Below are positions 1-64,000 of a stretch of DNA of 64,000 bases, one piece after another. The notes beneath the pieces were generated by a model. It made no database searches. It saw only the letters and a list, made by a program, of their open reading frames with translations, and was not told the origin of the DNA. Position 1 is the stretch's first letter. Every line of letters begins with the position of its first letter. The translations under genes and the position numbers were made by a program. Source of the DNA: a virus; the IMG/VR virus record IMGVR_UViG_3300040801_004314, positions 36,665 to 100,664 of that record, one strand, 5' to 3'.

Positions 1-27
1 AGCAAATCTAACTTTAGGATATATGAA

Positions 28-1587
28 ATGTCCGATGAATCAAAAATAAATGAACTATTCAACATGAACAAAAATGAATTTGTAACAAAAAAACAATTGA
101 CTGATTACTCACAGTATTTAGTTAAAGAGCTTAACGAAACTAAGAAAGGCGTTAAGGAAGCAGTTTCAAAGGGACAAATGGACCCAGCGAAATTAGAGAA
201 GTTATTAGAGTATTATGAAGAACTTAATGCTACTAACGAAAAAGTTGTTGGTTACCTAGATTACTTAGCTGAAAAAGTACAAGTAGTAGTTAACGAAAAC
301 AAAACTTTAAAAGAGACAACAGGTAAGTTGACAAAACACAATGATTATCTAGCTGAAAACCTAGAAAAAGCAATCAATTATTCTGAGTATGTTGCTGAGA
401 ACTTAGACAAGAATATTAATTATTCTGAATATTTAGCAGAGAACTTAGACAAAAACATTGCTTATTCTGAGTATGTTGCTGAGAACTTAGACAAGAACAT
501 TTCTTACTCTGAATATTTAGCTGAAAACCTAGATAAGAATATTGATTATTCTGAATATTTAGCAGAGAACTTAGACAAGAACATTGCTTATTCAGAATAC
601 ATCGCAGAGAACTTAGATAAAAACATTGACTATTCAGAATACATTGCTGAAAACGTTGACAATTCTATTTCTTATGCTGAGTATTTAGCAGAACACGTTG
701 AGGGTAATATTGCTTACTCTGAATATATCGCTGAAAACTTAGATGATAACATTGCTTACTCTGAATATGTTGCAGAGAACTTAGATAAATCTATTGATTA
801 CCAAGCTATGATCGTTGAAAAATTAAACGGAACTAGTTTAAACGAATCAACTGAGGATAAATTACCAACACCTGAAATGGCAGGATTTGGAATTGAAGAA
901 TCTAAAGAGGAAAAAGAAGAAGTAAAAGAAGTAGAAGAATCTAAAGAAGATAAAGAAGAATGTGCAACTAACGAAGATGCACACCAAGAAGAGCATGAAG
1001 AAGAAGCTAAAGAAGTGGAAGCTCATGAAGAAGAGGAAGAGGAAGAAGTTCAACCATCAGGAGAATATGATGATGAATTATCTGAATCTATTGATAAATT
1101 AATCGAAGAAGCTAAAAAACGAAAAGTTTCTGAGACAAGTGATTTGAATTTTTTAAAGTTCTTAAACAAATCACAAGTAGATAGCTATTATGCTTTAACA
1201 AATGAGGAACAAGAGGATATTAAACTACACATAAACGAAAGTAGTTACTTCACACAAAAAGATGTTCTTAATTTAATAAGCGAAACTCTATCAAAAAAGA
1301 ACGAGACTCTTGAACAAAGAGTTGTCAGATTGATGCCTGACTCTGTTAAGCCAATCTGGGAGCAGTTAAATGAATCTTCTAAAAAGTCTGTGCTTTCACA
1401 AGCTAGATTATATCCAGAAGATAATATGATGACTGAGAATCAAGTTGAACATTTCTGGGATACTAGAAATTTCAAAGTGAACGAATCTACTACTAAGAAA
1501 TTAGTTTCAGAAGATAAGTTAATCCAAGAGGACAATTTATCAGATGATGAAACTAACGCAATATTAGAAAGATTCAAAAATCTATAA
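28..1587 (+). CDS. Prohead core scaffold protein (T4 gp22-like); possibly 5'-partial
   Basis: Acidic coiled-coil protein directly upstream of the major capsid gene, with a YLDYLAE motif like gp22-type scaffolds. The frame is open from base 1 (SKSNFRIYEM), so the real start may lie upstream. Confidence 0.75.
   Translation: MSDESKINELFNMNKNEFVTKKQLTDYSQYLVKELNETKKGVKEAVSKGQMDPAKLEKLLEYYEELNATNEKVVGYLDYLAEKVQVVVNENKTLKETTGKLTKHNDYLAENLEKAINYSEYVAENLDKNINYSEYLAENLDKNIAYSEYVAENLDKNISYSEYLAENLDKNIDYSEYLAENLDKNIAYSEYIAENLDKNIDYSEYIAENVDNSISYAEYLAEHVEGNIAYSEYIAENLDDNIAYSEYVAENLDKSIDYQAMIVEKLNGTSLNESTEDKLPTPEMAGFGIEESKEEKEEVKEVEESKEDKEECATNEDAHQEEHEEEAKEVEAHEEEEEEEVQPSGEYDDELSESIDKLIEEAKKRKVSETSDLNFLKFLNKSQVDSYYALTNEEQEDIKLHINESSYFTQKDVLNLISETLSKKNETLEQRVVRLMPDSVKPIWEQLNESSKKSVLSQARLYPEDNMMTENQVEHFWDTRNFKVNESTTKKLVSEDKLIQEDNLSDDETNAILERFKNL
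346..807 (+). repeat. 11 x 42-bp (14-aa) coding tandem repeat, consensus Y(L/V/I)AENLDKNIxYSE
   Basis: Read directly in the scaffold translation; copies differ at synonymous positions. Confidence 0.95.
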
Positions 1588-1666
1588 AAAATCCACGTTT
1601 GAAAAAAGTAGTAAAATAAGGGTTTATATATAGACTATACAAAAATAAAAAAAAATAAATTAAATT

Positions 1667-3364
1667 ATGTCACACATTAGAATAGACAATCAAAAAGCCA
1701 AGAAGAAATGGTCACCAGTTCTTGAGAACATGGGGGTTACTGGCGAAAGAGTTGACTGGATGAGCGAATATGCAGAATTCCACTCAATCAACGAGAATGC
1801 TTACGCAAACGCATCTAACGTATCAGGTATGGGAGGTGTTGTTGCAGCACAACCATCAACATTATCAGGTTCAACAGTTGGTAATGCATTTACACAAGGT
1901 GGATCAGAAGGATCAGGTGATGTAGGTCAAAACCTATTACCTGTTGCTATGAAAATTGCAGCACAAACAATCGGTTTAGACCTTGTTGCTGTTAAGCCAT
2001 CTCCAGGTCCAAAAATCGATTTACTTTATGTAGATTTTCGTTATGACGATACTCATACAGGTGATGCTGATGAGAGACCACAAGTTTTCAAATTGAATGC
2101 TGATAACTTAACTGATATCAAAGATTCTATTAAAAGAGAATTAGCTTCAAGAGGTCTTACTGAATCACAAGGTGGATTACAAAATGGACAACTTTTCGTA
2201 AACATTGCTGATGGATCATTCCTAGCTGATGCGCCAAGTAACAAAGAAGGTATCGTAGAATTCTTAGGATTCTCTCGTATCGATGGTTTCCCAATGTTCA
2301 GAGCTTACAGACAAGCTAACACAGCACATGGTGTTGTAGGTGGAACTGCTGGAACTGCATTTGGTTTTGACCAAACAAGAAACACTTTTGATGCAACAAC
2401 TGCAATGACAGATCAAATTGAGCAAATCGGTAACGATGGTGCTGGAACTCCTGTCGCAATTGATGTAACTGCACCAAAAGTAGAGCTAGTTTCTGCACTT
2501 GAAGACCACATCCCAGGATTTTCTGCTAACTGGAATTCAAGCGAAAACGGTTTCTCTGGAAACTATCCAATGGATAGAGAGCAAGACGATAAAAGATACT
2601 CTGGTATCATCGGACCAAAGATTTCTTCTAAAACAGTTGCAGTTGGTACTATCGAAGTATCTTCAGCTCTAAGAAGAACAGAAATTGAAGATATCAAAGC
2701 TAACACAGGTATGGATATCGTTCAAAAAATGGAAAGCATTCTTGTTAATGAACTTTCTCAAACAATCTCTAAGCAAATTGTTGCTAAGATTTTTGAAATG
2801 GGTGAACTTAACAGAGCATCTGCTCCAACAAGAACAGGTGGTGCTTCATTATTTGACCTTAACACAGACTACGTTACAAGTGGACCAGGTGGTGAGACAA
2901 CTCACGCAGTGCAAAGAAAACTTATTACTAAGATTATGCACGCATCTAACTTCATTGCAACAGAAGGACGTGTTGGACCAGCACAGTACTTAGTTACTAA
3001 TGGTGGATTGGCAGCAGCTTTATCAGACGTTTCAGGTTATACTATTAACCCAGTAAAATCTAAACTAAATGGAGCAGGTCAACTTTATCCAGTAGGTTCT
3101 ATCGGAGATATTTCAATATATGTTGATCCATATATGAAGTATGATGATAACAGAATTGTACTTGGTAGAAAGAACAACCCAGACCAACCAGGTGTTATCT
3201 TCGTGCCTTATTTAATGGCACAATCAATCAGCGTAATATCTGAGGCTACATTCGCACCTAGAATGCTTCTAAGAAGCCGTTATGCTGTGGCAGAAGTAGG
3301 TTGGTATCCACAAAAGCAATTCATGACTCTTAGAGTTACTGATGAAGCTGGATTACTAAACTAG
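1667..3364 (+). CDS. Major capsid protein (T4 gp23-like)
   Basis: N-terminal KKWSPVLE; IAAQTIGLDLVAVKP; ELSQTISKQI; IYVDPY; GVIFVPY; PRMLLRSRYA. These are gp23-family motifs. Strong codon bias and a downstream terminator. Confidence 0.92.
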   Translation: MSHIRIDNQKAKKKWSPVLENMGVTGERVDWMSEYAEFHSINENAYANASNVSGMGGVVAAQPSTLSGSTVGNAFTQGGSEGSGDVGQNLLPVAMKIAAQTIGLDLVAVKPSPGPKIDLLYVDFRYDDTHTGDADERPQVFKLNADNLTDIKDSIKRELASRGLTESQGGLQNGQLFVNIADGSFLADAPSNKEGIVEFLGFSRIDGFPMFRAYRQANTAHGVVGGTAGTAFGFDQTRNTFDATTAMTDQIEQIGNDGAGTPVAIDVTAPKVELVSALEDHIPGFSANWNSSENGFSGNYPMDREQDDKRYSGIIGPKISSKTVAVGTIEVSSALRRTEIEDIKANTGMDIVQKMESILVNELSQTISKQIVAKIFEMGELNRASAPTRTGGASLFDLNTDYVTSGPGGETTHAVQRKLITKIMHASNFIATEGRVGPAQYLVTNGGLAAALSDVSGYTINPVKSKLNGAGQLYPVGSIGDISIYVDPYMKYDDNRIVLGRKNNPDQPGVIFVPYLMAQSISVISEATFAPRMLLRSRYAVAEVGWYPQKQFMTLRVTDEAGLLN

Positions 3365-3382
3365 TAGTAACTAGACAATAAT

Positions 3383-3415
3383 AAAAAAGAGGAGCATCTA
3401 TGTTCCTCTTTTTTT
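3383..3415 (+). terminator. Rho-independent terminator after capsid gene
   Basis: AAAAAAGAGGAGCA-tcta-TGTTCCTCTTTTTTT hairpin plus U-tract. Confidence 0.85.
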
Positions 3416-3474
3416 ATGTCAAAACTTTTGAGTATATTTACATATAATTATAAGATAAAATACCTAATTATTAA

Positions 3475-5103
3475 ATGAATAAACAAAGATTTAAAATAAT
3501 AAATGATATACTTCAAGAAAAGCCTACTAGATTAAGAGAGTCGTATTTTATTAAAAACTATAATGATGTCTATAATAAAATAGTAAAATATACTGAAGGC
3601 ATAGATTTACCTTTTAAACAAAGAATGTGGCACTGGATAAATGAACTACCGACTATTTATGTCTGTAAGTGTGGTAAACCTACTAGTTTCTATAAGAATT
3701 GGAAACATGGATATAGGAGTGCATGTTCACCAAAGTGCGCACAAACAAATGATAAAACCAAGGAAAAAAGAAGAAAAACTACATTAGAAAAATATGGCGT
3801 AGATAATATTGCTAAATTGGAAGAAATTAAAAAAAAGCAAGAGGAAACTAACATACAAAAGTATGGTCATAAATCTACATTTCAAAACGAAGAAGTTCAG
3901 AAAAAATGGAGAAAAACTATCGAAGATAGATATAGTGTAGATCATTATTTTAAAACTAATGAGTTTAAGAAAAAGGCTAAGAAAACATCTAAAAAAAAAT
4001 ACGGGAAAGAACATTACGTACAATCAAAATCATACAAAGAAAAACTTAAAGAAATTGGATTCAATGATATATTGAAACAAATAAATATCAATAAACATCT
4101 TAGGAAATATGATAATATAGGTTTAGAATTTATAGATTTAAGCGATAGAATATTAACATTAAAAGGTGAATGCGGACATCAATTTGAAATACATTATGAT
4201 TCTTTAAAACGAAGAATAGAGAATTCTTATGATTATTGCACTATATGTAATCCAGTTAATTCAGTACAATCACAAGATGAGAAAGTACTAATAAAGTGGT
4301 TAATGGAAAAAAATATAGATCTCGTAGAGAAGGATCGAAGCTTAGGTATTGAGCTAGATATATTAATACCTTCCAAGAAAATAGCAATAGAGTTTAATGG
4401 ATTATATTGGCATTCTGAATTATTTAAAAATAACAATTACCATTTAGACAAAACTACAATATGTAGAAACAATGATATAAGATTAATACACATATGGGAA
4501 GATGATTGGAAATACAATAAAACAATTGTAAAATCTATTATTTTGAATAGCCTTGGGCTGATTGAGAAAAAAGTATATTCTAGAAAATGTGAAATAACTA
4601 CCTTAAGTAACAAAGAAAAAAACTTATTTTTAGAAAAAAATCACATACAAGGGAAGTGTGTATCAAGTGTTAATTTGGCACTTATGTATAATAATGAAGT
4701 AGTCTCTGTTATGACATTTGGGAAACGCAAAATGAGTAATAAAAACGAATTTGAGTTAATAAGGTTTTGTAATAAAGTAAACAATGTAGTAATCGGTGGG
4801 GCTTCAAGATTATTTAACTATTTCATTAACAATTACCAAAGTGATCATATAATTTCTTTTGCTGATATATCTCATTTTGAAGGTGGTGTATATAAGAAAT
4901 TGGGATTTAAATTTGTACACAGGACTATCCCAAATTATTGGTGGGTAGTTAGTGGTATTAGGTTTCACCGCTTCACCTATAATAAAAAAAGGTTAGTGAA
5001 AGAAGGTGCTGATCCTAATAAAACCGAAGTTCAAATAATGTATGATAAAGGATATTTTAGAATATTTGGTTGTGGTCAAGATAAGTACGTTTATCATAGG
5101 TAA
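3475..5103 (+). CDS. Hef-like free-standing endonuclease: YGVDN repeats + Zn ribbon + Vsr/DUF559-like nuclease + C-terminal Mom-like GNAT domain
   Basis: KYGVDN repeats; CxC/CxxC; ELDILIPSKKIAIEFNGLYWH...IHIWEDDW; NHIQG...ELIRFC...GGASRLF...SFAD...YKKLGF. Confidence 0.75.
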   Translation: MNKQRFKIINDILQEKPTRLRESYFIKNYNDVYNKIVKYTEGIDLPFKQRMWHWINELPTIYVCKCGKPTSFYKNWKHGYRSACSPKCAQTNDKTKEKRRKTTLEKYGVDNIAKLEEIKKKQEETNIQKYGHKSTFQNEEVQKKWRKTIEDRYSVDHYFKTNEFKKKAKKTSKKKYGKEHYVQSKSYKEKLKEIGFNDILKQININKHLRKYDNIGLEFIDLSDRILTLKGECGHQFEIHYDSLKRRIENSYDYCTICNPVNSVQSQDEKVLIKWLMEKNIDLVEKDRSLGIELDILIPSKKIAIEFNGLYWHSELFKNNNYHLDKTTICRNNDIRLIHIWEDDWKYNKTIVKSIILNSLGLIEKKVYSRKCEITTLSNKEKNLFLEKNHIQGKCVSSVNLALMYNNEVVSVMTFGKRKMSNKNEFELIRFCNKVNNVVIGGASRLFNYFINNYQSDHIISFADISHFEGGVYKKLGFKFVHRTIPNYWWVVSGIRFHRFTYNKKRLVKEGADPNKTEVQIMYDKGYFRIFGCGQDKYVYHR

Positions 5104-5130
5104 TTAATATCTATATTTAATATATACCAC

Positions 5131-5919
5131 ATGAACATCAAAGATACTTTTCTTAAATTAGTTGATAAGACACATCCACATGGAACAGAACATCAATTAT
5201 TAGAATCCTTACCAGAATTAAGCAAAGATAGTTTCGGGAATTACTATAGGATTATAGGCACTAATCCAACCATTATGTTTAATTCTCATTTAGACAATTA
5301 TGCTAAAGAACAAACCTCAACTAATGTATACACTAAATATATAGAAAATGAAGAATATGTATTCAGTGATAATGGAATATTAGGTGCTGATGATAAGGCA
5401 GGTGTGTCACTTATGCTTTATATGATTTCTAAAGAAATAGATGGGTTGTATTACTTCTTTACTGGGGAAGAAGTAGGTACTATTGGATCTTCATCTTTAG
5501 CATCCAAATTTGAAGATATTCCTTATTTAAAAAACATTACAAAATGTATATCTTTTGATAGAAGAGGTGAAAGTTCTATAGTAACTCATCAATCTGGTAA
5601 AAGGTGTTGCTCTGACGTATTTGCACACAGTCTAATGGAAGAACTATCTGATAATGACATGGAATATCAACTAGATACAACAGGTGTTTATAGCGACTCT
5701 GCTAGCTTCATAGGCAATATTAGAGAAGTGACTAACATATCGGTTGGGTATTATGATGAGCATACATCAAAAGAATCACAGAATTTAACATTTTTAGAAA
5801 AGCTATCCAAGGCATTAGTTTCTATAGAATGGGATAATTTAATTGTTCATAGAAAGGTTAAAACACCTAATGGACATTTATTAACTTTTGAGTCTTTTAG
5901 GTATAAATTAGTAAACTAA
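5131..5919 (+). CDS. M20/M28-family zinc peptidase
   Basis: SHLD, LGADDKAG, GEEVG, SFDRRG, YSDS and EHT metal/catalytic motifs. Confidence 0.85.
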   Translation: MNIKDTFLKLVDKTHPHGTEHQLLESLPELSKDSFGNYYRIIGTNPTIMFNSHLDNYAKEQTSTNVYTKYIENEEYVFSDNGILGADDKAGVSLMLYMISKEIDGLYYFFTGEEVGTIGSSSLASKFEDIPYLKNITKCISFDRRGESSIVTHQSGKRCCSDVFAHSLMEELSDNDMEYQLDTTGVYSDSASFIGNIREVTNISVGYYDEHTSKESQNLTFLEKLSKALVSIEWDNLIVHRKVKTPNGHLLTFESFRYKLVN

Positions 5920-6276
5920 AATTATATTAGCTCTGATATTAAGATAGGTGATATTTATGATGAAGCAGATATTTATTCTTATGTACAAAGAATGCACCAC
6001 ACATACGATGATTTTATAGAAGGTGATTTAGGAGATAGAATAGAGGAGTATAATAAATATAAAGTTTGGAAGGTTGATATAAAAGAAATAGATATAGATG
6101 AATTTACATTAGACTATGATCTCATAGAAGATTATAAAGAAACTTTATTAAGCAATGATAAATACCCACCAGTTGTTTTGAATAGCGATTATGATATAAT
6201 AGATGGGAGTCACCGTTTGAATGCATTAGATGAGCTAGCTCATACGAAGGTTATAGCTTTTGTTGGGATAGAATAA
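5920..6276 (+). CDS. ParB/Srx-like domain; in frame with the peptidase behind a single TAA (internal ATG at 5992)
   Basis: YPPVVLNSDYDIIDGSHRLNAL is a ParB N-terminal motif; 24 sense codons lie between TAA 5917-5919 and ATG 5992. Confidence 0.65.
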   Translation, partial: NYISSDIKIGDIYDEADIYSYVQRMHHTYDDFIEGDLGDRIEEYNKYKVWKVDIKEIDIDEFTLDYDLIEDYKETLLSNDKYPPVVLNSDYDIIDGSHRLNALDELAHTKVIAFVGIE

Positions 6277-6315
6277 GAATATGTGGATTTAATATATAAA
6301 AGAAAATAAAAGAAT

Positions 6316-6693
6316 ATGAAACACTTAAAACTGTGGGAGAATTTAAACGAAAATGGCGACTTTTATAGCAAATTTTGGATAGAGGCACTATCGGAAAAGT
6401 ACGGAACTTGTGAGATAGACGAATACAAACCAATTAAGCCATTATATGGTGGTGGTAAATTCTCACAAATAGGATATTTATGTAATGTAGAAGATAAAGA
6501 TGTGTCGAAATTTATATTAGAGGGTATTACAAATAATGGTAAATTTATACACTCAAGTATAATTACATTAGACCAAAATGGTGATGCACTATCACACGGC
6601 ACTATTTATATAGATAATACTAAAGGAGATACATATTCAGATAATATACTTAAAGTGGTTGATGAAATCGATAAATATATAGAAAATATGTAA
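6316..6693 (+). CDS. Hypothetical protein with MKHLKLWENLNE N-terminal (capsid-targeting-like) motif
   Basis: ORF preceded by TAATATATA at 6290-6298. Confidence 0.7.
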   Translation: MKHLKLWENLNENGDFYSKFWIEALSEKYGTCEIDEYKPIKPLYGGGKFSQIGYLCNVEDKDVSKFILEGITNNGKFIHSSIITLDQNGDALSHGTIYIDNTKGDTYSDNILKVVDEIDKYIENM

Positions 6694-6701
6694 AAATATA
6701 T

Positions 6702-6739
6702 AAACATTTTTCATAATTCATATATAATATATATATTTG
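6702..6739 (+). promoter_or_regulatory. Tandem promoters for tmRNA: phage AAAC-N15-TATATAA motif plus Bacteroidota-type -7 box TATATTTG
   Basis: AAAC at 6702, TATATAA at 6721, TATATTTG at 6732-6739, 12 nt before tmRNA G1. Confidence 0.65.
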
Positions 6740-6751
6740 CAAGATAACCAT

Positions 6752-7121
6752 GGGGAAGTTTAGAATAGATTTATGGTGAATTAGTAATTATGCAAGTATC
6801 GGATTGTTTTTTAACCGATTAATAAATTAAGTAACAATTTTTTTAAGCGGAAACGTAACAGAAGTAGGAACTCGTGAAGATGTAGTAGCGACTCTACAAA
6901 ACAACATGATCCAAGTAGAGGATCTAGCAACTGCCTAACAGTAGTTACTAAAAAATCTACAGTTGATCTACACAATTAAAAATGTAGGATGGTTTTTTAT
7001 ATTTTTAGAGTTTGTCAAAAAATTATATATTTTGTTTGTTTAGAAAAATAAACTAAACTTGTAAACGATTAGTTATTGATTACTGTTGAAGACAAGGTGG
7101 GCGGTACACCTTCTTCTCCAC
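6752..7121 (+). ncRNA. ssrA: tmRNA (one-piece); predicted tag (A)GNVTEVGTREDVVATLQNNMIQVEDLATA
   Basis: Acceptor stem GGGGAAG(6752-58)/CTTCTCC(7113-19) with G3.U70 and discriminator A. T arm AAGGTG-GGCGGTA-CACCTT. Helix 2 GCAAGT/ACTTGT. pk1 ATCGG/CCGAT plus ATTGTT/AACAAT. Tag ORF 6849-6938 follows TAAGC. Confidence 0.9.
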
Positions 7122-7126
7122 AAAAC

Positions 7127-7153
7127 AAAAACCCACCAAAAGGTGGGTTTTTT
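7127..7153 (+). terminator. Terminator after tmRNA
   Basis: AAAAACCCACC-aaaa-GGTGGGTTTTTT. Confidence 0.9.
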
Positions 7154-7174
7154 ATAAACTTCAAAAATTATAAA

Positions 7175-7291
7175 ATGAAAATATTAATATGTAAGCTATT
7201 TCATAAAAAATATCATAAAAGAGAATGGTATGGATGTGAGGGTGCAGAAGGAGCAAAAGATTATTATATAACATGCAGTAAATGCAATTAA
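7175..7291 (+). CDS. Small Cys/His (putative Zn-binding) protein, 38 aa
   Basis: MKILICKLFHKKYH...CSKCN with A-rich leader; the longer 7076 start overlaps the tmRNA and is spurious. Confidence 0.55.
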   Translation: MKILICKLFHKKYHKREWYGCEGAEGAKDYYITCSKCN

Positions 7292-7294
7292 ACT

Positions 7295-7591
7295 ATGAAT
7301 ACAGAACAAAAGCAACCAAGATGGATCAGAAAGGCATGGAGTATAGCCAATGTTATGCGATGGCTTTCTCGTAAAAGTGAACGAACCATTGAGGTTGAAA
7401 TACCAAAAGGGTTTATGAATTGTGGAGTTTGCATTTGTAACCATTTTATAGCCGACACAAACAATAGTGCAAATTGGGATACGATTAAATTCCCATTACC
7501 CAAACCTAAATACAAGTGGAATATTAAATGCTACACAGGTGATATTGATAAACCCGAAAAGCAAAGAGTAGTGCTGATTGATAAGTACTAG
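7295..7591 (+). CDS. Hypothetical protein; reads through a cassette core site (GTTATGC at 7352)
   Basis: 98-aa ORF followed by GCATAAC (7597-7603), complementary to the internal GTTATGC. Confidence 0.7.
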   Translation: MNTEQKQPRWIRKAWSIANVMRWLSRKSERTIEVEIPKGFMNCGVCICNHFIADTNNSANWDTIKFPLPKPKYKWNIKCYTGDIDKPEKQRVVLIDKY

Positions 7592-7634
7592 CTTGTGCAT
7601 AACATATTGTGTATGAACCTGTAAATTATAAAAA

Positions 7635-7745
7635 ATGAATTGGATTAAACGATTATTTAGTAAAAAAGAAACTACTAAGCAATGTGATACACACGTTATT
7701 GTGAGTAGTGCTTGTGAATGTGGTAGACAAAAAAATGCGGTGTAA
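7635..7745 (+). CDS. 36-aa ORF starting inside an attC-like site and crossing its right arm (possibly decayed)
   Basis: MNWIKRLFSKKETTKQCDTHVIVSSACECGRQKNAV*; the CDTHVIVSS segment is the site arm and core. Confidence 0.45.
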   Translation: MNWIKRLFSKKETTKQCDTHVIVSSACECGRQKNAV

Positions 7746-7792
7746 GAAGTGGGTTGTGTTTAAAAACAGGTATATGGTACACTTAGCATTAC

Positions 7793-7852
7793 TTACAACG
7801 GTTTGGATATGTACTGCATCCCGTAGGGTATAGCATATAGGTAATGTTATAC
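7793..7852. repeat. attC-like site, 60 bp
   Basis: TTACAAC-ggtttgg-ATATGTACTGCATCCC-gta-GGGTATAGCATAT-aggtaat-GTTATAC; hairpin with bulges. Confidence 0.7.
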
Positions 7853-7960
7853 CCTTTTTTTTGAGCGTTTGAAAAATAATTTACAGAAAATTGTATTTTA
7901 TCTGGTAGTTAATACAGAAAGCTGTATATTTGAAGTATAATAATTAAAACAAAAGAAATT

Positions 7961-8194
7961 ATGATAGTAATTTGCATACAAAATTTATATAAGTCAACAT
8001 ACGAATGTGATGTTTTTACAGAAGGCAACGAATATGAAATAATTGAAGAATATAAAAATAGAAGTAAAAATAAAATGTGTAGAGTGAAATCAGATATTAT
8101 TTTAGGTGATGGTGGTTTAGACTTTTATTTTGATGAGGGTGATAGCTTTCCTTATTATAACTTCAAGGATTATTTTAAAATAATATCTGATTAA
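7961..8194 (+). CDS. Small hypothetical cassette protein with its own host-type promoter (TATATTTG 7925-7932)
   Basis: 77-aa ORF with A-rich leader. Confidence 0.75.
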   Translation: MIVICIQNLYKSTYECDVFTEGNEYEIIEEYKNRSKNKMCRVKSDIILGDGGLDFYFDEGDSFPYYNFKDYFKIISD

Positions 8195-8196
8195 CT

Positions 8197-8322
8197 GTTT
8201 ATAGGGGTTGAGTGTATGATCAGTAGCCTACACGAACATTTGATAAATGAACAAAACTTTAAATTAATAACCGAGCAATAGTAAAAACGCCTAACGGCTA
8301 TTGCTTATGCACATTGTTAGGC
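8197..8322. repeat. attC-like site, left core degenerate
   Basis: Arms GTGTATGATCAGTAGCC (8212-28) / GGCTATTGCTTATGCAC (8296-8312), followed by GTTAGGC. Confidence 0.65.
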
Positions 8323-8332
8323 AACGTTTATT

Positions 8333-8545
8333 ATGAAATATAAAATAGGTGATAAAGTTTGGATAAAACCAATAGATGCTGGTGATTTAGAAGGTGTAGT
8401 AATAGGTTTTCAAAAGGTAGAACCTTATAATCCAATTATTGAGTTTGAATATTGCGGTGAAAAGAAAAGCAATGCCTTTGATTTAAATAGAATTAATCCT
8501 TTTGGTGATGGTAAGGTTAAGCCTGTGTATGTTAGGGTTATTTAA
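8333..8545 (+). CDS. Small cassette protein (SH3/KOW-like beta barrel, KYKIGDKV start)
   Basis: 70-aa ORF filling the space between GTTAGGC and ACCTAAC. Confidence 0.75.
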   Translation: MKYKIGDKVWIKPIDAGDLEGVVIGFQKVEPYNPIIEFEYCGEKKSNAFDLNRINPFGDGKVKPVYVRVI

Positions 8546-8549
8546 TGTT

Positions 8550-8681
8550 ACCTAACGTTAAAATATAAGAACAGTAGCGTGTTCACAAAAACAGACTGTT
8601 CAGGTTACGTGAACATTAGTAAATAATGAACAAAGTAATAGTTAAACACTGCCTAGCTATTATTTTTATATAGTGTTGGCA
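8550..8681. repeat. attC-like site, ~132 bp
   Basis: ACCTAAC; arms TATAAGAACAGTAGC (8564-78) / GCTATTATTTTTATA (8656-70); inner hairpin GTGTTCAC/GTGAACAT; GTTGGCA. Confidence 0.72.
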
Positions 8682-8698
8682 GTAGTTAATTTTTAATT

Positions 8699-8917
8699 AT
8701 GAAAAAATTTTTATTAGTAAAGCTGAAAGAAGAAATACGTGTTAGTGGTGGTTGTTCTCCAGATGACCCTGAATTTGCTTATGTAGTAGGCGATTGTTTT
8801 AAAAGCACAGGGAAGTATTTTGCAGATAAGAAAGAAGCTCTTAAAGAAGCAAAAGCAAAAACTTTAAAAAACCAAGAAACAGAAGTGTTTGGTGTAATTA
8901 AAATAGATATGCCTTAA
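8699..8917 (+). CDS. Small hypothetical cassette protein
   Basis: 72-aa ORF flanked by a 15/16-matching inverted repeat whose right copy overlaps the stop codon. Confidence 0.75.
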   Translation: MKKFLLVKLKEEIRVSGGCSPDDPEFAYVVGDCFKSTGKYFADKKEALKEAKAKTLKNQETEVFGVIKIDMP

Positions 8918-9124
8918 TTACTGCCAACAATATTATATACACACCTTTTATATAAATTATTCATAACCAGCTAATTAATATTATTAAAACAAAAGGGTTA
9001 TAAATATTTGTGTTTAAAAGTTTATATTCTTAATTATGATCCAAGTATAAATGTATCATATTTATACTACATCAATAAACTTCACAAAAAATACACCTAT
9101 AAGACCAAAAGGCTTTTTATTCAT

Positions 9125-9454
9125 ATGAGTAAACATAATAACATACATTGGATAAAACAAAGGGAATATTATAGATTAGAAAAATACTCTCAATATACTA
9201 CTGATTTTGAATATTTAACTGGTAATTTTTTAATTACCTCATCAGAATACGCAGAAGTATCGAAAAAATTAAATGTTCTGTTTTATGATAAAAAGTGTAG
9301 GTGTGAAAACTATTCAAAAGCACCTAAATATTTTAGAAAAAAATTAAATCGAACACAGAGATATAAATCAAAAAGAAATATTAGAAAAATATTAAATGGA
9401 GAAAATGATAAACTTACACCTAGGTATAAAGGCGCAGATTACGATTGGTGGTAA
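9125..9454 (+). CDS. Basic hypothetical protein
   Basis: Likely ATG at 9125 (MSKHNN...); the annotated TTG start runs through a hairpin region. Confidence 0.6.
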   Translation: MSKHNNIHWIKQREYYRLEKYSQYTTDFEYLTGNFLITSSEYAEVSKKLNVLFYDKKCRCENYSKAPKYFRKKLNRTQRYKSKRNIRKILNGENDKLTPRYKGADYDWW

Positions 9455-9469
9455 AAACATATACAAATT

Positions 9470-9976
9470 ATGATTGGTGTTTTTAGGGGCGAAAATCACT
9501 TCTTATCTAATTTCTACCCATGTGTTATAAACCATGATGGGATTAGATATCCAAGTGTAGAACACTATTATATAGCATTAAAGGCAAATAGTAAATTGGT
9601 TAAGTTTAATGGCAAGGATTATAAATTAAGAGACTTTAGGTTAATGGTTTCTGGTTTAGATAATCCAGGACTTGCTAAAAAAGTTGGAAAAGAAATAATA
9701 GCTAGAAAAGATTGGGATGAGCATAGGATGATAGTGTTAAAGGATGGTATATACGAAAAGTTTAAAGATCCTGTTCTTAGAAAGAAACTCATAGATACTG
9801 GTAAACAAGAATTAGTTGAGGGTAACTGGTGGCATGATAATAATTTTGGATCATGCTTTTGTGATAAATGTAAAGATAAGAAAGGAAAGAATAAATTAGG
9901 GAAGATAATAATGAAAGTGCGTGATGAGATAACAGGTAATGGTAAAAGAGGTTTAGAGCAAATATTTTTTAAATAA
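9470..9976 (+). CDS. NADAR (YbiA-like) family protein
   Basis: FLSNFYP, YPSVEHYY, AKKVGK, KF, L..TG..ELVEGN.WHD, G.NKLGKIIMKVR. Confidence 0.9.
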   Translation: MIGVFRGENHFLSNFYPCVINHDGIRYPSVEHYYIALKANSKLVKFNGKDYKLRDFRLMVSGLDNPGLAKKVGKEIIARKDWDEHRMIVLKDGIYEKFKDPVLRKKLIDTGKQELVEGNWWHDNNFGSCFCDKCKDKKGKNKLGKIIMKVRDEITGNGKRGLEQIFFK

Positions 9977-10036
9977 TTGTGTTAAATTTAACAACAAAAC
10001 ACATTTAAAGCTATATAAATAAAAAATAATTTTTAT

Positions 10037-11245
10037 ATGGCAAAGAAAAAAAGTAAAGAATTTGAATTTAGTAAAGTAGGTACTATATTAGATAATATAT
10101 CCAAAAAAGTTCCAATTCGAATAGAAAAAGAAGTAACCAAGAGAACGTTTATTTCAACTGGTGTTTACTTACTAGATGCAGCACTATCTGCACATATGTT
10201 AGAGGGTGGTATCCCAACTAATAGAATATCAGCTTTTGCTGGGGAATCAGGAAGTGGTAAATCATTTTTAGCATACTCAGTTGTTAAGAACGCACAGGCT
10301 AAGGGATATTCGTGTATTTATATTGATACAGAGCAATCAATTGACTTAGAAGATCTACCAAACTATGGTATTGACACTGACTTGAACAAGTTTAGATTAA
10401 TTCGCTCCAACAAAGTAGAGGATATAAACATTACCTTAACTCAGTTAGTTGATGATTTGAAAGAGCAAAAATTAGCAGGTGTTAAATTACCAAAAATATT
10501 ACTTGTCTTAGACTCACTAGGTCAGATGGCATCTAATAAAGAAAAAGAAGACTTGCTAAAAGGTGATATTAAGCAAGATATGACTAAAGCAAAAGCACTT
10601 AGCTCTATGTTTAGAAGTTTAAATATGGATTTAGGGTTATTGGATATTCCTTTCTTAGTGATAAACCAAACTTATAAAACTCTTGATATGTTTCCTAAGG
10701 AAATGCTAAGGGGTGGTAACGGTCTTTTATATTCTGCTTCTGTTATTGGGTTCTTATCAAAATCAAAACTTAAGACAGGCAATGAAGATGATATGGACTT
10801 AGGCTCATCGGGTATTAATGTTCTATTTAAAACTTCTAAAAACAGACTTGCTAAACCTAAAAAGATAAGATTCGATATATCATTTGTTGAAGGCATGAAT
10901 CCTTACTCAGGTCTAGAAGGCTTCTGTAGACCTGAATTCTTTGATCAGATTGGGATAGCAAAGGGTAAAATGGAAGTAGATAAAGAAACTGGTGAGATGA
11001 AATTTAAGCCAGGTGGTAATAAGTATTATGTTAGGCATTTAGATAAGTCCTTTTTCTTAAAGAAGCTACACAAACCCGAAATTTTCACACAGGAAGTTTT
11101 AGAAAATATGTGTCCTATTGTTAATGATTACTTTAGGTTTAAATCAACTGATGAGTTAGAAGAACTTGATAAAGAGTTTGAAGAAAAGCTTGATGAGGTA
11201 GATAACTTCACAGACTCTACTGATGCAGAAGATTTATTTGATTAA
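10037..11245 (+). CDS. uvsX: RecA-like recombinase (UvsX)
   Basis: ISTG...LDAALS, Walker A GESGSGKS, YIDTE, LVLDSLG, DMTKAK, GGNGLLYSAS. Confidence 0.92.
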   Translation: MAKKKSKEFEFSKVGTILDNISKKVPIRIEKEVTKRTFISTGVYLLDAALSAHMLEGGIPTNRISAFAGESGSGKSFLAYSVVKNAQAKGYSCIYIDTEQSIDLEDLPNYGIDTDLNKFRLIRSNKVEDINITLTQLVDDLKEQKLAGVKLPKILLVLDSLGQMASNKEKEDLLKGDIKQDMTKAKALSSMFRSLNMDLGLLDIPFLVINQTYKTLDMFPKEMLRGGNGLLYSASVIGFLSKSKLKTGNEDDMDLGSSGINVLFKTSKNRLAKPKKIRFDISFVEGMNPYSGLEGFCRPEFFDQIGIAKGKMEVDKETGEMKFKPGGNKYYVRHLDKSFFLKKLHKPEIFTQEVLENMCPIVNDYFRFKSTDELEELDKEFEEKLDEVDNFTDSTDAEDLFD

Positions 11246-11300
11246 TATAAAGTTTACTTAACTTAGTAAACTGGTGGATGTCGGACAAAAGTCAGACCCT

Positions 11301-11331
11301 AAAAAGGCTCTATTATTTAGAGCCTTTTTTT
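11301..11331. terminator. Bidirectional terminator between convergent genes
   Basis: AAAAAGGCTCTA-ttatt-TAGAGCCTTTTTTT. Confidence 0.8.
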
Positions 11332-11810
11332 ATGGATATTAATTTCTTTTTATGATTTATGAGTGTAATGGATACAAAGTTGTAAAAGAAAAATGCTATT
11401 AATAATGTATTTTCAAACATTATAATTGTTGTTGTAATGGAAATTATAAATGTACCGCTTAACAAATCTATCAGCTTATTAGTTATTTTAGGATCAGTGT
11501 TTAAGTCATTACATATATCATCTATTTTTTCTAATAAACTTCTATTTTTTCCTGCATCTATCTTGTTTAATTTGTCCAATCTTCTACATTTATTACACAT
11601 AGTTAGTCCATATCCTTCTATATTAGATAAATATTTCTCAAAAGACTCATATATATAACTATCACATTTAAAGCATATCTGACCCATAATTTTTTTAGAA
11701 CTGGTGATCCTATTTTTCTTAAACCAGTGTTTAAATATTGATATACCAATTATAAGAAAAACATATAGTATAAAAGGTATTATTACAAATGTTATAAATG
11801 AGTAGTCCAT
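11313..11810 (-). CDS. Membrane protein with CxxC...CxxC; host-type promoter
   Basis: Hydrophobic N- and C-terminal segments; TATATTTG on minus strand at 11826-11819. Confidence 0.7.
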   Translation of the reverse strand: MDYSFITFVIIPFILYVFLIIGISIFKHWFKKNRITSSKKIMGQICFKCDSYIYESFEKYLSNIEGYGLTMCNKCRRLDKLNKIDAGKNRSLLEKIDDICNDLNTDPKITNKLIDLLSGTFIISITTTIIMFENTLLIAFFFYNFVSITLINHKKKLISIKKGSK

Positions 11811-11867
11811 TTTTTAGCCAAATATACTATTATATACACAGGGAATGTTATTTTTAATATATATTTA

Positions 11868-12590
11868 ATGAATTATGTAGGAATAGACCCCAGTTTAATA
11901 TCAACTGCATTAGTTGTATCAAATGAAGATAGCTTTAAAATATACAATTATGCTAGAGAAAAAGATATATATGGAAAGAAAAGTATGAAGAAGTGGTTTA
12001 AAATGGCTGAAGAACACGTTGTGTATAGATATATTTCTTATAGAGATTTTAAAGATTATTCAGAAGGTGAGCTAACTAAGCTAAAAGATTATGATGCTAT
12101 AACAGATATGATAATTTCAGATATATTAGAAAACATAGATATCAACGAACCTACAAAAGTGGGAATCGAAGGGTATAACTTTGGATCACAAGTTGGTGAT
12201 CTGGTAGATTTGGTAGCATTTTCTACTCTACTTCGAAAAAAATTATATGACGAAGTAACAACCAATATAGAAGTTATGTCACCAAGCACATTAAAGCTTG
12301 AATCTTGTAAGCTAACATATGTTCCCGAAGTAAAAGAAATAGGTGGTAAGAACCCAAGGAAAGAATATAAATGGAGAAATAACATAGGTATTTCAGGTGG
12401 TAAATTTATGAAACCAGATATGTTACTAGCAATTGTAGAGAATGATAATTTTGATGACTACTGGTTTAATCATTGTATTTCAGTTAAAAGTGATTTATTG
12501 TCTGTAAAAACAGTTAATAAACCATATGAAGATTGCAATGATGCTTATTTAATATACCAAGTACTAAAAAAACAAAAAGCCCACAATTAA
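11868..12590 (+). CDS. RuvC-like (RNase H fold) Holliday junction resolvase
   Basis: YVGIDPSLISTA, IEGY, SPSTLK, EDCNDAY. Confidence 0.8.
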   Translation: MNYVGIDPSLISTALVVSNEDSFKIYNYAREKDIYGKKSMKKWFKMAEEHVVYRYISYRDFKDYSEGELTKLKDYDAITDMIISDILENIDINEPTKVGIEGYNFGSQVGDLVDLVAFSTLLRKKLYDEVTTNIEVMSPSTLKLESCKLTYVPEVKEIGGKNPRKEYKWRNNIGISGGKFMKPDMLLAIVENDNFDDYWFNHCISVKSDLLSVKTVNKPYEDCNDAYLIYQVLKKQKAHN

Positions 12591-12604
12591 TGTGAGCTTT
12601 TTTT
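12574..12604. terminator. Bidirectional terminator
   Basis: AAAAAGCCCACA-attaa-TGTGAGCTTTTTTT. Confidence 0.75.
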
Positions 12605-12621
12605 TATTTATACAATTTTAC

Positions 12622-14043
12622 TTACCTATTTATATTTAGTTCCTTTAAGTAAATTCTAGCTGTTAAGCTCTCATTATGGAATTCACTTAAAGCATTGCCT
12701 ATCTCTTGCATCCTTTTCCTGTCCCCAGAATCTAAAGCATCATCCATAAGTATTCTTAACTCTCTTTCAGACATTTTGGAAAGGTCTTCCTCGTCCACAA
12801 CATCATCCACGGTTGATACACCTAGGCTATCATCATCGTGACCAATCACTTCACCTAATTCATATGATTTAATTTCATCTACTATTTCATCTACTATACT
12901 ATCAACCTTAGTCCTAGCTTCATCAGTTTTGTTAAGAATGCCTCTGAATAAAGCAAGAAACTCTTTTTCTGACATATATTCTGGATCTAATATCTTACCA
13001 TAAACATATAATCTCATAATACTACTGTAATTAGCATTAGGGCTATCATTTATAAAATCTCTTAAATCTGATGCGATTTGAGGTCCTGTTCTAAAATCTT
13101 CGGCTTCATCTTCCATTGAAGAAACATTTATTTTAACAGTTTTAGCATCTTCTATTTCTTTGGGACTAGATCCTTCCTTTGGCTGATAAACAGAAGCAAC
13201 TAGTTCCATTATACCTTTTACCGCTTCGTGTAAAAGCATAGGGAAGTCAATACCCCTTGCTTTTATTACTGGTGTGTAGGAAACTTCCTGTTCAGTCTCA
13301 TCACCTTGGGAATCTGTTTCTACTTCGTATTCTTTTTCATCTTCTACTTTATACTCTTTCCAGTCTATTTTGACAGCACCTGCTAAACCATCTGGTTTTT
13401 TTCTAATCATATCAGCTTTCACATTTATTGGGATAACCCAATCAGCTTGATTTGCTATTTCAGTTATTTTATTCCACGTCTCAATGGAATCTTCGAAATC
13501 ATCCCTCATAACTCCCTTAAGCAAATCTATTGAAAAAGTTGAATTTAGTATTAACTTTGTGTTTTTGGCTTCACCTTGTATTAGATTATTAGCTAATTTA
13601 GCTTTGTGTATTTTGTTCTTAAGAACTTCATCTTTTATATTTTCATATTCTATACTTTCATCTTCACCATCTTCATCATCTTCGTTAAGCATTTTAGAAA
13701 TCTTAGTTCCATCTTTTTCAAACTTGATGTCTAATTCAACACCATCCAATATTTCACCAAACTCATTGAGTATTATTTCTTCTGCTATTTTTTCTAATTC
13801 TTCTTCTCTTCCACTTATATATGATTCAGATTTTTTGATCAAGTTCATGAAATTTCTACCAATGTGATTAGTTGGAATAAAATTACCATCTGGCATTTTT
13901 CTAACACTGTAGTCTCTTTGGGCTTTATTTTCTAAGTCATTTAGATAGTCTCTATCATTGGAATTTCTCTCACCCTCATTTGGTATTCCAGGGTTGCCCT
14001 TAATAGTTACTTCTTCTAGGAATTTATTAAATTTTTTTATCAT
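12622..14043 (-). CDS. Acidic hypothetical (probable internal head) protein with MIKKFNKFLEE N-terminus
   Basis: Capsid-targeting-like start; FPMLLHEAVKG; short UVR-like helical hairpin near the C-terminus. Confidence 0.7.
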   Translation of the reverse strand: MIKKFNKFLEEVTIKGNPGIPNEGERNSNDRDYLNDLENKAQRDYSVRKMPDGNFIPTNHIGRNFMNLIKKSESYISGREEELEKIAEEIILNEFGEILDGVELDIKFEKDGTKISKMLNEDDEDGEDESIEYENIKDEVLKNKIHKAKLANNLIQGEAKNTKLILNSTFSIDLLKGVMRDDFEDSIETWNKITEIANQADWVIPINVKADMIRKKPDGLAGAVKIDWKEYKVEDEKEYEVETDSQGDETEQEVSYTPVIKARGIDFPMLLHEAVKGIMELVASVYQPKEGSSPKEIEDAKTVKINVSSMEDEAEDFRTGPQIASDLRDFINDSPNANYSSIMRLYVYGKILDPEYMSEKEFLALFRGILNKTDEARTKVDSIVDEIVDEIKSYELGEVIGHDDDSLGVSTVDDVVDEEDLSKMSERELRILMDDALDSGDRKRMQEIGNALSEFHNESLTARIYLKELNINR

Positions 14044-14050
14044 TTTATAA

Positions 14051-14275
14051 TTATTTTTGTTTAGTTATAGCTTTAAACTTGTTTATAACATCTTCGACAG
14101 ATGCTTTCTTAGGCTCTTTTTCAGCCTTTGGAGCAGGTTTTACTGCTGGTTTATCCCTTCTTATAGGTGAGGGTCTATTAGGTTTTCTAGTAGGCTTTGT
14201 ACCAGGATGCACTAAAGGCTCTCTTTGTGGGGAATTTTCTTCTAAGAATAACTTAAAATCTTTTACTTTTTTCAT
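14051..14275 (-). CDS. Small Pro/Lys-rich protein with MKKVKDFKLFLEE N-terminus
   Basis: 74-aa ORF; TAATATATA upstream on minus strand (14310-14302). Confidence 0.65.
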   Translation of the reverse strand: MKKVKDFKLFLEENSPQREPLVHPGTKPTRKPNRPSPIRRDKPAVKPAPKAEKEPKKASVEDVINKFKAITKQK

Positions 14276-14356
14276 ATTTTTATTTAATTTAAGATATATA
14301 ATATATATTAAAATAAAACTTTACATTTGTGGGTATGTGAAAATAATATATAACAT

Positions 14357-14992
14357 ATGAGAAAATTTAGTAAAATACAAGAATCAAATAAAGAAAATGA
14401 GTATGTAGTAAAGGCTACTATAGAATTGGTTGTGAAAGCTGAAAACGAGGGTGAGGCTGGATATATTGCTGATGATACATTAGGTGGTTTAGAAAATGTT
14501 GACACATACGACATAATAAACATTGACAAGAAAACAATAGGATTAAAAGAGAGTAGAAAAGCTGACTTGACACCTAGACAATGGAGAATAAAATATGATA
14601 ACAAACCAATATATTCTTATATTTTTATAATTGAAGATCCAATGGGTAACCAACAAAGGTATATAGTTCATTTGAAATACCAACATACACTAAAAGGTGA
14701 TGAGATATATTTTAAAGAATCTTTAGTAAACGGAGCAGAGGGTAATGGTGCTAGGCTTAGTATGTCAAACCTACAAAATACACCTACAAATCTATTTAAT
14801 CCACAAGAAAGAGACATTTATAAAAATCCTGTAGATTTTGATGAAGAAATCATAAATAATGATAATTTAAAAGAAAGCCTAGATAATATGATTACTGAAC
14901 ACAGAGGTCAGTCTATTCCTACACTTGTTACAAAGTGGATGGAAAAGGGTGTTTATAAGTTAATAAACTATACTGAAAAAAAACAATTTTAA
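14357..14992 (+). CDS. Hypothetical protein (MRKFSKIQES N-terminus)
   Basis: ORF; TAATATATA at 14344-14352. Confidence 0.7.
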   Translation: MRKFSKIQESNKENEYVVKATIELVVKAENEGEAGYIADDTLGGLENVDTYDIINIDKKTIGLKESRKADLTPRQWRIKYDNKPIYSYIFIIEDPMGNQQRYIVHLKYQHTLKGDEIYFKESLVNGAEGNGARLSMSNLQNTPTNLFNPQERDIYKNPVDFDEEIINNDNLKESLDNMITEHRGQSIPTLVTKWMEKGVYKLINYTEKKQF

Positions 14993-14994
14993 TA

Positions 14995-15501
14995 ATGAAA
15001 AAATTCACACAAATTAAAAAAACAGCTAAAACAGCTAGAATAGATAGAATAGTAGAAGATACAACCAATGAGTTGAGACCAGAACAAAAAACAGATGAAT
15101 TAGTAGAAGTTGGTCAAAAAGATAGTAATGTTGTAAAGTTCTTCTCTAAGCTTTTTGAGTCTAAAGAAATGGCTCATGTTTATCATTTACAAGTAAAAGG
15201 CGAAGAAGGATCATATGCAGCACATAAAGCACTAGAAGATTATTATGAAGATATGCTAGAGCTATTAGATGATACCATTGAGGTTTACCAAGGACAATAT
15301 GGCGTGATAGAAGGATATGATATAATAGATACTGATGATACCAAAGATAAAGACTTCGTATCTTATTTTGAAGAAATAGCAGAATTTGTTAAAGTCTCAA
15401 AGAAATGTATACCAGAGGAAGATACACATACACATAGTCTTATAGATGATATAGTATGCCTAATTTACAAAACACTATATAAGCTTAAGTTTCTTAAGTA
15501 A
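14995..15501 (+). CDS. Ferritin/Dps-like four-helix-bundle protein (DUF5856-like)
   Basis: HVYHLQ...SYAAHKALEDYYE...D..IEVYQGQYG...LYKLKFL. Confidence 0.75.
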   Translation: MKKFTQIKKTAKTARIDRIVEDTTNELRPEQKTDELVEVGQKDSNVVKFFSKLFESKEMAHVYHLQVKGEEGSYAAHKALEDYYEDMLELLDDTIEVYQGQYGVIEGYDIIDTDDTKDKDFVSYFEEIAEFVKVSKKCIPEEDTHTHSLIDDIVCLIYKTLYKLKFLK

Positions 15502-15819
15502 TTAGTCAGAAGTATATAAAAAATCTCTACCATTTTCATTATAATTTAATAAGTTATTAATTATAGTATCTATTTTATCAATAGATTCATTATTATTTTT
15601 AACAACAATTTCTAATGCAGATATTGAATCGTCAATTTGATCATTGCCTTTCTTAGACGAACTTTTGTAGTTAGATAACTCATTTGTGTATGATTTTACC
15701 TTTTTATTTTTGTCCTCTAAATTAGCAACTATTTCTCTTAAATCTTCTATTATTTCATTCACTCTATCACCTGATATATCTATTGAATCAAAGCTTTCAT
15801 TAAATTTTTTTATTTTCAT
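15502..15819 (-). CDS. Coiled-coil hypothetical protein (MKIKKFNES N-terminus)
   Basis: 105-aa ORF. Confidence 0.7.
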   Translation of the reverse strand: MKIKKFNESFDSIDISGDRVNEIIEDLREIVANLEDKNKKVKSYTNELSNYKSSSKKGNDQIDDSISALEIVVKNNNESIDKIDTIINNLLNYNENGRDFLYTSD

Positions 15820-15828
15820 AATTGACGT

Positions 15829-15852
15829 TTCTATTTTTAATATATATTAAAT
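15829..15852. promoter_or_regulatory. Palindromic bidirectional late-type promoter TTAATATATATTAA between divergent genes
   Basis: 24-bp TTCTATTTTTAATATATATTAAAT, identical to 46190-46213. Confidence 0.65.
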
Positions 15853-16533
15853 ATGGGAAGACGTAATAAATTAATATTAGAATTCACAGAGTTTAACGTA
15901 CAACGTTTCAATTCTGACTCGGTTAGACCTGCTATGCATGTAGATAACCCACAATTGTCAACAAATGCATTTGATAAGCACCAAGATGGTTTAAGACAGG
16001 CAATGGCTAGAATAGATAGTATACTATTTAAATTAAAAGGAACATCTGCGTATTCATCTTTAAGGAGCAAATTAGCTATTGAAGACCAAGATATCCAGAG
16101 TATGAAAGTACTTAGAATAGTGAGAAGTAATAGTGTTCATTATGATGTTTTCATAACCTTTGTAATAGGTGAAGAAGAGTATTGGGGTAAGGTAGAAGAT
16201 ATTTTAGGTGTAAACCCTACGCTATCATCCGAAGTTTTTAAAGACTATGACCTTTATCAACCTAAAGAATGGGTTATAAAAATAAAAGGTTTAGTCATAA
16301 AAACTATCAAAGAGTGGCTTAAGCCACAGCCTGGTGAATACAAACTCTTAAAAGATGAAATAATATGCTACTCTAGTGAAAGCGGTAAACAAATTAGAAT
16401 AAAAGAGGGAACTGAGATAACGTTAGTTAGATCTCATGATGATAAGATAATAATAAAATACCAAAGTGATTATTTCAACCTAGTAGATGATAATTATATT
16501 TATTTCAACTGGTGGTTTGAAAGGGTAAACTAG
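15853..16533 (+). CDS. Hypothetical protein
   Basis: 226-aa ORF; stop codon overlaps the convergent gene (CTAG). Confidence 0.75.
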   Translation: MGRRNKLILEFTEFNVQRFNSDSVRPAMHVDNPQLSTNAFDKHQDGLRQAMARIDSILFKLKGTSAYSSLRSKLAIEDQDIQSMKVLRIVRSNSVHYDVFITFVIGEEEYWGKVEDILGVNPTLSSEVFKDYDLYQPKEWVIKIKGLVIKTIKEWLKPQPGEYKLLKDEIICYSSESGKQIRIKEGTEITLVRSHDDKIIIKYQSDYFNLVDDNYIYFNWWFERVN

Positions 16534-19058
16534 ATAAGGTCAAATGAACCACCGCCGTCAACAGGATTTATTACAGGGGGCAATTCTTCTGGATCACCCG
16601 AACCTGGATTTGGTGTAAGACCACCACCGTTGTCAAACCCACCAGTATCTCTACCTAATTGTGTGAATGATCTTATTTCTACTTCACCATTTGGTATATC
16701 TTGAACAAACCTTAGAGTCACAAATCTTGATGCAGTGCTAGGATTGCTACTTATTGAAAATATAAGATTTACACCTCCTGTATCACCAATTTCATCGGAA
16801 TTTTGTATATTTACATATGTACTATAATTTCCTAAGTTTGATATTGTCCAAGGCGCAGTAGAATCAACGAATAGTGTAAATGCCCCTCCTCTACTCAAAA
16901 TATCATTTGGTGGTATTTCAGCAACAGTAAACACATTATTAGGTGCTGCTGCCTGTGTTATTCTAACTGAGTCAGTATCATTATCAACGTTTGTAAAGCC
17001 TATTCTCGCAGCTCTTAGTGTTGTTAGTGGGTTCTGTGTAAATGTAATAGTAACTTGTGTAGCCCCACTACCAGATGATGCTGGCGATACACTAGTTACG
17101 TATGTGGAGTCTATATCACCTGAGTCAACTATCCAACTAGAAGTACTATTCACAGTTACTGTGGTGCTAGTAGCAGTGTTTGTTACGTTAGAATTTTCAG
17201 GTGTTACTGTGATGTTAGATGGATCTGGTTCTGGTTCTGGCACAGTGATAGGGTTATCGTCTCGCCCCCCACCGCTAGGTGGGGGGGTACTAAAATCCCC
17301 GACACCAACATATATTATGTAAGCTAATGCATAATAGGGTGGTAGGTTTCTATTTGTACCTGAAACACCAGTAGTGTTCACATTATGTGAGTGTGAACCC
17401 CCAAATACATTTTTATTCCAAGTTCTATTAACTGGGTTATTATCAGATGCTGATGGTATACTTTTAGTTTCTGATTCACCATTACCACCTAATTCTTGAG
17501 ATATTGAGTGAGAGTGTGATCCACTATTAGAAATAGTATGACTGTGAGATACTACAACAGAATCGGTATATCCACCAGTTTGGTTAGCATTATATTTATC
17601 ACCTCTACCAACTATAAATCTATTTACAAGGTTAGGTATTTCGATCCCATTAACTGTTCCACCTTGGCACAGCCTCCACCCCTCAGGAATTTGTGAATTA
17701 CTACCAGAAAACATAACAATAGTCCTTAACGGTACAGAGCTTCCTACTTCTTCCTCTTCTTCATTTCTAGGATTAGAGTTAAAACCAACTTTTATTACTT
17801 TTTCTGTCCAAGGTTGATCTGTAACATCTACATCATTCACATAACTCATGTATATTTCTGGCTCAGATGTTAAATTACCTATTAGTGAGTAAACTGCTGT
17901 TGTGTAGTTAGTTTTTACTTTCTGGTAAAAATATATTCTTCCTTGTGAGTCACTACCCTCTCTTACTATCCTAAAGTCGTCTTCAACAAAATGAGAAGTT
18001 CCGTAATTACAAATATTTGCATATATTCTATTGGCTTCTGTTTGGGATTTAAAAGCAATATGTAGATCAGTGTTATGTGCATCATTTTCTATACTACCAC
18101 TGCTGTTAATAGATAACTTAAATCCAAAAAAACTAAAAGTACTAAATGGTAAGCTAAATAATTTAATCCATTGCCCCACTCTGTTATTTGAAGAACTAGG
18201 TGATTTGAAATTATAATACCCTCTAGTTGCTCTTATATTACCAACTACATCTAACCTTTCTGTGGATGATGATTTACCTAATGATAAATTCCCATCAACA
18301 AAAGCAGAGCTACCAACTCTGAATAAGCCATCACCTCTCAATTGTATAAACCTATCACTTACTTCGTTTTTTATAGTAAAATCACTATTAGCAGAAGTAC
18401 CAAATCCTATGTATGCTTGTCTAGTCGAGCCATTATTTTCATAGAAAGGGATAAATAAAACATTAGAATTACCACTTGAGCTACCATAAAGTCTTAAAGG
18501 AACAGAACCTCTAAATATACCGCTACCATTTACATCTAATCTCTGTGAAGGTGATGTTACCCCTATACCAACATTACCATTAGGATTAACCCTAAATCTT
18601 ATAGCATTATTAGTAACCATCTCAATGGTATCATTTGCTGGGAATCTAATTATTGTATCACCATCGCCTATATGTCTTATTTCAGAATCTATGTATAATC
18701 TTTGTCTAACATTAACTTCGCCATTCACATCTAGTGTTCTAGATGGGTTAGGGATATTAATACCTATATTTCCATTATTTTGATAAACCACAGAATTAGA
18801 TACTGTATTTGCGCTTGAAAATAAAGCTAATCTGTTTGGTGTACCATTAACAAAACCAGTTGATTGGTTTTCCTCCACCCATTCATCACCATCCCAATAA
18901 AAAGAATTTGATGCATCTTTATCCCACACTCTTAATCCTTCGTACTTATGTGTTATGCTATTTTTTGTCTCATAAAACTCACCAGCACCAACAACAAACC
19001 TATTATCTATTGGTTTTGCTGTATTTACTTCAAAGTTATCTATTAATGGTGTTGACAT
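16530..19058 (-). CDS. Tail fibre / receptor-binding protein with tail-collar domain and two C-terminal BACON-like Ig domains
   Basis: GNIGI/GNVGIG repeats; VPLRTIVMFSG...PEGWRLC...PNLVNRFIVG; SHSH repeats; NLPPYYALAYII; two 'V.S...W...N.....R...F......TQ' BACON-like units. Confidence 0.8.
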   Translation of the reverse strand: MSTPLIDNFEVNTAKPIDNRFVVGAGEFYETKNSITHKYEGLRVWDKDASNSFYWDGDEWVEENQSTGFVNGTPNRLALFSSANTVSNSVVYQNNGNIGINIPNPSRTLDVNGEVNVRQRLYIDSEIRHIGDGDTIIRFPANDTIEMVTNNAIRFRVNPNGNVGIGVTSPSQRLDVNGSGIFRGSVPLRLYGSSSGNSNVLFIPFYENNGSTRQAYIGFGTSANSDFTIKNEVSDRFIQLRGDGLFRVGSSAFVDGNLSLGKSSSTERLDVVGNIRATRGYYNFKSPSSSNNRVGQWIKLFSLPFSTFSFFGFKLSINSSGSIENDAHNTDLHIAFKSQTEANRIYANICNYGTSHFVEDDFRIVREGSDSQGRIYFYQKVKTNYTTAVYSLIGNLTSEPEIYMSYVNDVDVTDQPWTEKVIKVGFNSNPRNEEEEEVGSSVPLRTIVMFSGSNSQIPEGWRLCQGGTVNGIEIPNLVNRFIVGRGDKYNANQTGGYTDSVVVSHSHTISNSGSHSHSISQELGGNGESETKSIPSASDNNPVNRTWNKNVFGGSHSHNVNTTGVSGTNRNLPPYYALAYIIYVGVGDFSTPPPSGGGRDDNPITVPEPEPDPSNITVTPENSNVTNTATSTTVTVNSTSSWIVDSGDIDSTYVTSVSPASSGSGATQVTITFTQNPLTTLRAARIGFTNVDNDTDSVRITQAAAPNNVFTVAEIPPNDILSRGGAFTLFVDSTAPWTISNLGNYSTYVNIQNSDEIGDTGGVNLIFSISSNPSTASRFVTLRFVQDIPNGEVEIRSFTQLGRDTGGFDNGGGLTPNPGSGDPEELPPVINPVDGGGSFDLI

Positions 19059-19084
19059 GTATTATATATTATTTTTTTGCTCTC

Positions 19085-20542
19085 CTATGTTATATTAAAA
19101 GTAAATTTTGTAGGTATTTCTAGGTTAAATGAATTTACCGAAGAATATAAATAATATTCCTTGGATGCCCAATATCCTTCTGGTGAGGAATAGCTTATTG
19201 TTTGCATATCTGTATTGATTACATTACCATCCTTATCCTCAACATTATCCAACTCCCCATATTCTATTGGGTATAGTAAAAATATCTTACCTTCACCAAT
19301 GAATTCAATAGTTTTGCTACCTTTATCTTCTACAATTTTAGATAAGAATGATAAGTTAGAGTTGCTTATATTAGGTGGATTACCCACACCAAAAAAGTAA
19401 GGATATACACCTTTTATACTAACGCTATCAGTTGATGTAGAAGTCCCATCGCTAACCTCTATTGTATAGGTTTGTGTAGTTGTAGTTATAGGGGATATAA
19501 CAATCGCATCTGCTATATCTACTATTGTTTTATAAGGTATACCACCTATAGGCTCGTAAAAGCTAGGATTCATATTTCTAAGTATTGTACCAACAGTTGG
19601 GTTAGTTTTTTTAACTATTGTATATTGTATTTTTGGATTAGGAAATGTACCCACCTCAGCAAAGCCTTTATCAAATGGTGGTAACATTTCTAATGATCCA
19701 TCAGGTGCTTGATTAGGATACACTATTCTTTTAAGTAGTTCCGATATACTATTTGCACCAAAAGTCTCACCTTGTATAAGCCCACCAATATTTACTGGGA
19801 GTTTTCTGTCATCAGTGAAATCCAATGGGAATCCGTTTACATTTACTCTACCTAACATGTTAAGCTCTTCATCTTCATCTCCTATATTATCTAAGGTAAC
19901 AACAAAGTTGCCCCAATCTAATTCATTTGATGAATTGTTGTATATCAAAATTTTATTGTTTATGTCCTCACTTTCGCTATCCTCGGTATTTGGGAACTTT
20001 ATATTATTGACAGTGGTGTTACTATCAGATTTAAATGAAATCGAATCATTAGCCACTATACTCATTGATAATGCTTCTACATCACTTATAAACTGTGACG
20101 ATATATAAGGTGCATCAGCATATAGATCACTATCTGTTCCAGCTAAGAAAGATAACTTTGTTGTGTTCTGATCTTCAAGATCTTCTTTAGTATTAAAAAA
20201 GTATATATCTGTATCATTTGATATGAGTGTTTCGTCTAAAATATCTACATTATCAAAGCTTCTTTTACCAAATAACATTTTGAGCTTTAAATCTTTATTG
20301 GGTTTTGAAGGATTTAAAGTATCTATACCAATATATCTTTTGCTCCCTACATAAGTCTCTTTAAATGCATTATTAGCCCATGCAGTTATCATTGCATCTC
20401 TTATTGGCTTAGGCTCTATAAATCCATCAGTGTTATCTTTTAAACGTTGTAGGAAAGAGTTTAGTGCTGTATTATTGGCAATTTCAAAACTATCGCCCTC
20501 TTGTACTGTATTAGGATTTAATTTAAATTCTAAATTGCTCAT
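19085..20542 (-). CDS. Virion structural protein, paralog of 20544-22187
   Basis: Shares DNT..I.P..RDA..T.WAN..FK.T, YIGIDT.NP, KML.GKRS and DQN.TK.S.LAGT with its neighbour. Confidence 0.7.
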   Translation of the reverse strand: MSNLEFKLNPNTVQEGDSFEIANNTALNSFLQRLKDNTDGFIEPKPIRDAMITAWANNAFKETYVGSKRYIGIDTLNPSKPNKDLKLKMLFGKRSFDNVDILDETLISNDTDIYFFNTKEDLEDQNTTKLSFLAGTDSDLYADAPYISSQFISDVEALSMSIVANDSISFKSDSNTTVNNIKFPNTEDSESEDINNKILIYNNSSNELDWGNFVVTLDNIGDEDEELNMLGRVNVNGFPLDFTDDRKLPVNIGGLIQGETFGANSISELLKRIVYPNQAPDGSLEMLPPFDKGFAEVGTFPNPKIQYTIVKKTNPTVGTILRNMNPSFYEPIGGIPYKTIVDIADAIVISPITTTTQTYTIEVSDGTSTSTDSVSIKGVYPYFFGVGNPPNISNSNLSFLSKIVEDKGSKTIEFIGEGKIFLLYPIEYGELDNVEDKDGNVINTDMQTISYSSPEGYWASKEYYLYSSVNSFNLEIPTKFTFNIT

Positions 20543-20543
20543 A

Positions 20544-22187
20544 CTAATAAATTATTTCTATTTTAAAATTACCATCTACGGTAACCCTTAATTTACTTTT
20601 ATATAATCTATAACCTCCTAAAAAGTTATTTGGGGAACTAGGTGTTATACTATTAGACACCTCGAAAGAGCTTAATCCTGATTCATTTTTGTCATATATA
20701 ACAAAGCCATTTGTGTCTTTTATTCTTGATACTTCTGGATAATTGACTGGTTGAGCAAAATATATATAACCACCACCACTACTAATAGTAAATTCTAAAG
20801 ATTCGCCAACATTTGGCATAGCCTTTATTATCTTACCAGTATTAGGTGAGGTTATTATACTATTCAAACCGCCACCAGTAAGTGTGTGATTTATATCAAT
20901 AAAAGAATGTATAATAGGTCTAACATATTCTATACTGTCTTTAATCCTAAAATCAAAGCCAAATAAACTGCTACTAGGCACTAATGTTATATCGTTGTTG
21001 TTAGATGCTAACAACTCAAATTCTAATGTTCTAGGGGTAGTTATGTTACCTGGTATATTATAATTGACACTTCCATTAAACACGTCACCAGGATTATTAG
21101 ACAGTGGTCCACCCTCTGCTATTATGTTCCAAGTTGTTTCAGTATCAGCATTATTTCTCAAAAACCATTTAGCAACAACCTCATCATCTTTTCTAGGGAA
21201 ACTTTTTATAGAATATGAAAAGGATAAAGTTGTAGGTTTACCTACCTCAGCATACTTTATGTTTCCTGGTGCTGCAACACTTAATGTTAATTCGGGTGCT
21301 ACTTCTGGATATATAACTTTTCTTAATACCTCACCTAATGCCCAATCTTGACCATCATTAGCACTCGTATAATTACCATTTTGATCCATACTATTGGATT
21401 CAAATGTATCTCCTTGTTTTACACCACCTATATCCACAGGCACTACATCATCTTCTACAAATTCAAGGGGGAATCCATTTAAATTAACTGGATCACCGTA
21501 TATATTAGTTTCAGAGCCAGTTGATCCAATATTAAAATCACTAGTATCTAACTCAGACCATTCTAAACCACCAAAAGGAAATGTTCCTACATATTTTAAT
21601 ATCTTATCTTCTCCTACATTATCTAATGTTTCTTGTATCGTAGGAAAGGATATACCATTTATATTGACTACATCATCATTTGATGATATATTAAGACTAC
21701 CACCAGGACTTGGATTTATTATGTTAAAGTCTATAATAGATTCACCATCTACTTTTTCACTTTCTAAATATGGTGAGTTTATATACAAATTTCGACTTGT
21801 CCCTGCTAATAAAGATACTTTTGTTTTATTTTGGTCAGCATCATCGGGTTTGGTATTATAAAAGAATACATCGGTATCACTAGTATTTAAAAGGGATTCG
21901 CTCATTATATCAAAAGATCCTACACTTCTTTTACCAAGTAGCATTTTAGCTTTAACATCTTTGTCATTAGGATTACCAGTGTCTATGCCTATGTATTGTG
22001 TATCACCACTAGTTGATGTTAGCTTAAAAGTTGAATTTGCCCATGTTGTTAAGAAAGCATCCCTTACGTCTCTTGGTCTTATTAACTTTTGTGTGTTGTC
22101 AGGTAAAAATTCCAGTAGACCAAACAAATCTGCCTTACTACTACTTTCTACAACTTGACCTGTGAATATGCTATAACTATTTGGCAT
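20544..22187 (-). CDS. Virion structural protein, paralog of 19085-20542
   Basis: As above; late-type promoter at 22214-22206. Confidence 0.7.
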   Translation of the reverse strand: MPNSYSIFTGQVVESSSKADLFGLLEFLPDNTQKLIRPRDVRDAFLTTWANSTFKLTSTSGDTQYIGIDTGNPNDKDVKAKMLLGKRSVGSFDIMSESLLNTSDTDVFFYNTKPDDADQNKTKVSLLAGTSRNLYINSPYLESEKVDGESIIDFNIINPSPGGSLNISSNDDVVNINGISFPTIQETLDNVGEDKILKYVGTFPFGGLEWSELDTSDFNIGSTGSETNIYGDPVNLNGFPLEFVEDDVVPVDIGGVKQGDTFESNSMDQNGNYTSANDGQDWALGEVLRKVIYPEVAPELTLSVAAPGNIKYAEVGKPTTLSFSYSIKSFPRKDDEVVAKWFLRNNADTETTWNIIAEGGPLSNNPGDVFNGSVNYNIPGNITTPRTLEFELLASNNNDITLVPSSSLFGFDFRIKDSIEYVRPIIHSFIDINHTLTGGGLNSIITSPNTGKIIKAMPNVGESLEFTISSGGGYIYFAQPVNYPEVSRIKDTNGFVIYDKNESGLSSFEVSNSITPSSPNNFLGGYRLYKSKLRVTVDGNFKIEIIY

Positions 22188-22241
22188 TTATGAACTATTT
22201 TTTATTATATATTAAAATATTTATGCCATATATTAAAAAAC

Positions 22242-22269
22242 ATTGAAAGCCCCCTATGGGGCTTTCAAT
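22242..22269 (-). terminator. Hairpin terminator
   Basis: ATTGAAAGCCCC-ctat-GGGGCTTTCAAT. Confidence 0.75.
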
Positions 22270-22288
22270 TAAAAAAAAAGATACTCAT

Positions 22289-22690
22289 TTACTCAAACAA
22301 GAATTCAAGTTTCATAAGGTTTTTAACTTTAGCAGTTTTCAAACCTAAATCATCGAATTTGAGTTTATCAAATTCTAATTTATTTTCTAATTCTGATAAT
22401 TCTTTCATTTCCTTAGTGAACTCTTTGGGATCTTTAAGTTCTACTGATCCTTCTATAACCTCACCCTTTTCGTTTTTTCCTGAAATAGGCTCGCCATCTT
22501 TATCACGATTTACCCATTTTTCTAAGATTTTCTTTTCTAATTTAGTCTTATCATCAACTATAGATGATAAGTCTTTTACTATTCGCATAAGTTTAAATGC
22601 AGTGGATGCATTTATATCTTCCTCAATTAGAGTATTTAAAGCTTCAATTGTTTCTGCGTTTAGCTCTTTATTTTTAACTATTATTGCCAT
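22289..22690 (-). CDS. Hypothetical protein (possible tail assembly chaperone)
   Basis: 133-aa helical ORF next to tail genes. Confidence 0.6.
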   Translation of the reverse strand: MAIIVKNKELNAETIEALNTLIEEDINASTAFKLMRIVKDLSSIVDDKTKLEKKILEKWVNRDKDGEPISGKNEKGEVIEGSVELKDPKEFTKEMKELSELENKLEFDKLKFDDLGLKTAKVKNLMKLEFLFE

Positions 22691-22771
22691 AAGTATTTTT
22701 ATTTTAATATTATATACATATTATTCTTTTTGTTTAATTAAAAAGTCGTATTTTTGAAAAAAAAAATATAC

Positions 22772-23542
22772 ATGAGTTTAATAGATTTCACTAAAAATAT
22801 GTTTAGTAAAGAAAAAGTGCTAGATTTAGAAAAATTACCCTCGATGGGTTTGTTTTATCCAGATGATTTTCACGTAAAAATTAAGAAGGCTAGAAAAGAG
22901 GATATAATATTCTATGAGCATGGATTCAATAAAGATGATATATCACTTACTATATCAAAACTTAAAGAGGTAGTTAGTAATAATATCACCTTTTCAAAAG
23001 GTTACGACTTTGATGATCTAGTTAGTGTAGATATAGTTTATATTTTTATAGAAATAGTAAAGTTAACCACTAATAAAAAGATAGGCTTCGAGTACTTTGA
23101 TAAAGAAAAAATTAAGACCAAATTCATAGAGTTTGCTCCTGAAAATTTTAATTATTTAGAAATAGATAGTAAGCTAAAAAAAGCTTACGATGATAAACAA
23201 AAAGTATTTATTATAGACAATTATAAATATTCACTTCCTAAGATAGGTGTTGAGAATTCTTTAAGTGATTTTTTAGTAACTAAAACATTAGAGGGTGTTG
23301 GAAATGAATATGCGGATAAGTTTATGGGATTTACATATTTTGTTTCACATAAAAAGCATTTAACTACTAGTGAAATAGAAAATTTAATTAAAATATTCAA
23401 TGAAGATATCGAAGAAAGTGAGATTGAGAAAGTCAAAGCAATACTTGATAAGTTTTCAAAATTCCAGTCTTATTCTTTATTAAGAAATGGTGAAAAAATA
23501 GAACTAAAGGGTAGAATAGATCTTGAAAATATTTGGAGATAA
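22772..23542 (+). CDS. Baseplate hub assembly protein (T4 gp26-like)
   Basis: LPSMGLFYP...D..YIFIEI pattern; ATG at 22772 preferred over TTG at 22754. Confidence 0.55.
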   Translation: MSLIDFTKNMFSKEKVLDLEKLPSMGLFYPDDFHVKIKKARKEDIIFYEHGFNKDDISLTISKLKEVVSNNITFSKGYDFDDLVSVDIVYIFIEIVKLTTNKKIGFEYFDKEKIKTKFIEFAPENFNYLEIDSKLKKAYDDKQKVFIIDNYKYSLPKIGVENSLSDFLVTKTLEGVGNEYADKFMGFTYFVSHKKHLTTSEIENLIKIFNEDIEESEIEKVKAILDKFSKFQSYSLLRNGEKIELKGRIDLENIWR

Positions 23543-23543
23543 T

Positions 23544-23580
23544 AAAAAAGGGGGATAATTTAATTATCCCCCCTTTTTTT
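23544..23580. terminator. Bidirectional terminator
   Basis: AAAAAAGGGGGATAATT-t-AATTATCCCCCCTTTTTTT. Confidence 0.85.
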
Positions 23581-23596
23581 ATTTACTAAAATAGTA

Positions 23597-26173
23597 TTAA
23601 GAACCACACATTAGGCAATCATCATCATCTTGTGCATTTCTAGAAGATTCCACCATTTTTCTAAAATCTTCTGGTGACATTTCTTCGTCTTTAGACTCTT
23701 CTTTTTCTTTCTCTTGCTGTACTGTAAACTTAACAGCATCAGAAGCTCCTTTATTTCTTAAATAGTAAATACCTGTCTTTAAGCTATTTCTTTTATCTCT
23801 ATAAAATTTAGGATTTCCTTCCTCGTCATAAACAACTTCTACATTCTCACCTGTTGGGATAACGTTTTCACCATTTTCATCTTTGATAAACTTTCTCTTA
23901 CCCCATCCATAGAAATGCATTGCTGTTAATTTACCAAAATTAGGCGAGTCCATAAATATATTCATTGACTGTGTTTGGTCAACAAAAGCACCCCTTTCAG
24001 CACACATGTCAATAACATCTTTTTGCTTAATCTCATAAACTGTTTTAAATATTTCTTTTAAATCGGTTGGTATTTCTGGAACATTTTGAACAGAACCATT
24101 TTCAGAAATTATTTTCTTTCTAACAGTATCATCCCAAATTCCTCTTTTAACAAGCTCTTTTACTAGATACTTATTAACCATTATAAAAGAACCAGATAGT
24201 GTTCCACGAGAATACATATTTGATGTTTGTGCTTCATAAGAAGCTTCATTACCAAGTATATTAGCAGTAGATGCTGTAGGCATAACACAAGTGGTTAGTG
24301 AGTTTCTAACACCATGCTCCATAACTTTTTCTCTAAGCTTTTCCCAATCCCATCTATCAGTTGGTTTAGCACCCCATAAATCATATTGAAATTTACCTTC
24401 TGATAAAGGAGAACCTTTAAAGGTTGTATAAGCACCTTCTTCTTTTGCTAAGTCACAAGATGCAGAAATAGATGCATAGTATATAGTTTCAAATATTTCT
24501 TTATTCAATTCTTTAGCTTGGTCAGAATCATAAGGAATCCCAACTAGAAAGAAAACATCAGCAAGTCCTTGAACACCTAACCCAATTGGTCTATGTAAAA
24601 TGTTAGAAAATTTAGCTGACTCTGATGGATAATAATTATTATCAATAACTTTATTTAGATTAACAGTAGCTTGATAGGCTGTTTTATATAACTTTTTATG
24701 GTTATAAGTCTTATTTTTATTTACAAACTTAGATAACGCAATAGAAGCTAGGTTACAAACTGCTGTTTCATTTACACTATCCCTACCATAAAATTCGCCT
24801 AAGTCTAAACTTTCTAATAATTCTTTATCTTTCAAGATTTCTTTTTGGACTTTAGTGACACCTGTTGCTTCTACAATTTCAGCACAAAGGTTAGAACTTT
24901 TTACCACACCAATATTTTTTTGGTTTGATCTTTCATTAATAGTATCTTTATATAAAATATAAGGTGTGCCAGTTTCTATTTGTGATTCTAATATTTTATT
25001 CCAAACCTCTCTAGCTTTTACTACTTTTTTATACTTTCCTTCTTTTTCATATCTAGTATAAATTTCTCTAAACTCATCTCCATATGTACCTTCCAGATCT
25101 TTACACTCATTAGGACACATTAAAGCCCAATCTTGATTAAGGTCTACACGTTCCATGAATAAATCGTTCATCCACATAGCTAAAAATAAATCCCTTGCTC
25201 TCATTTCTTCTTTTCCTTGGTTTTTCCTTAGGTCTAAGAATGCCATAATATCAGCATGCCATGGTTCAATATACATAGCAATAGATCCTTTTCTTTTACC
25301 ACCACCTTGGTCAACTGCCCTTGCTGTTTCATTGTAAATTTTAAGGAATGGGATAATACCATTAGAAGTTCCATTAGTACCTGCAATGTAGCTTCCTGTT
25401 GCTCTAACTTTATTGAAGTTTATACCTATTCCACCTGCATTTTTAGATATTTGAGCAGATTCTTTAAGTGTATTGAATATTCCCTCGATAGAATCACTTT
25501 CAGTATCTAAAAGGAAGCAAGAACTTAACTGTGGTCTTCTTGTTCCTGAATTAAATAAAGTTGGTGTTGCGTGTGTGTAATATCCCTCTGATAAAGTGTT
25601 GTATGTATCAATTACTTTTTCTATATCATTTCCATGTATTTGAATAGCTGTTCTCATGTACATGTATTGAGGTCTTTCTGCAACCACACCATCTATCTTA
25701 AGAAGATATGATTTTTCTAAAGTTTTAAAACCAAAGTAGTCAAAGTTATGGTCTCTGGAATGTATAATAGCGGAGTCTAATTCATCAGCATTTTCTTTTA
25801 CGATGTTATAAAAATCTTTTGAAACTATAGGTGCTTTTTTACCAGTTTTTGGGTTTACGTACTTATATAATTTCTTAGCAGTTTCTGAAAAAGACTTATT
25901 GGTGTCTTTATGTAAGGCTGTAATAGCCAATCTAGCTGCTAAGATAGAATAGTCTGGATGTTTTGTTGTTAAAGAGGCTGCTGTTTCCACTGCTAACTGA
26001 TCCAGTGTTGAGGTTTTTATATCAGGTGCTAATCCTGCAATTACCTTTTGAGCAACATCTATTGGCTCAACCCATTTTCTATCTAGTCCATAAGTTTGTT
26101 GTTTTACTCTATCTAGAATTTTGTCTAAGATAGCTGGTTCTTTTTTACCATTTCTTTTTACTACTTTAATCAT
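23597..26173 (-). CDS. nrdA: Class Ia ribonucleotide reductase alpha subunit with ATP cone
   Basis: VVKRNGKKE ATP cone; ATPTLFNSG; LSSCF; DQGGGKRKG; SNLCAEI; CNLAS; MPTAST; TGIYYLR; C-terminal CLMCGS. Confidence 0.97.
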   Translation of the reverse strand: MIKVVKRNGKKEPAILDKILDRVKQQTYGLDRKWVEPIDVAQKVIAGLAPDIKTSTLDQLAVETAASLTTKHPDYSILAARLAITALHKDTNKSFSETAKKLYKYVNPKTGKKAPIVSKDFYNIVKENADELDSAIIHSRDHNFDYFGFKTLEKSYLLKIDGVVAERPQYMYMRTAIQIHGNDIEKVIDTYNTLSEGYYTHATPTLFNSGTRRPQLSSCFLLDTESDSIEGIFNTLKESAQISKNAGGIGINFNKVRATGSYIAGTNGTSNGIIPFLKIYNETARAVDQGGGKRKGSIAMYIEPWHADIMAFLDLRKNQGKEEMRARDLFLAMWMNDLFMERVDLNQDWALMCPNECKDLEGTYGDEFREIYTRYEKEGKYKKVVKAREVWNKILESQIETGTPYILYKDTINERSNQKNIGVVKSSNLCAEIVEATGVTKVQKEILKDKELLESLDLGEFYGRDSVNETAVCNLASIALSKFVNKNKTYNHKKLYKTAYQATVNLNKVIDNNYYPSESAKFSNILHRPIGLGVQGLADVFFLVGIPYDSDQAKELNKEIFETIYYASISASCDLAKEEGAYTTFKGSPLSEGKFQYDLWGAKPTDRWDWEKLREKVMEHGVRNSLTTCVMPTASTANILGNEASYEAQTSNMYSRGTLSGSFIMVNKYLVKELVKRGIWDDTVRKKIISENGSVQNVPEIPTDLKEIFKTVYEIKQKDVIDMCAERGAFVDQTQSMNIFMDSPNFGKLTAMHFYGWGKRKFIKDENGENVIPTGENVEVVYDEEGNPKFYRDKRNSLKTGIYYLRNKGASDAVKFTVQQEKEKEESKDEEMSPEDFRKMVESSRNAQDDDDCLMCGS

Positions 26174-26286
26174 ATTTTTCTTATTTTTTTTTATTTATTC
26201 GTTTTTTATATATCTAATAATTTTAATTCCATAAATCGCCAAATGACTTTTTTTGGCGGTTTTTTACACACGCTTTGGTAAACCAA

Positions 26287-27168
26287 TTATAGAAAATCTA
26301 TATGGTCTAATTTGTTTAAGTTATACTTAAACTTAGTGTTATTGAGTATTTTTGTAACATCCTCTAATTTAACCATATACTCGTTTTCATAGGAGTTAAC
26401 TTTAAATATCGAGTCGTCATAATCTACTTCTAAAACTACACCTGTATAAAGTTTCAGTTCATTATTATTGGTTACTTTAAATTCAATTTCAGTACCCTCA
26501 TATATGTTTCTATTACTAACTTCTTTTGAGTTACCACCTTTACCAATATGCTCCTGTAGTTCTTCAATTATATAATTTCTCCACTTATTATCTAATAATT
26601 TAAACATATTGAATAGATTGTCTGAAAAATAAACAGAAAGCTCGTTAAATAATTCTACATTGGTAAAATTCTCATCTTTCAATTCTTTTTTAAGAAGTCT
26701 ATAATATTTGTTAAAATCAACTTTAGATGGTTTTCTTCTATTCGCAGTAAAGCTTAGGGTAGTTTTATTTTTTAAAATATCATAAACTTTCTCTTTAACT
26801 TTCTTTTCCCTTACATAGGCTTCGTGATCCCTTGATTGTTTATAATATGAAGAAGTCTTATCTACTTCTATAGTATCTTTAAAGAGTTCTGATATATTAC
26901 CTGGTTCTTCTTCTGTTACAGGATCTTCTTTCTTGCCTTTAAATATAGAATCATATTTTAGAGAGTGTTTACCCTCGCTTTTATGCTTAGATAGTGTGAC
27001 TTTATCATCTTCATTTGAATCATCTTCATCATCTTCATCATCATTGGAAATAATATAATCATCTTCTTCTATCTCGATTGATATATCTAAATTATCATCA
27101 TCCTCTTCACTTAAAAAATCAAATTTCTTATTTTCTAAGTTTTCCTCTTTTATTTTTTTATCACTCAT
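26287..27168 (-). CDS. Hypothetical protein with acidic N-terminus
   Basis: 293-aa ORF. Confidence 0.75.
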   Translation of the reverse strand: MSDKKIKEENLENKKFDFLSEEDDDNLDISIEIEEDDYIISNDDEDDEDDSNEDDKVTLSKHKSEGKHSLKYDSIFKGKKEDPVTEEEPGNISELFKDTIEVDKTSSYYKQSRDHEAYVREKKVKEKVYDILKNKTTLSFTANRRKPSKVDFNKYYRLLKKELKDENFTNVELFNELSVYFSDNLFNMFKLLDNKWRNYIIEELQEHIGKGGNSKEVSNRNIYEGTEIEFKVTNNNELKLYTGVVLEVDYDDSIFKVNSYENEYMVKLEDVTKILNNTKFKYNLNKLDHIDFL

Positions 27169-27185
27169 GTCTTTTATTTTTATTT

Positions 27186-28346
27186 TTATTGTTCTACAAA
27201 CATATCATCTTCTAATGTAAGATAAGTTGTATTTAAATTTAATCTAACTTGTGATTTTAAGAAATCACCATCTCTTTGTTTTAATAATTTAAATCTAAAT
27301 AAGTTTTGCCTTTTCATTTCCTCGGTTCTTATAATAGCAAAGAACGTATCTGCGGTTTCTGCTATTGCTTTAGATTCTGGAACACTTTCTAATGTTATAT
27401 CAGAAGAATTCCAAGCATCTTTAGCAACTTGAACTCCTGTGACCACAGGAAATAAATATTTAGCTCCTAATGCCCTTAAACCCTCTGCTAGTTGTTTTCC
27501 TTTAGTATATAAATTATCAGCACCAGGACCTTTCATAGGGGCTATCAGAGTAATGTAATCCACTACTAACATATCTATTTTTATATTTCTTTTATCTTTT
27601 AACTGCTGTATGTAATAATCGAAATCCTCTACTGTTGCAGTACCTGCTGCCCAAAACTTAGTCATTATCTTACCGACTTTATTCTCAAAGAGATCATTAC
27701 CAGAGGACTTAGATAGGTTTTTTATTTTCTTTCTAATAAGCTCTGTGTCTTTTGAGACTTCATCATAATCATTTATAGGTATTTTTAAACGCATTGCCCC
27801 TAGTCTTTTTAGAACTTTTCGCTCACTCATTTCTAAAGTTATATACAATACGTTATGACCACTATTAGCACTTTTGACTGAAAAGTTTTGCATCCATAAG
27901 GAATTATGACTTAGTATATTATTCGTATAGTATCTTTTATTAGATCCTTCACTTAGTTGTAAGTCATACATATGTGATTTTTTACCAGTAGTGGACAAAT
28001 CCATTATCATATCAGGACCATCTTTAGTCATTATGAAATCACCTAACTCTAATTCTTTACAATACACCTCATGCATATCACATTTTTTTGAATTAAAGTC
28101 TAAATTATCACACCTGTATAAAATATGATCATCAGCACAAATAAGTTCATCACCACTGGCTAATACAAGTTTGTGTTCTTCATATTTTACAGTCTTACCA
28201 ACACCCTCTATGTTTATCCATCCCTGAGGGGTTTGTGCTTCTAAACCATCAACTTCATAAGCTTCAATAAACTTATCGTATAAAGGTCTATCATACTCTC
28301 CCTCTAAAAGAGAATCGGCTTGAATTATTTCAAAATTATTTATCAT
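27186..28346 (-). CDS. Replicative helicase (gp41/DnaB) C-terminal part, fused to a 148-aa C-intein
   Basis: Block B CADDH, block F MYDLQL, block G ILSHN|S; then YITLEMSE, LVVDYI, QVAK, ESKAIAETAD, KQRDG. Confidence 0.9.
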   Translation of the reverse strand: MINNFEIIQADSLLEGEYDRPLYDKFIEAYEVDGLEAQTPQGWINIEGVGKTVKYEEHKLVLASGDELICADDHILYRCDNLDFNSKKCDMHEVYCKELELGDFIMTKDGPDMIMDLSTTGKKSHMYDLQLSEGSNKRYYTNNILSHNSLWMQNFSVKSANSGHNVLYITLEMSERKVLKRLGAMRLKIPINDYDEVSKDTELIRKKIKNLSKSSGNDLFENKVGKIMTKFWAAGTATVEDFDYYIQQLKDKRNIKIDMLVVDYITLIAPMKGPGADNLYTKGKQLAEGLRALGAKYLFPVVTGVQVAKDAWNSSDITLESVPESKAIAETADTFFAIIRTEEMKRQNLFRFKLLKQRDGDFLKSQVRLNLNTTYLTLEDDMFVEQ

Positions 28347-28523
28347 TTTAATATTTTTCGTGTATATGTTATATTATTTTTTATATAAAAGTCTTATTGT
28401 GAATAAAAATTATTTACTATTTTTTGAATCTTTAAACTTATTAAAAAGTTCTCCAATGGTCGAATTTTTCTCTATACCACTTTTTTTATCCCTAATGTTT
28501 AATTTAGTATTAGATAAAGAACA
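27903..28523 (-). other. Atypically split intein: IntN 37 aa (28523-28413), IntC 148 aa (28346-27903), inserted in Walker A (GGK|S)
   Basis: The N gene ends TNGGK-CSLSNTKLNIRD...KNSK*; the C gene has ...SHN-SLWMQN. Confidence 0.88.
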
Positions 28524-29138
28524 TTTTCCACCATTAGTTTGAGCCATTATTACGTTAAGTGTAGAGATATCCCATCCACCACCTAACATGTGGTCTATAG
28601 TTTCAAAGCCACACTTGACTTTATACCTAGAAGAATCTTGAACATGGTTCTCGGGATCATCGAAATCAGAACCCATATCTTCGTCCTGCACAAAGTTTAC
28701 AGAAGACATCTCATTTATTATAGATTTTATTTTATCGGCTGAAGTAACAGCATCATCAAAATTAGATATATTGTCTAGGTTTCTAGTTTCTTCAATAACA
28801 TCTACAGTACCTGTTTTCAAACGATTTGATAAAACCCATCCATTAAATTTAGGAACTATAAAATCTTTTTCATTATATTCATCTAAGTTTATAGATAATA
28901 TAGACTTAAGTATAGGCTTTGTTATGATACCTTCTTTATCTTCAAGAGTAACCATATCTAATATTTGTCTGTTACTTGGTGGGTTAGCATCAGAAGATTT
29001 GAGCATATAATCTCTAAGAACTTCGTAAACAAATTGTATACTAGAGTTCTTAAAAAAATAAGGTTTAACTATATCATAATATTTCTTATTCTTCGATAAG
29101 ATAAAATTGAAAAAAACTTTTTCTAATTGTGGTGTCAT
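28410..29138 (-). CDS. Replicative helicase (gp41/DnaB) N-terminal part + short N-intein
   Basis: DMGSDF, CGFETIDHMLGGG, LNVIMAQTNGGK then intein Cys1. Confidence 0.9.
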   Translation of the reverse strand: MTPQLEKVFFNFILSKNKKYYDIVKPYFFKNSSIQFVYEVLRDYMLKSSDANPPSNRQILDMVTLEDKEGIITKPILKSILSINLDEYNEKDFIVPKFNGWVLSNRLKTGTVDVIEETRNLDNISNFDDAVTSADKIKSIINEMSSVNFVQDEDMGSDFDDPENHVQDSSRYKVKCGFETIDHMLGGGWDISTLNVIMAQTNGGKCSLSNTKLNIRDKKSGIEKNSTIGELFNKFKDSKNSK

Positions 29139-29180
29139 ATATAATCATTTTAGTGTTATATAGACTTTTGTGTATTATGT

Positions 29181-29966
29181 TTACTGCTCTTGTATTATTT
29201 CAGTCCCCTCTGGAACTTCACTGTCATTGTAGTATGTGGTAAATCCCTTTATATCAGTGTCTTGTGATTCTATATCTTTTGATATTTTAGATTTATTTAA
29301 CTTATCTATATCTTCAAGAGAGTCAATGATATTTTTGATACTTTCTTTAGATATACTTAAGGAAGCACCGCTAGAAATATTATTAAAATTCATAACTATA
29401 TCTTCATTTGACATTTTATATTCTAATATTATATCTGATAATATTTTAAATACGTTATTAATCCCCTTTATTGATATAAGATCATTAAAATTATTTATAT
29501 CCTTATCCATATGACTATAAATAAAAGATATAAAGTTTTTTATACTCTCTAATGATTTTATTATTTTTTTCACCATGCCATTACCAACACCCCTTAGTTT
29601 TAATTCTTCTAGTAAAGTTCTTGATGCTTTTGTTAAATATTCTTCATTTGAATTTTTTTCTTTTTCTAGGTAAATTATGAAAGATGTTGCTATAGTTGAT
29701 AAAATATTTATTTCTTCATCATTTTCTATGCTAGATACATTACTTAATACGGATTCGATAACTGGTAGAAATACACTGATACTTTTTTTAAACTGTTTTA
29801 ATTCAGACAAATCAACTTTTAGATCCTTAGAAATTTTATTTACCAAGTCTTTATTTTCACCATCTTCAGTTTCTTTTAGTTCATTTGTTTTAGATAGCTT
29901 ATAGGCTAAATCTGTAAGCATGTTGTCTGTAATTTCGTACTGTTTGAATGTATTTATTTTAACCAT
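29181..29966 (-). CDS. Hypothetical protein (MVKINTFKQYE N-terminus)
   Basis: 261-aa ORF. Confidence 0.7.
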   Translation of the reverse strand: MVKINTFKQYEITDNMLTDLAYKLSKTNELKETEDGENKDLVNKISKDLKVDLSELKQFKKSISVFLPVIESVLSNVSSIENDEEINILSTIATSFIIYLEKEKNSNEEYLTKASRTLLEELKLRGVGNGMVKKIIKSLESIKNFISFIYSHMDKDINNFNDLISIKGINNVFKILSDIILEYKMSNEDIVMNFNNISSGASLSISKESIKNIIDSLEDIDKLNKSKISKDIESQDTDIKGFTTYYNDSEVPEGTEIIQEQ

Positions 29967-30064
29967 AAAGTATATATAAAAAAAATTATATAAATTGTAT
30001 AAAAAGAGGTAAAATCATAATTAAATAATAATATATATCTTATACAAAAATAATCACACATACA

Positions 30065-30406
30065 ATGAAACACCTTAAAAAATTCGAAACTTTTGATCTA
30101 GGAAGATTTTCCGAAGAAGATGAAAACGATTGGATGGATGATGTAGACTCGAATAACATAGAAGGTGTAGAAAATGAGATTCAAGATAAATTGAATAAAG
30201 AAATCCAAGATGACAAGGAAGAAGATGAATCTGAAGAGGATGCTATAAGAAGAAGAGTTATAAGTAGTGAAATTGTAGAAAAGGTTAAAAATAGTAATGA
30301 ATCTGACGAAGAAAAATACCTAACAAAAGGTCAAAGGAAATTACCCCAAAAGTTGAAAGAAGGTATAATTAAGAAAATGAAAAAGAAAGAGAAAAATAAT
30401 AAATAA
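30065..30406 (+). CDS. Acidic/basic small protein with MKHLKKFE N-terminus (probable internal head protein)
   Basis: TAATATATA at 30029-30037; followed by a terminator. Confidence 0.7.
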   Translation: MKHLKKFETFDLGRFSEEDENDWMDDVDSNNIEGVENEIQDKLNKEIQDDKEEDESEEDAIRRRVISSEIVEKVKNSNESDEEKYLTKGQRKLPQKLKEGIIKKMKKKEKNNK

Positions 30407-30432
30407 AAAAAAAGCACCTTAGGTGCTTTTTT
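30405..30432. terminator. Bidirectional terminator
   Basis: AAAAAAAAAGCACC-tta-GGTGCTTTTTT. Confidence 0.85.
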
Positions 30433-31268
30433 TATTTTATCTTTAAATTGAAATCCTTTTCTTCTTTTAATTTTTTAATTCTATTTACCGCTATATCAAA
30501 GTATTTATCATCTTTTTCTATACCTATGAAATTTCTACTAGTATTGATACACCCCACACCAGTAGAAGCACTACCCATGGTAAAATCAAGAACTGTATCA
30601 TTTTCGCTTGTGTACGTGTTAATAAGATATTCCATAAGTGGCACAGGCTTTTGTGTAGGGTGTTTATTAGAATTCACACTTTTATTTATTTTTAGAACAC
30701 TTTTTGGGTTTCTAAAACCATCATCCTTTTTTCTAGTTCTTTTAATATCATTTCCTATATGTGTTTTATTAGTCTTTGGATTATTTATAGTTTTTCTTCT
30801 ATCAACTTTTCCATATCTATCATAATCCTTATTTTCGAAAACAGACTTTAAAGTTTTTTTATCCATTTCTAGGATATCATTAAATTCAAGAACTTTATAT
30901 TTTTGTGGATAATAATTATGCTTATTTTTAGAAAATACTGAAATTATTTCGTGATATTTAAGAGGTTGGTATTTTGCCCCCATAAAATTACTAGCTTTTT
31001 GCTTTTCCCATATCCAATCATATTTAAAATTATCAATGTTACTCATTCTCAAAGCACTCGAAAATGGCTCACTCCCAAATAATACAGTCGCTCCATTAGG
31101 TTTTACAATTCTGTTTAGTTGTTCCCACATTAAATTAAAATCAATAACACTATCCCATTTACATGCTGTTGTTCCATATGGTGGATCTGTTATAATAGCA
31201 TCTATACTATTATCTGGTATTTCTTTCATAATTTCAAGGCAATCGCCTTTTCTTAAAAATATTTTCAT
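30432..31268 (-). CDS. DNA methyltransferase, beta class (N6-adenine/N4-cytosine)
   Basis: GDCLE, ITDPPYG, HPTQKPV.L, VLDFTMGSASTG, FIGIE. Confidence 0.93.
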   Translation of the reverse strand: MKIFLRKGDCLEIMKEIPDNSIDAIITDPPYGTTACKWDSVIDFNLMWEQLNRIVKPNGATVLFGSEPFSSALRMSNIDNFKYDWIWEKQKASNFMGAKYQPLKYHEIISVFSKNKHNYYPQKYKVLEFNDILEMDKKTLKSVFENKDYDRYGKVDRRKTINNPKTNKTHIGNDIKRTRKKDDGFRNPKSVLKINKSVNSNKHPTQKPVPLMEYLINTYTSENDTVLDFTMGSASTGVGCINTSRNFIGIEKDDKYFDIAVNRIKKLKEEKDFNLKIK

Positions 31269-31280
31269 AATTATTATTCT

Positions 31281-32939
31281 TTATTTTACGTTAATTGTTT
31301 TTATTGCTTTTTGAAACCACAATGGCAGAAAGTGACTGGAATACCTTAATACATCCCCAAATGATGAATCTATTATTATTGTATCCCCATAATCCAATTT
31401 AGATCTAACTATCCTACCACAAGCTTGTTGTAATAAAGCCGATGTCATCCAAGAATACCACTCTGGGTTCTGTTTTTGTCTAAGTTTATTTTTCTTTGAT
31501 GCCAATGAAGGATAAGGTATTTTTGCTATTATTTGAAATCTAGCATAATCATCATCAAAAGATACACCAGTAGCCATTGATGGTGATACTATGACAGTTG
31601 GCTCATCTGATTCCATGTGCATTTTAAGCACCTCATCTTTATTACTAGAATCATGATAAACCAATCTAGGATCATCAATGCTCTCTTGAATCCATTTTTG
31701 TAATTCGAATGAATTAGTGTGTATTATCCCTTTCTTACCTTTATACTTGTTAAGTATTTTTTTAATGTAAGGAATATATTTTTTAAAGGTTTCTTCTTTT
31801 TTAGTATAAGACATTTTTCCAAGTGGCATGTATATAATTGGTCTAGCCCTTGGGTTAAATGGTGAGGGTATAGAATAGTATTTGGCTATGCTAGGCTTTA
31901 ATCCGTTTAGGTCACAAAATAGTTTTTTATTTAGAATAGTACCTGACATCAAAAAAACCATATCATACTTACTGAATATGTACTTATCCAGATAATCATA
32001 AGCCCATATAGGCTCTAATGATAACTCCTTTTGTTTAGTTTTTTCATTATAAGGTGTCTCTAATACCCAATTGTCTGGATTTTCCTTATACTCCCTTAGA
32101 AATATCTCTATCTTAGTCCCTAATTGTTTTAAGTCTGTTACCAGTTTCATTATCTTTAAATCGGGATTTTTACTGTTTAATATTTTGCCTAATTTTAAGC
32201 TTCTCTTATCATTCAATACAGACCTATTAGCAGAAGATAGTGAACCTTCAAGACCTTTAACACACCCTTCAACTTCTTTCCAAAAATAGTTTAAAAAATC
32301 AACATACTGGTCTATGTTTCTAACATACTTTAGTCTTTTTAACATAGATTCTTCATTAGGAAACTTAAACTTTTTGACCATTTTAGATGTTATCTTTATC
32401 GTTACGAAATTAGACATAACATCATCAAACTGATGACTTTCATCTACTATTAACACACTAGAGTTTCTGCTTTCCATAACTTTTGAGTTATACATAGAAT
32501 ATAATATGAATAGATAAAAGTTTGTTAAAGAAATACCACCTGATAAAAACGTCTCTCTTGCACTATTATATGGACAAGACTCACATTTTGTTTTATTAAG
32601 TTTATTGAACTCTGCCCCTTGTGCGCAAGAGCAAGAATATGATGTACATTCATAGTTTTCTTTACCCTTTAAATCTGATATAGATTCATATGTTCCAGAA
32701 TATTGATCTTGTAGTATTTTGCTATTGGTTATTACATCAACACGTGTTGCCCTATTTACATTTTTTCTATACCAATCAGTTATCATCATAGTAAGGTGAG
32801 ATTTTCCAGTACCAACTGGTAAATCTAGTAGAAAAAACTTAGTATTAGGATTAGATTTGTATTCACTATCTATAAATTCTAACGTATCTCTTTGTTCTTT
32901 CCTAGGTTTATATTTTTGAAGGTCTTTTTTAAACGACAT
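31281..32939 (-). CDS. DinG/XPD-like SF2 helicase
   Basis: PRKEQ, PVGTGKS, LKGKENYEC..C (Cys cluster), DESH, MSGT, GVSF, KIPYP, QACGRIVRS..D.G. Confidence 0.88.
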   Translation of the reverse strand: MSFKKDLQKYKPRKEQRDTLEFIDSEYKSNPNTKFFLLDLPVGTGKSHLTMMITDWYRKNVNRATRVDVITNSKILQDQYSGTYESISDLKGKENYECTSYSCSCAQGAEFNKLNKTKCESCPYNSARETFLSGGISLTNFYLFILYSMYNSKVMESRNSSVLIVDESHQFDDVMSNFVTIKITSKMVKKFKFPNEESMLKRLKYVRNIDQYVDFLNYFWKEVEGCVKGLEGSLSSANRSVLNDKRSLKLGKILNSKNPDLKIMKLVTDLKQLGTKIEIFLREYKENPDNWVLETPYNEKTKQKELSLEPIWAYDYLDKYIFSKYDMVFLMSGTILNKKLFCDLNGLKPSIAKYYSIPSPFNPRARPIIYMPLGKMSYTKKEETFKKYIPYIKKILNKYKGKKGIIHTNSFELQKWIQESIDDPRLVYHDSSNKDEVLKMHMESDEPTVIVSPSMATGVSFDDDYARFQIIAKIPYPSLASKKNKLRQKQNPEWYSWMTSALLQQACGRIVRSKLDYGDTIIIDSSFGDVLRYSSHFLPLWFQKAIKTINVK

Positions 32940-32982
32940 ATTTTATTGTTTATTGTTATATTATTTTTTATCTTTTAGTTTA

Positions 32983-34596
32983 TTACTTTATGGTCAAATC
33001 TAAGGTTTTATCTATACCCAGTTCATCCCTAAAATAGTCTTCGGTGGGTGTTATACCACTCTCAATTATTTTATTTATATTGATATCTGGGACCCATTTG
33101 AATATTTCTAAGTTAACATGTTGTTTAACCTTTCTAAGCCTTACAAGATAAGATACGATATCACTCTCTAAATATTTCTTAAATATTAATAACTCTTCTT
33201 CTGTGTTAAAATCAAAAAAAGAAAAGCTTTGGCTACATAATTCACCTGGTTTAGCAATTATCATTCTGTTATACCACTCTTTTCTCATCCCACCAGAATT
33301 AGTTGTATTTGGTATAAGTAGTTTCCATTTATCTACTTTCTTAAGCCTTAGGTCAATACCTGATATATACTTTATATTACCCTTTACTTTAGAAACATGA
33401 CACTTATACTGCCCACTCTTATACAATCTTTGATCATTAGTTTTAATACCAAAATGTAGAGATGAGTTAAGCCTGTAATTAATATTTTTCTTATCAATAA
33501 CTTTATCAATTATAGAAAATGCTAATTCAGATGTATCATTCGGTATTATTTCATATTTAGATAAATTGATGTACTCACCATCTACCATAACTTTAGAGTT
33601 TTTAATGCTAGATTTATCTATCAAGGAATAATTAACACCACCTCTTAATTTGAAATTATCATATACATCATCACTCTTTATAGTGTTTATTATTTTTAAA
33701 CCAAAATCATTAATCATTTTTCTCCTAAATGCACTATTGTTACTTTTACTAAACCATCTAATAGGTGATGTGCTTACTGTTAACCTAGACATAGATTGAG
33801 ACTTTTCTATAAATTTATCATAGTAATCCGAATAGTGTTGTGATTTCTCCTTTACCTTTTTGAAAGGTGGATCTTGTATAACTAGGTCAAAGCCCTCAAT
33901 GTCCCAAACACCTTGCATATGCTTTTCAAAACCATCTGATAAAAAATCTCCCCAAAATATATTAGGATTATATTCGCTATTTACATCAATAGAAGTAAGC
34001 CAACCAAAGCAATTTTTTATATTTATATCTCCATAGTATATGCAATTGTTTATGATCCATTTTAGTCTTTCTTCCTCACCAATTATTTTCCCTGATAGAC
34101 CATCCATAAACTTTTCTATGACTAGCAATAATATATTACCAAAGCCACCACAGGGGTCTAGAACTTTATGATAAGGGTTTTCCCAAAATGAACTATCATA
34201 ATTATCAATCATTTCAATCATTGGAATCACTAGCTTATTTTGGGGTGTCTTTATAATACTTTTTGACTTTATTTCATCATCATTATACTTTAAATATTGA
34301 AATACATTTCTCTGAACCTTTTTTATTCTATCAATACCATGTGTTTTTTCTATTATATTTTTTAGGTCATACCAAATAATATTCTCATCACCTAAGTAAA
34401 CTAAGTTAGAATATCTTTTATCCTTAAGATTCACGTCATTTAAGTAAGCTTTTAAATCTTCATCTAAGCAGTATTTATCATTTATTATTTTTAAAATGGC
34501 ATCGTTGAATATATCTATAGATTTAGAGCTTTCGAAAACTTCTAATATATTAGTATCATTATAAAAACCTTTACTTGTACTTTTTACGTCTATCAT
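32983..34596 (-). CDS. Gamma-class (Eco57I-like) amino-methyltransferase with C-terminal target recognition region
   Basis: KTP (motif X), VLDPCGGFGN (motif I), FDLVIQDPPF (motif IV), Y..FIEK, SP.RWF; ATGA overlap with upstream helicase. Confidence 0.8.
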   Translation of the reverse strand: MIDVKSTSKGFYNDTNILEVFESSKSIDIFNDAILKIINDKYCLDEDLKAYLNDVNLKDKRYSNLVYLGDENIIWYDLKNIIEKTHGIDRIKKVQRNVFQYLKYNDDEIKSKSIIKTPQNKLVIPMIEMIDNYDSSFWENPYHKVLDPCGGFGNILLLVIEKFMDGLSGKIIGEEERLKWIINNCIYYGDINIKNCFGWLTSIDVNSEYNPNIFWGDFLSDGFEKHMQGVWDIEGFDLVIQDPPFKKVKEKSQHYSDYYDKFIEKSQSMSRLTVSTSPIRWFSKSNNSAFRRKMINDFGLKIINTIKSDDVYDNFKLRGGVNYSLIDKSSIKNSKVMVDGEYINLSKYEIIPNDTSELAFSIIDKVIDKKNINYRLNSSLHFGIKTNDQRLYKSGQYKCHVSKVKGNIKYISGIDLRLKKVDKWKLLIPNTTNSGGMRKEWYNRMIIAKPGELCSQSFSFFDFNTEEELLIFKKYLESDIVSYLVRLRKVKQHVNLEIFKWVPDININKIIESGITPTEDYFRDELGIDKTLDLTIK

Positions 34597-36251
34597 ATTC
34601 TGTTTGATTTAAGTAATTCTAAAGGCGACATATTATTTATTCTTTCACGCCTTTCTAATTCTATTAAATCTTTGTCAAAAGTTTCTATATTATGAACTAT
34701 TTCTTCTATAAAAACAGCTTTTTTTTGCTTTCTGTCTAAATCATTTAATCCATCGTCCTGATATACGAGTTCAGATTCAGCTATATCGTCACCCAATGAG
34801 ACTTCAAATCTAGGATCAAACCCCCATCTATCTCTCATATCTTTTATAGTAAATGCAAGTTGTTCTTTTGTGAACTCGCTTCTACTATCCCAATAAGGTA
34901 GTATTACTGCACAATATGGTTTTATCCATTTAGATAAATCATCTTGTGATAGGTTACCCTTTCTTATCTGGTTTCTATCTTTTTTATGAAGTCTAGTTGA
35001 TCTACCAACATTTTGTATTATCTTAGCACGTGTAGGCATTTTTCCCTGTAAAAACATAACACCTGTTATACCTGGTACATTTATCCCCTCACTGAATATA
35101 TCATATTGTAATATTATTGCAGGTTGATTATCTTTTATTTTTTGAACTTTCCCAACAAATTCATCTCTACTTTTTATCCCCTCATCATCTATAAAATGGT
35201 TATTGGGGCTATTTTTGTTATATGATGCACCTGCGCATATAGTAACATCAGGCATTAGTCTATTTAATTCCCTTTGTAAATCCCACATTCTAGGCACAGA
35301 CTCACACCTTACGAGTATTTTAGGGGCAATGTCTTTGGGTTTCGAAGAATTTTTCTTTAACCACTTCTTATGAGAGTTAAAAACTTCTTTCACAAATAGA
35401 GACTTATTTTCTAACGAATCATAATTCTTATCCTCTATTATGTCCGAGGGAAGTGCCACATGTATTATAGGTGTTGATATATAAGATTTTTGAATACATT
35501 TTTTAAATGGAACAGTATATATATCACCGAATATATCTTTGTTGTTCATCAAAAATATATCAGAAGTCTCATCTTCTTTTATTAATTCGGTGTCAACATC
35601 TTTAGGTGTAGCAGTAAAAAAGAAACGCCTTTTAGTATTTATTACTTCATAAGATTTTTTAAAATCAGAATCTTCCTTTTCAGAAGCCAATATATGCGCT
35701 TCATCACAATATAAAACATCAAGATGTTGATCTTTTAATTTGTCTAAACTATTGTAAGTGGATATAATAATGGTTTTAAAGCCTTTTGAGTCATTATCTG
35801 CGACAATTCGATTTATCTCTAGTGGACTCAAAGAAGATTTAAATATGTTGCTCTCAGTTAGTCTATCGGTTATGTCTACTTTTAAATTATACTTGAATAA
35901 CGAGTTGTTAAAGCTTCTTGCTAAAACCTTGTCTTTCTGTAAAACTTTGTTTATGTCCAAAGACATAGATCCAACTGTTAGAAATTTGACCTTACCTATT
36001 AGCTCTAACTCACAAAAAAAGTCTATTAAATCTTTTAAATGTTGGTTATTAAGGCTAAGTCTGTGACTAGCTATGGCTACTTTAGTATCTTTAGTTTTAA
36101 TAAGCCTCCACAAAATATGCAATATCATAACATACCCCTTACCCACACCAGTAGGAACTCGGAATTGATGAACATTATTAGCTTGTAGGAGTTTGAACAT
36201 TTCTCTTTGGTCATCATTCAAAGTCAACAAAATTTCTTTAATATCTCTCAT
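34593..36251 (-). CDS. ResIII/Type ISP-like SF2 helicase-translocase
   Basis: PTGVGKG, STYNSL, CDEAH, FTATP, IFSEGINVPG, QNVGRSTR. Confidence 0.85.
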   Translation of the reverse strand: MRDIKEILLTLNDDQREMFKLLQANNVHQFRVPTGVGKGYVMILHILWRLIKTKDTKVAIASHRLSLNNQHLKDLIDFFCELELIGKVKFLTVGSMSLDINKVLQKDKVLARSFNNSLFKYNLKVDITDRLTESNIFKSSLSPLEINRIVADNDSKGFKTIIISTYNSLDKLKDQHLDVLYCDEAHILASEKEDSDFKKSYEVINTKRRFFFTATPKDVDTELIKEDETSDIFLMNNKDIFGDIYTVPFKKCIQKSYISTPIIHVALPSDIIEDKNYDSLENKSLFVKEVFNSHKKWLKKNSSKPKDIAPKILVRCESVPRMWDLQRELNRLMPDVTICAGASYNKNSPNNHFIDDEGIKSRDEFVGKVQKIKDNQPAIILQYDIFSEGINVPGITGVMFLQGKMPTRAKIIQNVGRSTRLHKKDRNQIRKGNLSQDDLSKWIKPYCAVILPYWDSRSEFTKEQLAFTIKDMRDRWGFDPRFEVSLGDDIAESELVYQDDGLNDLDRKQKKAVFIEEIVHNIETFDKDLIELERRERINNMSPLELLKSNRI

Positions 36252-36253
36252 AC

Positions 36254-36931
36254 TTAGTAAGTATATTTTTTATCTTTATAAATATTAGTTAACTCATCAA
36301 TATCCATACTTTTTATTGTTTCCAATACAATATCTTCAAATGAACTCCAAAAGGCATGATTGTTATCAGTTAATTTTTTGATAGATTCGTAATTAATAAC
36401 TCTATATAAGTCTGTGAATACTTGTGACTCACTATACCAATGAAGACCTGCACAATTAGTAAATATAACCATAGATTCTTGTCTATTATAGTCTACGTTG
36501 AAATCAGTTATACTTTTAAGACCGAATTGTTTTATGTCTCTTTCTTTTAGCTCGTATGTTGGGTTGTTTCTGAATTTAACTTGGACTGTGCATGGACCAC
36601 CCTCTATATTTTTGCCATATCCATCTACACCATTATCATCTTCGGCTGGAACAGGGAGATAATCATACACGCCTACTCTATTGTCTTTACCATATATCAA
36701 AAAGAAAACTTCTGCAAATATCTCAAATAAATCACCTGCAAACTTCATTGTACCTAATTTTACATCTTCTTCTATGTTTTGATCAGAGTATCCATATTCT
36801 AATGACTTTCTACTAATTAGATTTATCTGCTTGCATATATTGTCAAAATTCCCAGCAGATGCCATCATAGAAAAGTATTGCCCGAAATCTTTTTGGACAA
36901 TATTATAAAAAGATTCATGTTTTATTATCAT
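36254..36931 (-). CDS. Mrr-like PD-(D/E)xK restriction endonuclease domain protein
   Basis: GDLFEIFAE...EDDNGVDG...TVQVKFR...VIFTN matches the Mrr/Type ISP nuclease pattern (E...D...QxK). Confidence 0.7.
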   Translation of the reverse strand: MIIKHESFYNIVQKDFGQYFSMMASAGNFDNICKQINLISRKSLEYGYSDQNIEEDVKLGTMKFAGDLFEIFAEVFFLIYGKDNRVGVYDYLPVPAEDDNGVDGYGKNIEGGPCTVQVKFRNNPTYELKERDIKQFGLKSITDFNVDYNRQESMVIFTNCAGLHWYSESQVFTDLYRVINYESIKKLTDNNHAFWSSFEDIVLETIKSMDIDELTNIYKDKKYTY

Positions 36932-36947
36932 ATTTTTATTGTTATAA

Positions 36948-38732
36948 TTATTTCCTATATACAAACTTTAGAGATCCTAAATCCCATATTCTATAAAAGC
37001 TCTGCTCATGCATTATTTGTATTTCTGTTTTATTTATATCATGTCCCTTTGACACTAGCAAATCTTTTCTAAAATTAAATCTGTTCTTTCTTTTATAGTC
37101 TATTATATAGAAATAGTTGGGTATTGTTTTATCAACTAGTTCAAATCCAAGGTTTTTATATAAGTTTCCCTCACTCCACCTATAATCAGCATAGCTCAAA
37201 ATGTAATCTGGATTGTATTTGTTTATGAAATATTTAAATAACCTAGAAGCACCACCAACTATACTCAAGCCTTTCTTATTACAAAACCTTAGCAACTCAT
37301 AGTGTCCTTGTTTACTTTTTTGTCCAAGGTTTTTTCTCAAAGAACCGAATGTTATTAATGATACTAGCTCATCTTTATAAAATAATCCTATTTTAACTTT
37401 AGATCCTACAAATCCCTGTAAGTGGTTTTCCTTTAAGAATTTTTTTATTAACTTATTATCAGAAATTTCTTTAATAATGCATTTTCTAGCTCCTATTTTC
37501 CTAGAAAATCCTAAAGCATTCTTTATTCTAGATTTTATTATATCTTTATTACTATCCCATTCATCATCAAATATGATTATATCATGGTTATCTTTTTTTA
37601 TCTTAGTTGTGTTATTAAAAATTTCAGATTCTTTTATAGTTTTCAAAAATCTTATTTTTATTTTTTCATTGTAAATCATATCATCCTTTAAAACTGTTTC
37701 ACTATACAAACTCTTTACGAATAAAAAAAGTTCAACTATATCAGAATCGTTCTTTTCTTTTTCAAATAAATACTTGAAATCATTTGTATGAATAGTAACT
37801 TCCTTACCATCATCATTTAAACACACACAAGTCTTTTTATTTCTTTTCAATAAAACATATCTATCTTTCTTATAAAAGAAGAGATCTCCTTTATTTATGA
37901 GAAACTTATTTGATTTAATGTTATCTGTTTTATTCTTATATTTAAAATAATACCTAGTGGGTGATTTTATATCACCTCTACAACATTTAGATATTAAGGA
38001 TTCATTTATACCAGTGTTTTCCGATGCCTCTTTTACAGACTTAAAAGATTTTAAGTATTCCATGTTTAAATTATACATATCTACCTCCTTGTTGAATTTT
38101 TGACAAGATTGCTTTATCAAATCATTGGATATGTTATTTTTTCTATGTTCTTTTAACCTAGTCTTGGCTTCTTCGGTATGTTTCTTCCCATACATAGGGT
38201 GACTTACGCCACTCATTAATTCTGAGTGGCGTTCTTTCACTTCTTCACTATGTTTTTTCCCATAGAATCCATTACCTTGACCTTTCTGCTTTTGTGACAT
38301 TTTTTTAAGTGTTTCTTTTTTATGATTCCATTTTAAATTCTTAGATAGATATGTTTTTGATATTTTATCTTTAACTTCCTGCGTATGTGGGCTACTTAAC
38401 CTACCATCTCCACCACCTGTTAAATTAACTAATGAACCATTTAACTGATCTCTCCTACCTATTAAATTTATGTATTTTTTCTCTAATAAGATAGCTTTTT
38501 CGTTACTTATACCTTCTTTTATTTTAATAGATATGATTTCTACCCCAAGGCTATTTAATTTATCTATTTTATTCTTTTTAAAAGAAGTCTTATCGTATAA
38601 TGTATCTTTTATTCTATTACCAGTTCCTTTACCTATATAAAAAGGTTCATAATCGAAAGACAAATCGTCATATTTATAAGTTCCTGGTTTAGACGAATCT
38701 AATAATGCATAAACATAGTAGTTACTATTCAA
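36948..38732 (-). CDS. GIY-YIG endonuclease with NUMOD3/NUMOD1 repeats + Mom-like GNAT C-terminal domain
   Basis: YYVYALLD...PFYIGKGTGNR...E...N.TGGG; FYGKKHSEE/MYGKKHTEE; FKSVKEAS...ISKCC; NHLQG...ELLRFC...GGASRLF...SYAD. Confidence 0.8.
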   Translation of the reverse strand: MNSNYYVYALLDSSKPGTYKYDDLSFDYEPFYIGKGTGNRIKDTLYDKTSFKKNKIDKLNSLGVEIISIKIKEGISNEKAILLEKKYINLIGRRDQLNGSLVNLTGGGDGRLSSPHTQEVKDKISKTYLSKNLKWNHKKETLKKMSQKQKGQGNGFYGKKHSEEVKERHSELMSGVSHPMYGKKHTEEAKTRLKEHRKNNISNDLIKQSCQKFNKEVDMYNLNMEYLKSFKSVKEASENTGINESLISKCCRGDIKSPTRYYFKYKNKTDNIKSNKFLINKGDLFFYKKDRYVLLKRNKKTCVCLNDDGKEVTIHTNDFKYLFEKEKNDSDIVELFLFVKSLYSETVLKDDMIYNEKIKIRFLKTIKESEIFNNTTKIKKDNHDIIIFDDEWDSNKDIIKSRIKNALGFSRKIGARKCIIKEISDNKLIKKFLKENHLQGFVGSKVKIGLFYKDELVSLITFGSLRKNLGQKSKQGHYELLRFCNKKGLSIVGGASRLFKYFINKYNPDYILSYADYRWSEGNLYKNLGFELVDKTIPNYFYIIDYKRKNRFNFRKDLLVSKGHDINKTEIQIMHEQSFYRIWDLGSLKFVYRK

Positions 38733-38777
38733 AATTATTGATTAATTTGTAAGTATATATAACGTGACTTCGGATAC

Positions 38778-40304
38778 CTATATTTCGGCTTTAAGCTTGG
38801 AAATTTTATTGGTTATCTTTTTAAGCTCTTCTTTTCTGGACATCATAATTTTTTTATTCTTCTTTCTATCAGCGTACACGTCCTCTAACATTTTTAATGT
38901 AGGTGACAGCCTTTTTTCAAAAACTGTCTTGTTAACGCACACTACGTGGTTATCAGGGTCTATTTTCTTACCATTTGTACACACTGTTTTGTCATTAGGG
39001 CTTTGCAAACCTACAAAATTTTCTGGTGCAATGTAAAATTGCCTTTGTGTGGTTGGATAAAGCGAAGCGAAATCATAGCAGACAACCCACTGATTTAGAC
39101 CTACAACAGGATCTCGAACCCAACCACCTTTAATGGTTGACTCAGCAGGACCTTTATCATCTTTGAATAAAACAGTATTATCCTGTTCTCTAAACCGATT
39201 CCTTAAGACACCTTCTGTTATTGCTAGTGATGCCAAAGAGTTATTCATATGGGATATTACATCTACTATTCTAATTCTAGCTAATGAAGATATCGCAAAT
39301 ATTATAGATATGTAGTTTCTAGATTCGTGTATTTTTTGAACTAGAACACTATCCACTGCGTTATAATACATAAAGGTTTCAAAATCATCTTCATATAATT
39401 TTTGTAATGATCCAGTATATTTAATTTTTTCTACATCTACTAATTTACTTGATACAAAATCTAATGATGAACTTTCTTTCACTTTGATAGATGTATCTGC
39501 TATCTCATATAATTGCATGTAGTCAAAAATCATTCTATGTGCAGGTAGCTCAAAATCTGCACCCCACTGTTTTGTTATCTTTCTAGTAAGTGAAGATACA
39601 TTTGGATTAATATTGTATTCTTTACCATTGACCGTTTTAGATATTTTCCTAGCTCTATTAACCAAATATAACCAGTCATACTTAAGGAAGTTCCACCCTG
39701 TTAACACTGGCATTTTTGGGACCATTTTATTGAAAAAATTATACATCATATCAAATTCATCATCATATTTTACATATCTGAATTTATATTCTGTACCAAA
39801 CTTCTTAAAATATTTATTGGTATTATCTTTAATTCTTTTCTGCATATCCTCAGGCATATCTTTTAAACCTAATAATATTATTTTATCGTCATACACTATT
39901 GATATAGATAGTACTCTGGTTGCTGCTCCCTCCTTTATTACATTTCCTTCGTTGTCCAAAATGTCGGCTGCTTCTGGAAATCCATCTACAATTTCTGTTT
40001 CAATATCAATGAAATATATCTTTGGTATATTAAATGCGAAAATTTCTTCTTTTTCTTCCTCTGGAAGATCATCTAAGAAATTATAGACAGTATATCTATC
40101 TGGATAATTTACCTCAACTTGTTTCACACGTTTATCATCCCAAGATTTATATTTAGGATCTTGATGTGGATCATTATCATCACACGATACGTATTTCATT
40201 GGGTTATCCCAATTGTAATACTTTAGTTTTAGTTCACCGTTTTTATCAACGTAACTAACTACTAATCTTTTTGTCTTTTTTAAGTATTGAGTTTCTACTA
40301 GCAT
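38778..40304 (-). CDS. Family B DNA polymerase, N-terminal part only (3'-5' exonuclease + motif A; gp43A-like)
   Basis: FIDIETE (ExoI), TGWNFLKYDW (ExoII), YNAVDS (ExoIII), IKGGWV, YDFASLYP; ends in the fingers helix with no KxxxNSxYG or YGDTDS. Confidence 0.88.
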   Translation of the reverse strand: MLVETQYLKKTKRLVVSYVDKNGELKLKYYNWDNPMKYVSCDDNDPHQDPKYKSWDDKRVKQVEVNYPDRYTVYNFLDDLPEEEKEEIFAFNIPKIYFIDIETEIVDGFPEAADILDNEGNVIKEGAATRVLSISIVYDDKIILLGLKDMPEDMQKRIKDNTNKYFKKFGTEYKFRYVKYDDEFDMMYNFFNKMVPKMPVLTGWNFLKYDWLYLVNRARKISKTVNGKEYNINPNVSSLTRKITKQWGADFELPAHRMIFDYMQLYEIADTSIKVKESSSLDFVSSKLVDVEKIKYTGSLQKLYEDDFETFMYYNAVDSVLVQKIHESRNYISIIFAISSLARIRIVDVISHMNNSLASLAITEGVLRNRFREQDNTVLFKDDKGPAESTIKGGWVRDPVVGLNQWVVCYDFASLYPTTQRQFYIAPENFVGLQSPNDKTVCTNGKKIDPDNHVVCVNKTVFEKRLSPTLKMLEDVYADRKKNKKIMMSRKEELKKITNKISKLKAEI

Positions 40305-40355
40305 AATATTTTTTTATATACCTTATATGAACAAAAATTAAAATGTTTATATATA

Positions 40356-42161
40356 ATGTGTATGTGTGATAATAGTAAGTTTTATAAATTCTCAGAATCT
40401 GGTATTAAAAAAAGGAATCCTGACCTTTGGAAAGCTATTAATGATCATATAAGTATTGATTATATTAAATTTAAAGAAAAGTTTTATTTATATGATAATA
40501 AAATACATAACATACCTAAGTGTTATTGTGGGAATCCAGTTAAGTTCATAGACATGAAAAAAGGATTTAGAGAATTTTGCTCTAAAAAATGTGTTTATGG
40601 TTCAAAAAAAGTAAAGAAGAAAAGAAAAGAAACATCTATAAGCAGGTATGGTGTCGATAACCCATCCAAATCATCTAAAGTTAAAAATAAAGTAACAGAA
40701 ACTAATAAAGAGAAATTTGGTCATGATTGGGCTACTCAAAACGATAAAGTATTGAAGTCTATAAAAGAGACTAATTTAAAAAAATACGGTGTTGATAACC
40801 CATCCAAGTTAAAAGAAATTAGAGAAAAAGCCAAAAGTACTATGGTAGATAAGTATGGTGTAGAATATGCTATGCATTCACCTATTATAAAAGAAAATCT
40901 AAAAGAGTATTTTATAGAAAAGTTTGGTGTTGATAATCCTCTAAAGGTAAAGAAAACAAGAGACAAGATTAAAGAAACTATGCTGAATAGGTATGGTGTA
41001 GAATACGCACTTCAAAGTAAAGAGGTTGTTGAAAAACTAAAAGAGACAAATAAGAGTAAATATAACTCTGATTTTTATATCACATCAAAAGATTGTAGAG
41101 ATAAAACAAGAAAACATACAAATCAAAAAAATAAAAAAATAGTAGACGATAAGAGATATACATTAAATGATTCGTCTACAAGAGAGTATGATATAAAGTG
41201 TTCAAAATGTAACGATTCATTCACTATACAAAGGCAGTTATACCGAAACAGGTTAAAAAATGATGAAGAAATTTGTTTAATATGTAATCCCATATCTAAA
41301 AATACTTCAATAGCTGAAAAGGAAATATTAGACTATATAAAAAGTATTTACAAAGGCATTGTTTTAGAAAATAATAGGATTAATAATAAAGAAATTGATA
41401 TTTATCTACCAGAATTAAAATTAGGTTTCGAATATAATGGTTTATATTGGCATTCCGAGTTAAATAAGGATAAAAACTATCACTTAGATAAAACTGAGTT
41501 TTTTAATAATATTGGAATAAACCTTATACAAATATGGGAAGATGAGTGGACTAGCAAGAAAGATATAGTAAAGTCCATGATAAATAATAAATTATCTAGA
41601 TCTAATAGAATATTTGCCAGGAAATGTACTGTTAAGGAGATAACAGACAATAAATTAGCTAAACAGTTTATAGAAGATAACCACATACAAGGCTTTGTTG
41701 GATCTAAAATAAAGTTAGGGTTGTTTTATAATGAAGAACTAATTAGCATAATGACATTTGGGAAAGTTAGAAAATCATTAGGGCAGTCTAACAAGGGTAA
41801 TAATTATGAGTTGCTTAGATTTTGTAATAAGTTAGGATTTACAGTCGTTGGGGGTGCATCTAAATTGTTTTCATATTTCAAAAAGAACTTTGTATTTGAT
41901 AAATTAATTTCTTATTCATTAAATAGCCATTCTAAAGGTGGTGTTTATTCTAAAATGGGATTTATTATAGATGGAAATTCTAGACCTGATTATTTTTGGT
42001 GTAAAAATGGTATAAGGTATCATAGATTTAATTTCAGAAAAGACAAATTAGTTAGTCAAGGTGAAGATATAAACAAAACTGAAAAAGATATAATGTATGA
42101 AAAGGGTTACTTTAGATTATTCGGATGTGGATCTAAAAAGTGGATTTATGAATCAGAATAG
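40356..42161 (+). CDS. Hef-like endonuclease: YGVDNP repeats + Vsr-like nuclease + Mom-like GNAT; paralog of 3475-5103
   Basis: Multiple (Y/F)GVDNP repeats; EIDIYLPELKLGFEYNGLYWH; IWEDEW; NHIQG...ELLRFC...GGASKLF. Confidence 0.78.
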   Translation: MCMCDNSKFYKFSESGIKKRNPDLWKAINDHISIDYIKFKEKFYLYDNKIHNIPKCYCGNPVKFIDMKKGFREFCSKKCVYGSKKVKKKRKETSISRYGVDNPSKSSKVKNKVTETNKEKFGHDWATQNDKVLKSIKETNLKKYGVDNPSKLKEIREKAKSTMVDKYGVEYAMHSPIIKENLKEYFIEKFGVDNPLKVKKTRDKIKETMLNRYGVEYALQSKEVVEKLKETNKSKYNSDFYITSKDCRDKTRKHTNQKNKKIVDDKRYTLNDSSTREYDIKCSKCNDSFTIQRQLYRNRLKNDEEICLICNPISKNTSIAEKEILDYIKSIYKGIVLENNRINNKEIDIYLPELKLGFEYNGLYWHSELNKDKNYHLDKTEFFNNIGINLIQIWEDEWTSKKDIVKSMINNKLSRSNRIFARKCTVKEITDNKLAKQFIEDNHIQGFVGSKIKLGLFYNEELISIMTFGKVRKSLGQSNKGNNYELLRFCNKLGFTVVGGASKLFSYFKKNFVFDKLISYSLNSHSKGGVYSKMGFIIDGNSRPDYFWCKNGIRYHRFNFRKDKLVSQGEDINKTEKDIMYEKGYFRLFGCGSKKWIYESE

Positions 42162-42285
42162 CAATTTTTATGTATTTTAGTTTTAGATGAATGAAATAAA
42201 AAAATAAAATATGTTAATCTTTTCTTAATATTTTATGATAGACCATTTTTGTGCTATATTTGTATCAACTAAAAAACATAAAACT

Positions 42286-42705
42286 ATGAAAACTAACAGA
42301 TTATACGAGTTTAATATTGATGACAGACAAGATTGTTCTCATGAAACTAAAGCTCTATCAGAACAATTAGATCAAGAAATTGACAATTTTTTTGAATCGT
42401 TAGAAAACATTAAAGCTGAGGTGTCAGATATTGATACACTTATAATTTATTTGACAGAAAATAAATACAAAGAGATGTGCTATATATTAGACAAATACAA
42501 CGCAAGCTATTATAGTGAAGATATATCAGATGTTATCCTCTCCGATGAAATCTTAGATTACTACTATAATATTGATATAGTCAATGAATACAGATCTGAT
42601 AATCTTAGCATAGATGATGTTCTTGATAAAGTTAGTTCCATTGGTTTAGATGGTCTAAATGAGGTTGACATTAAAATATTAGAAACAAAAAAATCCACTC
42701 TATAA
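42286..42705 (+). CDS. Hypothetical protein with host-type promoter
   Basis: TATATTTG at 42255-42262; ATG at 42286; C-terminal IDDVLDKVS..G...L...D..IL. Confidence 0.7.
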   Translation: MKTNRLYEFNIDDRQDCSHETKALSEQLDQEIDNFFESLENIKAEVSDIDTLIIYLTENKYKEMCYILDKYNASYYSEDISDVILSDEILDYYYNIDIVNEYRSDNLSIDDVLDKVSSIGLDGLNEVDIKILETKKSTL

Positions 42706-42744
42706 TTAAATAAAGTGAATTTTAAATTTAATATAATAAGTTTA

Positions 42745-43107
42745 TTATCTATTTTGGTTAGTTGAGTGTTTAGCACCTGATGCTAATTCACCAAAACCAG
42801 TTTTTCCACCTACGTATACAACAAAAGTCCTACCGTCTTTTCTGGAAGTTCTTTCTTCTAACTTACCAAGAAATTTATTTTCTTTAGCTTGCTTTAAAAG
42901 ACTAGCTTTGTCAAAGACAAAATCCTCACCAGCTTTTTCAGCTTTCTTTTCCATTTCTTCTAATTCTTTCATGAAAGCATCTTCTGCTTTCTTTTTTTCT
43001 TCCTTAGAAGCATATCCTGTTGCAAACTTAGAAACTTTTCCTTTGATATCTTTTAGACCCTCATTGGTTTTTGTTTCGTAACTTTCAAATGTTTTTAAAT
43101 GTTTCAT
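42745..43107 (-). CDS. Small protein with MKHLKTFESY N-terminus (probable internal head protein)
   Basis: TAATATATA at 43142-43134. Confidence 0.72.
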   Translation of the reverse strand: MKHLKTFESYETKTNEGLKDIKGKVSKFATGYASKEEKKKAEDAFMKELEEMEKKAEKAGEDFVFDKASLLKQAKENKFLGKLEERTSRKDGRTFVVYVGGKTGFGELASGAKHSTNQNR

Positions 43108-43190
43108 ATAACAATGTTTTTTATTTTATAACTTATATATTAATTAACAAAACCGAATTATTGCTATTTTTTTATTATTTTTTAATAAAA

Positions 43191-43679
43191 TTAAAAATCA
43201 GTATCATAGTAGTCAATTTCTATACCACTTTCTTTATTATAAAAAATAAGCTGATCTCTTTTAATCAAATGATGCTCGTAATGGTGACCTATTCTAAAGA
43301 GTGTCTTTAAGAATGGAATTCCATCTCCTTTATTGACTTTCTCACTATCTACCATCAAGCAAAGTATTTTTTTATCATCTTCTTTGCTTTCAGATATACC
43401 AGTCTCATCTTTCTCTAAACCCTTTTTACCATATGCGGTAAATATAGTATCTAATTCCTCACCAGATGGTGTCCACTTCATCGTAATTATATCACCCGTA
43501 TTTATATTCAAATTCTCTTCTTTTATATAAATTCTTATCCAGAAATAAACCCTCTGCTCGGATAATACCTCACTTTTTACTTTTTTATCTACATCATCTG
43601 ATAACTCATCGGTCTCTATATTCTTTATAGATTCTATAAGGGTGTCTTGATAGTTCTTTAATTCTAATTCTTTACTCAT
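43191..43679 (-). CDS. Hypothetical protein
   Basis: 162-aa ORF downstream of thyA. Confidence 0.7.
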   Translation of the reverse strand: MSKELELKNYQDTLIESIKNIETDELSDDVDKKVKSEVLSEQRVYFWIRIYIKEENLNINTGDIITMKWTPSGEELDTIFTAYGKKGLEKDETGISESKEDDKKILCLMVDSEKVNKGDGIPFLKTLFRIGHHYEHHLIKRDQLIFYNKESGIEIDYYDTDF

Positions 43680-43693
43680 AATTTTGTTTTATT

Positions 43694-44539
43694 TTATATA
43701 GCTATTTCTAATGGGCTTTTTAATTTCTCTATACCCTTTATATTTTTAACAGTAAAATCACTGAGTGTGTAATCATAAAAATCTTTATTCTCATTCAAGA
43801 CTATACATGGATTAATATCTAAGGGATCTCTTTCTAGAATCTCTTGCATAGCATCCAAATGTCTATCATACACATGTAAGTTTTGAACTAAATGACAGAA
43901 TTTGCCTACTTTAGTTTTCATACCGTATTTATTTAGATGTCCCACCACCATCATTTGAAGTGCAACATATTGTATTTTGTTTATGAATCCAGCCATAATG
44001 TAATCATTTGATCTCTGATTAAGTGTCATATCTATATAATATACATCATCAACTTTTCTAACTGACCAAGATGTAGAATATGCACATGGGTATAAACCAT
44101 TTGTTTCTTCCAAATCTTGATATTGAAACATATCTATTATATGCCTTCTAGAGAATGGATTATTTTTAAGACCATCTAATAGTTTATTCATTAAATCATA
44201 TCTCTTTATAGTAAACCCATATCTATTGCCTATACTCCCGTTTCCAACATCCCATTCATCCCACCATTTTATACCTAAGTCCCTTGCAACTTCCAATGAG
44301 TTAGATTGTTTCTGATAAATCCAGAATATTTCTTTTATACCAGTTTTGGTAGCAGTGTTTCTAAGTGTTGTTATAGGGAACTCACCTTTAGAGAGGTCAT
44401 ATTCCTCAAAAACCCCTGTTATGAATTTAGTATGGGATGGTGTCCCATCTTTGTATTTAGGTCTAGGATTCTCATCCCATGTTCCTTCATTGATAATTTT
44501 GTTTAAATTATCAATATAATATTTATCTGCTTTATTCAT
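43694..44539 (-). CDS. thyA: Thymidylate synthase
   Basis: FPITTLR, WWDEW, SRRHII, LYPCA, QRSND, N..QY, HVYDRH. Confidence 0.95.
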   Translation of the reverse strand: MNKADKYYIDNLNKIINEGTWDENPRPKYKDGTPSHTKFITGVFEEYDLSKGEFPITTLRNTATKTGIKEIFWIYQKQSNSLEVARDLGIKWWDEWDVGNGSIGNRYGFTIKRYDLMNKLLDGLKNNPFSRRHIIDMFQYQDLEETNGLYPCAYSTSWSVRKVDDVYYIDMTLNQRSNDYIMAGFINKIQYVALQMMVVGHLNKYGMKTKVGKFCHLVQNLHVYDRHLDAMQEILERDPLDINPCIVLNENKDFYDYTLSDFTVKNIKGIEKLKSPLEIAI

Positions 44540-44627
44540 TTAAATTATTTTTATGTTATATTATTTTAACAAAAAAAGTTTAAATTTTAACAAAAAAGAT
44601 GCAGCATAATGATATATAATAAATTAA

Positions 44628-45101
44628 TTATTTAATTATAATTTCTTTATCTATTAATCTCTTTATATAATTAGAATGTTCTAGGTTTAAATGTGTTGCC
44701 CTACCCATTGTTATATGGAATCCATAATATGGTCTACCTAGACCCATAGAATTTCTTATGACTTCACCATCATCACAATATGATTTTACCCACCAGTGAC
44801 CTTTATCATTGCATCGGATATCCTCTGGGTTATATCTTACTGTAAATTCTTTACCATCGAATATTTCTTTAGCTTGGTTGTATATATCATCATTTATCTT
44901 ATCATTGATAAGTGTCATATGTGAACCCCTTAACGGTTTGTTCAAATACAGATTAAATCTTTTATTTAAAAACCAAGTATAGTATTCTGGTAAGTCATCA
45001 TTGAATTTTATTATAGCAACTTTTTTCCATGAAGATTGTCTGTGATGCTTTTTAGTCACATTTATCGGATCAAAGTGTAATTTTCCTTTTATTTCAAACA
45101 T
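44628..45101 (-). CDS. 2H phosphoesterase superfamily protein
   Basis: Two HxT motifs (GSHMTL, GFHITM) about 60 aa apart; host-type promoter TATATTTG at 45113-45106. Confidence 0.7.
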   Translation of the reverse strand: MFEIKGKLHFDPINVTKKHHRQSSWKKVAIIKFNDDLPEYYTWFLNKRFNLYLNKPLRGSHMTLINDKINDDIYNQAKEIFDGKEFTVRYNPEDIRCNDKGHWWVKSYCDDGEVIRNSMGLGRPYYGFHITMGRATHLNLEHSNYIKRLIDKEIIIK

Positions 45102-45152
45102 GGCACAAATATACATTTTATTTTTAATATATAAAATAAATTATAACATATT

Positions 45153-45542
45153 ATGAATGAACTTATTATAATATTTTTAGCCAATGTGTTTTGGGGTTTG
45201 CACTGTTTTTCTTGTGGTATGGTAGAAGGTGTTAATGATTCTAAGATAATAATATGCGACAGAGATTTAGATTTTGATGGTGACAAATTACTTAAAATAC
45301 AAAGCATATTATACTTAGCATTAATAACATTTTTATGTGTTATATTTATAGACTATTATACTATACCAACAGTTTTATCAATTATTTTAATGTATAGGTA
45401 TTTGAAAACTTTATTCTATAACTGCACTATAAGATATATAGATAGTAGATTAGGAAAATTACCTATTAAGGATTATTTAAATTCTTTTTTAATAGGCATA
45501 ATTATACTAATTCTAACAATAATTTATATAATTGCATCATGA
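45153..45542 (+). CDS. Small multi-pass membrane protein
   Basis: 3-4 hydrophobic segments. Confidence 0.7.
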   Translation: MNELIIIFLANVFWGLHCFSCGMVEGVNDSKIIICDRDLDFDGDKLLKIQSILYLALITFLCVIFIDYYTIPTVLSIILMYRYLKTLFYNCTIRYIDSRLGKLPIKDYLNSFLIGIIILILTIIYIIAS

Positions 45543-45664
45543 AAGAAAATAAAGCGCACAATAAAGAAAAGGTTCTTAAAAAAATATGTAAAGAAAGGAA
45601 CTGGAATCCAGATAATTTAACTCCTAAGCAAAAGCTTTTTATTGCTTTACATAAAGCCTATTAA
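45539..45664 (+). CDS. 41-aa hypothetical protein (not in ORF track)
   Basis: ATGA-coupled to the upstream gene; MKENKAHNKEKVLKKICKERNWNPDNLTPKQKLFIALHKAY. Confidence 0.55.
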   Translation: MKENKAHNKEKVLKKICKERNWNPDNLTPKQKLFIALHKAY

Positions 45665-46186
45665 TCATTTATCAAAGATATCTTTTATTTTAGCGTTTCT
45701 GACGTAGGATTTCACATATTGATCAAAAGAATATTTATCTTTAGTTTTCATATCTGTTATATAATAAATATTTCTATAGGAATCCCATCCTCTATTATTA
45801 CCCTCTATCCTTTCTTCTGAAATTTTGTAAATATTCACATTTTTATCAGTATTCACATAATGGTAATTATTAGATATTATGATAAACTTCAATCCTATAT
45901 TGCTTAGATATTTCTTGACTTTAGACACATCTTCAACAGAATCTTTAAACATATCAACTATAATTACATCTGCACGGAAAGTATTTGCGCTGTCTTCTAA
46001 CAATTCGAATAGCTCCTCTATGTCTCTATATTTGAATTGTGATGCATCAGAATGGTAATTTATATAACTATGGAATAAAACTACATTAGTCCCTATTAAG
46101 TCTAAAAAGTTTATAATCTTACTAACCCCAATATTTACTTCATTTTCCCCACCGCTTATAAAATTCTTCTTATTTATGTTAATCAT
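45665..46186 (-). CDS. Hypothetical protein
   Basis: 173-aa ORF. Confidence 0.65.
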   Translation of the reverse strand: MININKKNFISGGENEVNIGVSKIINFLDLIGTNVVLFHSYINYHSDASQFKYRDIEELFELLEDSANTFRADVIIVDMFKDSVEDVSKVKKYLSNIGLKFIIISNNYHYVNTDKNVNIYKISEERIEGNNRGWDSYRNIYYITDMKTKDKYSFDQYVKSYVRNAKIKDIFDK

Positions 46187-46211
46187 AGCTTCTATTTTTA
46201 ATATATATTAA

Positions 46212-48860
46212 ATGGTTGTAGTTTTTAAATTCACTGACGATTATGTGAAAAATAACAGAAGTAAAATTAACTCCTGTCTTCGAAAAAACAAAGATAATGT
46301 TTCTATTAGTAGAATACTAGTTTTTTTAGAGAAAAATGATCTTAATCTTGTTAAAAGTTCAGATATAAAGTATTATATAAAGAGAAATTATGATGTAACA
46401 AGAACTATAGATTATTGTTATAATATATATTCTGGAAGAGATTTTATATTTTCAACAGAAGTAATAAACTACTCTTTTAATGATATTAAAAAAGCCATTT
46501 ATGGTATCAACTATAAGCACTCCAAAAATTACTTTTTATACAATAGTAATAACATTGAAAATCTAAAGAGAAAAAGTGAACAAAAAAAAGAGACAAATAA
46601 GCCTTATAAGAGAAAGAAAAACATAAGTCCTGTTAATAGAAATAAAGTTAAAGCTTATTCAAAGTACATTAGTCGAAAATTAGATGTTATTATAGTTTGT
46701 GTTAACTACAGTGATGTTTTAAAAATTACACTACCACAAAATAAAAAAATATTCGAAAATATAACAATAGTCACCCATGTTAATGATAGAAAAACTATTG
46801 AATTGTGTAAAGTAAATAATATAAAATGTATAAAAGATAGTAATTGTGTTGATGAGAAGTTAAATAAGTCAATGGCTATAAATACAGGTATTCAATCTAT
46901 AAAAGATCCTGATTACATACTACTTTTAGATGCTGATATTATTGTCGAAAACGAAATAGATATTTATAAACTTAAAGATGATAGCATATATACCTGTGGT
47001 AGATACATAGTACCCAATGTTAATGATTATGATGAGTACTTATATAATTCTAAAGATATAAAAGATATATCCAGAAAAGAGAATGATAGAGGATTAGGCT
47101 TTTTCCAATTATTCAATTATAAAGAAAAGAATAAATATCCTGAGTCTGATTTTGACAGATACTCAAAAAACGAATGGGTAGATATTATATTCAAAAAATC
47201 ATTTAAAAACATAAAAAATATCGGTTTTGATGTTATCCACTTGGGAGTTGAGGGAAGCCCATGGTTAAATGTAGAAAATAAAGTAAAAAGAATAACTGAA
47301 ATAGAATCAAAAAGAGAGTCAACTAAAAAACCAAAGCTAGCCGTATTAACAACATTTTTCAACCCTAATGGTTATACCAATATAAAGTATAACTACATAA
47401 AATTCTCTGAAAAAATAAAAGATAAATGTGATCTTTTCCCTATTGAACTTTCATACGATGGGAACTTTTTCATAGATGACGAAAATTCAATAAGAATAAA
47501 AGGTAGCTCTAATAATGTTTTGTGGCAAAAAGAAAGATTATTAAATATAGCTTTAGAAAAGCTTCCAGAAAAATATACAAATGTTGCATGGATAGATTGT
47601 GATGTTTTATTCGATAATGATGATTGGGTGGATGAGGTTAATTATAAATTAGAAGAATTTAAAGTTTTGCATTTATTTGAGGAAGCAAAAAGGCTTGATA
47701 GAAAAGGTGATATAGGTAGATCTAGCAAAACCATACTAGTTAATAAACAGCCTGAGAATATAAATCTAAATAAAGGGATAACAGGTTTTGGTTGGGCTAT
47801 AAGGAGAGAAGTAATTGATGAATTAAAATTTTACGACAAGCAAATAATTGGTGGGGCAGATGCTCTTATGTTTTATTCTTTTATAGGAAAAGTAGATAAT
47901 GAAGTATCTTCTAAGATGAATGAAAAATGGTTTAACCATTACAAAAAATGGGCAACTAAATCATATGATATGGTTAAGGGATCTGTATCTTATGTTAGTG
48001 GTGATATAACACACCTTTATCATGGTGAAATTTCGAATAGAAATTATAATAATCGATATGAACTACTTAGTGATAATGACTTTAATCCTACCAAAGACAT
48101 GTATAAAAATAACAAAAAGCTTTGGCAACTTAGAAACAAGAACATAAAAAAGGGAATGAAAGAGTATTTTGTAGATAGAAATGAAGATGATAACGTTATT
48201 AATGTAAATGACTATTTTGATAATATATATGTTCTTAATTTAAAAAGAGATGCTGAAAAGATGAAAAAAGTATCCGAAAGATTAGATAGTTTTAATATAA
48301 ATTACGAAAGGTTTGAAGCAGTAGATGGTGAAACACTAGACACTGATTATGATTTTTCAAATTTTGTACAGGGAAAAGGTATGATTGAAAATGTCTATGC
48401 TTTGGGATGTTTGGAAAGCCATATGTCTATTATAAAAGATGCTAAGAAGAATAAGTACAAAAGAATACTTATCTTAGAAGATGATGTTTTACTAGCTGAA
48501 AACTTTCATGCACATTTTCAAAAGATAAGAAAGCTAAATAGTTGGAAATTATTGTATTTGGGTGCTAGTCAATATAATTGGGATGTAGAAGATATTGAGG
48601 ATTTTTATTACTGCAAAAAGACACTAGGTACATTTGCATATGCTCTTGATGAATCTATCTATGATATTATGCTTAATCAACCTATTGATAAATCAATCGA
48701 TAATATTCTATCTAGAGTTCAAGCTCAATTAGGCAGAAAAGCTTTATCTTTTTTCCCTTATCTGTGCATATCTGATGTATCTACATCAAATATAAGAGAC
48801 AGTAGAAATCAGGCTTTACATAGTAAAAGAATGAAATGGGATAAGCTAAAATATATATAA
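46212..48860 (+). CDS. Multidomain glycosyltransferase (GT2-like + second GT-A + GT25)
   Basis: VCVNYSD...LLLDADII; WQKERLLN...WIDCDVLF; YVLNLKR..FEAVDG..GCLESH..LILEDDV. Confidence 0.85.
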   Translation: MVVVFKFTDDYVKNNRSKINSCLRKNKDNVSISRILVFLEKNDLNLVKSSDIKYYIKRNYDVTRTIDYCYNIYSGRDFIFSTEVINYSFNDIKKAIYGINYKHSKNYFLYNSNNIENLKRKSEQKKETNKPYKRKKNISPVNRNKVKAYSKYISRKLDVIIVCVNYSDVLKITLPQNKKIFENITIVTHVNDRKTIELCKVNNIKCIKDSNCVDEKLNKSMAINTGIQSIKDPDYILLLDADIIVENEIDIYKLKDDSIYTCGRYIVPNVNDYDEYLYNSKDIKDISRKENDRGLGFFQLFNYKEKNKYPESDFDRYSKNEWVDIIFKKSFKNIKNIGFDVIHLGVEGSPWLNVENKVKRITEIESKRESTKKPKLAVLTTFFNPNGYTNIKYNYIKFSEKIKDKCDLFPIELSYDGNFFIDDENSIRIKGSSNNVLWQKERLLNIALEKLPEKYTNVAWIDCDVLFDNDDWVDEVNYKLEEFKVLHLFEEAKRLDRKGDIGRSSKTILVNKQPENINLNKGITGFGWAIRREVIDELKFYDKQIIGGADALMFYSFIGKVDNEVSSKMNEKWFNHYKKWATKSYDMVKGSVSYVSGDITHLYHGEISNRNYNNRYELLSDNDFNPTKDMYKNNKKLWQLRNKNIKKGMKEYFVDRNEDDNVINVNDYFDNIYVLNLKRDAEKMKKVSERLDSFNINYERFEAVDGETLDTDYDFSNFVQGKGMIENVYALGCLESHMSIIKDAKKNKYKRILILEDDVLLAENFHAHFQKIRKLNSWKLLYLGASQYNWDVEDIEDFYYCKKTLGTFAYALDESIYDIMLNQPIDKSIDNILSRVQAQLGRKALSFFPYLCISDVSTSNIRDSRNQALHSKRMKWDKLKYI

Positions 48861-48863
48861 ACA

Positions 48864-49529
48864 ATGAAAGAGGAAAATTTAGTCTACTATAAACATAAAG
48901 ATGGAAGTGGTGACTTTGGTGATTTTAAACATAAATTTTGTATAAATTTAAATAGAAGAAAAAATCGATGGAGAAATTCATTTAAAAATTTTAGTAATAA
49001 TAATATAACAGGCGTAAAGAGGTTTATAGCAGAAGATCATTATGATGTGAAAAATAAAAACATCAAAATAAACAAAGGATCGTATTGCTTAGGATTAACA
49101 ATAGAAAAAATATTATTAAAAGCCAAAGAAAGGGGTTATGAAGAAGTTTTAATATTCGAAGATGATGTAGAATTTGTAGAAAATTTTGAAAAACTATCAG
49201 AAAACTATTTGAAAGATATATACAAATACTGTAGTGAGTGGGATATGATATATTTCGGTGTGAATAACATAAAGACACCGATGAAAATAAATAAAAATAT
49301 AAATAAAATTAAAAAAGGATACACATCACACTGTATGATAATTAGGGATACTGTGTATGATATGATATTAGAAAAATTTAATAAATATAAATATATTAAG
49401 GAAATAGATGTTATTTATAGCGAAATGCACGAATATATAAATGCATATACTCCAAGTAAAGCACTTTGTGTACAAAGAGAAGACTTCTCTGATATAGAGG
49501 AAAAAGTTGTTAAAAAATATGTAGTTTAA
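48864..49529 (+). CDS. GT25-family glycosyltransferase
   Basis: CINLNRRKNRW, LIFEDDVEF, WDMIYFG, EIDV. Confidence 0.85.
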   Translation: MKEENLVYYKHKDGSGDFGDFKHKFCINLNRRKNRWRNSFKNFSNNNITGVKRFIAEDHYDVKNKNIKINKGSYCLGLTIEKILLKAKERGYEEVLIFEDDVEFVENFEKLSENYLKDIYKYCSEWDMIYFGVNNIKTPMKINKNINKIKKGYTSHCMIIRDTVYDMILEKFNKYKYIKEIDVIYSEMHEYINAYTPSKALCVQREDFSDIEEKVVKKYVV

Positions 49530-50375
49530 ATGTATAAGATAAGCGCAAATATAGTATGTAAGGATGAAGTATATTGGATCAAAGAATCCATACTATCCAT
49601 TGTTTATCTACTTGATGAAATTATATATGTTGATGATAGATCCAAAGACGGAAGCCTTGAAATAGTTAAGGAATTAGCAAATAATCACAGTAATATAAAA
49701 ATATTTGAATATTCTACACATGGATTAAATAATTTATGTGATTTAAAGAATTATGCTATGAATAAATCAAAAAATAAAATGGTTATCAGGTGGGATGCAG
49801 ACTTTATAGCTTATGAAGAAATAGAGAAACTGTTCTCTTATTGTCTAGAAAATTCAGACACTTATGATGCATATGTGCTTAAAGCACCAAATTTGCACGG
49901 TGATATAAATCATTTTTTAAAAGGTAAAGAGCATTTTGGTCCAGAGGTGTGTTTATACAAAAAAGATAAGATGCAATTCGAGCAAACTGATAGGTATAAT
50001 GATTATCCCATTTTTGACGAAGATACAAAATATTGCTATCCACATAATACAGCTTTATCCAGAAGTCATTTTTTTGTACATACTAACAAATTGAAATCTT
50101 GTGAAAAGCTTGCATATAGAAAAAGAATGACTGAATATCAAATGTCTGGTGAAAGCCATAAATCTTATTGGAAATGGTTAGGTGAAAAGACAAATCTAAC
50201 ACCAGAAGGTGTTAAGGATAGAGAAGTTAAAAATATAAAAAACGAAATATTGGAACTGGAAGAAATAGACTTTGAAAAATGGGGTAAACATCCAGAAATT
50301 TTAACTAAATCTAAGTCTTGTGAAAGTTTTAAAATAGAAAAGTTTGATAGTGGCTTTAAAATAGTTGCGCCATAA
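49530..50375 (+). CDS. GT2-family glycosyltransferase
   Basis: DEIIYVDDRSKDGS, RWDADF. Confidence 0.85.
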   Translation: MYKISANIVCKDEVYWIKESILSIVYLLDEIIYVDDRSKDGSLEIVKELANNHSNIKIFEYSTHGLNNLCDLKNYAMNKSKNKMVIRWDADFIAYEEIEKLFSYCLENSDTYDAYVLKAPNLHGDINHFLKGKEHFGPEVCLYKKDKMQFEQTDRYNDYPIFDEDTKYCYPHNTALSRSHFFVHTNKLKSCEKLAYRKRMTEYQMSGESHKSYWKWLGEKTNLTPEGVKDREVKNIKNEILELEEIDFEKWGKHPEILTKSKSCESFKIEKFDSGFKIVAP

Positions 50376-50388
50376 AATAAATAATATA

Positions 50389-51239
50389 ATGAAATATAAG
50401 ATATCAGCAAATATAGTAGCTAAAGATGAAATGTATTGGGTAAAGGAATCTATATTATCAATTGTAGAATTGGTTGATGAAATAATATTTATAGATGATG
50501 AGTCAACTGATAAAACCTTAGACATAGTTGAAGATCTAGCTAAAAAATATAAAAATATAAAAGTATTGAAAGCACAAGATCATGGACTTAGTAATTTAGG
50601 TGACCTTAAAAATTTTGCCAAAGATAACTCTAAAAATAAATGGATAATGAGATGGGATGCTGATTTTATAGCATACGAAGATATATATAAATTATTTGAA
50701 TTTGTGATGCTTAACGAGGACAAGTTTGATGGATATCCCATGACAGGTCCTAACTTATTCGGTGATATAAACCATTATTTAAATGGTAAAGAACATTACG
50801 GACCAGAGGTCAATATATTTAAAAAAAATAAAATGAGTTTCAAACACCAAAACAACCATATAGCCTACCCTGTTTTTGATAAAGGTATCATATACTGTTA
50901 CCTACTAAGAACTAAGTTGAAAAAGGATCATTTTTTTGTCCACATGAATTCGTTAAAAACAATAGAAAAAATAGCATTTAGGAAAAAAATGAATCCATAC
51001 CATATAACTAAAAAAATAATGAAAGCTATTGGGAGTGGATAGGGAGGAATAATAAAATAGATCCTAAAGTAGCCAAACATATAGAGAAAAACAAAGTTAG
51101 GGACACTTTTTATAATTTAGAAAAATTTGATTTTGAAAAATGGGGCAATCATCCAAAAATTCTAACCAATTCTGAATCATGTGATTTATTCAAAGTAAAG
51201 CAATTCAAAAAAGGCTTCAAAATAGTTGCACCTGACTAA
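50389..51239 (+). pseudogene. GT2 paralog of 49530-50375, frameshifted at an A7 run (51010-51016)
   Basis: The ORF stops at 51042, but the -1 frame continues ESYWEWIG...DFEKWGNHPKIL...GFKIVAPD* (stop at 51237-39), matching the paralog's C-terminus. Confidence 0.8.
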
Positions 51240-51271
51240 ACAAAAGGTTGTTTATTGATATAATAATCAAT

Positions 51272-52027
51272 ATGAACAATATTTATGAATTTTCGGTGAT
51301 TATGTCTTATAGACACTCTCCTGATAGAATAAAACCACTTAGAAGAGTTCTAGACTGGTTAGATACATTTAAAAAATGTCAAGTTATTCTAGTAGAACAA
51401 GATAAGCACTCAAAGATAAAAGACTTAAATTTATCTTGTGAACATATTTTTGTCAAGAACGACCAGTTATTTAACAGGTCATGGGGATTCAATATAGGTT
51501 TAAAATACGCACAGAGCGATATTGTTGTTTTTACTGACACTGATATACTAATGGAACAAAATAGTTTATTAGAAGGCTTAAAAATGACTAAAACTTACGA
51601 AGTTGTAAGTCCTTATAATAAAGTAGTTGATTTAGATCCAAGCGAAAGTCGGAAACCTTTAAGTGATATCTATAAAATAGATAAGGATGGAAGAGGTGAA
51701 AAAGATAATCAAAAAATAAATATGTGTGGTGGTCTTGTGATTTTTAGAAAAGATGCCATTAATAAGATCCAAGGTTGGAATGATATATTTGAGGGATGGG
51801 GTGCTGAAGATGACTTTCAAAACATGAAAGTCAAATATTTTCTTACACATAAAGAAATGAAATCAAATTGCTATCATTTATACCATATAAGAGAGTTAAA
51901 AGACAGAAATGCATATAAAAGAAACCTAATAATTTTACAAAAATATAATGAAATGAATAGGTTGACTTTATCTAAATCAATTAAACCTTTGATTAAGAAA
52001 AATAAAAAACTAAAGTATGATAAATAG
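51272..52027 (+). CDS. GT2/GT7-like (galactosyltransferase C-terminal type) glycosyltransferase
   Basis: VEQD, FNRSWGFNIG, FTDTD, GWNDIFEGWGAEDD, YHLYH. Confidence 0.85.
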   Translation: MNNIYEFSVIMSYRHSPDRIKPLRRVLDWLDTFKKCQVILVEQDKHSKIKDLNLSCEHIFVKNDQLFNRSWGFNIGLKYAQSDIVVFTDTDILMEQNSLLEGLKMTKTYEVVSPYNKVVDLDPSESRKPLSDIYKIDKDGRGEKDNQKINMCGGLVIFRKDAINKIQGWNDIFEGWGAEDDFQNMKVKYFLTHKEMKSNCYHLYHIRELKDRNAYKRNLIILQKYNEMNRLTLSKSIKPLIKKNKKLKYDK

Positions 52028-52775
52028 AGACTTTTTAAAAGACATAAAATCGATTTGTAACGTAGAATTTAAAGAGATAGAAAACAAACAAAATTTGATT
52101 TATCACTATACTTCTGCCTCTTATGAATATAGTAAGAGTGTGTATGATGATATAAACAAAGCTTTAAGACCTTTAAAAATAAAACGTTTAAATTTTGAAA
52201 TATCAGATGATGATTATGATAAAGAGAAAAATAAATTAGATAAATCAATAAAAAGAACATCGGATAAAAACACATTTACTTTTAAAACTTATGCATCGAG
52301 TTTCGAAAGGTACAATTTTTTAACCTATGAGACAATTTATGATTTTATAGTTGAAAAAATTATAAATTCTGATATTCTTATAACCAAACCTATTGATACA
52401 AATAAATATAAACATCTACATTTAACTAAATTAGAAACGCTAGATAGTAATTTTAGAAACATCCTTAATAATATTAATTATTATAACAATATGTATGTTT
52501 ATCGAAACAATCCAAGCTTAAATTTTTCGATAAACCCCACACTTATATTTGGCGAAGATCTACATGAGTTGTACATGCACGTAATATCTTCTGAATATAA
52601 AAAAGCCAACTTTATATTTGATAAAAATCTTGATAGAAAGTCAGTAATAGTTACCATACCCAATAATCAGATCAGTGAGGGTATAAATGTTATTATTGAT
52701 GAAAAAAATAAAGCTTTTTTGTATAGCCAGACTAAAAATTTCGATTATAATTATTATGAAATGCCAATTATTTAG
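52017..52775 (+). CDS. Hypothetical protein
   Basis: 252-aa ORF. Confidence 0.65.
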   Translation: MINRDFLKDIKSICNVEFKEIENKQNLIYHYTSASYEYSKSVYDDINKALRPLKIKRLNFEISDDDYDKEKNKLDKSIKRTSDKNTFTFKTYASSFERYNFLTYETIYDFIVEKIINSDILITKPIDTNKYKHLHLTKLETLDSNFRNILNNINYYNNMYVYRNNPSLNFSINPTLIFGEDLHELYMHVISSEYKKANFIFDKNLDRKSVIVTIPNNQISEGINVIIDEKNKAFLYSQTKNFDYNYYEMPII

Positions 52776-53310
52776 TATTTTCTACTCTAACCTTGTCGTA
52801 TTTTATAAGTAATTTGAAAAAATTATTATACTCTAATAATGGATTGTCAACAGTTTTTTTACACCAATTATTATTGTTATTTAAATACTCGACTACCATT
52901 CCTTTTTTTAGATCATCATGTTTTTTTGGTTTCCAGTATCTAGTTTGATCTAGAAATGAGAATGATATACCATTTAATATGTAAGAAATTTTATCCTCAT
53001 CAGTGTTATAAACTGATAGTGTTAATAAATCTTCCCTACCATCGTGAAATATTCTTTTTATAGATTCATCGCCATTGTATTTTATGATACAGTCACTTAT
53101 ATCAAAATGGTTTAATAAAAATACTGAATTTTTTCTAAGCTCATCATTGCTAACATCATTTGTAGCTAGTACACTATCACCATAGACACCCTTAAAAAAA
53201 GTCTTAAGGTCTAAGATGTGATAACCCATGGCATACAAAACAGATACTACATCATCTATTTTATTACCATGGATTATCAAATAAGAGCTATTGATATTAG
53301 TTAGATCCAT
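52768..53310 (-). CDS. Hypothetical protein
   Basis: 180-aa ORF. Confidence 0.7.
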   Translation of the reverse strand: MDLTNINSSYLIIHGNKIDDVVSVLYAMGYHILDLKTFFKGVYGDSVLATNDVSNDELRKNSVFLLNHFDISDCIIKYNGDESIKRIFHDGREDLLTLSVYNTDEDKISYILNGISFSFLDQTRYWKPKKHDDLKKGMVVEYLNNNNNWCKKTVDNPLLEYNNFFKLLIKYDKVRVENTK

Positions 53311-53313
53311 GAG

Positions 53314-54582
53314 TTATATATTAAAATTGAATTCTTTTGCTAATTCATCAACAAATATCTCTTGTGCCATCTCATAATGCTTAGATGGCACAGAAATACT
53401 ATCATGTACAGTGAATAAGTTAATGCTTGGCTCTTTTTCCATTATTCTTTTAACTATCCTATTAAAGATAAGGTTAGATTCTAGCCTTTGTAATTTATAA
53501 GATAGAACTTTATGATTATTATGTTGGTTCTTAAATATCGTTATAAATTTAAATATAGATGGAAATATTTTTTTAAATTCATTGTTTTTATCAAATTTAT
53601 CCTCTGTGTATATCTTATTCTTGCCAAATAATACGTTATAAGTTACTTTTTTAGCTGTTTTCTTTTTAGTTATACCCATTCTATCCATTATATATGAATA
53701 ATATTTCCCTTTTTTAACCAAATCTTTGAAAAATTTTAATTCTTCTTTATCCACCCAAGGACTGTTACATGAATCAATTAATTTAGCTAAAAACATAGGT
53801 TGAGAGTTATGTATATCAAGCTCTTTTAACTTATCACCATTTATAGATAAGCACTGTTGTCTTATAAAACTTCTAAGTACAGTAAAATTAGTATGCATTC
53901 TTCCATAATTATCAAAATGGTAAAATAGATCACCTTTTCTTATGGCTTCTATCGCATGCATATTTCTATTAAAGATATCATTTTTATCATCTTTGAGCAT
54001 ATTGATATATTCCTGAGCCTTTTTCATGTCTATATCTATTGTGAAAAGACTCTCTATCATCTTTCTTCTGACTAGAAATTCAATATTATATTCATTGTTA
54101 TTTATTTTCTCATCCTCATATAAACCGATTGCTCTTTTAATGTATTTTTTTAATAGAAACTTATCATAGTTTTTATACCTCCTTATTTTTTTATCTAATA
54201 TCTCTGGATTGAGTGAATAGCTATTAGAATGACTGCCTTTTAAGTAACCTCTTCCTTTAACTAATACTCCCTCATCAACTAAATAATCTACATAGATGTT
54301 ATAATGACTTCCATATCTCACTCTCATAACAGCAGAATTTAACTGAAAGGTGTTTCTTTTATAAATCAATACATTAAAAATACCTGTGTTTACTAAGTCT
54401 ATAATGTAACTAGATTTTAAGTTTTTATTTTTATATTTTACTTTCTGCACATCTAGTAAGTATGCTATTTCATCTGGTACAAATTGGTATATAAATTTTT
54501 TTGATTTTATTTTTTCAATAGTTTTTCTATCATCATCATAACTTTTATCGGTTAAGATTGGATTATTTTTTACTAAGCTCAT
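53314..54582 (-). CDS. Minimal family-A polymerase-fold protein (TV-Pol-like) with N-terminal wHTH-like region
   Basis: GRMHT; motif A ELDIHNSQP; motif B AKKVTYNVLFG; LQRLES; motif C TVHDSI. Confidence 0.72.
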   Translation of the reverse strand: MSLVKNNPILTDKSYDDDRKTIEKIKSKKFIYQFVPDEIAYLLDVQKVKYKNKNLKSSYIIDLVNTGIFNVLIYKRNTFQLNSAVMRVRYGSHYNIYVDYLVDEGVLVKGRGYLKGSHSNSYSLNPEILDKKIRRYKNYDKFLLKKYIKRAIGLYEDEKINNNEYNIEFLVRRKMIESLFTIDIDMKKAQEYINMLKDDKNDIFNRNMHAIEAIRKGDLFYHFDNYGRMHTNFTVLRSFIRQQCLSINGDKLKELDIHNSQPMFLAKLIDSCNSPWVDKEELKFFKDLVKKGKYYSYIMDRMGITKKKTAKKVTYNVLFGKNKIYTEDKFDKNNEFKKIFPSIFKFITIFKNQHNNHKVLSYKLQRLESNLIFNRIVKRIMEKEPSINLFTVHDSISVPSKHYEMAQEIFVDELAKEFNFNI

Positions 54583-54596
54583 ATAATAAGTAGTTG

Positions 54597-55922
54597 TTAT
54601 TGTTTGTTTTTGTTGTCTAACGGATCAATACCTTTGCTTTTTTTGTCTTTTTTAGAATTTGAGTCACTTCCTTTTTCAAATTCATCATAAACATCTGGAT
54701 AGACTTGCCCCTCAGCATCCGTATCATATTTTATATCGAAAAAATCTCCAAAATCTAAAAGACCAGATTTGTTTAATTCTACCTCATGTACCATACCTAG
54801 GTGAATATCAATCATATTCGATATTTTATCAACGAATTTATTGAATAATACAACTGTGTTTTCAGTAAATATACCGATAGGCTTTTTCCTTTTCGTTTTA
54901 AAAGATCCTAGTATGACTTTAAAAATATATTCTAATTTCCTATGTTCTTTTATATATTCCTTGGTCAATTTGTTGTCGATAAGTTCTGTGTTTATTTTAA
55001 ATTTATCTTTATCGAAAAAATCTGGAACGACAAAATCAAATTTTAAAAGATCATCTTTGACTTCCGAAACATATATGTTGAAAAGTTTACACATTATGTA
55101 AATGTAGCATTCTTCTCTAGTATTTTCATCAATTTTTATATCTTCTAGATTCACTGACTGTGAAAAGTTAAGAAAGTTCACTAATATCAAAGTATAAACC
55201 TCAACGAATTCAGTATTATTAGTATTTTCTACTCTAGAGTATAAAGGATTCAATAACTGAAAAGATATATCGTCTTTTTTTGTCTTTATTATTATCTTTT
55301 CAATATTTTTTTGATAGTAATCACCATCCATTAAAAATGAATTATTTAAAGATGGGTTTAGTATTTTATAAAAGAAATAAGCAAAAGACTTTTCACCAAA
55401 TATATACTCTAAGTCATCCTCACTAGTATTTAAAAAGTATTTTATCGCTTCTTTCATACTTTCTGTTAGCTTTCCCTGAAATATAACAGGCACTACATCA
55501 ACGTTTAATAATCTTGAATATTCTTCTAATTCTTCTATATTAAATTTATATTTACCAGATTTATTTATAGATGTAAGCACCATGTTATTTTTAGGTGTTT
55601 TATCATATTCTATATTACCTGGTTGGTTATCTGGAAAATATTCGAAACAAAACCACCATTTTTTATTTAGTAATGCTTTGACTCTTTTATCCATGGAATT
55701 GAAATATTCAATAGCTGGATTATAATATTTTTGCATAGCAAGATCTATTAAGTTAATTGGTTTTGATGATAATGATTTTGGTTTAATAGTAAACTCTTCA
55801 CCATCCCAATTAACCCATATTTTACTTCCCTGTACATCCTCATATACTACTAACTCATCGTTCATCATATCATTAATGATATCATCTTCGTTAAGTCCAT
55901 TTAATGTAATTAGTTTACCCAT
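54597..55922 (-). CDS. RNA-ligase (Rnl2)-like nucleotidyltransferase fold, catalytic Lys apparently missing
   Basis: VYEDVQGSKI (cf. EKxDGS), FCFEYF, VPVIFQG, IEKIIIK (cf. EGxVxK). Confidence 0.5.
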   Translation of the reverse strand: MGKLITLNGLNEDDIINDMMNDELVVYEDVQGSKIWVNWDGEEFTIKPKSLSSKPINLIDLAMQKYYNPAIEYFNSMDKRVKALLNKKWWFCFEYFPDNQPGNIEYDKTPKNNMVLTSINKSGKYKFNIEELEEYSRLLNVDVVPVIFQGKLTESMKEAIKYFLNTSEDDLEYIFGEKSFAYFFYKILNPSLNNSFLMDGDYYQKNIEKIIIKTKKDDISFQLLNPLYSRVENTNNTEFVEVYTLILVNFLNFSQSVNLEDIKIDENTREECYIYIMCKLFNIYVSEVKDDLLKFDFVVPDFFDKDKFKINTELIDNKLTKEYIKEHRKLEYIFKVILGSFKTKRKKPIGIFTENTVVLFNKFVDKISNMIDIHLGMVHEVELNKSGLLDFGDFFDIKYDTDAEGQVYPDVYDEFEKGSDSNSKKDKKSKGIDPLDNKNKQ

Positions 55923-55954
55923 AATTCTTGATTTCTGTTTTTATCAATTATTCT

Positions 55955-56230
55955 TTATTTGTTGTCTAAAAAGCTTATAATTTTATGAATATTATCTTTG
56001 GTAAAGCCATACATCGGCTCACCACCATTTTTTAAATACTCACCATATAAATTATTATACTCATCTATTGTATAGAAGTTATTTGTTATATCACAAAATA
56101 CTACATCAGTATCATGACCAGTTACAGTTTTATTTTGAATCCCTGTTTCACCATATGCAGGTCCAACAGGTCCGACTAATTCAGTTCCTGAAATTTCTTC
56201 ATTTACAAATTGTTTAAATTTCTTAATCAT
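55955..56230 (-). CDS. Small protein with MIKKFKQFVNEE N-terminus
   Basis: 91-aa ORF, ATGA-coupled to the upstream gene. Confidence 0.7.
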   Translation of the reverse strand: MIKKFKQFVNEEISGTELVGPVGPAYGETGIQNKTVTGHDTDVVFCDITNNFYTIDEYNNLYGEYLKNGGEPMYGFTKDNIHKIISFLDNK

Positions 56231-56640
56231 AGTCTGGTTATTTTTTCAAAATATTCATCATGTTCTTCCAAAGAGTATACTTTTTTCTTTTCGTTATATA
56301 TAATATTATACAAGTACCTGTCGTGTATTTTGTGTGTAATATCTCTTTTCATATAAATATCATAAGATTCATTATTTCTATTTTCATTATCTGAAACTTT
56401 TACTATTTTTTCACCTATCTTCCCATTTCTGTCTTTTAGGTTACAAATAATACTTACTTTATTTTCTAACATATCTCTTAGTCTATAAAAGGTGTTAGTC
56501 ACTGAAAGCATCATAAAGTCTTGTCCATTGTTATAAATAGAAGAATATATTTTACTTTTCTTTTTATCAGTTATCTTTTTCTCTATTTTACCAAATCCAA
56601 AGAATATGTTTTCTAGCTTGTTATTTCTAATGATTTTCAT
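56227..56640 (-). CDS. Hypothetical protein
   Basis: ATG at 56640 just after TAATATATA (56653-56645). Confidence 0.6.
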   Translation of the reverse strand: MKIIRNNKLENIFFGFGKIEKKITDKKKSKIYSSIYNNGQDFMMLSVTNTFYRLRDMLENKVSIICNLKDRNGKIGEKIVKVSDNENRNNESYDIYMKRDITHKIHDRYLYNIIYNEKKKVYSLEEHDEYFEKITRL

Positions 56641-56701
56641 ATAGTATATATTAATAAGAATACTTGATATTTTATATATACTTTGAAACAAAAGTTTTTA
56701 A

Positions 56702-59605
56702 ATGGATCAAAAGTTATTAAACGCCTTAGATAATATTAGTGAAGGTTTACAGCAATTAGCCGAGTCTTTAGCTGAAGATAAAGAAGCTAAATCAGCTACC
56801 GCAGAAGCCATACAGAGTGGTAACTTTGGTAAGCAACTACAAACTATTTCAGAAAATATTTCAGAAATAAAAACCAACACAGAGGAAATATTAAAAAACC
56901 AAAAAACTATTATTGACTTATCTAAAGAAAGGGAATCTAAAAAGACCCAAGATATTGAAGTCAGTAAAGAAAGGGAAGAACAGATATCCCGAGGGGTTGG
57001 GACTATACTTATGATAGCGGTGGCAGTATTAGCAATAGGTTCGGCTTTTAATTTGGTTGGGTCAGTAGATGTTTTATCAGTTATAGGACTTTCCTTGGCA
57101 ATCACAATAATATCCATAGCTTTTGAGAAAATTGCTAAATTGGATCTTGATGTTGAACAGGCATCCATTGCAAGTGGTGCTATAGTTGTTATGTCTATTG
57201 CCTTTGCTGTTTCTAGTTACTTTTTAGCTAGAACCTCAAATGTATCCCCATCACAATTTGCATCTTTAATAGTTATGTCATCAGCTTTTGCCATAATGTC
57301 TTATGGTATTAAAAATATGATAGATGCTTTTGATGGTGTATCATTAGGGCAAGTGGTAACTGCATCTATATTCATACCTATAATATTACCTGTTTTAGCA
57401 TGGTCTATTTCAAAAGCTTCTGGATATTTGGCAGAAACTAAATCCATAGGACTAGCATCCTTCTTCGGTGCTATTCTCACCAGTGGTGTTTTTGTAGTTT
57501 TGTCTTTTGCTATGAAAAATATAGTATCATCGTTTCAAGGGATGGACTTTGAGACTGCGGTGTTAGCTGCTGGGTTATCAAGTATATTATTTGTTGGGTT
57601 TTCTTTTGCGATAATGGCTTCTTCTAAATTCTTATCAGCAACTACGCCAATAGGTCTGAGTCAATTTTTCTCTGCTGCTATGGTTAGTGGTGTTTTTGTT
57701 ATATTATCTTTCGGTTTAAGGCAAATTATAAAATCCTTTCAAGGAATGGACTTTAAAACTGCCATTGTAGCATCAGCTGCAGCACCTCTTATTTTCACAA
57801 CATTATCATTGGCAATAATGGCTTCATCTCAATTTTTAAAAGATACAGCTAATATAGATTCATCTAAGATGTTGAACATACTTTTACTCAGTGGTACTTT
57901 AGCTGTTGCAGTATCTTTAATGATATTACCTATTAAGCTTATAGACAAATTAAAAGTTGGGTTAGGAACTGTTTTAAAAGGTGGTATTGCTATTGTTGCA
58001 ATAGCAGGTGTTATTGCTGCATCATCACAAATACTAAACTTAGGTAATTATGAAGATTATCCTAATTTAGATTGGATATCTGGTGTTAGTTTATCATTAT
58101 TAACATTTGGTGTAAGTGCGATTGGATTAGGACTCTTTGTAGCAGGTCCACAGGCTCTTATATTTGCAGCTGGTATGGCTGCTATATTAGGTGTAGCAGG
58201 TACTATTGTTGCAACTTCGAAAATATTACAAAATGGTAATTATAATAATACAGGAATGTATGATTGGGCAAAAAGTACTGCATTATTGTTTGGTACTTTT
58301 GCGCCTATTATTATTGCATTGGGAGCAGTTGGTATAGCATCTAGTGTAGTTCAAGCTTTTGGGGCTGATAATCCATTCGAAAAGGCAAATAGAATGATGC
58401 TTGATATTGCTAGTACAATAGTACATGTTTCATTTGAATTACAAAAAGGTAGTTATGCAGGTGGTCCTAGTGAAGATTGGGCAAAGGGTACTGCATTAGC
58501 AATAGGAGCATTTGCACCTGTGTATGAGGCTATAAGTAATAGTAAAGGCTTCTTTTCCTCGGGAATATCAGTGGAAGATATGACAAATGGGATTAGATCT
58601 ATATCGAACAGTATAATTGAGTCGGCAAGTATATTTAATAGTAATAGAGTTGGGTTTACAGGTTCTTATCCTTCTGAAAAATGGTCTAAAGGTGTTGGTG
58701 GTGCTATAACAGCATTTGCGCCTGTTTTCGACTTACTTATGGAAAAAACTGGATTCTTCACGTCAGGGAAATCTGTTATAAATGATATCAAAGATGGGAT
58801 TAAAGGCATAGCACAATCCATCGTAGAAGTTGCAGGTGTATTTAGTAGTGAGAATGTAGACTGGGAAAGCTATCCAGATAAAGAGTGGTCTAGTAATGTC
58901 GGTAAATCAATTGGGAGCTTTACTGCTATGGCTAAATATATTGATGACGAAGATGCTAACTATAAGAAAGTCTTATATACTGCAAATAAAATATCCGAAG
59001 TAGCAAGAATACTTTATGATAAAGATGGGATTTTCTCTACATCTATCGATTCTAACTATGTATCTGGGATATCAAAAAATATAATTGACTTCAATAATTT
59101 AGTTAAAGAAATAACTAATGAAGGGGATAGGTCATTTTTGGATAATGTTAGGGAGTCTGCATCTGATATATTCGCAACTGATCCAATAGTTAGAATTGCC
59201 AAAAGAATGGTTACATTAGCCGAAGGATATGATACATTAGCATCATCTCTTATTAATCTTGGAACAGCAATGAGATCACTTAACGTAACTGATTTCAACG
59301 ATATAGTTAAATTTACTGGACAAATAACTAATCCAGAAGCTTTTGATATACAAAAAACAGAAAGTGGTGCAAGTGGAAACGATGAAAATAATAATACAAA
59401 TGTTGTATCCGAAACCAAAAGTGATAAAAAACAAGCTAATGATGTATTAGAAGAAAAATTAGATAAGGTTATAGAGCTATTATCTAACATTGATAATTCA
59501 ACATCTTCCCTAAATAACATGCTTAGAGAGCTTTCAGAAGAAAATGAAGGTGACCCAGAAGAAGGATTTAAAGGATTTTTACAAAAAATGCATGATGGTT
59601 TGTAA
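56702..59605 (+). CDS. Tape-measure-like protein with repeated hydrophobic Ala/Ser/Gly-rich helices
   Basis: 967 aa; coiled-coil termini; internal repeats (SGVFV.LSF..K.I..SFQGMDF.TA; YP...W..G). Confidence 0.6.
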   Translation: MDQKLLNALDNISEGLQQLAESLAEDKEAKSATAEAIQSGNFGKQLQTISENISEIKTNTEEILKNQKTIIDLSKERESKKTQDIEVSKEREEQISRGVGTILMIAVAVLAIGSAFNLVGSVDVLSVIGLSLAITIISIAFEKIAKLDLDVEQASIASGAIVVMSIAFAVSSYFLARTSNVSPSQFASLIVMSSAFAIMSYGIKNMIDAFDGVSLGQVVTASIFIPIILPVLAWSISKASGYLAETKSIGLASFFGAILTSGVFVVLSFAMKNIVSSFQGMDFETAVLAAGLSSILFVGFSFAIMASSKFLSATTPIGLSQFFSAAMVSGVFVILSFGLRQIIKSFQGMDFKTAIVASAAAPLIFTTLSLAIMASSQFLKDTANIDSSKMLNILLLSGTLAVAVSLMILPIKLIDKLKVGLGTVLKGGIAIVAIAGVIAASSQILNLGNYEDYPNLDWISGVSLSLLTFGVSAIGLGLFVAGPQALIFAAGMAAILGVAGTIVATSKILQNGNYNNTGMYDWAKSTALLFGTFAPIIIALGAVGIASSVVQAFGADNPFEKANRMMLDIASTIVHVSFELQKGSYAGGPSEDWAKGTALAIGAFAPVYEAISNSKGFFSSGISVEDMTNGIRSISNSIIESASIFNSNRVGFTGSYPSEKWSKGVGGAITAFAPVFDLLMEKTGFFTSGKSVINDIKDGIKGIAQSIVEVAGVFSSENVDWESYPDKEWSSNVGKSIGSFTAMAKYIDDEDANYKKVLYTANKISEVARILYDKDGIFSTSIDSNYVSGISKNIIDFNNLVKEITNEGDRSFLDNVRESASDIFATDPIVRIAKRMVTLAEGYDTLASSLINLGTAMRSLNVTDFNDIVKFTGQITNPEAFDIQKTESGASGNDENNNTNVVSETKSDKKQANDVLEEKLDKVIELLSNIDNSTSSLNNMLRELSEENEGDPEEGFKGFLQKMHDGL

Positions 59606-59634
59606 ACTTATTTATAAAATATTATATAAGTGGT

Positions 59635-60063
59635 ATGAAAAATGTGTCAATTTTTAAAAAGATTAGCCTTTTCAATTACTACAAAAAGACAATTAAAAGT
59701 AATAGAGAAGAATTAAAGCTTAAGTTCAATATCAGAATTGATAAAGCTAAAAGAATGTACACTGTTCTCAATGTACCCAAAGAATTAATAGGCGAAGCTT
59801 ATTCTTTGAAAAAGCAAGATATAGATAAAATATCTGAAACTTATATAAAGAAATATAGCTCTGAGTTGAACGACTATTTAAATTCATTAGGTATAAACGA
59901 ATTACATGATTTTTACCAAATGAAAAAAGTTGGTAAATATTCATATCTTTTAGTATTTGGATATTCTTTATTTAAATCACAGAAGTATTATAACTATGTT
60001 TATTATGGATTATTGCCAATAAGCATTTTAGGAACATCTTTATTAATTTACACATTTTTATAA
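59635..60063 (+). CDS. Hypothetical protein with C-terminal TM anchor
   Basis: 142-aa ORF. Confidence 0.7.
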   Translation: MKNVSIFKKISLFNYYKKTIKSNREELKLKFNIRIDKAKRMYTVLNVPKELIGEAYSLKKQDIDKISETYIKKYSSELNDYLNSLGINELHDFYQMKKVGKYSYLLVFGYSLFKSQKYYNYVYYGLLPISILGTSLLIYTFL

Positions 60064-60102
60064 ACTTTTTTATAAACACTTATATAAGTAAAAACAAAAA
60101 TT

Positions 60103-60528
60103 ATGGATAGATACACAGAATTATCAGAAGAAACGATTGAAGATTTCATTAAAATTTTTAGTCAAAAAGCATTTCCTATAGATATAGGATTTGAATTTAT
60201 TGGGGATTATAAGCAAAAAACCCTAATAAAAGTCTCTAAACTACCAGAAGATTTATCTTTCGTGGTTGGGAAGCAGGTTAAAGTAGTTATAAACGAAGAA
60301 ATGATGGATGTTTATGATGAAGAATCTATTAAGATCTTATTTGAACAAGAGCTTGATAAAATTGAATGTAACCTAGAAACAGGAAAAATCAAAATGAGAA
60401 AGACTGACTTAAACACATTTTCATCTATTGTGAATAAGTATGGTGTTGAAAAAGTAGCAAAGGCTAATCAGGTCGAAGAACTATATCAAGAGCAATCAAG
60501 AGATAAGCAATCAGAAAATATTATTTAA
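60103..60528 (+). CDS. Phage metallopeptidase-like fold, HExxH degenerate (QELDK)
   Basis: V.INEE..D..DEE...ILFEQELDKI....GK.....D...F..IV.KYG pattern. Confidence 0.45.
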   Translation: MDRYTELSEETIEDFIKIFSQKAFPIDIGFEFIGDYKQKTLIKVSKLPEDLSFVVGKQVKVVINEEMMDVYDEESIKILFEQELDKIECNLETGKIKMRKTDLNTFSSIVNKYGVEKVAKANQVEELYQEQSRDKQSENII

Positions 60529-60529
60529 T

Positions 60530-60778
60530 ATGGACTCTAAGATAAGATTAAATGATATAGGAAAAGGCTTTGTTGAATCTCTTAGAGAAAAGTATCTAGC
60601 TGAAATGTCAGAAGCTAAGTCCACACTTAGACTTTACACTAACGGTTTAAGCGGAATAGGAGAACATTCAAAGATAACAGAAGAGCAAAACACCTGGTTA
60701 CAAAAGTATTCAGATGCGAAAGGAAAATTAGATGCAATAAATGATTTATTTGCATTAGAAGGTAATATTAACGGATAA
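60530..60778 (+). CDS. Small helical hypothetical protein
   Basis: 82 aa with GIGEH motif. Confidence 0.7.
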   Translation: MDSKIRLNDIGKGFVESLREKYLAEMSEAKSTLRLYTNGLSGIGEHSKITEEQNTWLQKYSDAKGKLDAINDLFALEGNING

Positions 60779-60797
60779 ACAAAAAAAATAAAAATTT

Positions 60798-61445
60798 ATG
60801 AATAAACAGGATATACAGACAAATGTCGTAAAACCAGAATTAAAAACATTAGTTGGTGATGAGCAAAAACCAATTCTTGATGAGAAGCACGAGTTAGCCA
60901 TGGATAAATCAGCTGCTTTAGTTGAGAAATACATGAAAGATAATAATGGTAAGGGTAAACCCGATGAAGAAAAAGACAATCTATACAAAGAAGCATCAGA
61001 TCTTTTAAAAGATTATAATAAGGCTCAAATGGAAGCTAAGTATAACTTCTTTTTAACCAGACCACAGTACAATTTCTTATTTAACTTATTAGATAAGAAA
61101 ATGGAATATAATGTCAACACTGTCTTTATCGCTATCGAGTTATCTAGCCTATTATCTAGATTACAAGAAGGAAAATACACTAATGATACAGAAAGTATTA
61201 TGTATAGTGTGAATGCAACTGAAATTACTTATATTTATCACTTAATCTCTGAGCATAAGGTTAAGGGTCTTAGTAAAGAATCTTATATGTTTGCACAGGT
61301 TTTAAGAAGAATTGGGGATATTAGTAAATCTATTAACTATTATGACACCTTGGGTAAAAACCTTAGAAGTGATATCAGTAACTGGGTTGCATCTTTCGAA
61401 CCTAATGTTACATTAGAGCAAAAAGCTGAATTAAATCAGGAATAG
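60798..61445 (+). CDS. Hypothetical protein
   Basis: 215-aa ORF. Confidence 0.72.
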   Translation: MNKQDIQTNVVKPELKTLVGDEQKPILDEKHELAMDKSAALVEKYMKDNNGKGKPDEEKDNLYKEASDLLKDYNKAQMEAKYNFFLTRPQYNFLFNLLDKKMEYNVNTVFIAIELSSLLSRLQEGKYTNDTESIMYSVNATEITYIYHLISEHKVKGLSKESYMFAQVLRRIGDISKSINYYDTLGKNLRSDISNWVASFEPNVTLEQKAELNQE

Positions 61446-61466
61446 AAACAATAAAGATTATAAACG

Positions 61467-61501
61467 AAAAAATCCCCTTGAATTAAGGGGATTTTTTTTT
61501 T
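61467..61501. terminator. Bidirectional terminator
   Basis: AAAAAATCCCCTTG-aat-TAAGGGGATTTTTTTTTT. Confidence 0.85.
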
Positions 61502-61530
61502 GCTTAAATTTTTTGTAATAAAATTACCAG

Positions 61531-64000
61531 TTACTGTACTGGTGTTGTATAAATAGGTGTTAATGGTGATCTTAGACTGGGTAAGCTATCTATTTGGTTT
61601 ACAGAACTCATTCCTAAATCATTCAAACCTTTAAGTTCATAATTTTTAATATCTCTATATATTTCACCATAACCATTATCAGATGTAACTTCTATAGCTA
61701 TAAATGGATCTATGTTTGAGTCTACGGTAAAACTATATGGTAGCAAGTTATCACCTTTTCTAAACTCATTTATTGTTTGAACTGGTTCTAAATCTATTTT
61801 TATCCATTGAGATATGTTAAGCCATGATTGTGGGCTTACACTAGGTGGCATTTGACTACTCACACCATTCTCACCCCTATATGAATAGTAATTCCTATCA
61901 TATAAAACTATTGTACCTGCTTCGTATAATGTATTTGGTGACCATGGTAAAGCAGAATCATATTTCCTTGGATTGTTTGTTCTATTTCCATCATTTACAG
62001 ATTCGTATATGAAGTCAAAGTATTTAACCTTATCTCCTTTGTTATAAGATTTGAAAGCTTCCCATTCTTTATATGTTTTATATGTTCTTACAGTCACATC
62101 AAAACTATCTGGAAGTTCTAACACTGTATTTTCTATGCTTTCAACAGGATCTATTAGCATATCTTCTTTCCCAACACCCTTTATTATACTATAAAAGTCA
62201 ATAGAACAATTATAAACAGTAGAACCTGAATTAACTGGCATCAAATACACCTCGTTCATTTTAAATGTTATCGGTGTCATATTCTCTTTTATATTTATTA
62301 TTCTTATATCATGTAGTCTATGTTGTATATAGTCAGAAGTTTTTACATATGCCTTTCCTGTTATATCCTCAATCTCATGCGTTAAAGGAATGATATTATT
62401 TTTTAACCAATATTTTAAACCTTGTAATTTTATAATAACCTCATCTAACGTATAATCTAATACATTATTACCGTCTTTATCAGTTATGTTGTAAGTTAAA
62501 TTGAAGAGTTTAGTATCCTCATAATTTTCATTAGGGTATGTCCCTTTTATGAAATCGTTTTCCTCCCAACCTTCGACTGTGTTATCAAAGATGTCAGGTA
62601 TTTCGACTTTAAAAAGCTTAGAAAAGTTTTCAGATTCAGGATTTATATTTCTATAATACTCGTTGAGTTGTAAATCATTATATCCAAAGAAATTAATTGC
62701 ATTTATAATAGACTTATATGCACCTATGTATGGATATATTAAGTGCTTAGTCATCATTAACTCTTTTCTTTTCTTATTTAGAAAAGTCCAGTCTATACCA
62801 CCTTCTTGGATATCATATTGTTTGAATATAAATACCTCATCAGGACCTATAAGTTTACCAACATTCCCCAATTCTATTTTAAAACGCTCATCCTCTTCTT
62901 CTGTCTGTCCATAAACATTAAATCGCCCAATTTCTTTGTCAGATATTTTGAAGGTTGTGTTGAGGTAAGTTACATCATTAATATTAGGGTAGTCTATAAC
63001 TCTAGTGTTTTCTTCTACTAAGAAATCCCCCTCGTTTATGAAATCTAATATAATACTTTTTGTGAAAACTTGCCTTATTTTAAATACAGAAGACATGTTA
63101 TCAGAAGAATATTGGTTAAACTCATTAGTTATATCATTTAAATAGATGACTAATAGTTGTTCAGGCTTTAAGTTCCTATTTAAGAAATTTTCATTTGAGT
63201 CTTGATTTATTGTTATTTTACCATATCTATCATTTTTAGTTTCGATAGTTTCAAAATTTATATTAGTAAATTCATCACTTTTTATATCAAATCTTATTTC
63301 TTCTTTTTTGAATAAACGAAGTGTTGATTTATAAGCACCCTCATTCTCTGATTTGTACCCAATGAATAATTCAAGTGGCTCTACATCAGTTGATATTTCA
63401 TCTTGATCGTCTATAAATGGTATGTCATAAGATATCTTATCGAATATTGTTTGTTGGTACTCTGGTAAAAAAACTTTACTCTTGTCTTTGTTCTTGTTTT
63501 TATTTAATACTATTTTATCTAAAGGCTTAACTCCTTTATAAGCATAAACACCATCCTTATCAAGTTGTTCACCAGAAAAGTCATACATAAAAAATTCAGG
63601 TGTGTTATCATCTTCCCACTTCCAATATAGTTCTGTTTGAATACCACCTTCAAAATTCTCACGTGGTTTTCTTATATATTCTTTTGTTTTCAACCACATA
63701 TCTTCACGTGGTGTATAGTCTGGATCTAGTGTTCCATATAAATTCTCACCAACTAGCTGTGGGTTTACATCTAAAGGCTTTATAACGCTATTTAAGGTGA
63801 CAGATACCTCAATTAACGTTCTGTTATCTGGTTGAATAGCCCACATTGAGTTTCTTTGAGGGTTATTAATTATCCTTGTTGCTCCTGATGTTAGATTTTG
63901 AGTATGTACCACTGCCCCTGATGACGGGTTTATAACATATAAAACATCTATATTTTGTGCAGTTAAATATAAATCCCCATCAAATTGATTTAATCCTAAG
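61531..64000 (-). CDS. Large virion (baseplate/tail) protein, 5'-partial, with two CBM5/12-like repeats near the C-terminus
   Basis: Frame open to the window edge; YIGAYKSIINAINFFGY; WEAFKSYNKGDKVKY and WSPNTLYEAGTIVLY repeats. Confidence 0.7.
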   Translation of the reverse strand, partial: LGLNQFDGDLYLTAQNIDVLYVINPSSGAVVHTQNLTSGATRIINNPQRNSMWAIQPDNRTLIEVSVTLNSVIKPLDVNPQLVGENLYGTLDPDYTPREDMWLKTKEYIRKPRENFEGGIQTELYWKWEDDNTPEFFMYDFSGEQLDKDGVYAYKGVKPLDKIVLNKNKNKDKSKVFLPEYQQTIFDKISYDIPFIDDQDEISTDVEPLELFIGYKSENEGAYKSTLRLFKKEEIRFDIKSDEFTNINFETIETKNDRYGKITINQDSNENFLNRNLKPEQLLVIYLNDITNEFNQYSSDNMSSVFKIRQVFTKSIILDFINEGDFLVEENTRVIDYPNINDVTYLNTTFKISDKEIGRFNVYGQTEEEDERFKIELGNVGKLIGPDEVFIFKQYDIQEGGIDWTFLNKKRKELMMTKHLIYPYIGAYKSIINAINFFGYNDLQLNEYYRNINPESENFSKLFKVEIPDIFDNTVEGWEENDFIKGTYPNENYEDTKLFNLTYNITDKDGNNVLDYTLDEVIIKLQGLKYWLKNNIIPLTHEIEDITGKAYVKTSDYIQHRLHDIRIINIKENMTPITFKMNEVYLMPVNSGSTVYNCSIDFYSIIKGVGKEDMLIDPVESIENTVLELPDSFDVTVRTYKTYKEWEAFKSYNKGDKVKYFDFIYESVNDGNRTNNPRKYDSALPWSPNTLYEAGTIVLYDRNYYSYRGENGVSSQMPPSVSPQSWLNISQWIKIDLEPVQTINEFRKGDNLLPYSFTVDSNIDPFIAIEVTSDNGYGEIYRDIKNYELKGLNDLGMSSVNQIDSLPSLRSPLTPIYTTPVQ

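Follow-up and report, generated by a model that had tools for sequence, protein, structure and literature searches.

Integrons, which are defined by their IntI integrase, are the classic bacterial device for collecting and reshuffling single genes, and the usual length range of their attC sites is 57-141 nt. A hairpin of one DNA strand is also acted on by a Xer-type recombinase in the case of the CTX phage with XerCD. Standard tools find almost no integrons in Bacteroidota (PMC9024848). For virulent phages, earlier work has described clusters of attC sites without any integrase (CALINs), among others in a Flavobacteriia phage, Polaribacter phage P12002L (PMC9892861). Another described system is that of the PeSL cassettes of T4-like phages, in which an early promoter is joined to a terminator and for which homologous recombination is thought to be responsible (PMC2839356, PMC4122927).

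The locus described here lies in a window of 64,000 nt, the whole stretch of DNA that was analyzed, within a 100-kb contig of a giant Flavobacteria-type phage, a jumbo phage. It was originally predicted to be an integron-like cassette array, which is not known as a standard feature of lytic T4-like jumbo phages; CALINs are on record for virulent phages, and in layout the locus fits them, having two strong sites and no recombinase. The array in the window is small, partly decayed and without a recombinase, it came within a larger insertion, and by itself it is a modest finding. We propose, with a probability of roughly 0.7, that the regions 8177-8332 and 8530-8691 (elements A and B) are recombination sites of an integron-like cassette system common to Bacteroidota and their phages. 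This system is integron-like in design and is not a canonical IntI integron, and no description of it was found in the literature.

The array and its surroundings

The original prediction held that five consecutive cassette units are each bounded by a GTT-type core and its reverse complement. All of the core strings quoted for these units are present in the sequence at their positions, and two units, those of the genes 8333-8545 and 8699-8917, were upheld while the other three were not. The latter gene is bracketed by the pair 8674/8914 with 15 of 16 Watson-Crick pairs and one G.T; a repeat search extended this pair to 20 nt at 90%, and its 12-mer score was reached by only 0.7% of dinucleotide shuffles. 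The former gene is bracketed by the pair 8316/8546 with nine of eleven pairs and one G.T, which is marginal when taken singly (9% of shuffles reach the score). The pair 7698/7785 has features of the family, namely 12 of 15 Watson-Crick pairs with two G.T, an AT-N7-AAC-GG box and a wobble at the conserved position, but it encloses just 72 nt and its 5' arm lies within a 36-aa ORF (7635-7745), so that we read it as an empty or decayed cassette instead of a gene unit.

The remaining two units are chance or decay. The pair GTTATGC/GCATAAC (7352/7597) covers 7 nt only, with its 5' arm 57 nt inside the ORF 7295-7591, and the start and stop windows of this ORF match at chance level (48% of shuffles). 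Positions 7592-7603 nevertheless form a genuine AAC-type box, after which comes half of an inner-stem arm. Judged against the family consensus, 7592-7618 makes up the 5' portion of a decayed element; a weak model match (10.8 bits, E 0.46) covers 7610-7714. The string GTTATAC (7846), taken as the start of a further unit, makes up the 3' arm in a terminator-like hairpin (7825-7855, plus a T run) and falls within a weak, decayed short element whose match (7772-7862; 14.7 bits, E 0.05) was obtained with filters off. Among the AAC-spacer-hairpin-spacer-GTT elements that had been predicted to lie between the units, element A (124.5 bits, E 1e-26) and element B (105.2 bits, E 6e-22) were recovered and the others are weak or decayed. 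According to the covariance model the 100-kb contig contains no other strong copy, and the model scan found no further elements elsewhere in it. The annotated features are given in Table 1.

Table 1. Positions of the annotated features of the locus, numbered from the first nucleotide of the window
Feature	Position	Strand	Remarks
Terminator-like intrinsic hairpin	7127-7152	.	Closes a conserved non-coding stretch; left border of the inserted block; terminator scan
Inserted block, about 1.95 kb	7156-9116	+	Holds all small genes and elements; missing from the closest relatives
AAC-type box CTTGTGCATAAC and half inner-stem arm GTGTATGAAC	7592-7618	+	Directly after the stop of ORF 7295-7591
Box pair	7698-7799	+	Boxes 7698-7712 and 7785-7799 enclose 72 nt; read as empty or decayed cassette
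Decayed short-form element	7772-7862	+	3' part is terminator-like hairpin 7825-7855 and T run
-7 promoter-like box TATATTTG	7925-7932	+	Regex match to Bacteroidota TAnnTTTG
77-aa ORFan gene	7961-8194	+	ORF list
Element A, attachment-site-like	8177-8332	+	Inner stem 8212-8227 / 8297-8312; GTT box 8316-8327
Cassette 1	8316-8556	+	GTT box 8316-8327; 70-aa gene 8333-8545; AAC box 8545-8556
Element B, attachment-site-like, sequence type 2	8530-8691	+	AAC box 8545-8556; stem 8563-8578 / 8656-8671; GTT box 8675-8689
Cassette 2	8675-8928	+	GTT box 8675-8689; 72-aa gene 8699-8917; AAC box 8914-8928
AT-rich remnant	8929-9116	+	3' of the last cassette

Each of the two elements shows 77% identity to an intergenic element of a cultured phage, element A to that of Cellulophaga phage phi18:3 and element B to that of Tenacibaculum phage JQ. 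Element A is slightly decayed, since its 5' AAC box is displaced and its inner stem has mismatches. Next to it, the 3' end of the gene 7961-8194 contains a 17-nt inverted repeat without mismatches (8088-8104 / 8176-8192), which directly adjoins the AAC at 8193-8195. The boxes of cassette 1 are complementary at 10 of 12 positions, wobble allowed, and its gene has a 74%-identical homologue without flanking boxes in a 360-kb phage contig; the 70-aa protein also has metagenomic homologues. None of the seven small proteins gave a Pfam match above the family cut-off or a PHROG match; a weak DUF6472 match was seen for one of them (19 bits, cut-off 27). Rfam gave no match on elements A and B, either at gathering thresholds over the window or at E<=10 over 6800-9200, and only sub-threshold terminator-like matches near 7127-7152 were obtained.

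The box TATATTTG is the sole + strand match to TAnnTTTG in 6900-9200 and, judging from its sequence, the likely promoter for the genes from 7961 to 8917. The same regex scan found no such box on the + strand within element A or B, and a scan for promoters of the sigma-70 type was not enriched (36 sites, 29 expected). The 70-aa and 72-aa cassettes are without canonical promoter boxes and are probably read from one upstream promoter. Only 7825-7932 resembles a composite of promoter and terminator, and the stretch 7845-7972 shows 74% identity to an intergenic stretch of Flavobacterium phages.

The left flank of the block is conserved, with 87% identity between 6693-7168 of the window and 6610-7088 of a relative. 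In this relative and three others, no more than about 17 nt lie between the terminator and the beginning of the gene homologous to 9125-9454. Junction alignment placed the ends of the block in the T-tract of the terminator and not at GTT or AAC, and the block as one site-specific insertion was rejected on this ground. The block is also the only indel that sets this phage apart from its nearest relatives, in which gain or loss of units at G|TT was to be looked for, and there is thus no evidence of cassette traffic in this lineage. The insertion is missing from 42 relatives (677 kb in all), and no elements were found in them. On the right, 8929-9116 gave no model match better than E 2 with filters off, and as no intact element is present there it is the truncated right end of the array.

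A family of sites with complementary cassette ends

A BLAST search of the region against isolated phages gave three short intergenic matches only, and these led to the family. Scanning with a 19-base pattern found 21 true copies in viral contigs. A custom covariance model (R1), which had been suggested as a check of the prediction, was built from the elements and used to scan phages, viral contigs and genomes of the host family; besides the two strong copies in our contig it found the family in other phages, in many viral contigs and in hosts. Five contigs and three cultured phages (JQ, phi18:3 and P12002L) contain arrays in which 4-6 or more sites follow one another at intervals of 300-400 nt, and 82 of the 101 sampled genomes of the host family were matched. 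By ORF inspection, the cargo of the host arrays includes addiction-module-like pairs, a methyltransferase with a restriction-like neighbour, and lipoproteins. The family is real and widespread.

The sites are 120-165 nt long. Pairing of the inner stem reaches 98.5% in a MAFFT alignment, with five compensatory pairs, and the two G.U positions of the stem are kept in 20-21 of 21 sequences. The model-fitted alignment of 53 sequences contains both-side changes in 15 of the 16 pairs, and none of 500 shuffles reaches the observed values. No conserved bulges (extrahelical bases) were seen in the family alignments. In the outer boxes, AAC is found in 47 and GTT in all of 49 sites; apart from these trinucleotides the boxes vary between cassettes, and some of them fit RYYYAAC / GTTRRRY.

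The family bears out the claim that matching cores flank a gene, whereas the two cores of a single site do not match. Mean box complementarity is 9.6/12 across a gene (n=21) compared with 6.5 within an element (n=49) and 6.3/12 for all other pairs (permutation p<1e-4). Unrelated genes of 49-185 aa each have, on their downstream side, the reverse complement of the bases that come after the GTT upstream of the gene. A variant core, GTTATACGC...GCGTATAAC, is among these cases.

Whole modules bounded by AAC and GTT have moved between otherwise unrelated phage contigs. Two of the array contigs, L025 and L026, have three modules of 284-367 nt in common at 98.5-100% identity, in a different order and with ends at AAC or GTT; L026 also holds an empty cassette resembling the box pair 7698-7799. 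The gene of cassette 2 recurs in a third contig, L186, as an 85%-identical homologue with the same two boxes between different neighbouring elements. It was not found in the 301 host-family genomes searched, so that there is no sign of cassette sharing between phage and host for this gene. Module ends occur at both boxes, without one fixed crossover point. Homologous exchange within the conserved arms could produce the same pattern of module ends.

The asymmetry between the strands comes from two invariant G.T wobbles and one further wobble in the outer box. As all of them lie on one strand, this strand is predicted to fold better as single-stranded DNA. In bacterial contigs 55 genes are antisense and 8 sense to the folding strand, whereas in phages all 27 are sense and none antisense; the asymmetry follows the element and not the transcript, which argues for a role at the DNA level rather than the RNA level. 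Folding of the bottom strand had been expected for the window, but here the better-folding strand is the + strand, which is the gene-sense strand. With the long hairpin imposed, element B gave -6.6 kcal/mol on the + strand and -2.4 kcal/mol on the - strand, and element A is energetically poor (+1.0 kcal/mol). Free folding of the single sequences did not recover the long hairpin as the optimum for A or B (Z-scores of -0.4 to -1.9 over both strands) and was set aside as uninformative.

A hairpin (GCAATAG/CTATTGC) and a pseudoknot (GCCTAAC/GTTAGGC) in the loop were also considered. They pair well in sequence type 1 and show almost no covariation, and they are broken in one contig (L034) whose GTT box differs; both were rejected as part of the structure and are retained only as something inside the loop that mimics the 5' half-site.

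The linked recombinase and the competing readings

A search of the 100-kb contig for a tyrosine recombinase or IntI found none. Any enzyme would therefore have to act in trans, in line with the earlier guess of a host or distal phage integrase. The search for an IntI-like enzyme in contig and hosts did find a tyrosine recombinase beside the arrays of hosts, and this enzyme is not IntI. Adjacency could be judged in nine host genomes, and in every one a distance of 0.8-14 kb separates the best IntI/Xer-like gene from the closest of the listed elements, with an identical geometry; an example of such a gene lies at 2756250 of contig C1 in a genome whose record title names Leeuwenhoekiella blandensis MED217. 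In two phages the gene lies about 300-640 nt from the last site. The compact phage homologue (273-277 aa, against 373-378 aa in host chromosomes) is present in two of 22 array phage records, at 6680-7468 in the array contig L013, and absent from the other 20. Against the IntI model TIGR02249 the array-linked enzymes score 178-188 bits (cut-off 265). Their alignment is split in two, and where the model has the IntI-specific insert (positions 181-239) they have about 17-20 residues; their best solved relative is XerA. The tyrosine recombinase near the array of phi18:3 has no homology to the array-linked enzyme at E<=1e-5.

In the reading that we favour, a site is an imperfect palindrome of about 150 nt. 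It begins with an outer AT-N7-AAC box and a short unpaired spacer, continues through an inner stem of 16 bp, in which two G.T wobbles are conserved, around a variable loop of about 70 nt, and closes with the second arm, two bases and a GTT-N7-GT box. A cassette is one small gene with a box on either side, and complementary boxes at the two cassette ends are what is expected if one folded site is split by a crossover at the outer boxes. Here the + strand would fold, and this strand also encodes the genes. The recombination would be carried out by the XerA-like tyrosine recombinase whose gene stands at an end of the arrays in host chromosomes and some phages; activity in the present phage would depend on an enzyme of the host or on one encoded in the ~78% of the phage genome that is unsequenced. 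The two intact cassettes (70-aa and 72-aa ORFans) arrived, together with the decayed remnants, within the 1.95-kb block.

The elements could instead be structures that act in the transcript or in regulation, such as processing stems, terminators or closing stems, and that were spread and reshuffled solely through homologous recombination of their conserved arms, with no dedicated recombinase. The PeSL cassettes are a precedent for this (PMC2839356, PMC4122927), and in phages the G.U wobbles all lie on the sense strand, where a stem of 12-17 bp could close each gene. The block follows a terminator and contains a composite of terminator and promoter-like box, module ends fall at both boxes, and most array phages are without the recombinase. 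We nevertheless consider this reading unlikely. The wobble strand of bacterial arrays is antisense to the genes, so that the asymmetry does not follow the mRNA; one particular tyrosine recombinase adjoins the arrays in all nine host genomes and in two phages; elements A and B hold no TAnnTTTG box; and module identity stops exactly at AAC or GTT.

A canonical integron array, with true attC sites served by a host IntI integrase, is much harder to reconcile with these observations and appears highly improbable. The invariant AAC and GTT of the outer boxes, the fit of some boxes to RYYYAAC / GTTRRRY and a host-array cargo that looks typical of chromosomal integrons would all agree with it, and HattCI called a site of this architecture in phage P12002L (PMC9892861). 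The linked recombinase, however, falls well below the IntI cut-off, has a short stretch at the position of the insert and is closest to XerA, and the sites are longer than usual with wobbles in place of extrahelical bases. IntegronFinder 2.0 names a single complete integron in Bacteroidetes proper, that of Salinibacter (PMC9024848). In addition, attC1 of P12002L, the one published site of this architecture, was the only one of six sites that yielded no verified IntI1 recombinant (PMC9892861), although this failure says nothing on the Xer-like enzyme. Miniature transposon-like units with terminal inverted repeats, or chance repeats in AT-rich DNA, are the least credible reading: the elements are short, repeated and palindromic and in shuffles three of the five claimed units do no better than chance, but boxes that vary by cassette except for GTT and AAC misfit a sequence-specific transposase, target duplications are absent, and chance is excluded by the family-wide statistics (box permutation and covariation shuffles) and by model E-values of 1e-22 to 1e-26.

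Returning to the cassette system, we regard a broader statement as somewhat better than an even bet. Flavobacteriaceae, other Bacteroidota and their phages, from 40-kb siphoviruses to jumbo phages, may share an integron-like capture system run by a small Xer-like recombinase without the IntI domain, with the active strand marked by G.T wobbles and with phage cargo on the opposite strand from bacterial cargo. If so, viruses would own a pool of swappable early genes, for example methyltransferases and ORFans that possibly counter host defence. Should the Xer-like enzyme recombine the sites, cassette capture would have evolved or persisted with a simpler recombinase. It would then be common in a major marine phylum, on the count of 82 of 101 sampled genomes, and would reach viruses including lytic-type jumbo phages; the variable early-gene regions of phages would have to be read differently, and the movement of small ORFan and methyltransferase genes between unrelated phages would be explained. 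The three cultured phages of the family, JQ, phi18:3 and P12002L, offer test systems.

Comparison with known systems

The likeness to classical integrons extends to several levels. Cassettes are co-oriented, mostly of a single gene and without canonical promoter boxes of their own. They are separated by imperfect palindromes in which outer AAC...GTT boxes enclose an unpaired spacer and a variable loop, and of which one strand folds better than its complement. Cassette ends carry complementary boxes, and a tyrosine recombinase is found at one end of the array, the closest arrangement being the sedentary chromosomal integron with the 'inverted integrase' layout. In host chromosomes the genes run antisense to the strand that folds, a relation also seen for attC bottom strands, whereas those in phages lie on the folding strand. 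The family differs further in its recombinase, which has no IntI-specific insert and has XerA as its closest relative, and in its sites, which at 120-165 nt are at or above the usual attC range, have a 16-bp inner stem with G.T wobbles and not extrahelical bases, and carry outer boxes that extend to 12-17 nt.

The CALINs of virulent phages are similar in that attC-like sites cluster, without an integrase, between small genes and genes for methyltransferases (PMC9892861). The attC1 of P12002L (30005-30059, minus strand) has the box-stem-box design of a short form of the family. Two sites were called in that phage, one of them on the opposite strand, and model R1 adds nine copies; the family, the host arrays and the Xer-like recombinase are not described in the CALIN paper (PMC9892861).

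The PeSL cassettes of T4-like phages also consist of small ORFans in a variable region with conserved stem-loop motifs in the intergenic stretches, and these motifs coincide with the end points of indels and shuffling (PMC2839356, PMC4122927). They differ from the present locus in that elements A and B are without a promoter box and form a long covarying hairpin, and in that the family is tied to a tyrosine recombinase. Elements of the CTX/XerCD type integrate whole genomes at chromosomal dif and build no cassette arrays.

The element family and its predicted fold

A BLAST search of the region returned only three short intergenic matches, which lie in Tenacibaculum phage JQ, Cellulophaga phage phi18:3 and Flavobacterium phages. 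The two attachment-site-like elements of the window, elements A and B, could be aligned with those of Tenacibaculum phage JQ and Cellulophaga phage phi18:3, and a degenerate pattern scan found 21 additional copies in viral contigs. Two sequence types were recognized among the elements, separated by paired changes. The fold tested on the aligned copies is a long hairpin with a 5-bp AAC/GTT outer helix and a 16-bp inner stem. This inner stem is 98.5% paired (n=21), with double-sided changes at five pairs and two positions that are G.U in 20-21 of the 21 sequences. Fifteen of the sixteen inner pairs have double changes in 53 model-aligned copies, with the observed values reached by none of 500 shuffles, although this alignment is biased towards the hairpin because it was fitted to the model. 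A competing local hairpin with a pseudoknot was rejected as it showed little covariation.

Free folding of single sequences did not choose the long hairpin for element A or B. When the hairpin is imposed, the family mean is -8.6 kcal/mol for the + strand versus -5.2 kcal/mol for the - strand, and the values for element B are -6.6 and -2.4 kcal/mol respectively; element A folds poorly (+1.0 kcal/mol). The + strand therefore folds better across the family, contrary to the attC-like folding of the bottom strand that had been expected. The outer boxes of the family (GTT-N7-GT and AT-N7-AAC) provide another conserved G.T on the wobble-bearing strand, i.e., the strand carrying the conserved G.U pairs, which is the + strand in the window.

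The loops of elements A and B (8274-8296 and 8634-8655) contain a small reversed-order copy of the 5' half-site, as found in phage-type elements, in which AATAG is complementary to the 3' inner arm and GCCTAAC or ACTGCC to the GTT box. This copy could give rise to an alternative pseudoknotted hairpin; host elements have other loops. In Polaribacter phage P12002L, elements at 31104-31337, 32478-32718 and 39502-39735 contain a small ORF inside the inner-stem loop which extends across the 3' arm and GTT box, so that genes can occupy either kind of loop.

Cassettes and their exchange between phages

The gene following the element differs at each of about twenty loci, where unrelated small proteins of 49-185 aa are encoded, and the 10-17 bases after the upstream GTT reappear as their reverse complement at the end of each such gene. 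This complementarity is kept even with the variant core GTTATACGC...GCGTATAAC. Among 21 consecutive site pairs, box complementarity (out of 12) is 9.6 across the gene, 6.5 within the element and 6.3 for all other pairs (permutation p<1e-4), which confirms the original prediction that cores match across the ends of a gene and not within an intergenic site. The covariance model R1, built from the aligned elements, located arrays of four to six or more sites, 300-400 nt apart, in several contigs as well as three cultured phages, and no further element in the window's contig.

All the strings quoted in the original prediction are present at their positions, although only two of the five proposed cassette units, those of the 70-aa and 72-aa genes, are upheld from the window alone. 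The pair flanking the 72-aa gene (8674/8914) has 15 of 16 Watson-Crick pairs and one G.T, and is equalled by 0.7% of dinucleotide shuffles. The pair flanking the 70-aa gene (8316/8546) is marginal when taken singly, with 9% of shuffles scoring as well. For the other three genes, start and stop windows match no better than chance. The pair 7698/7785 has features of the element family but encloses only 72 nt and starts within the 36-aa ORF. GTTATGC/GCATAAC (7352/7597) is a 7-mer match whose 5' arm falls within an ORF, and GTTATAC at 7846, read as a cassette start, forms the 3' arm of a terminator-like hairpin.

Two otherwise dissimilar viral contigs (L025 and L026) have three modules in common, 284-367 nt in length and 98.5-100% identical, which occur in a different order. 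These shared stretches start at AAC and end at AACG or GTT; as modules end at both boxes, they do not point to a single crossover position. An empty cassette with 32 nt between its boxes was found in L026. The 72-aa cassette of the window has an 85%-identical counterpart in another contig (L186), where both boxes are kept and the neighbouring elements are different. At 74% identity, a homologue of the 70-aa gene occurs in a 360-kb phage contig (L185, 2501-2710), there as a normal member of an operon with no boxes around it; this may represent the uncaptured state of the cassette gene.

The inserted block in the window

The window makes up the right-hand 64 kb of an IMG/VR contig of 100.7 kb (CheckV completeness, 22%), whose products include a RecA/UvsX-like protein, a ribonucleotide reductase and a NADAR protein. 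Relatives retrieved via the RecA-like protein include contigs of up to 476 kb, which makes a jumbo phage plausible, and the DNA matches point to hosts of the Flavobacteriia type. Near the RecA-like gene, no element was found in any of 42 relatives. The four closest relatives retain 6693-7168 and 9320-11305 but have, in place of the approximately 1.95 kb in between, about 17 nt joining a terminator to the next start codon. As both ends of the insertion lie in the terminator T-tract rather than at GTT or AAC, the array came in as a passenger of this larger block, and the gain or loss of single units at G|TT that had been envisaged was not what the relatives revealed.

The block carries a run of small + strand ORFs within 7160-9125, followed by a further gene. 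No Pfam match above family cut-off and no PHROG match was obtained for any of them. The left part of the array is decayed and the right is truncated after 8928. A single Bacteroidota-type -7 box (7925-7932) exists on the + strand of the region, so both cassettes are probably transcribed from one upstream promoter.

Features of the array region in window coordinates
Feature	Position	Strand	Remark
ORF	7175-7291	+	38 aa
ORF	7295-7591	+	98 aa
Half-sites	7592-7618		decayed left part
ORF	7635-7745	+	36 aa
Empty cassette	7698-7799		decayed left part
Weak short element	7772-7862		decayed left part
ORF	7961-8194	+	77 aa
Element A	8177-8332
ORF (first cassette gene)	8333-8545	+	70 aa
Element B	8530-8691
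ORF (second cassette gene)	8699-8917	+	72 aa
Gene	9125-9454	+	follows the small-ORF run

Several other features were observed in and around the block. The terminator-to-promoter stretch upstream of the 77-aa ORF (7845-7972) shares 74% identity with an intergenic stretch of Flavobacterium siphoviruses (Muminvirus), and is a second kind of shared non-coding module within the block. A perfect 17-nt inverted repeat (8088-8104/8176-8192, arms 71 nt apart) lies in the 3' part of the same ORF, with its second arm adjoining the AAC at 8193-8195, immediately ahead of element A. This repeat lacks a wobble, departs from the AT-N7-AAC pattern and may be a relic of another cassette boundary that is now read through. 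The conserved stretch of about 470 nt at 6693-7168 has no convincing ORF and ends with a terminator (7127-7152). With 87% identity to the closest relatives it is better conserved than the flanking genes, and it also matches two uncultured phage records of 630-640 kb (69-72%); it may encode a non-coding RNA, with Rfam giving only sub-threshold matches around the terminator. Further upstream, a 542-aa protein (3475-5103; 631 aa in the closest relatives) contains a DUF7487 repeat region (KYG-type repeats) and a C-terminal part resembling a nuclease or homing-endonuclease module.

Host arrays, the linked recombinase and comparison with integrons

Exact matches to a 23-base pattern of the type 1 site occur in at least 81 Bacteroidota genome contigs, in which element arrays were found by the model. 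Of 101 genomes sampled from one host family, 82 have model matches, among them an array of more than 57 kb on a single contig. Judged from the ORFs alone, the cargo includes addiction-module-like pairs, a methyltransferase with a restriction-like neighbour and lipoproteins, which look like the usual cargo of chromosomal integrons.

In all nine host genomes that could be judged, 0.8-14 kb separates the best IntI/Xer-like gene from the nearest array site among the matches listed, with identical geometry throughout; in a tenth it lies at the contig end. The enzyme (373-378 aa) has as its best NCBIfam model the XerA-type 'tyrosine recombinase/integron integrase' family (210-221 bits; cut-off, 220), and XerA is also the closest solved structure. 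Against the IntI model it scores 178-188 bits, under the cut-off of 265, in an alignment split in two with about 17-20 residues in place of the IntI-specific insert. Several tests thus place it nearer XerA than IntI, and the proposal of IntI as the enzyme of the system is not supported; the IntI-like tyrosine recombinase looked for has this array-linked counterpart in host genomes but none in the window's contig. A compact phage homologue (273-277 aa, 43% identity) was found about 300-640 nt from the last site in two of 22 array-bearing phage records, and a third contains a broken fragment.

Relative to the wobble-bearing strand, genes in bacterial contigs are 55 antisense, 8 sense and 7 unclear, compared to 27 sense, none antisense and 16 unclear in phages. 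Promoter-terminator stem-loop (PeSL) cassettes are known from T4-like phages (PMC2839356, PMC4122927), and the main rival explanation is a similar regulatory or RNA-level element shuffled by homology. We consider this unlikely and favour the elements as candidate DNA-level recombination sites, since they are linked to a tyrosine recombinase and their strand asymmetry is independent of transcription.

Our full-text literature search found no description of the element family. Integrase-less attC clusters have been reported in 17 phages including Polaribacter phage P12002L, whose attC1 was the sole tested site without a verified IntI1 recombinant (PMC9892861); this site has the same architecture as our family. 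IntegronFinder 2.0 notes that earlier work saw only In0 in Bacteroidetes and names one complete integron in Bacteroidetes proper, in Salinibacter ruber (PMC9024848), and a survey of tyrosine recombinases describes an 'integron-like' group in which the IntI insert is incompletely conserved (PMC8138268). The system matches integrons in layout and logic of design. It differs from them in that the array-linked recombinase does not pass as IntI, the defining test, and in having no extrahelical bases; the system is therefore an integron-like variant rather than a member of the integrons.

Follow-up and report, generated by a model that had tools for sequence, protein, structure and literature searches.

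Between approximately 7.3 and 9.0 kb of the analyzed window (64,000 nt, positions 36,665–100,664 of IMG/VR record IMGVR_UViG_3300040801_004314), a short array of putative integron-like cassettes could be recognized, which would form part of the accessory region of a very large Bacteroidota phage. In the proposed organization, bodies and linkers would alternate. Each body would consist of a small ORF between the two halves of a 12-nt inverted repeat, with conserved outer triplets (GTT and AAC) and a centre specific to each body, and a linker would be an imperfect hairpin, in many cases with a start codon and an A-rich leader in its loop. The leader ORF is predicted to cross the right arm in phase, to read GTT as valine and to run on into the body. 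The linker would thus serve as a portable translation start with a leader of about 20 residues, and start-less bodies would be expressed as N-terminal fusions; since the phase is identical everywhere, any leader would fit any body. We consider it likely that these phage cassettes consist of bodies and leader-bearing hairpin linkers that produce such fusions, with translation being inferred. Sequence comparison could demonstrate how the modules are built, where they break, that the arms covary and that the frames are open; it was not shown that the modules are moved by a site-specific reaction on folded single strands, nor by which enzyme.

The IMG/VR record consisted of 100,664 bp, with a CheckV completeness estimate of 22%. 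The nearest DNA matches of the window came from two uncultured phages, 635 and 642 kb in length, as well as from Flavobacterium, Cellulophaga, and Tenacibaculum phages. The array occurs in a stretch of small co-oriented ORFs, flanked on one side by a conserved non-coding region (6700–7155) ending in a terminator and on the other side by a NADAR-domain gene and a RecA/UvsX-like gene. The following genes were located around this stretch:
3475–5103: gene of a DUF7487 protein
5131–5919: gene of an M28-type peptidase
9470–9976: gene of a NADAR-domain protein
10037–11245: gene of a RecA/UvsX-like recombinase

Several other sequence features were observed in the same phage. Approximately 10–12 tandem copies of a 42-nt unit (14 codons) were present within a coding region at 259–842, and a Glu/Lys-rich low-complexity stretch follows them at 866–1086. 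The region 6700–7155 contains about 430 nt of non-coding sequence with 70–73% identity to the two uncultured 635–642 kb phages, and it is closed by a strong terminator hairpin (7127–7152). By eye, its ends could be paired like an acceptor stem beside a T-arm-like hairpin, and position 6938 marks the end of an in-frame tag-like ORF. Based on these traits it may be a divergent tmRNA, which relies on by-eye pairing and for which neither ARAGORN nor Rfam makes a call. ARAGORN and Rfam at curated thresholds gave no match in the window, and a permissive Rfam scan of 6650–7200 returned the terminator hairpin as its sole match. CRISPR repeats with a 66-nt period are present in the record about 27,000 nt before the window start. 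These surfaced in the inverted-repeat search because the repeat starts with GTT, ends with AAC and has complementary ends, a likeness that is probably a coincidence of repeat design.

The initial annotation had proposed that two ORFs are translated through cassette recombination sites. The first of these, ORF 7295–7591, was confirmed together with its quoted codons; codons 16–21 occupy 7340–7357, and GTT is codon 20 (7352–7354). The features of this ORF are as follows:
7175–7291, + strand: 38-codon ORF directly upstream, in place of the left arm that relatives have at the first site
7295–7351, + strand: leader 1, the start codon and codons 1–19 of ORF 7295–7591
7333–7348, + strand: remnant of the right arm of leader 1
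7349–7351, + strand: 3-nt spacer of leader 1
7352–7363, + strand: 5' inverted repeat of body 1, starting with GTT (codon 20) and followed by ATG as the next codon (7355)
7352–7591, + strand: coding part of body 1 (codons 20–98), a confident beta domain from about codon 31
7592–7603, + strand: 3' inverted repeat of body 1, directly after the stop codon and ending in AAC

Body 1 is thus bracketed by a 12-nt inverted repeat (7352–7363 and 7592–7603). The first site has no left arm in the window, where ORF 7175–7291 stands instead. This upstream ORF encodes four Cys residues and a basic, leader-like N-terminus, and no family match could be found for it. ORF 7295–7591 is a real gene, with 123 relatives in a database of 5.8 billion proteins along with 140 cluster representatives, and its N-terminus is modular. 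Across 185,579 species genomes, the family occurred only once, on a phage-like 71-kb contig of a MAG. The conserved core begins at about residue 31, and many distant relatives begin at about residue 30. The AlphaFold model revealed a confident beta domain at residues 31–98 (pLDDT 85–94) and low confidence at residues 1–30 (pLDDT 53–59). Pfam, PHROGs, and Foldseek against the PDB did not assign a function to the ORF or its neighbours; the best Foldseek match of the set was a weak alpha-crystallin-like sandwich (E = 0.07).

Comparison of the relatives of ORF 7295–7591 revealed homology breakpoints at the GTT codon, as expected if a site and a cassette had been joined there. In a clade comprising L034/L036, L007, L008/L040/L041, L038/L039/L042, and L009, the DNA was 77–91% identical from GTT onward, while identity in the 90 nt before GTT was at the random level (about 50–60%), and the switch was confined to a single 15-nt window at GTT. 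Each of the five upstream linkers of this clade had its own strongly complementary arms (−25 to −37 kcal/mol, z down to −7) and its own in-frame ATG. The body 1 family as a whole was preceded by at least 10 different types of in-frame leader. Upstream of the relatives L020 and L030–L035, a full hairpin with the same right arm as the first site of the window could be observed, in the order AAC box, left arm, loop with ATG, right arm in the translated frame, 3-nt spacer, and GTT. On the 3' side, a 12-nt box ending in AAC (7592–7603 in the window) was kept after the stop codon in about 10 unrelated contexts, and homology stopped there. All body 1 relatives diverged immediately past the AAC box, the linkers being different in every context right after AAC. 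Since both the upstream leaders and the downstream linkers differ, bodies must have been exchanged at both ends. These alignments demonstrate, as far as homologous loci can, exchange of bodies and linkers at GTT (to within a 15-nt window) and at AAC. A cassette made of a linker and the ORF downstream of it, with crossover at the AAC box only, had initially been considered on the basis of L030–L035; it was dropped as breaks were seen at GTT and the downstream linkers were variable.

The coding capacity of the leaders was evaluated by walking upstream from GTT in 13 independent body 1 contexts in all three frames. The GTT frame remained open for 18–47 codons in 12 of the 13 contexts (9 codons in L002). 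An ATG at least 15 codons upstream was present in the GTT frame in 12/13 contexts, compared to 1/26 for the other two frames, and the resulting ATG-initiated open frames in the 12 contexts spanned 15–33 codons. Alternatively, ORF 7295–7591 could be translated only from ATG 7355, so that the upstream stretch would be an untranslated site and no fusion would be formed. An ATG or GTG lies right behind GTT in most body 1 relatives, which would suit this reading, as would the low model confidence of the first 30 residues and the start of many distant relatives at about residue 30. Moreover, L002 has a stop nine codons upstream of GTT and no in-frame upstream ATG, and it therefore requires a start directly after GTT. 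However, the excess of ATG-initiated open frames in one frame speaks against exclusive initiation at 7355. The L027/L037 and L005/L006 lineages need an upstream start because they have ATA after GTT, where most relatives have ATG, and several bodies of the second leader family lack any Met. Both starts may be used, and we regard initiation at 7355 alone as unlikely. The body of ORF 7295 probably works with either kind of linker, with or without a leader, and in the window's own copy a start at 7355 cannot be excluded as an alternative. Translation of the leaders remains an inference from the open frames and the start-less bodies, in the absence of RNA, ribosome, or protein data.

The second ORF, 7635–7745, was also located as proposed, with codons 16–25 at 7680–7709 and GTT at 7695–7697. 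It belongs to the following features:
7604–7697, + strand: linker 2, a leader hairpin
7608–7619, + strand: left arm of linker 2
7635, + strand: start codon of linker 2, in the loop
7679–7694, + strand: right arm of linker 2
7695–7697, + strand: spacer of linker 2
7635–7745, + strand: ORF 2 (36 codons), a widespread leader of about 21 codons and 15 codons of a vestigial cassette
7698–7799, + strand: mini-cassette of about 100 nt, with 12-nt inverted repeats at 7698–7709 and 7788–7799

The repeats of the mini-cassette form 9 Watson-Crick and 2 G.T pairs of 12, and the 5' repeat begins with A instead of the G of relatives. The ORF ends 45 nt short of the 3' repeat, and with only 15 codons reaching into the cassette it is a vestige. 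The leader itself is widespread. It was found in frame with 17 or more unrelated bodies, which occur in viral contigs as well as in Polaribacter phage P12002S, so that the expectation of a site-encoded peptide on otherwise unrelated ORFs was fulfilled. According to tblastn, it begins an 82-residue protein of P12002S, in a diverged yet recognizable copy, and the leader linker also stands in L033. When IMG/VR was scanned with a pattern, 64 places were retrieved, and about one quarter of them had the full leader followed by different proteins of 55–102 residues. Of 14 leader-fused bodies of at least 25 residues, one pair was related and the rest were unrelated; three had no Met at all, and in several the first Met was at least 25 residues in. 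The scan pattern fixed the first eight codons of the leader, and their conservation in the contig set is therefore not evidence. A pattern-free protein search using one fused protein as the query yielded 23 full-length relatives and 7 proteins that share only the leader of about 25 residues (84–88% identity) and have other bodies. In an alignment of 14 leader linkers, a single indel, of one codon, was present within the leader ORF, whereas the untranslated part of the loop had indels of 1, 5, 6, and 8 nt.

Such reuse could also mean that the leader functions as a signal peptide, such as a targeting tag, and is carried by many small phage proteins, with the DNA hairpin being secondary. The 84–88% identity of the leader on unrelated bodies in the unbiased search, its persistence in recognizable form in P12002S, and the similar first 14 residues of Cellulophaga phage phi19:3 gp060, which has no obvious right arm, are all in agreement with this. 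Nevertheless, at least ten unrelated leaders serve one body family, which implies that no particular peptide is required, and the covariation of the arms described below indicates selection on pairing. There is also no cleavage motif or localization data to back a signal peptide, and we consider this explanation quite improbable. The organization into exchangeable leaders and bodies is further supported by the repeats at the body ends.

In all 16 scorable loci with the ORF 7635 leader, the 12 nt beginning at GTT had an inverted complement near their own stop codon. Its offset from the stop was −8 to +4 in 14/16 loci, the exceptions being the truncated ORFs of the window (+45) and of L033 (+92). 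In L033 (344–920), the body behind the shared leader was shortened by a frameshift in an A run, owing to which the 3' repeat lies 92 nt past the premature stop; the intact version in L077 has 68 codons. The specificity of the repeat centres was evaluated in 18 bodies, which included the leader loci, the other bodies of the window, and one more from P12002S. Two window bodies bracketed in the same way, both with a start codon of their own, are as follows:
8316–8556, + strand: body with ORF 8333–8545, inverted repeats at 8316–8327 and 8545–8556
8675–8928, + strand: body with ORF 8699–8917, inverted repeats at 8675–8686 and 8917–8928 (11 Watson-Crick pairs and 1 G.T pair of 12)

The central six positions of the repeats paired at 5.56/6 within a body compared to 2.31/6 across bodies. 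Own repeat pairs scored at least 5 of 6 in 17/18 bodies, and 17 distinct centres were present among the 18 bodies. The outer triplets were kept around all 18, with GTT opening each body and AAC located at the stop codon or overlapping it. An earlier control, in which the 5' repeat could take its best partner from any place within 900 nt, had no discriminating power, since the ends of the repeats are conserved; it was replaced by the comparison of centre positions only, at a fixed place. By analogy with integrons, circularization of a body would join its two repeats into one perfect stem, as an integron-type crossover leaves. In P12002S (L063, record 39286–41766), nearly every intergenic gap of the early region had an AAC box, located at the stop codon or overlapping it, followed by a left arm; one gap contained a 145-nt long linker, and one ORF was bracketed by a perfect 13-nt inverted repeat. 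This array greatly exceeds the pair of sites described in the sister phage P12002L.

In folding analysis, the window's own sites were no better than shuffled sequence. Single-strand folds of 7255–7365 and 7588–7715 gave z = −0.1 to −0.9 on either strand, and arm-to-arm duplex energies gave z = −1.1 and −0.2 against shuffles. The seven-base core words occurred 8 times record-wide versus 6.5 in shuffled sequence and 7 times versus 6.9, with 5/15 occurrences falling within 6933–8322. Direct and inverted repeat searches and short-word self-BLAST detected no repeat family for the sites, which are alike in shape but not in sequence. Taken alone, the two leader sites of the window are no better than chance, and they are worn copies; the second has weak arms, a changed first base of the 5' repeat, and only a 15-codon tail. 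They were accepted as real on account of their homology to strong copies elsewhere. If weak inverted repeats and open frames had simply arisen by chance in AT-rich DNA, z-scores near zero, core words at the shuffled rate, and the result of a loose record-wide search for 12-nt inverted repeats, in which the count equalled that of shuffles, would all be expected. The homolog comparisons (boundaries, breakpoints, frame test, leader reuse, repeat centres, and covariation) contradict this, and chance can hardly be credited as an explanation.

The hairpins of the relatives were considerably stronger. The leader hairpin of linker 2 recurs in 13 other loci with an arm helix of 17 pairs. Among the 14 aligned sequences, 92.4% of the cells were paired and 7 pairs had changed on both sides, whereas slid controls paired at 20–50%. 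Duplex energies in the linkers of relatives were −30 to −38 kcal/mol (z = −5 to −9), and strong arms could be observed in ten other linker types. The arm cells of 13 sequences comprised 162 Watson-Crick, 44 G.T, 4 A.C, and 11 other cells, and two positions were nearly always G.T (one in 13 and the other in 11 of the 13–14 aligned sequences). The sense-strand duplex was more stable than the antisense duplex by 3–12 kcal/mol in most linkers, and this bias was also seen in other linker types. It fits top-strand DNA as well as an mRNA hairpin with the start codon displayed in an A-rich loop. The latter would be well matched to hosts in which Shine-Dalgarno pairing plays a minor part.

Searches for the tyrosine recombinase domain (PF00589) yielded no match in the 100-kb record, which represents 22% of the estimated genome, in the 635-kb related phage LR745206, which was searched whole, or in three small linker-carrying phages (P12002S, Tenacibaculum phage JQ, and Flavobacterium phage filifjonk9-1). 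The recombinase adjoining the phi18:3 array did not match the integron-integrase model. Alternatively, the hairpins may be mRNA structures that function in start presentation, cistron insulation, or processing and not recombination sites, with exchange being brought about by ordinary phage recombination that merely ends where the conserved linkers end, as in the promoter-stem-loop cassettes of T4-type phages. The excess of G.T over A.C cells (44 versus 4), the two positions that are nearly always G.T, the stability of the sense duplex, and the lack of a recombinase in the five phage records searched all point in this direction. The linkers are also 77–81% identical across unrelated phages and could therefore be substrates for homologous exchange, and shuffling between conserved regulatory cassettes has a precedent (PMC2839356). 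However, the three bases conserved per body end are not enough to support homologous exchange, and the joints are nonetheless sharp; moreover, body-specific inverted repeats that close to one hairpin in a circular cassette are the mark of an integron-type crossover. An mRNA role with ordinary recombination is a possibility that deserves attention, even if we lean away from it; it bears only on how the modules move and is compatible with translation through the sites.

Three further linkers of the window differ from the leader hairpins in carrying no leader or in being long and non-coding:
7800–7863, + strand: linker 3, short and without a leader, GTT at 7846, similar to stretches of L030 and L059
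7925–7932, + strand: Bacteroidota-type −7 promoter box ahead of ORF 7961–8194
8189–8327, + strand: long non-coding linker A
8189–8195, + strand: AAC box of linker A, over the stop codon
8212–8228, + strand: left block of linker A
8289–8322, + strand: inner short hairpin of linker A
8316–8327, + strand: 5' repeat of the next body, at the end of linker A
8557–8686, + strand: long non-coding linker B
8675–8686, + strand: 5' repeat of the next body, at the end of linker B

A terminator-like hairpin (7825–7855) with a T run overlaps linker 3, and the region of the −7 box was 74% identical to an early intergenic region of Flavobacterium phages. This succession of a terminator-like hairpin and a −7 box was restricted to linker 3; no conserved promoter was found in linkers A and B, and none in the leader linkers either. 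The best local repeat of the region was a perfect 17-nt inverted repeat (8088–8104/8176–8192, 71 nt apart) inside the 3' part of ORF 7961–8194. Linker A had 81% identity to an intergenic stretch of Cellulophaga phage phi18:3. Linker B shared a 68-nt identical run with an intergenic stretch of Tenacibaculum phage JQ, with about 81% identity overall. The genes flanking the two linkers differ from those in phi18:3 and JQ. The initial annotation had also assigned start motifs to the loops of the two long sites. The nine-base motif is indeed present at 8247 and 8626, but it was neither enriched (4 occurrences versus 2.3 expected) nor conserved, being absent from the homologous linkers of phi18:3 and JQ, and it was rejected as a meaningful start. 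In the long linkers, the loop ORFs are 6 and 15 codons in length, end before the right arm is reached, and lack conservation; linkers A and B are followed by bodies with their own ATG.

At the level of the family, the proposal that the site supplies a start codon and an N-terminal peptide and the cassette supplies the rest could be upheld by the breakpoints, the reuse of leaders, and the open frames. The claim of chimeric proteins has to be narrowed, because the site adds a short generic leader and not a domain, the copies in the window are worn, and the second ORF is a vestige. What appears to be new is the regular, phase-fixed use of a hairpin linker as a start codon and leader for start-less cassettes, together with exchange at both body ends, the sense-strand bias, and the failure to find an integrase in the records searched. 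In the literature, no paper was found on leaders embedded in such sites or on phase-matched fusion as a rule. A broader interpretation would be an integrase-free exchange of cassettes that is widespread in marine Flavobacteriia phages and resembles exon shuffling, with all junctions in phase 0, the sense strand (DNA or RNA) being the active one and the leader perhaps serving as an address tag for changing effectors; this remains speculative, and we would not expect it to hold in full.

Integron cassettes are taught as self-contained ORFs with a site, and translation across the site is seen as a class 1 oddity. Here, the joining site would regularly carry a start codon and a leader in fixed phase, and many cassettes are start-less. 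This would provide a concrete mechanism by which phages try out and express small accessory genes, with leaders and bodies recombined many times. Gene callers and protein clustering can be expected to mis-start leader-fused proteins, or to mis-group them because unrelated proteins share about 25 residues. The missing integrase and the sense-strand bias leave the moving enzyme or nucleic acid undecided; the idea can be examined directly in isolates, namely the Polaribacter phages P12002S and P12002L and the phages of Cellulophaga.

Among the known systems are the attC clusters without an integrase that Qi et al. 2023 (PMC9892861) described in virulent phages, one of them Polaribacter phage P12002L. 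Site 1 of P12002L gave no recombinants with IntI1, and a second, dissimilar site recombined (PMC9892861). Site 1 belongs to the same site family as the linkers described here, with the same layout of boxes and arms. CALINs are defined by the missing integrase near the array, a description that the present phage arrays fit, and like phage CALINs they consist of small co-oriented cassettes. As in attC, the linkers are imperfect hairpins with an outer AAC...GTT box pair, both kept in all aligned linkers, and an inner pair of arms; the leader linkers meet the expectation of an inner L-box hairpin with covariation. A cassette begins with bases complementary to the box that follows its own ORF, which is the attC trait of the G|TT crossover. 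The purine/pyrimidine pattern of the seven-base attC consensus was only loosely kept, and no extrahelical (bulged) bases for strand choice were identified in the linkers. In contrast to an integron cassette, in which the ORF travels with its 3' site, the linkers are not tied to the upstream ORF, as both neighbours vary. Further differences are the 12-nt outer boxes with a free centre, the better folding of the sense strand where the integron rule is an active bottom strand, and the start codon and in-phase leader ORF held by many linkers.

In T4-type phages, accessory genes are shuffled between conserved regulatory stem-loops (PMC2839356, PMC4122927). These PeSL cassettes resemble the present array in that conserved stem-loop modules stand between small accessory genes in hyperplastic regions and are shuffled between phages. 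They contain a promoter and a terminator. However, they are exchanged by PeSL homology and have no body-specific inverted repeats, internal start codon or leader, or fixed reading phase. The internal proteins of T4 offer another parallel, since their capsid-targeting sequence is a short conserved N-terminal peptide on otherwise unrelated small proteins of a variable locus; we know of no hairpin architecture for it.

The closest precedent for translation through a site is attI1, in which ORF-11 and ORF-18 are translated across the recombination site, and variants of AAC(6')-Ib carry a foreign N-terminus by fusion; attC sites can also contain short ORFs (PMC8876359). The leader linkers fit the ORF-11 type in that a short ORF inside the site brings its own initiation signals, crosses the crossover point, and would serve cassettes that lack such signals. 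In attI1, the cassette usually supplies the stop and expression relies on translational coupling, whereas in-frame read-through into the body is predicted here. Fusions at the single attI site are rare accidents, while in the phage arrays they would be the rule across many attC-like linkers and bodies.
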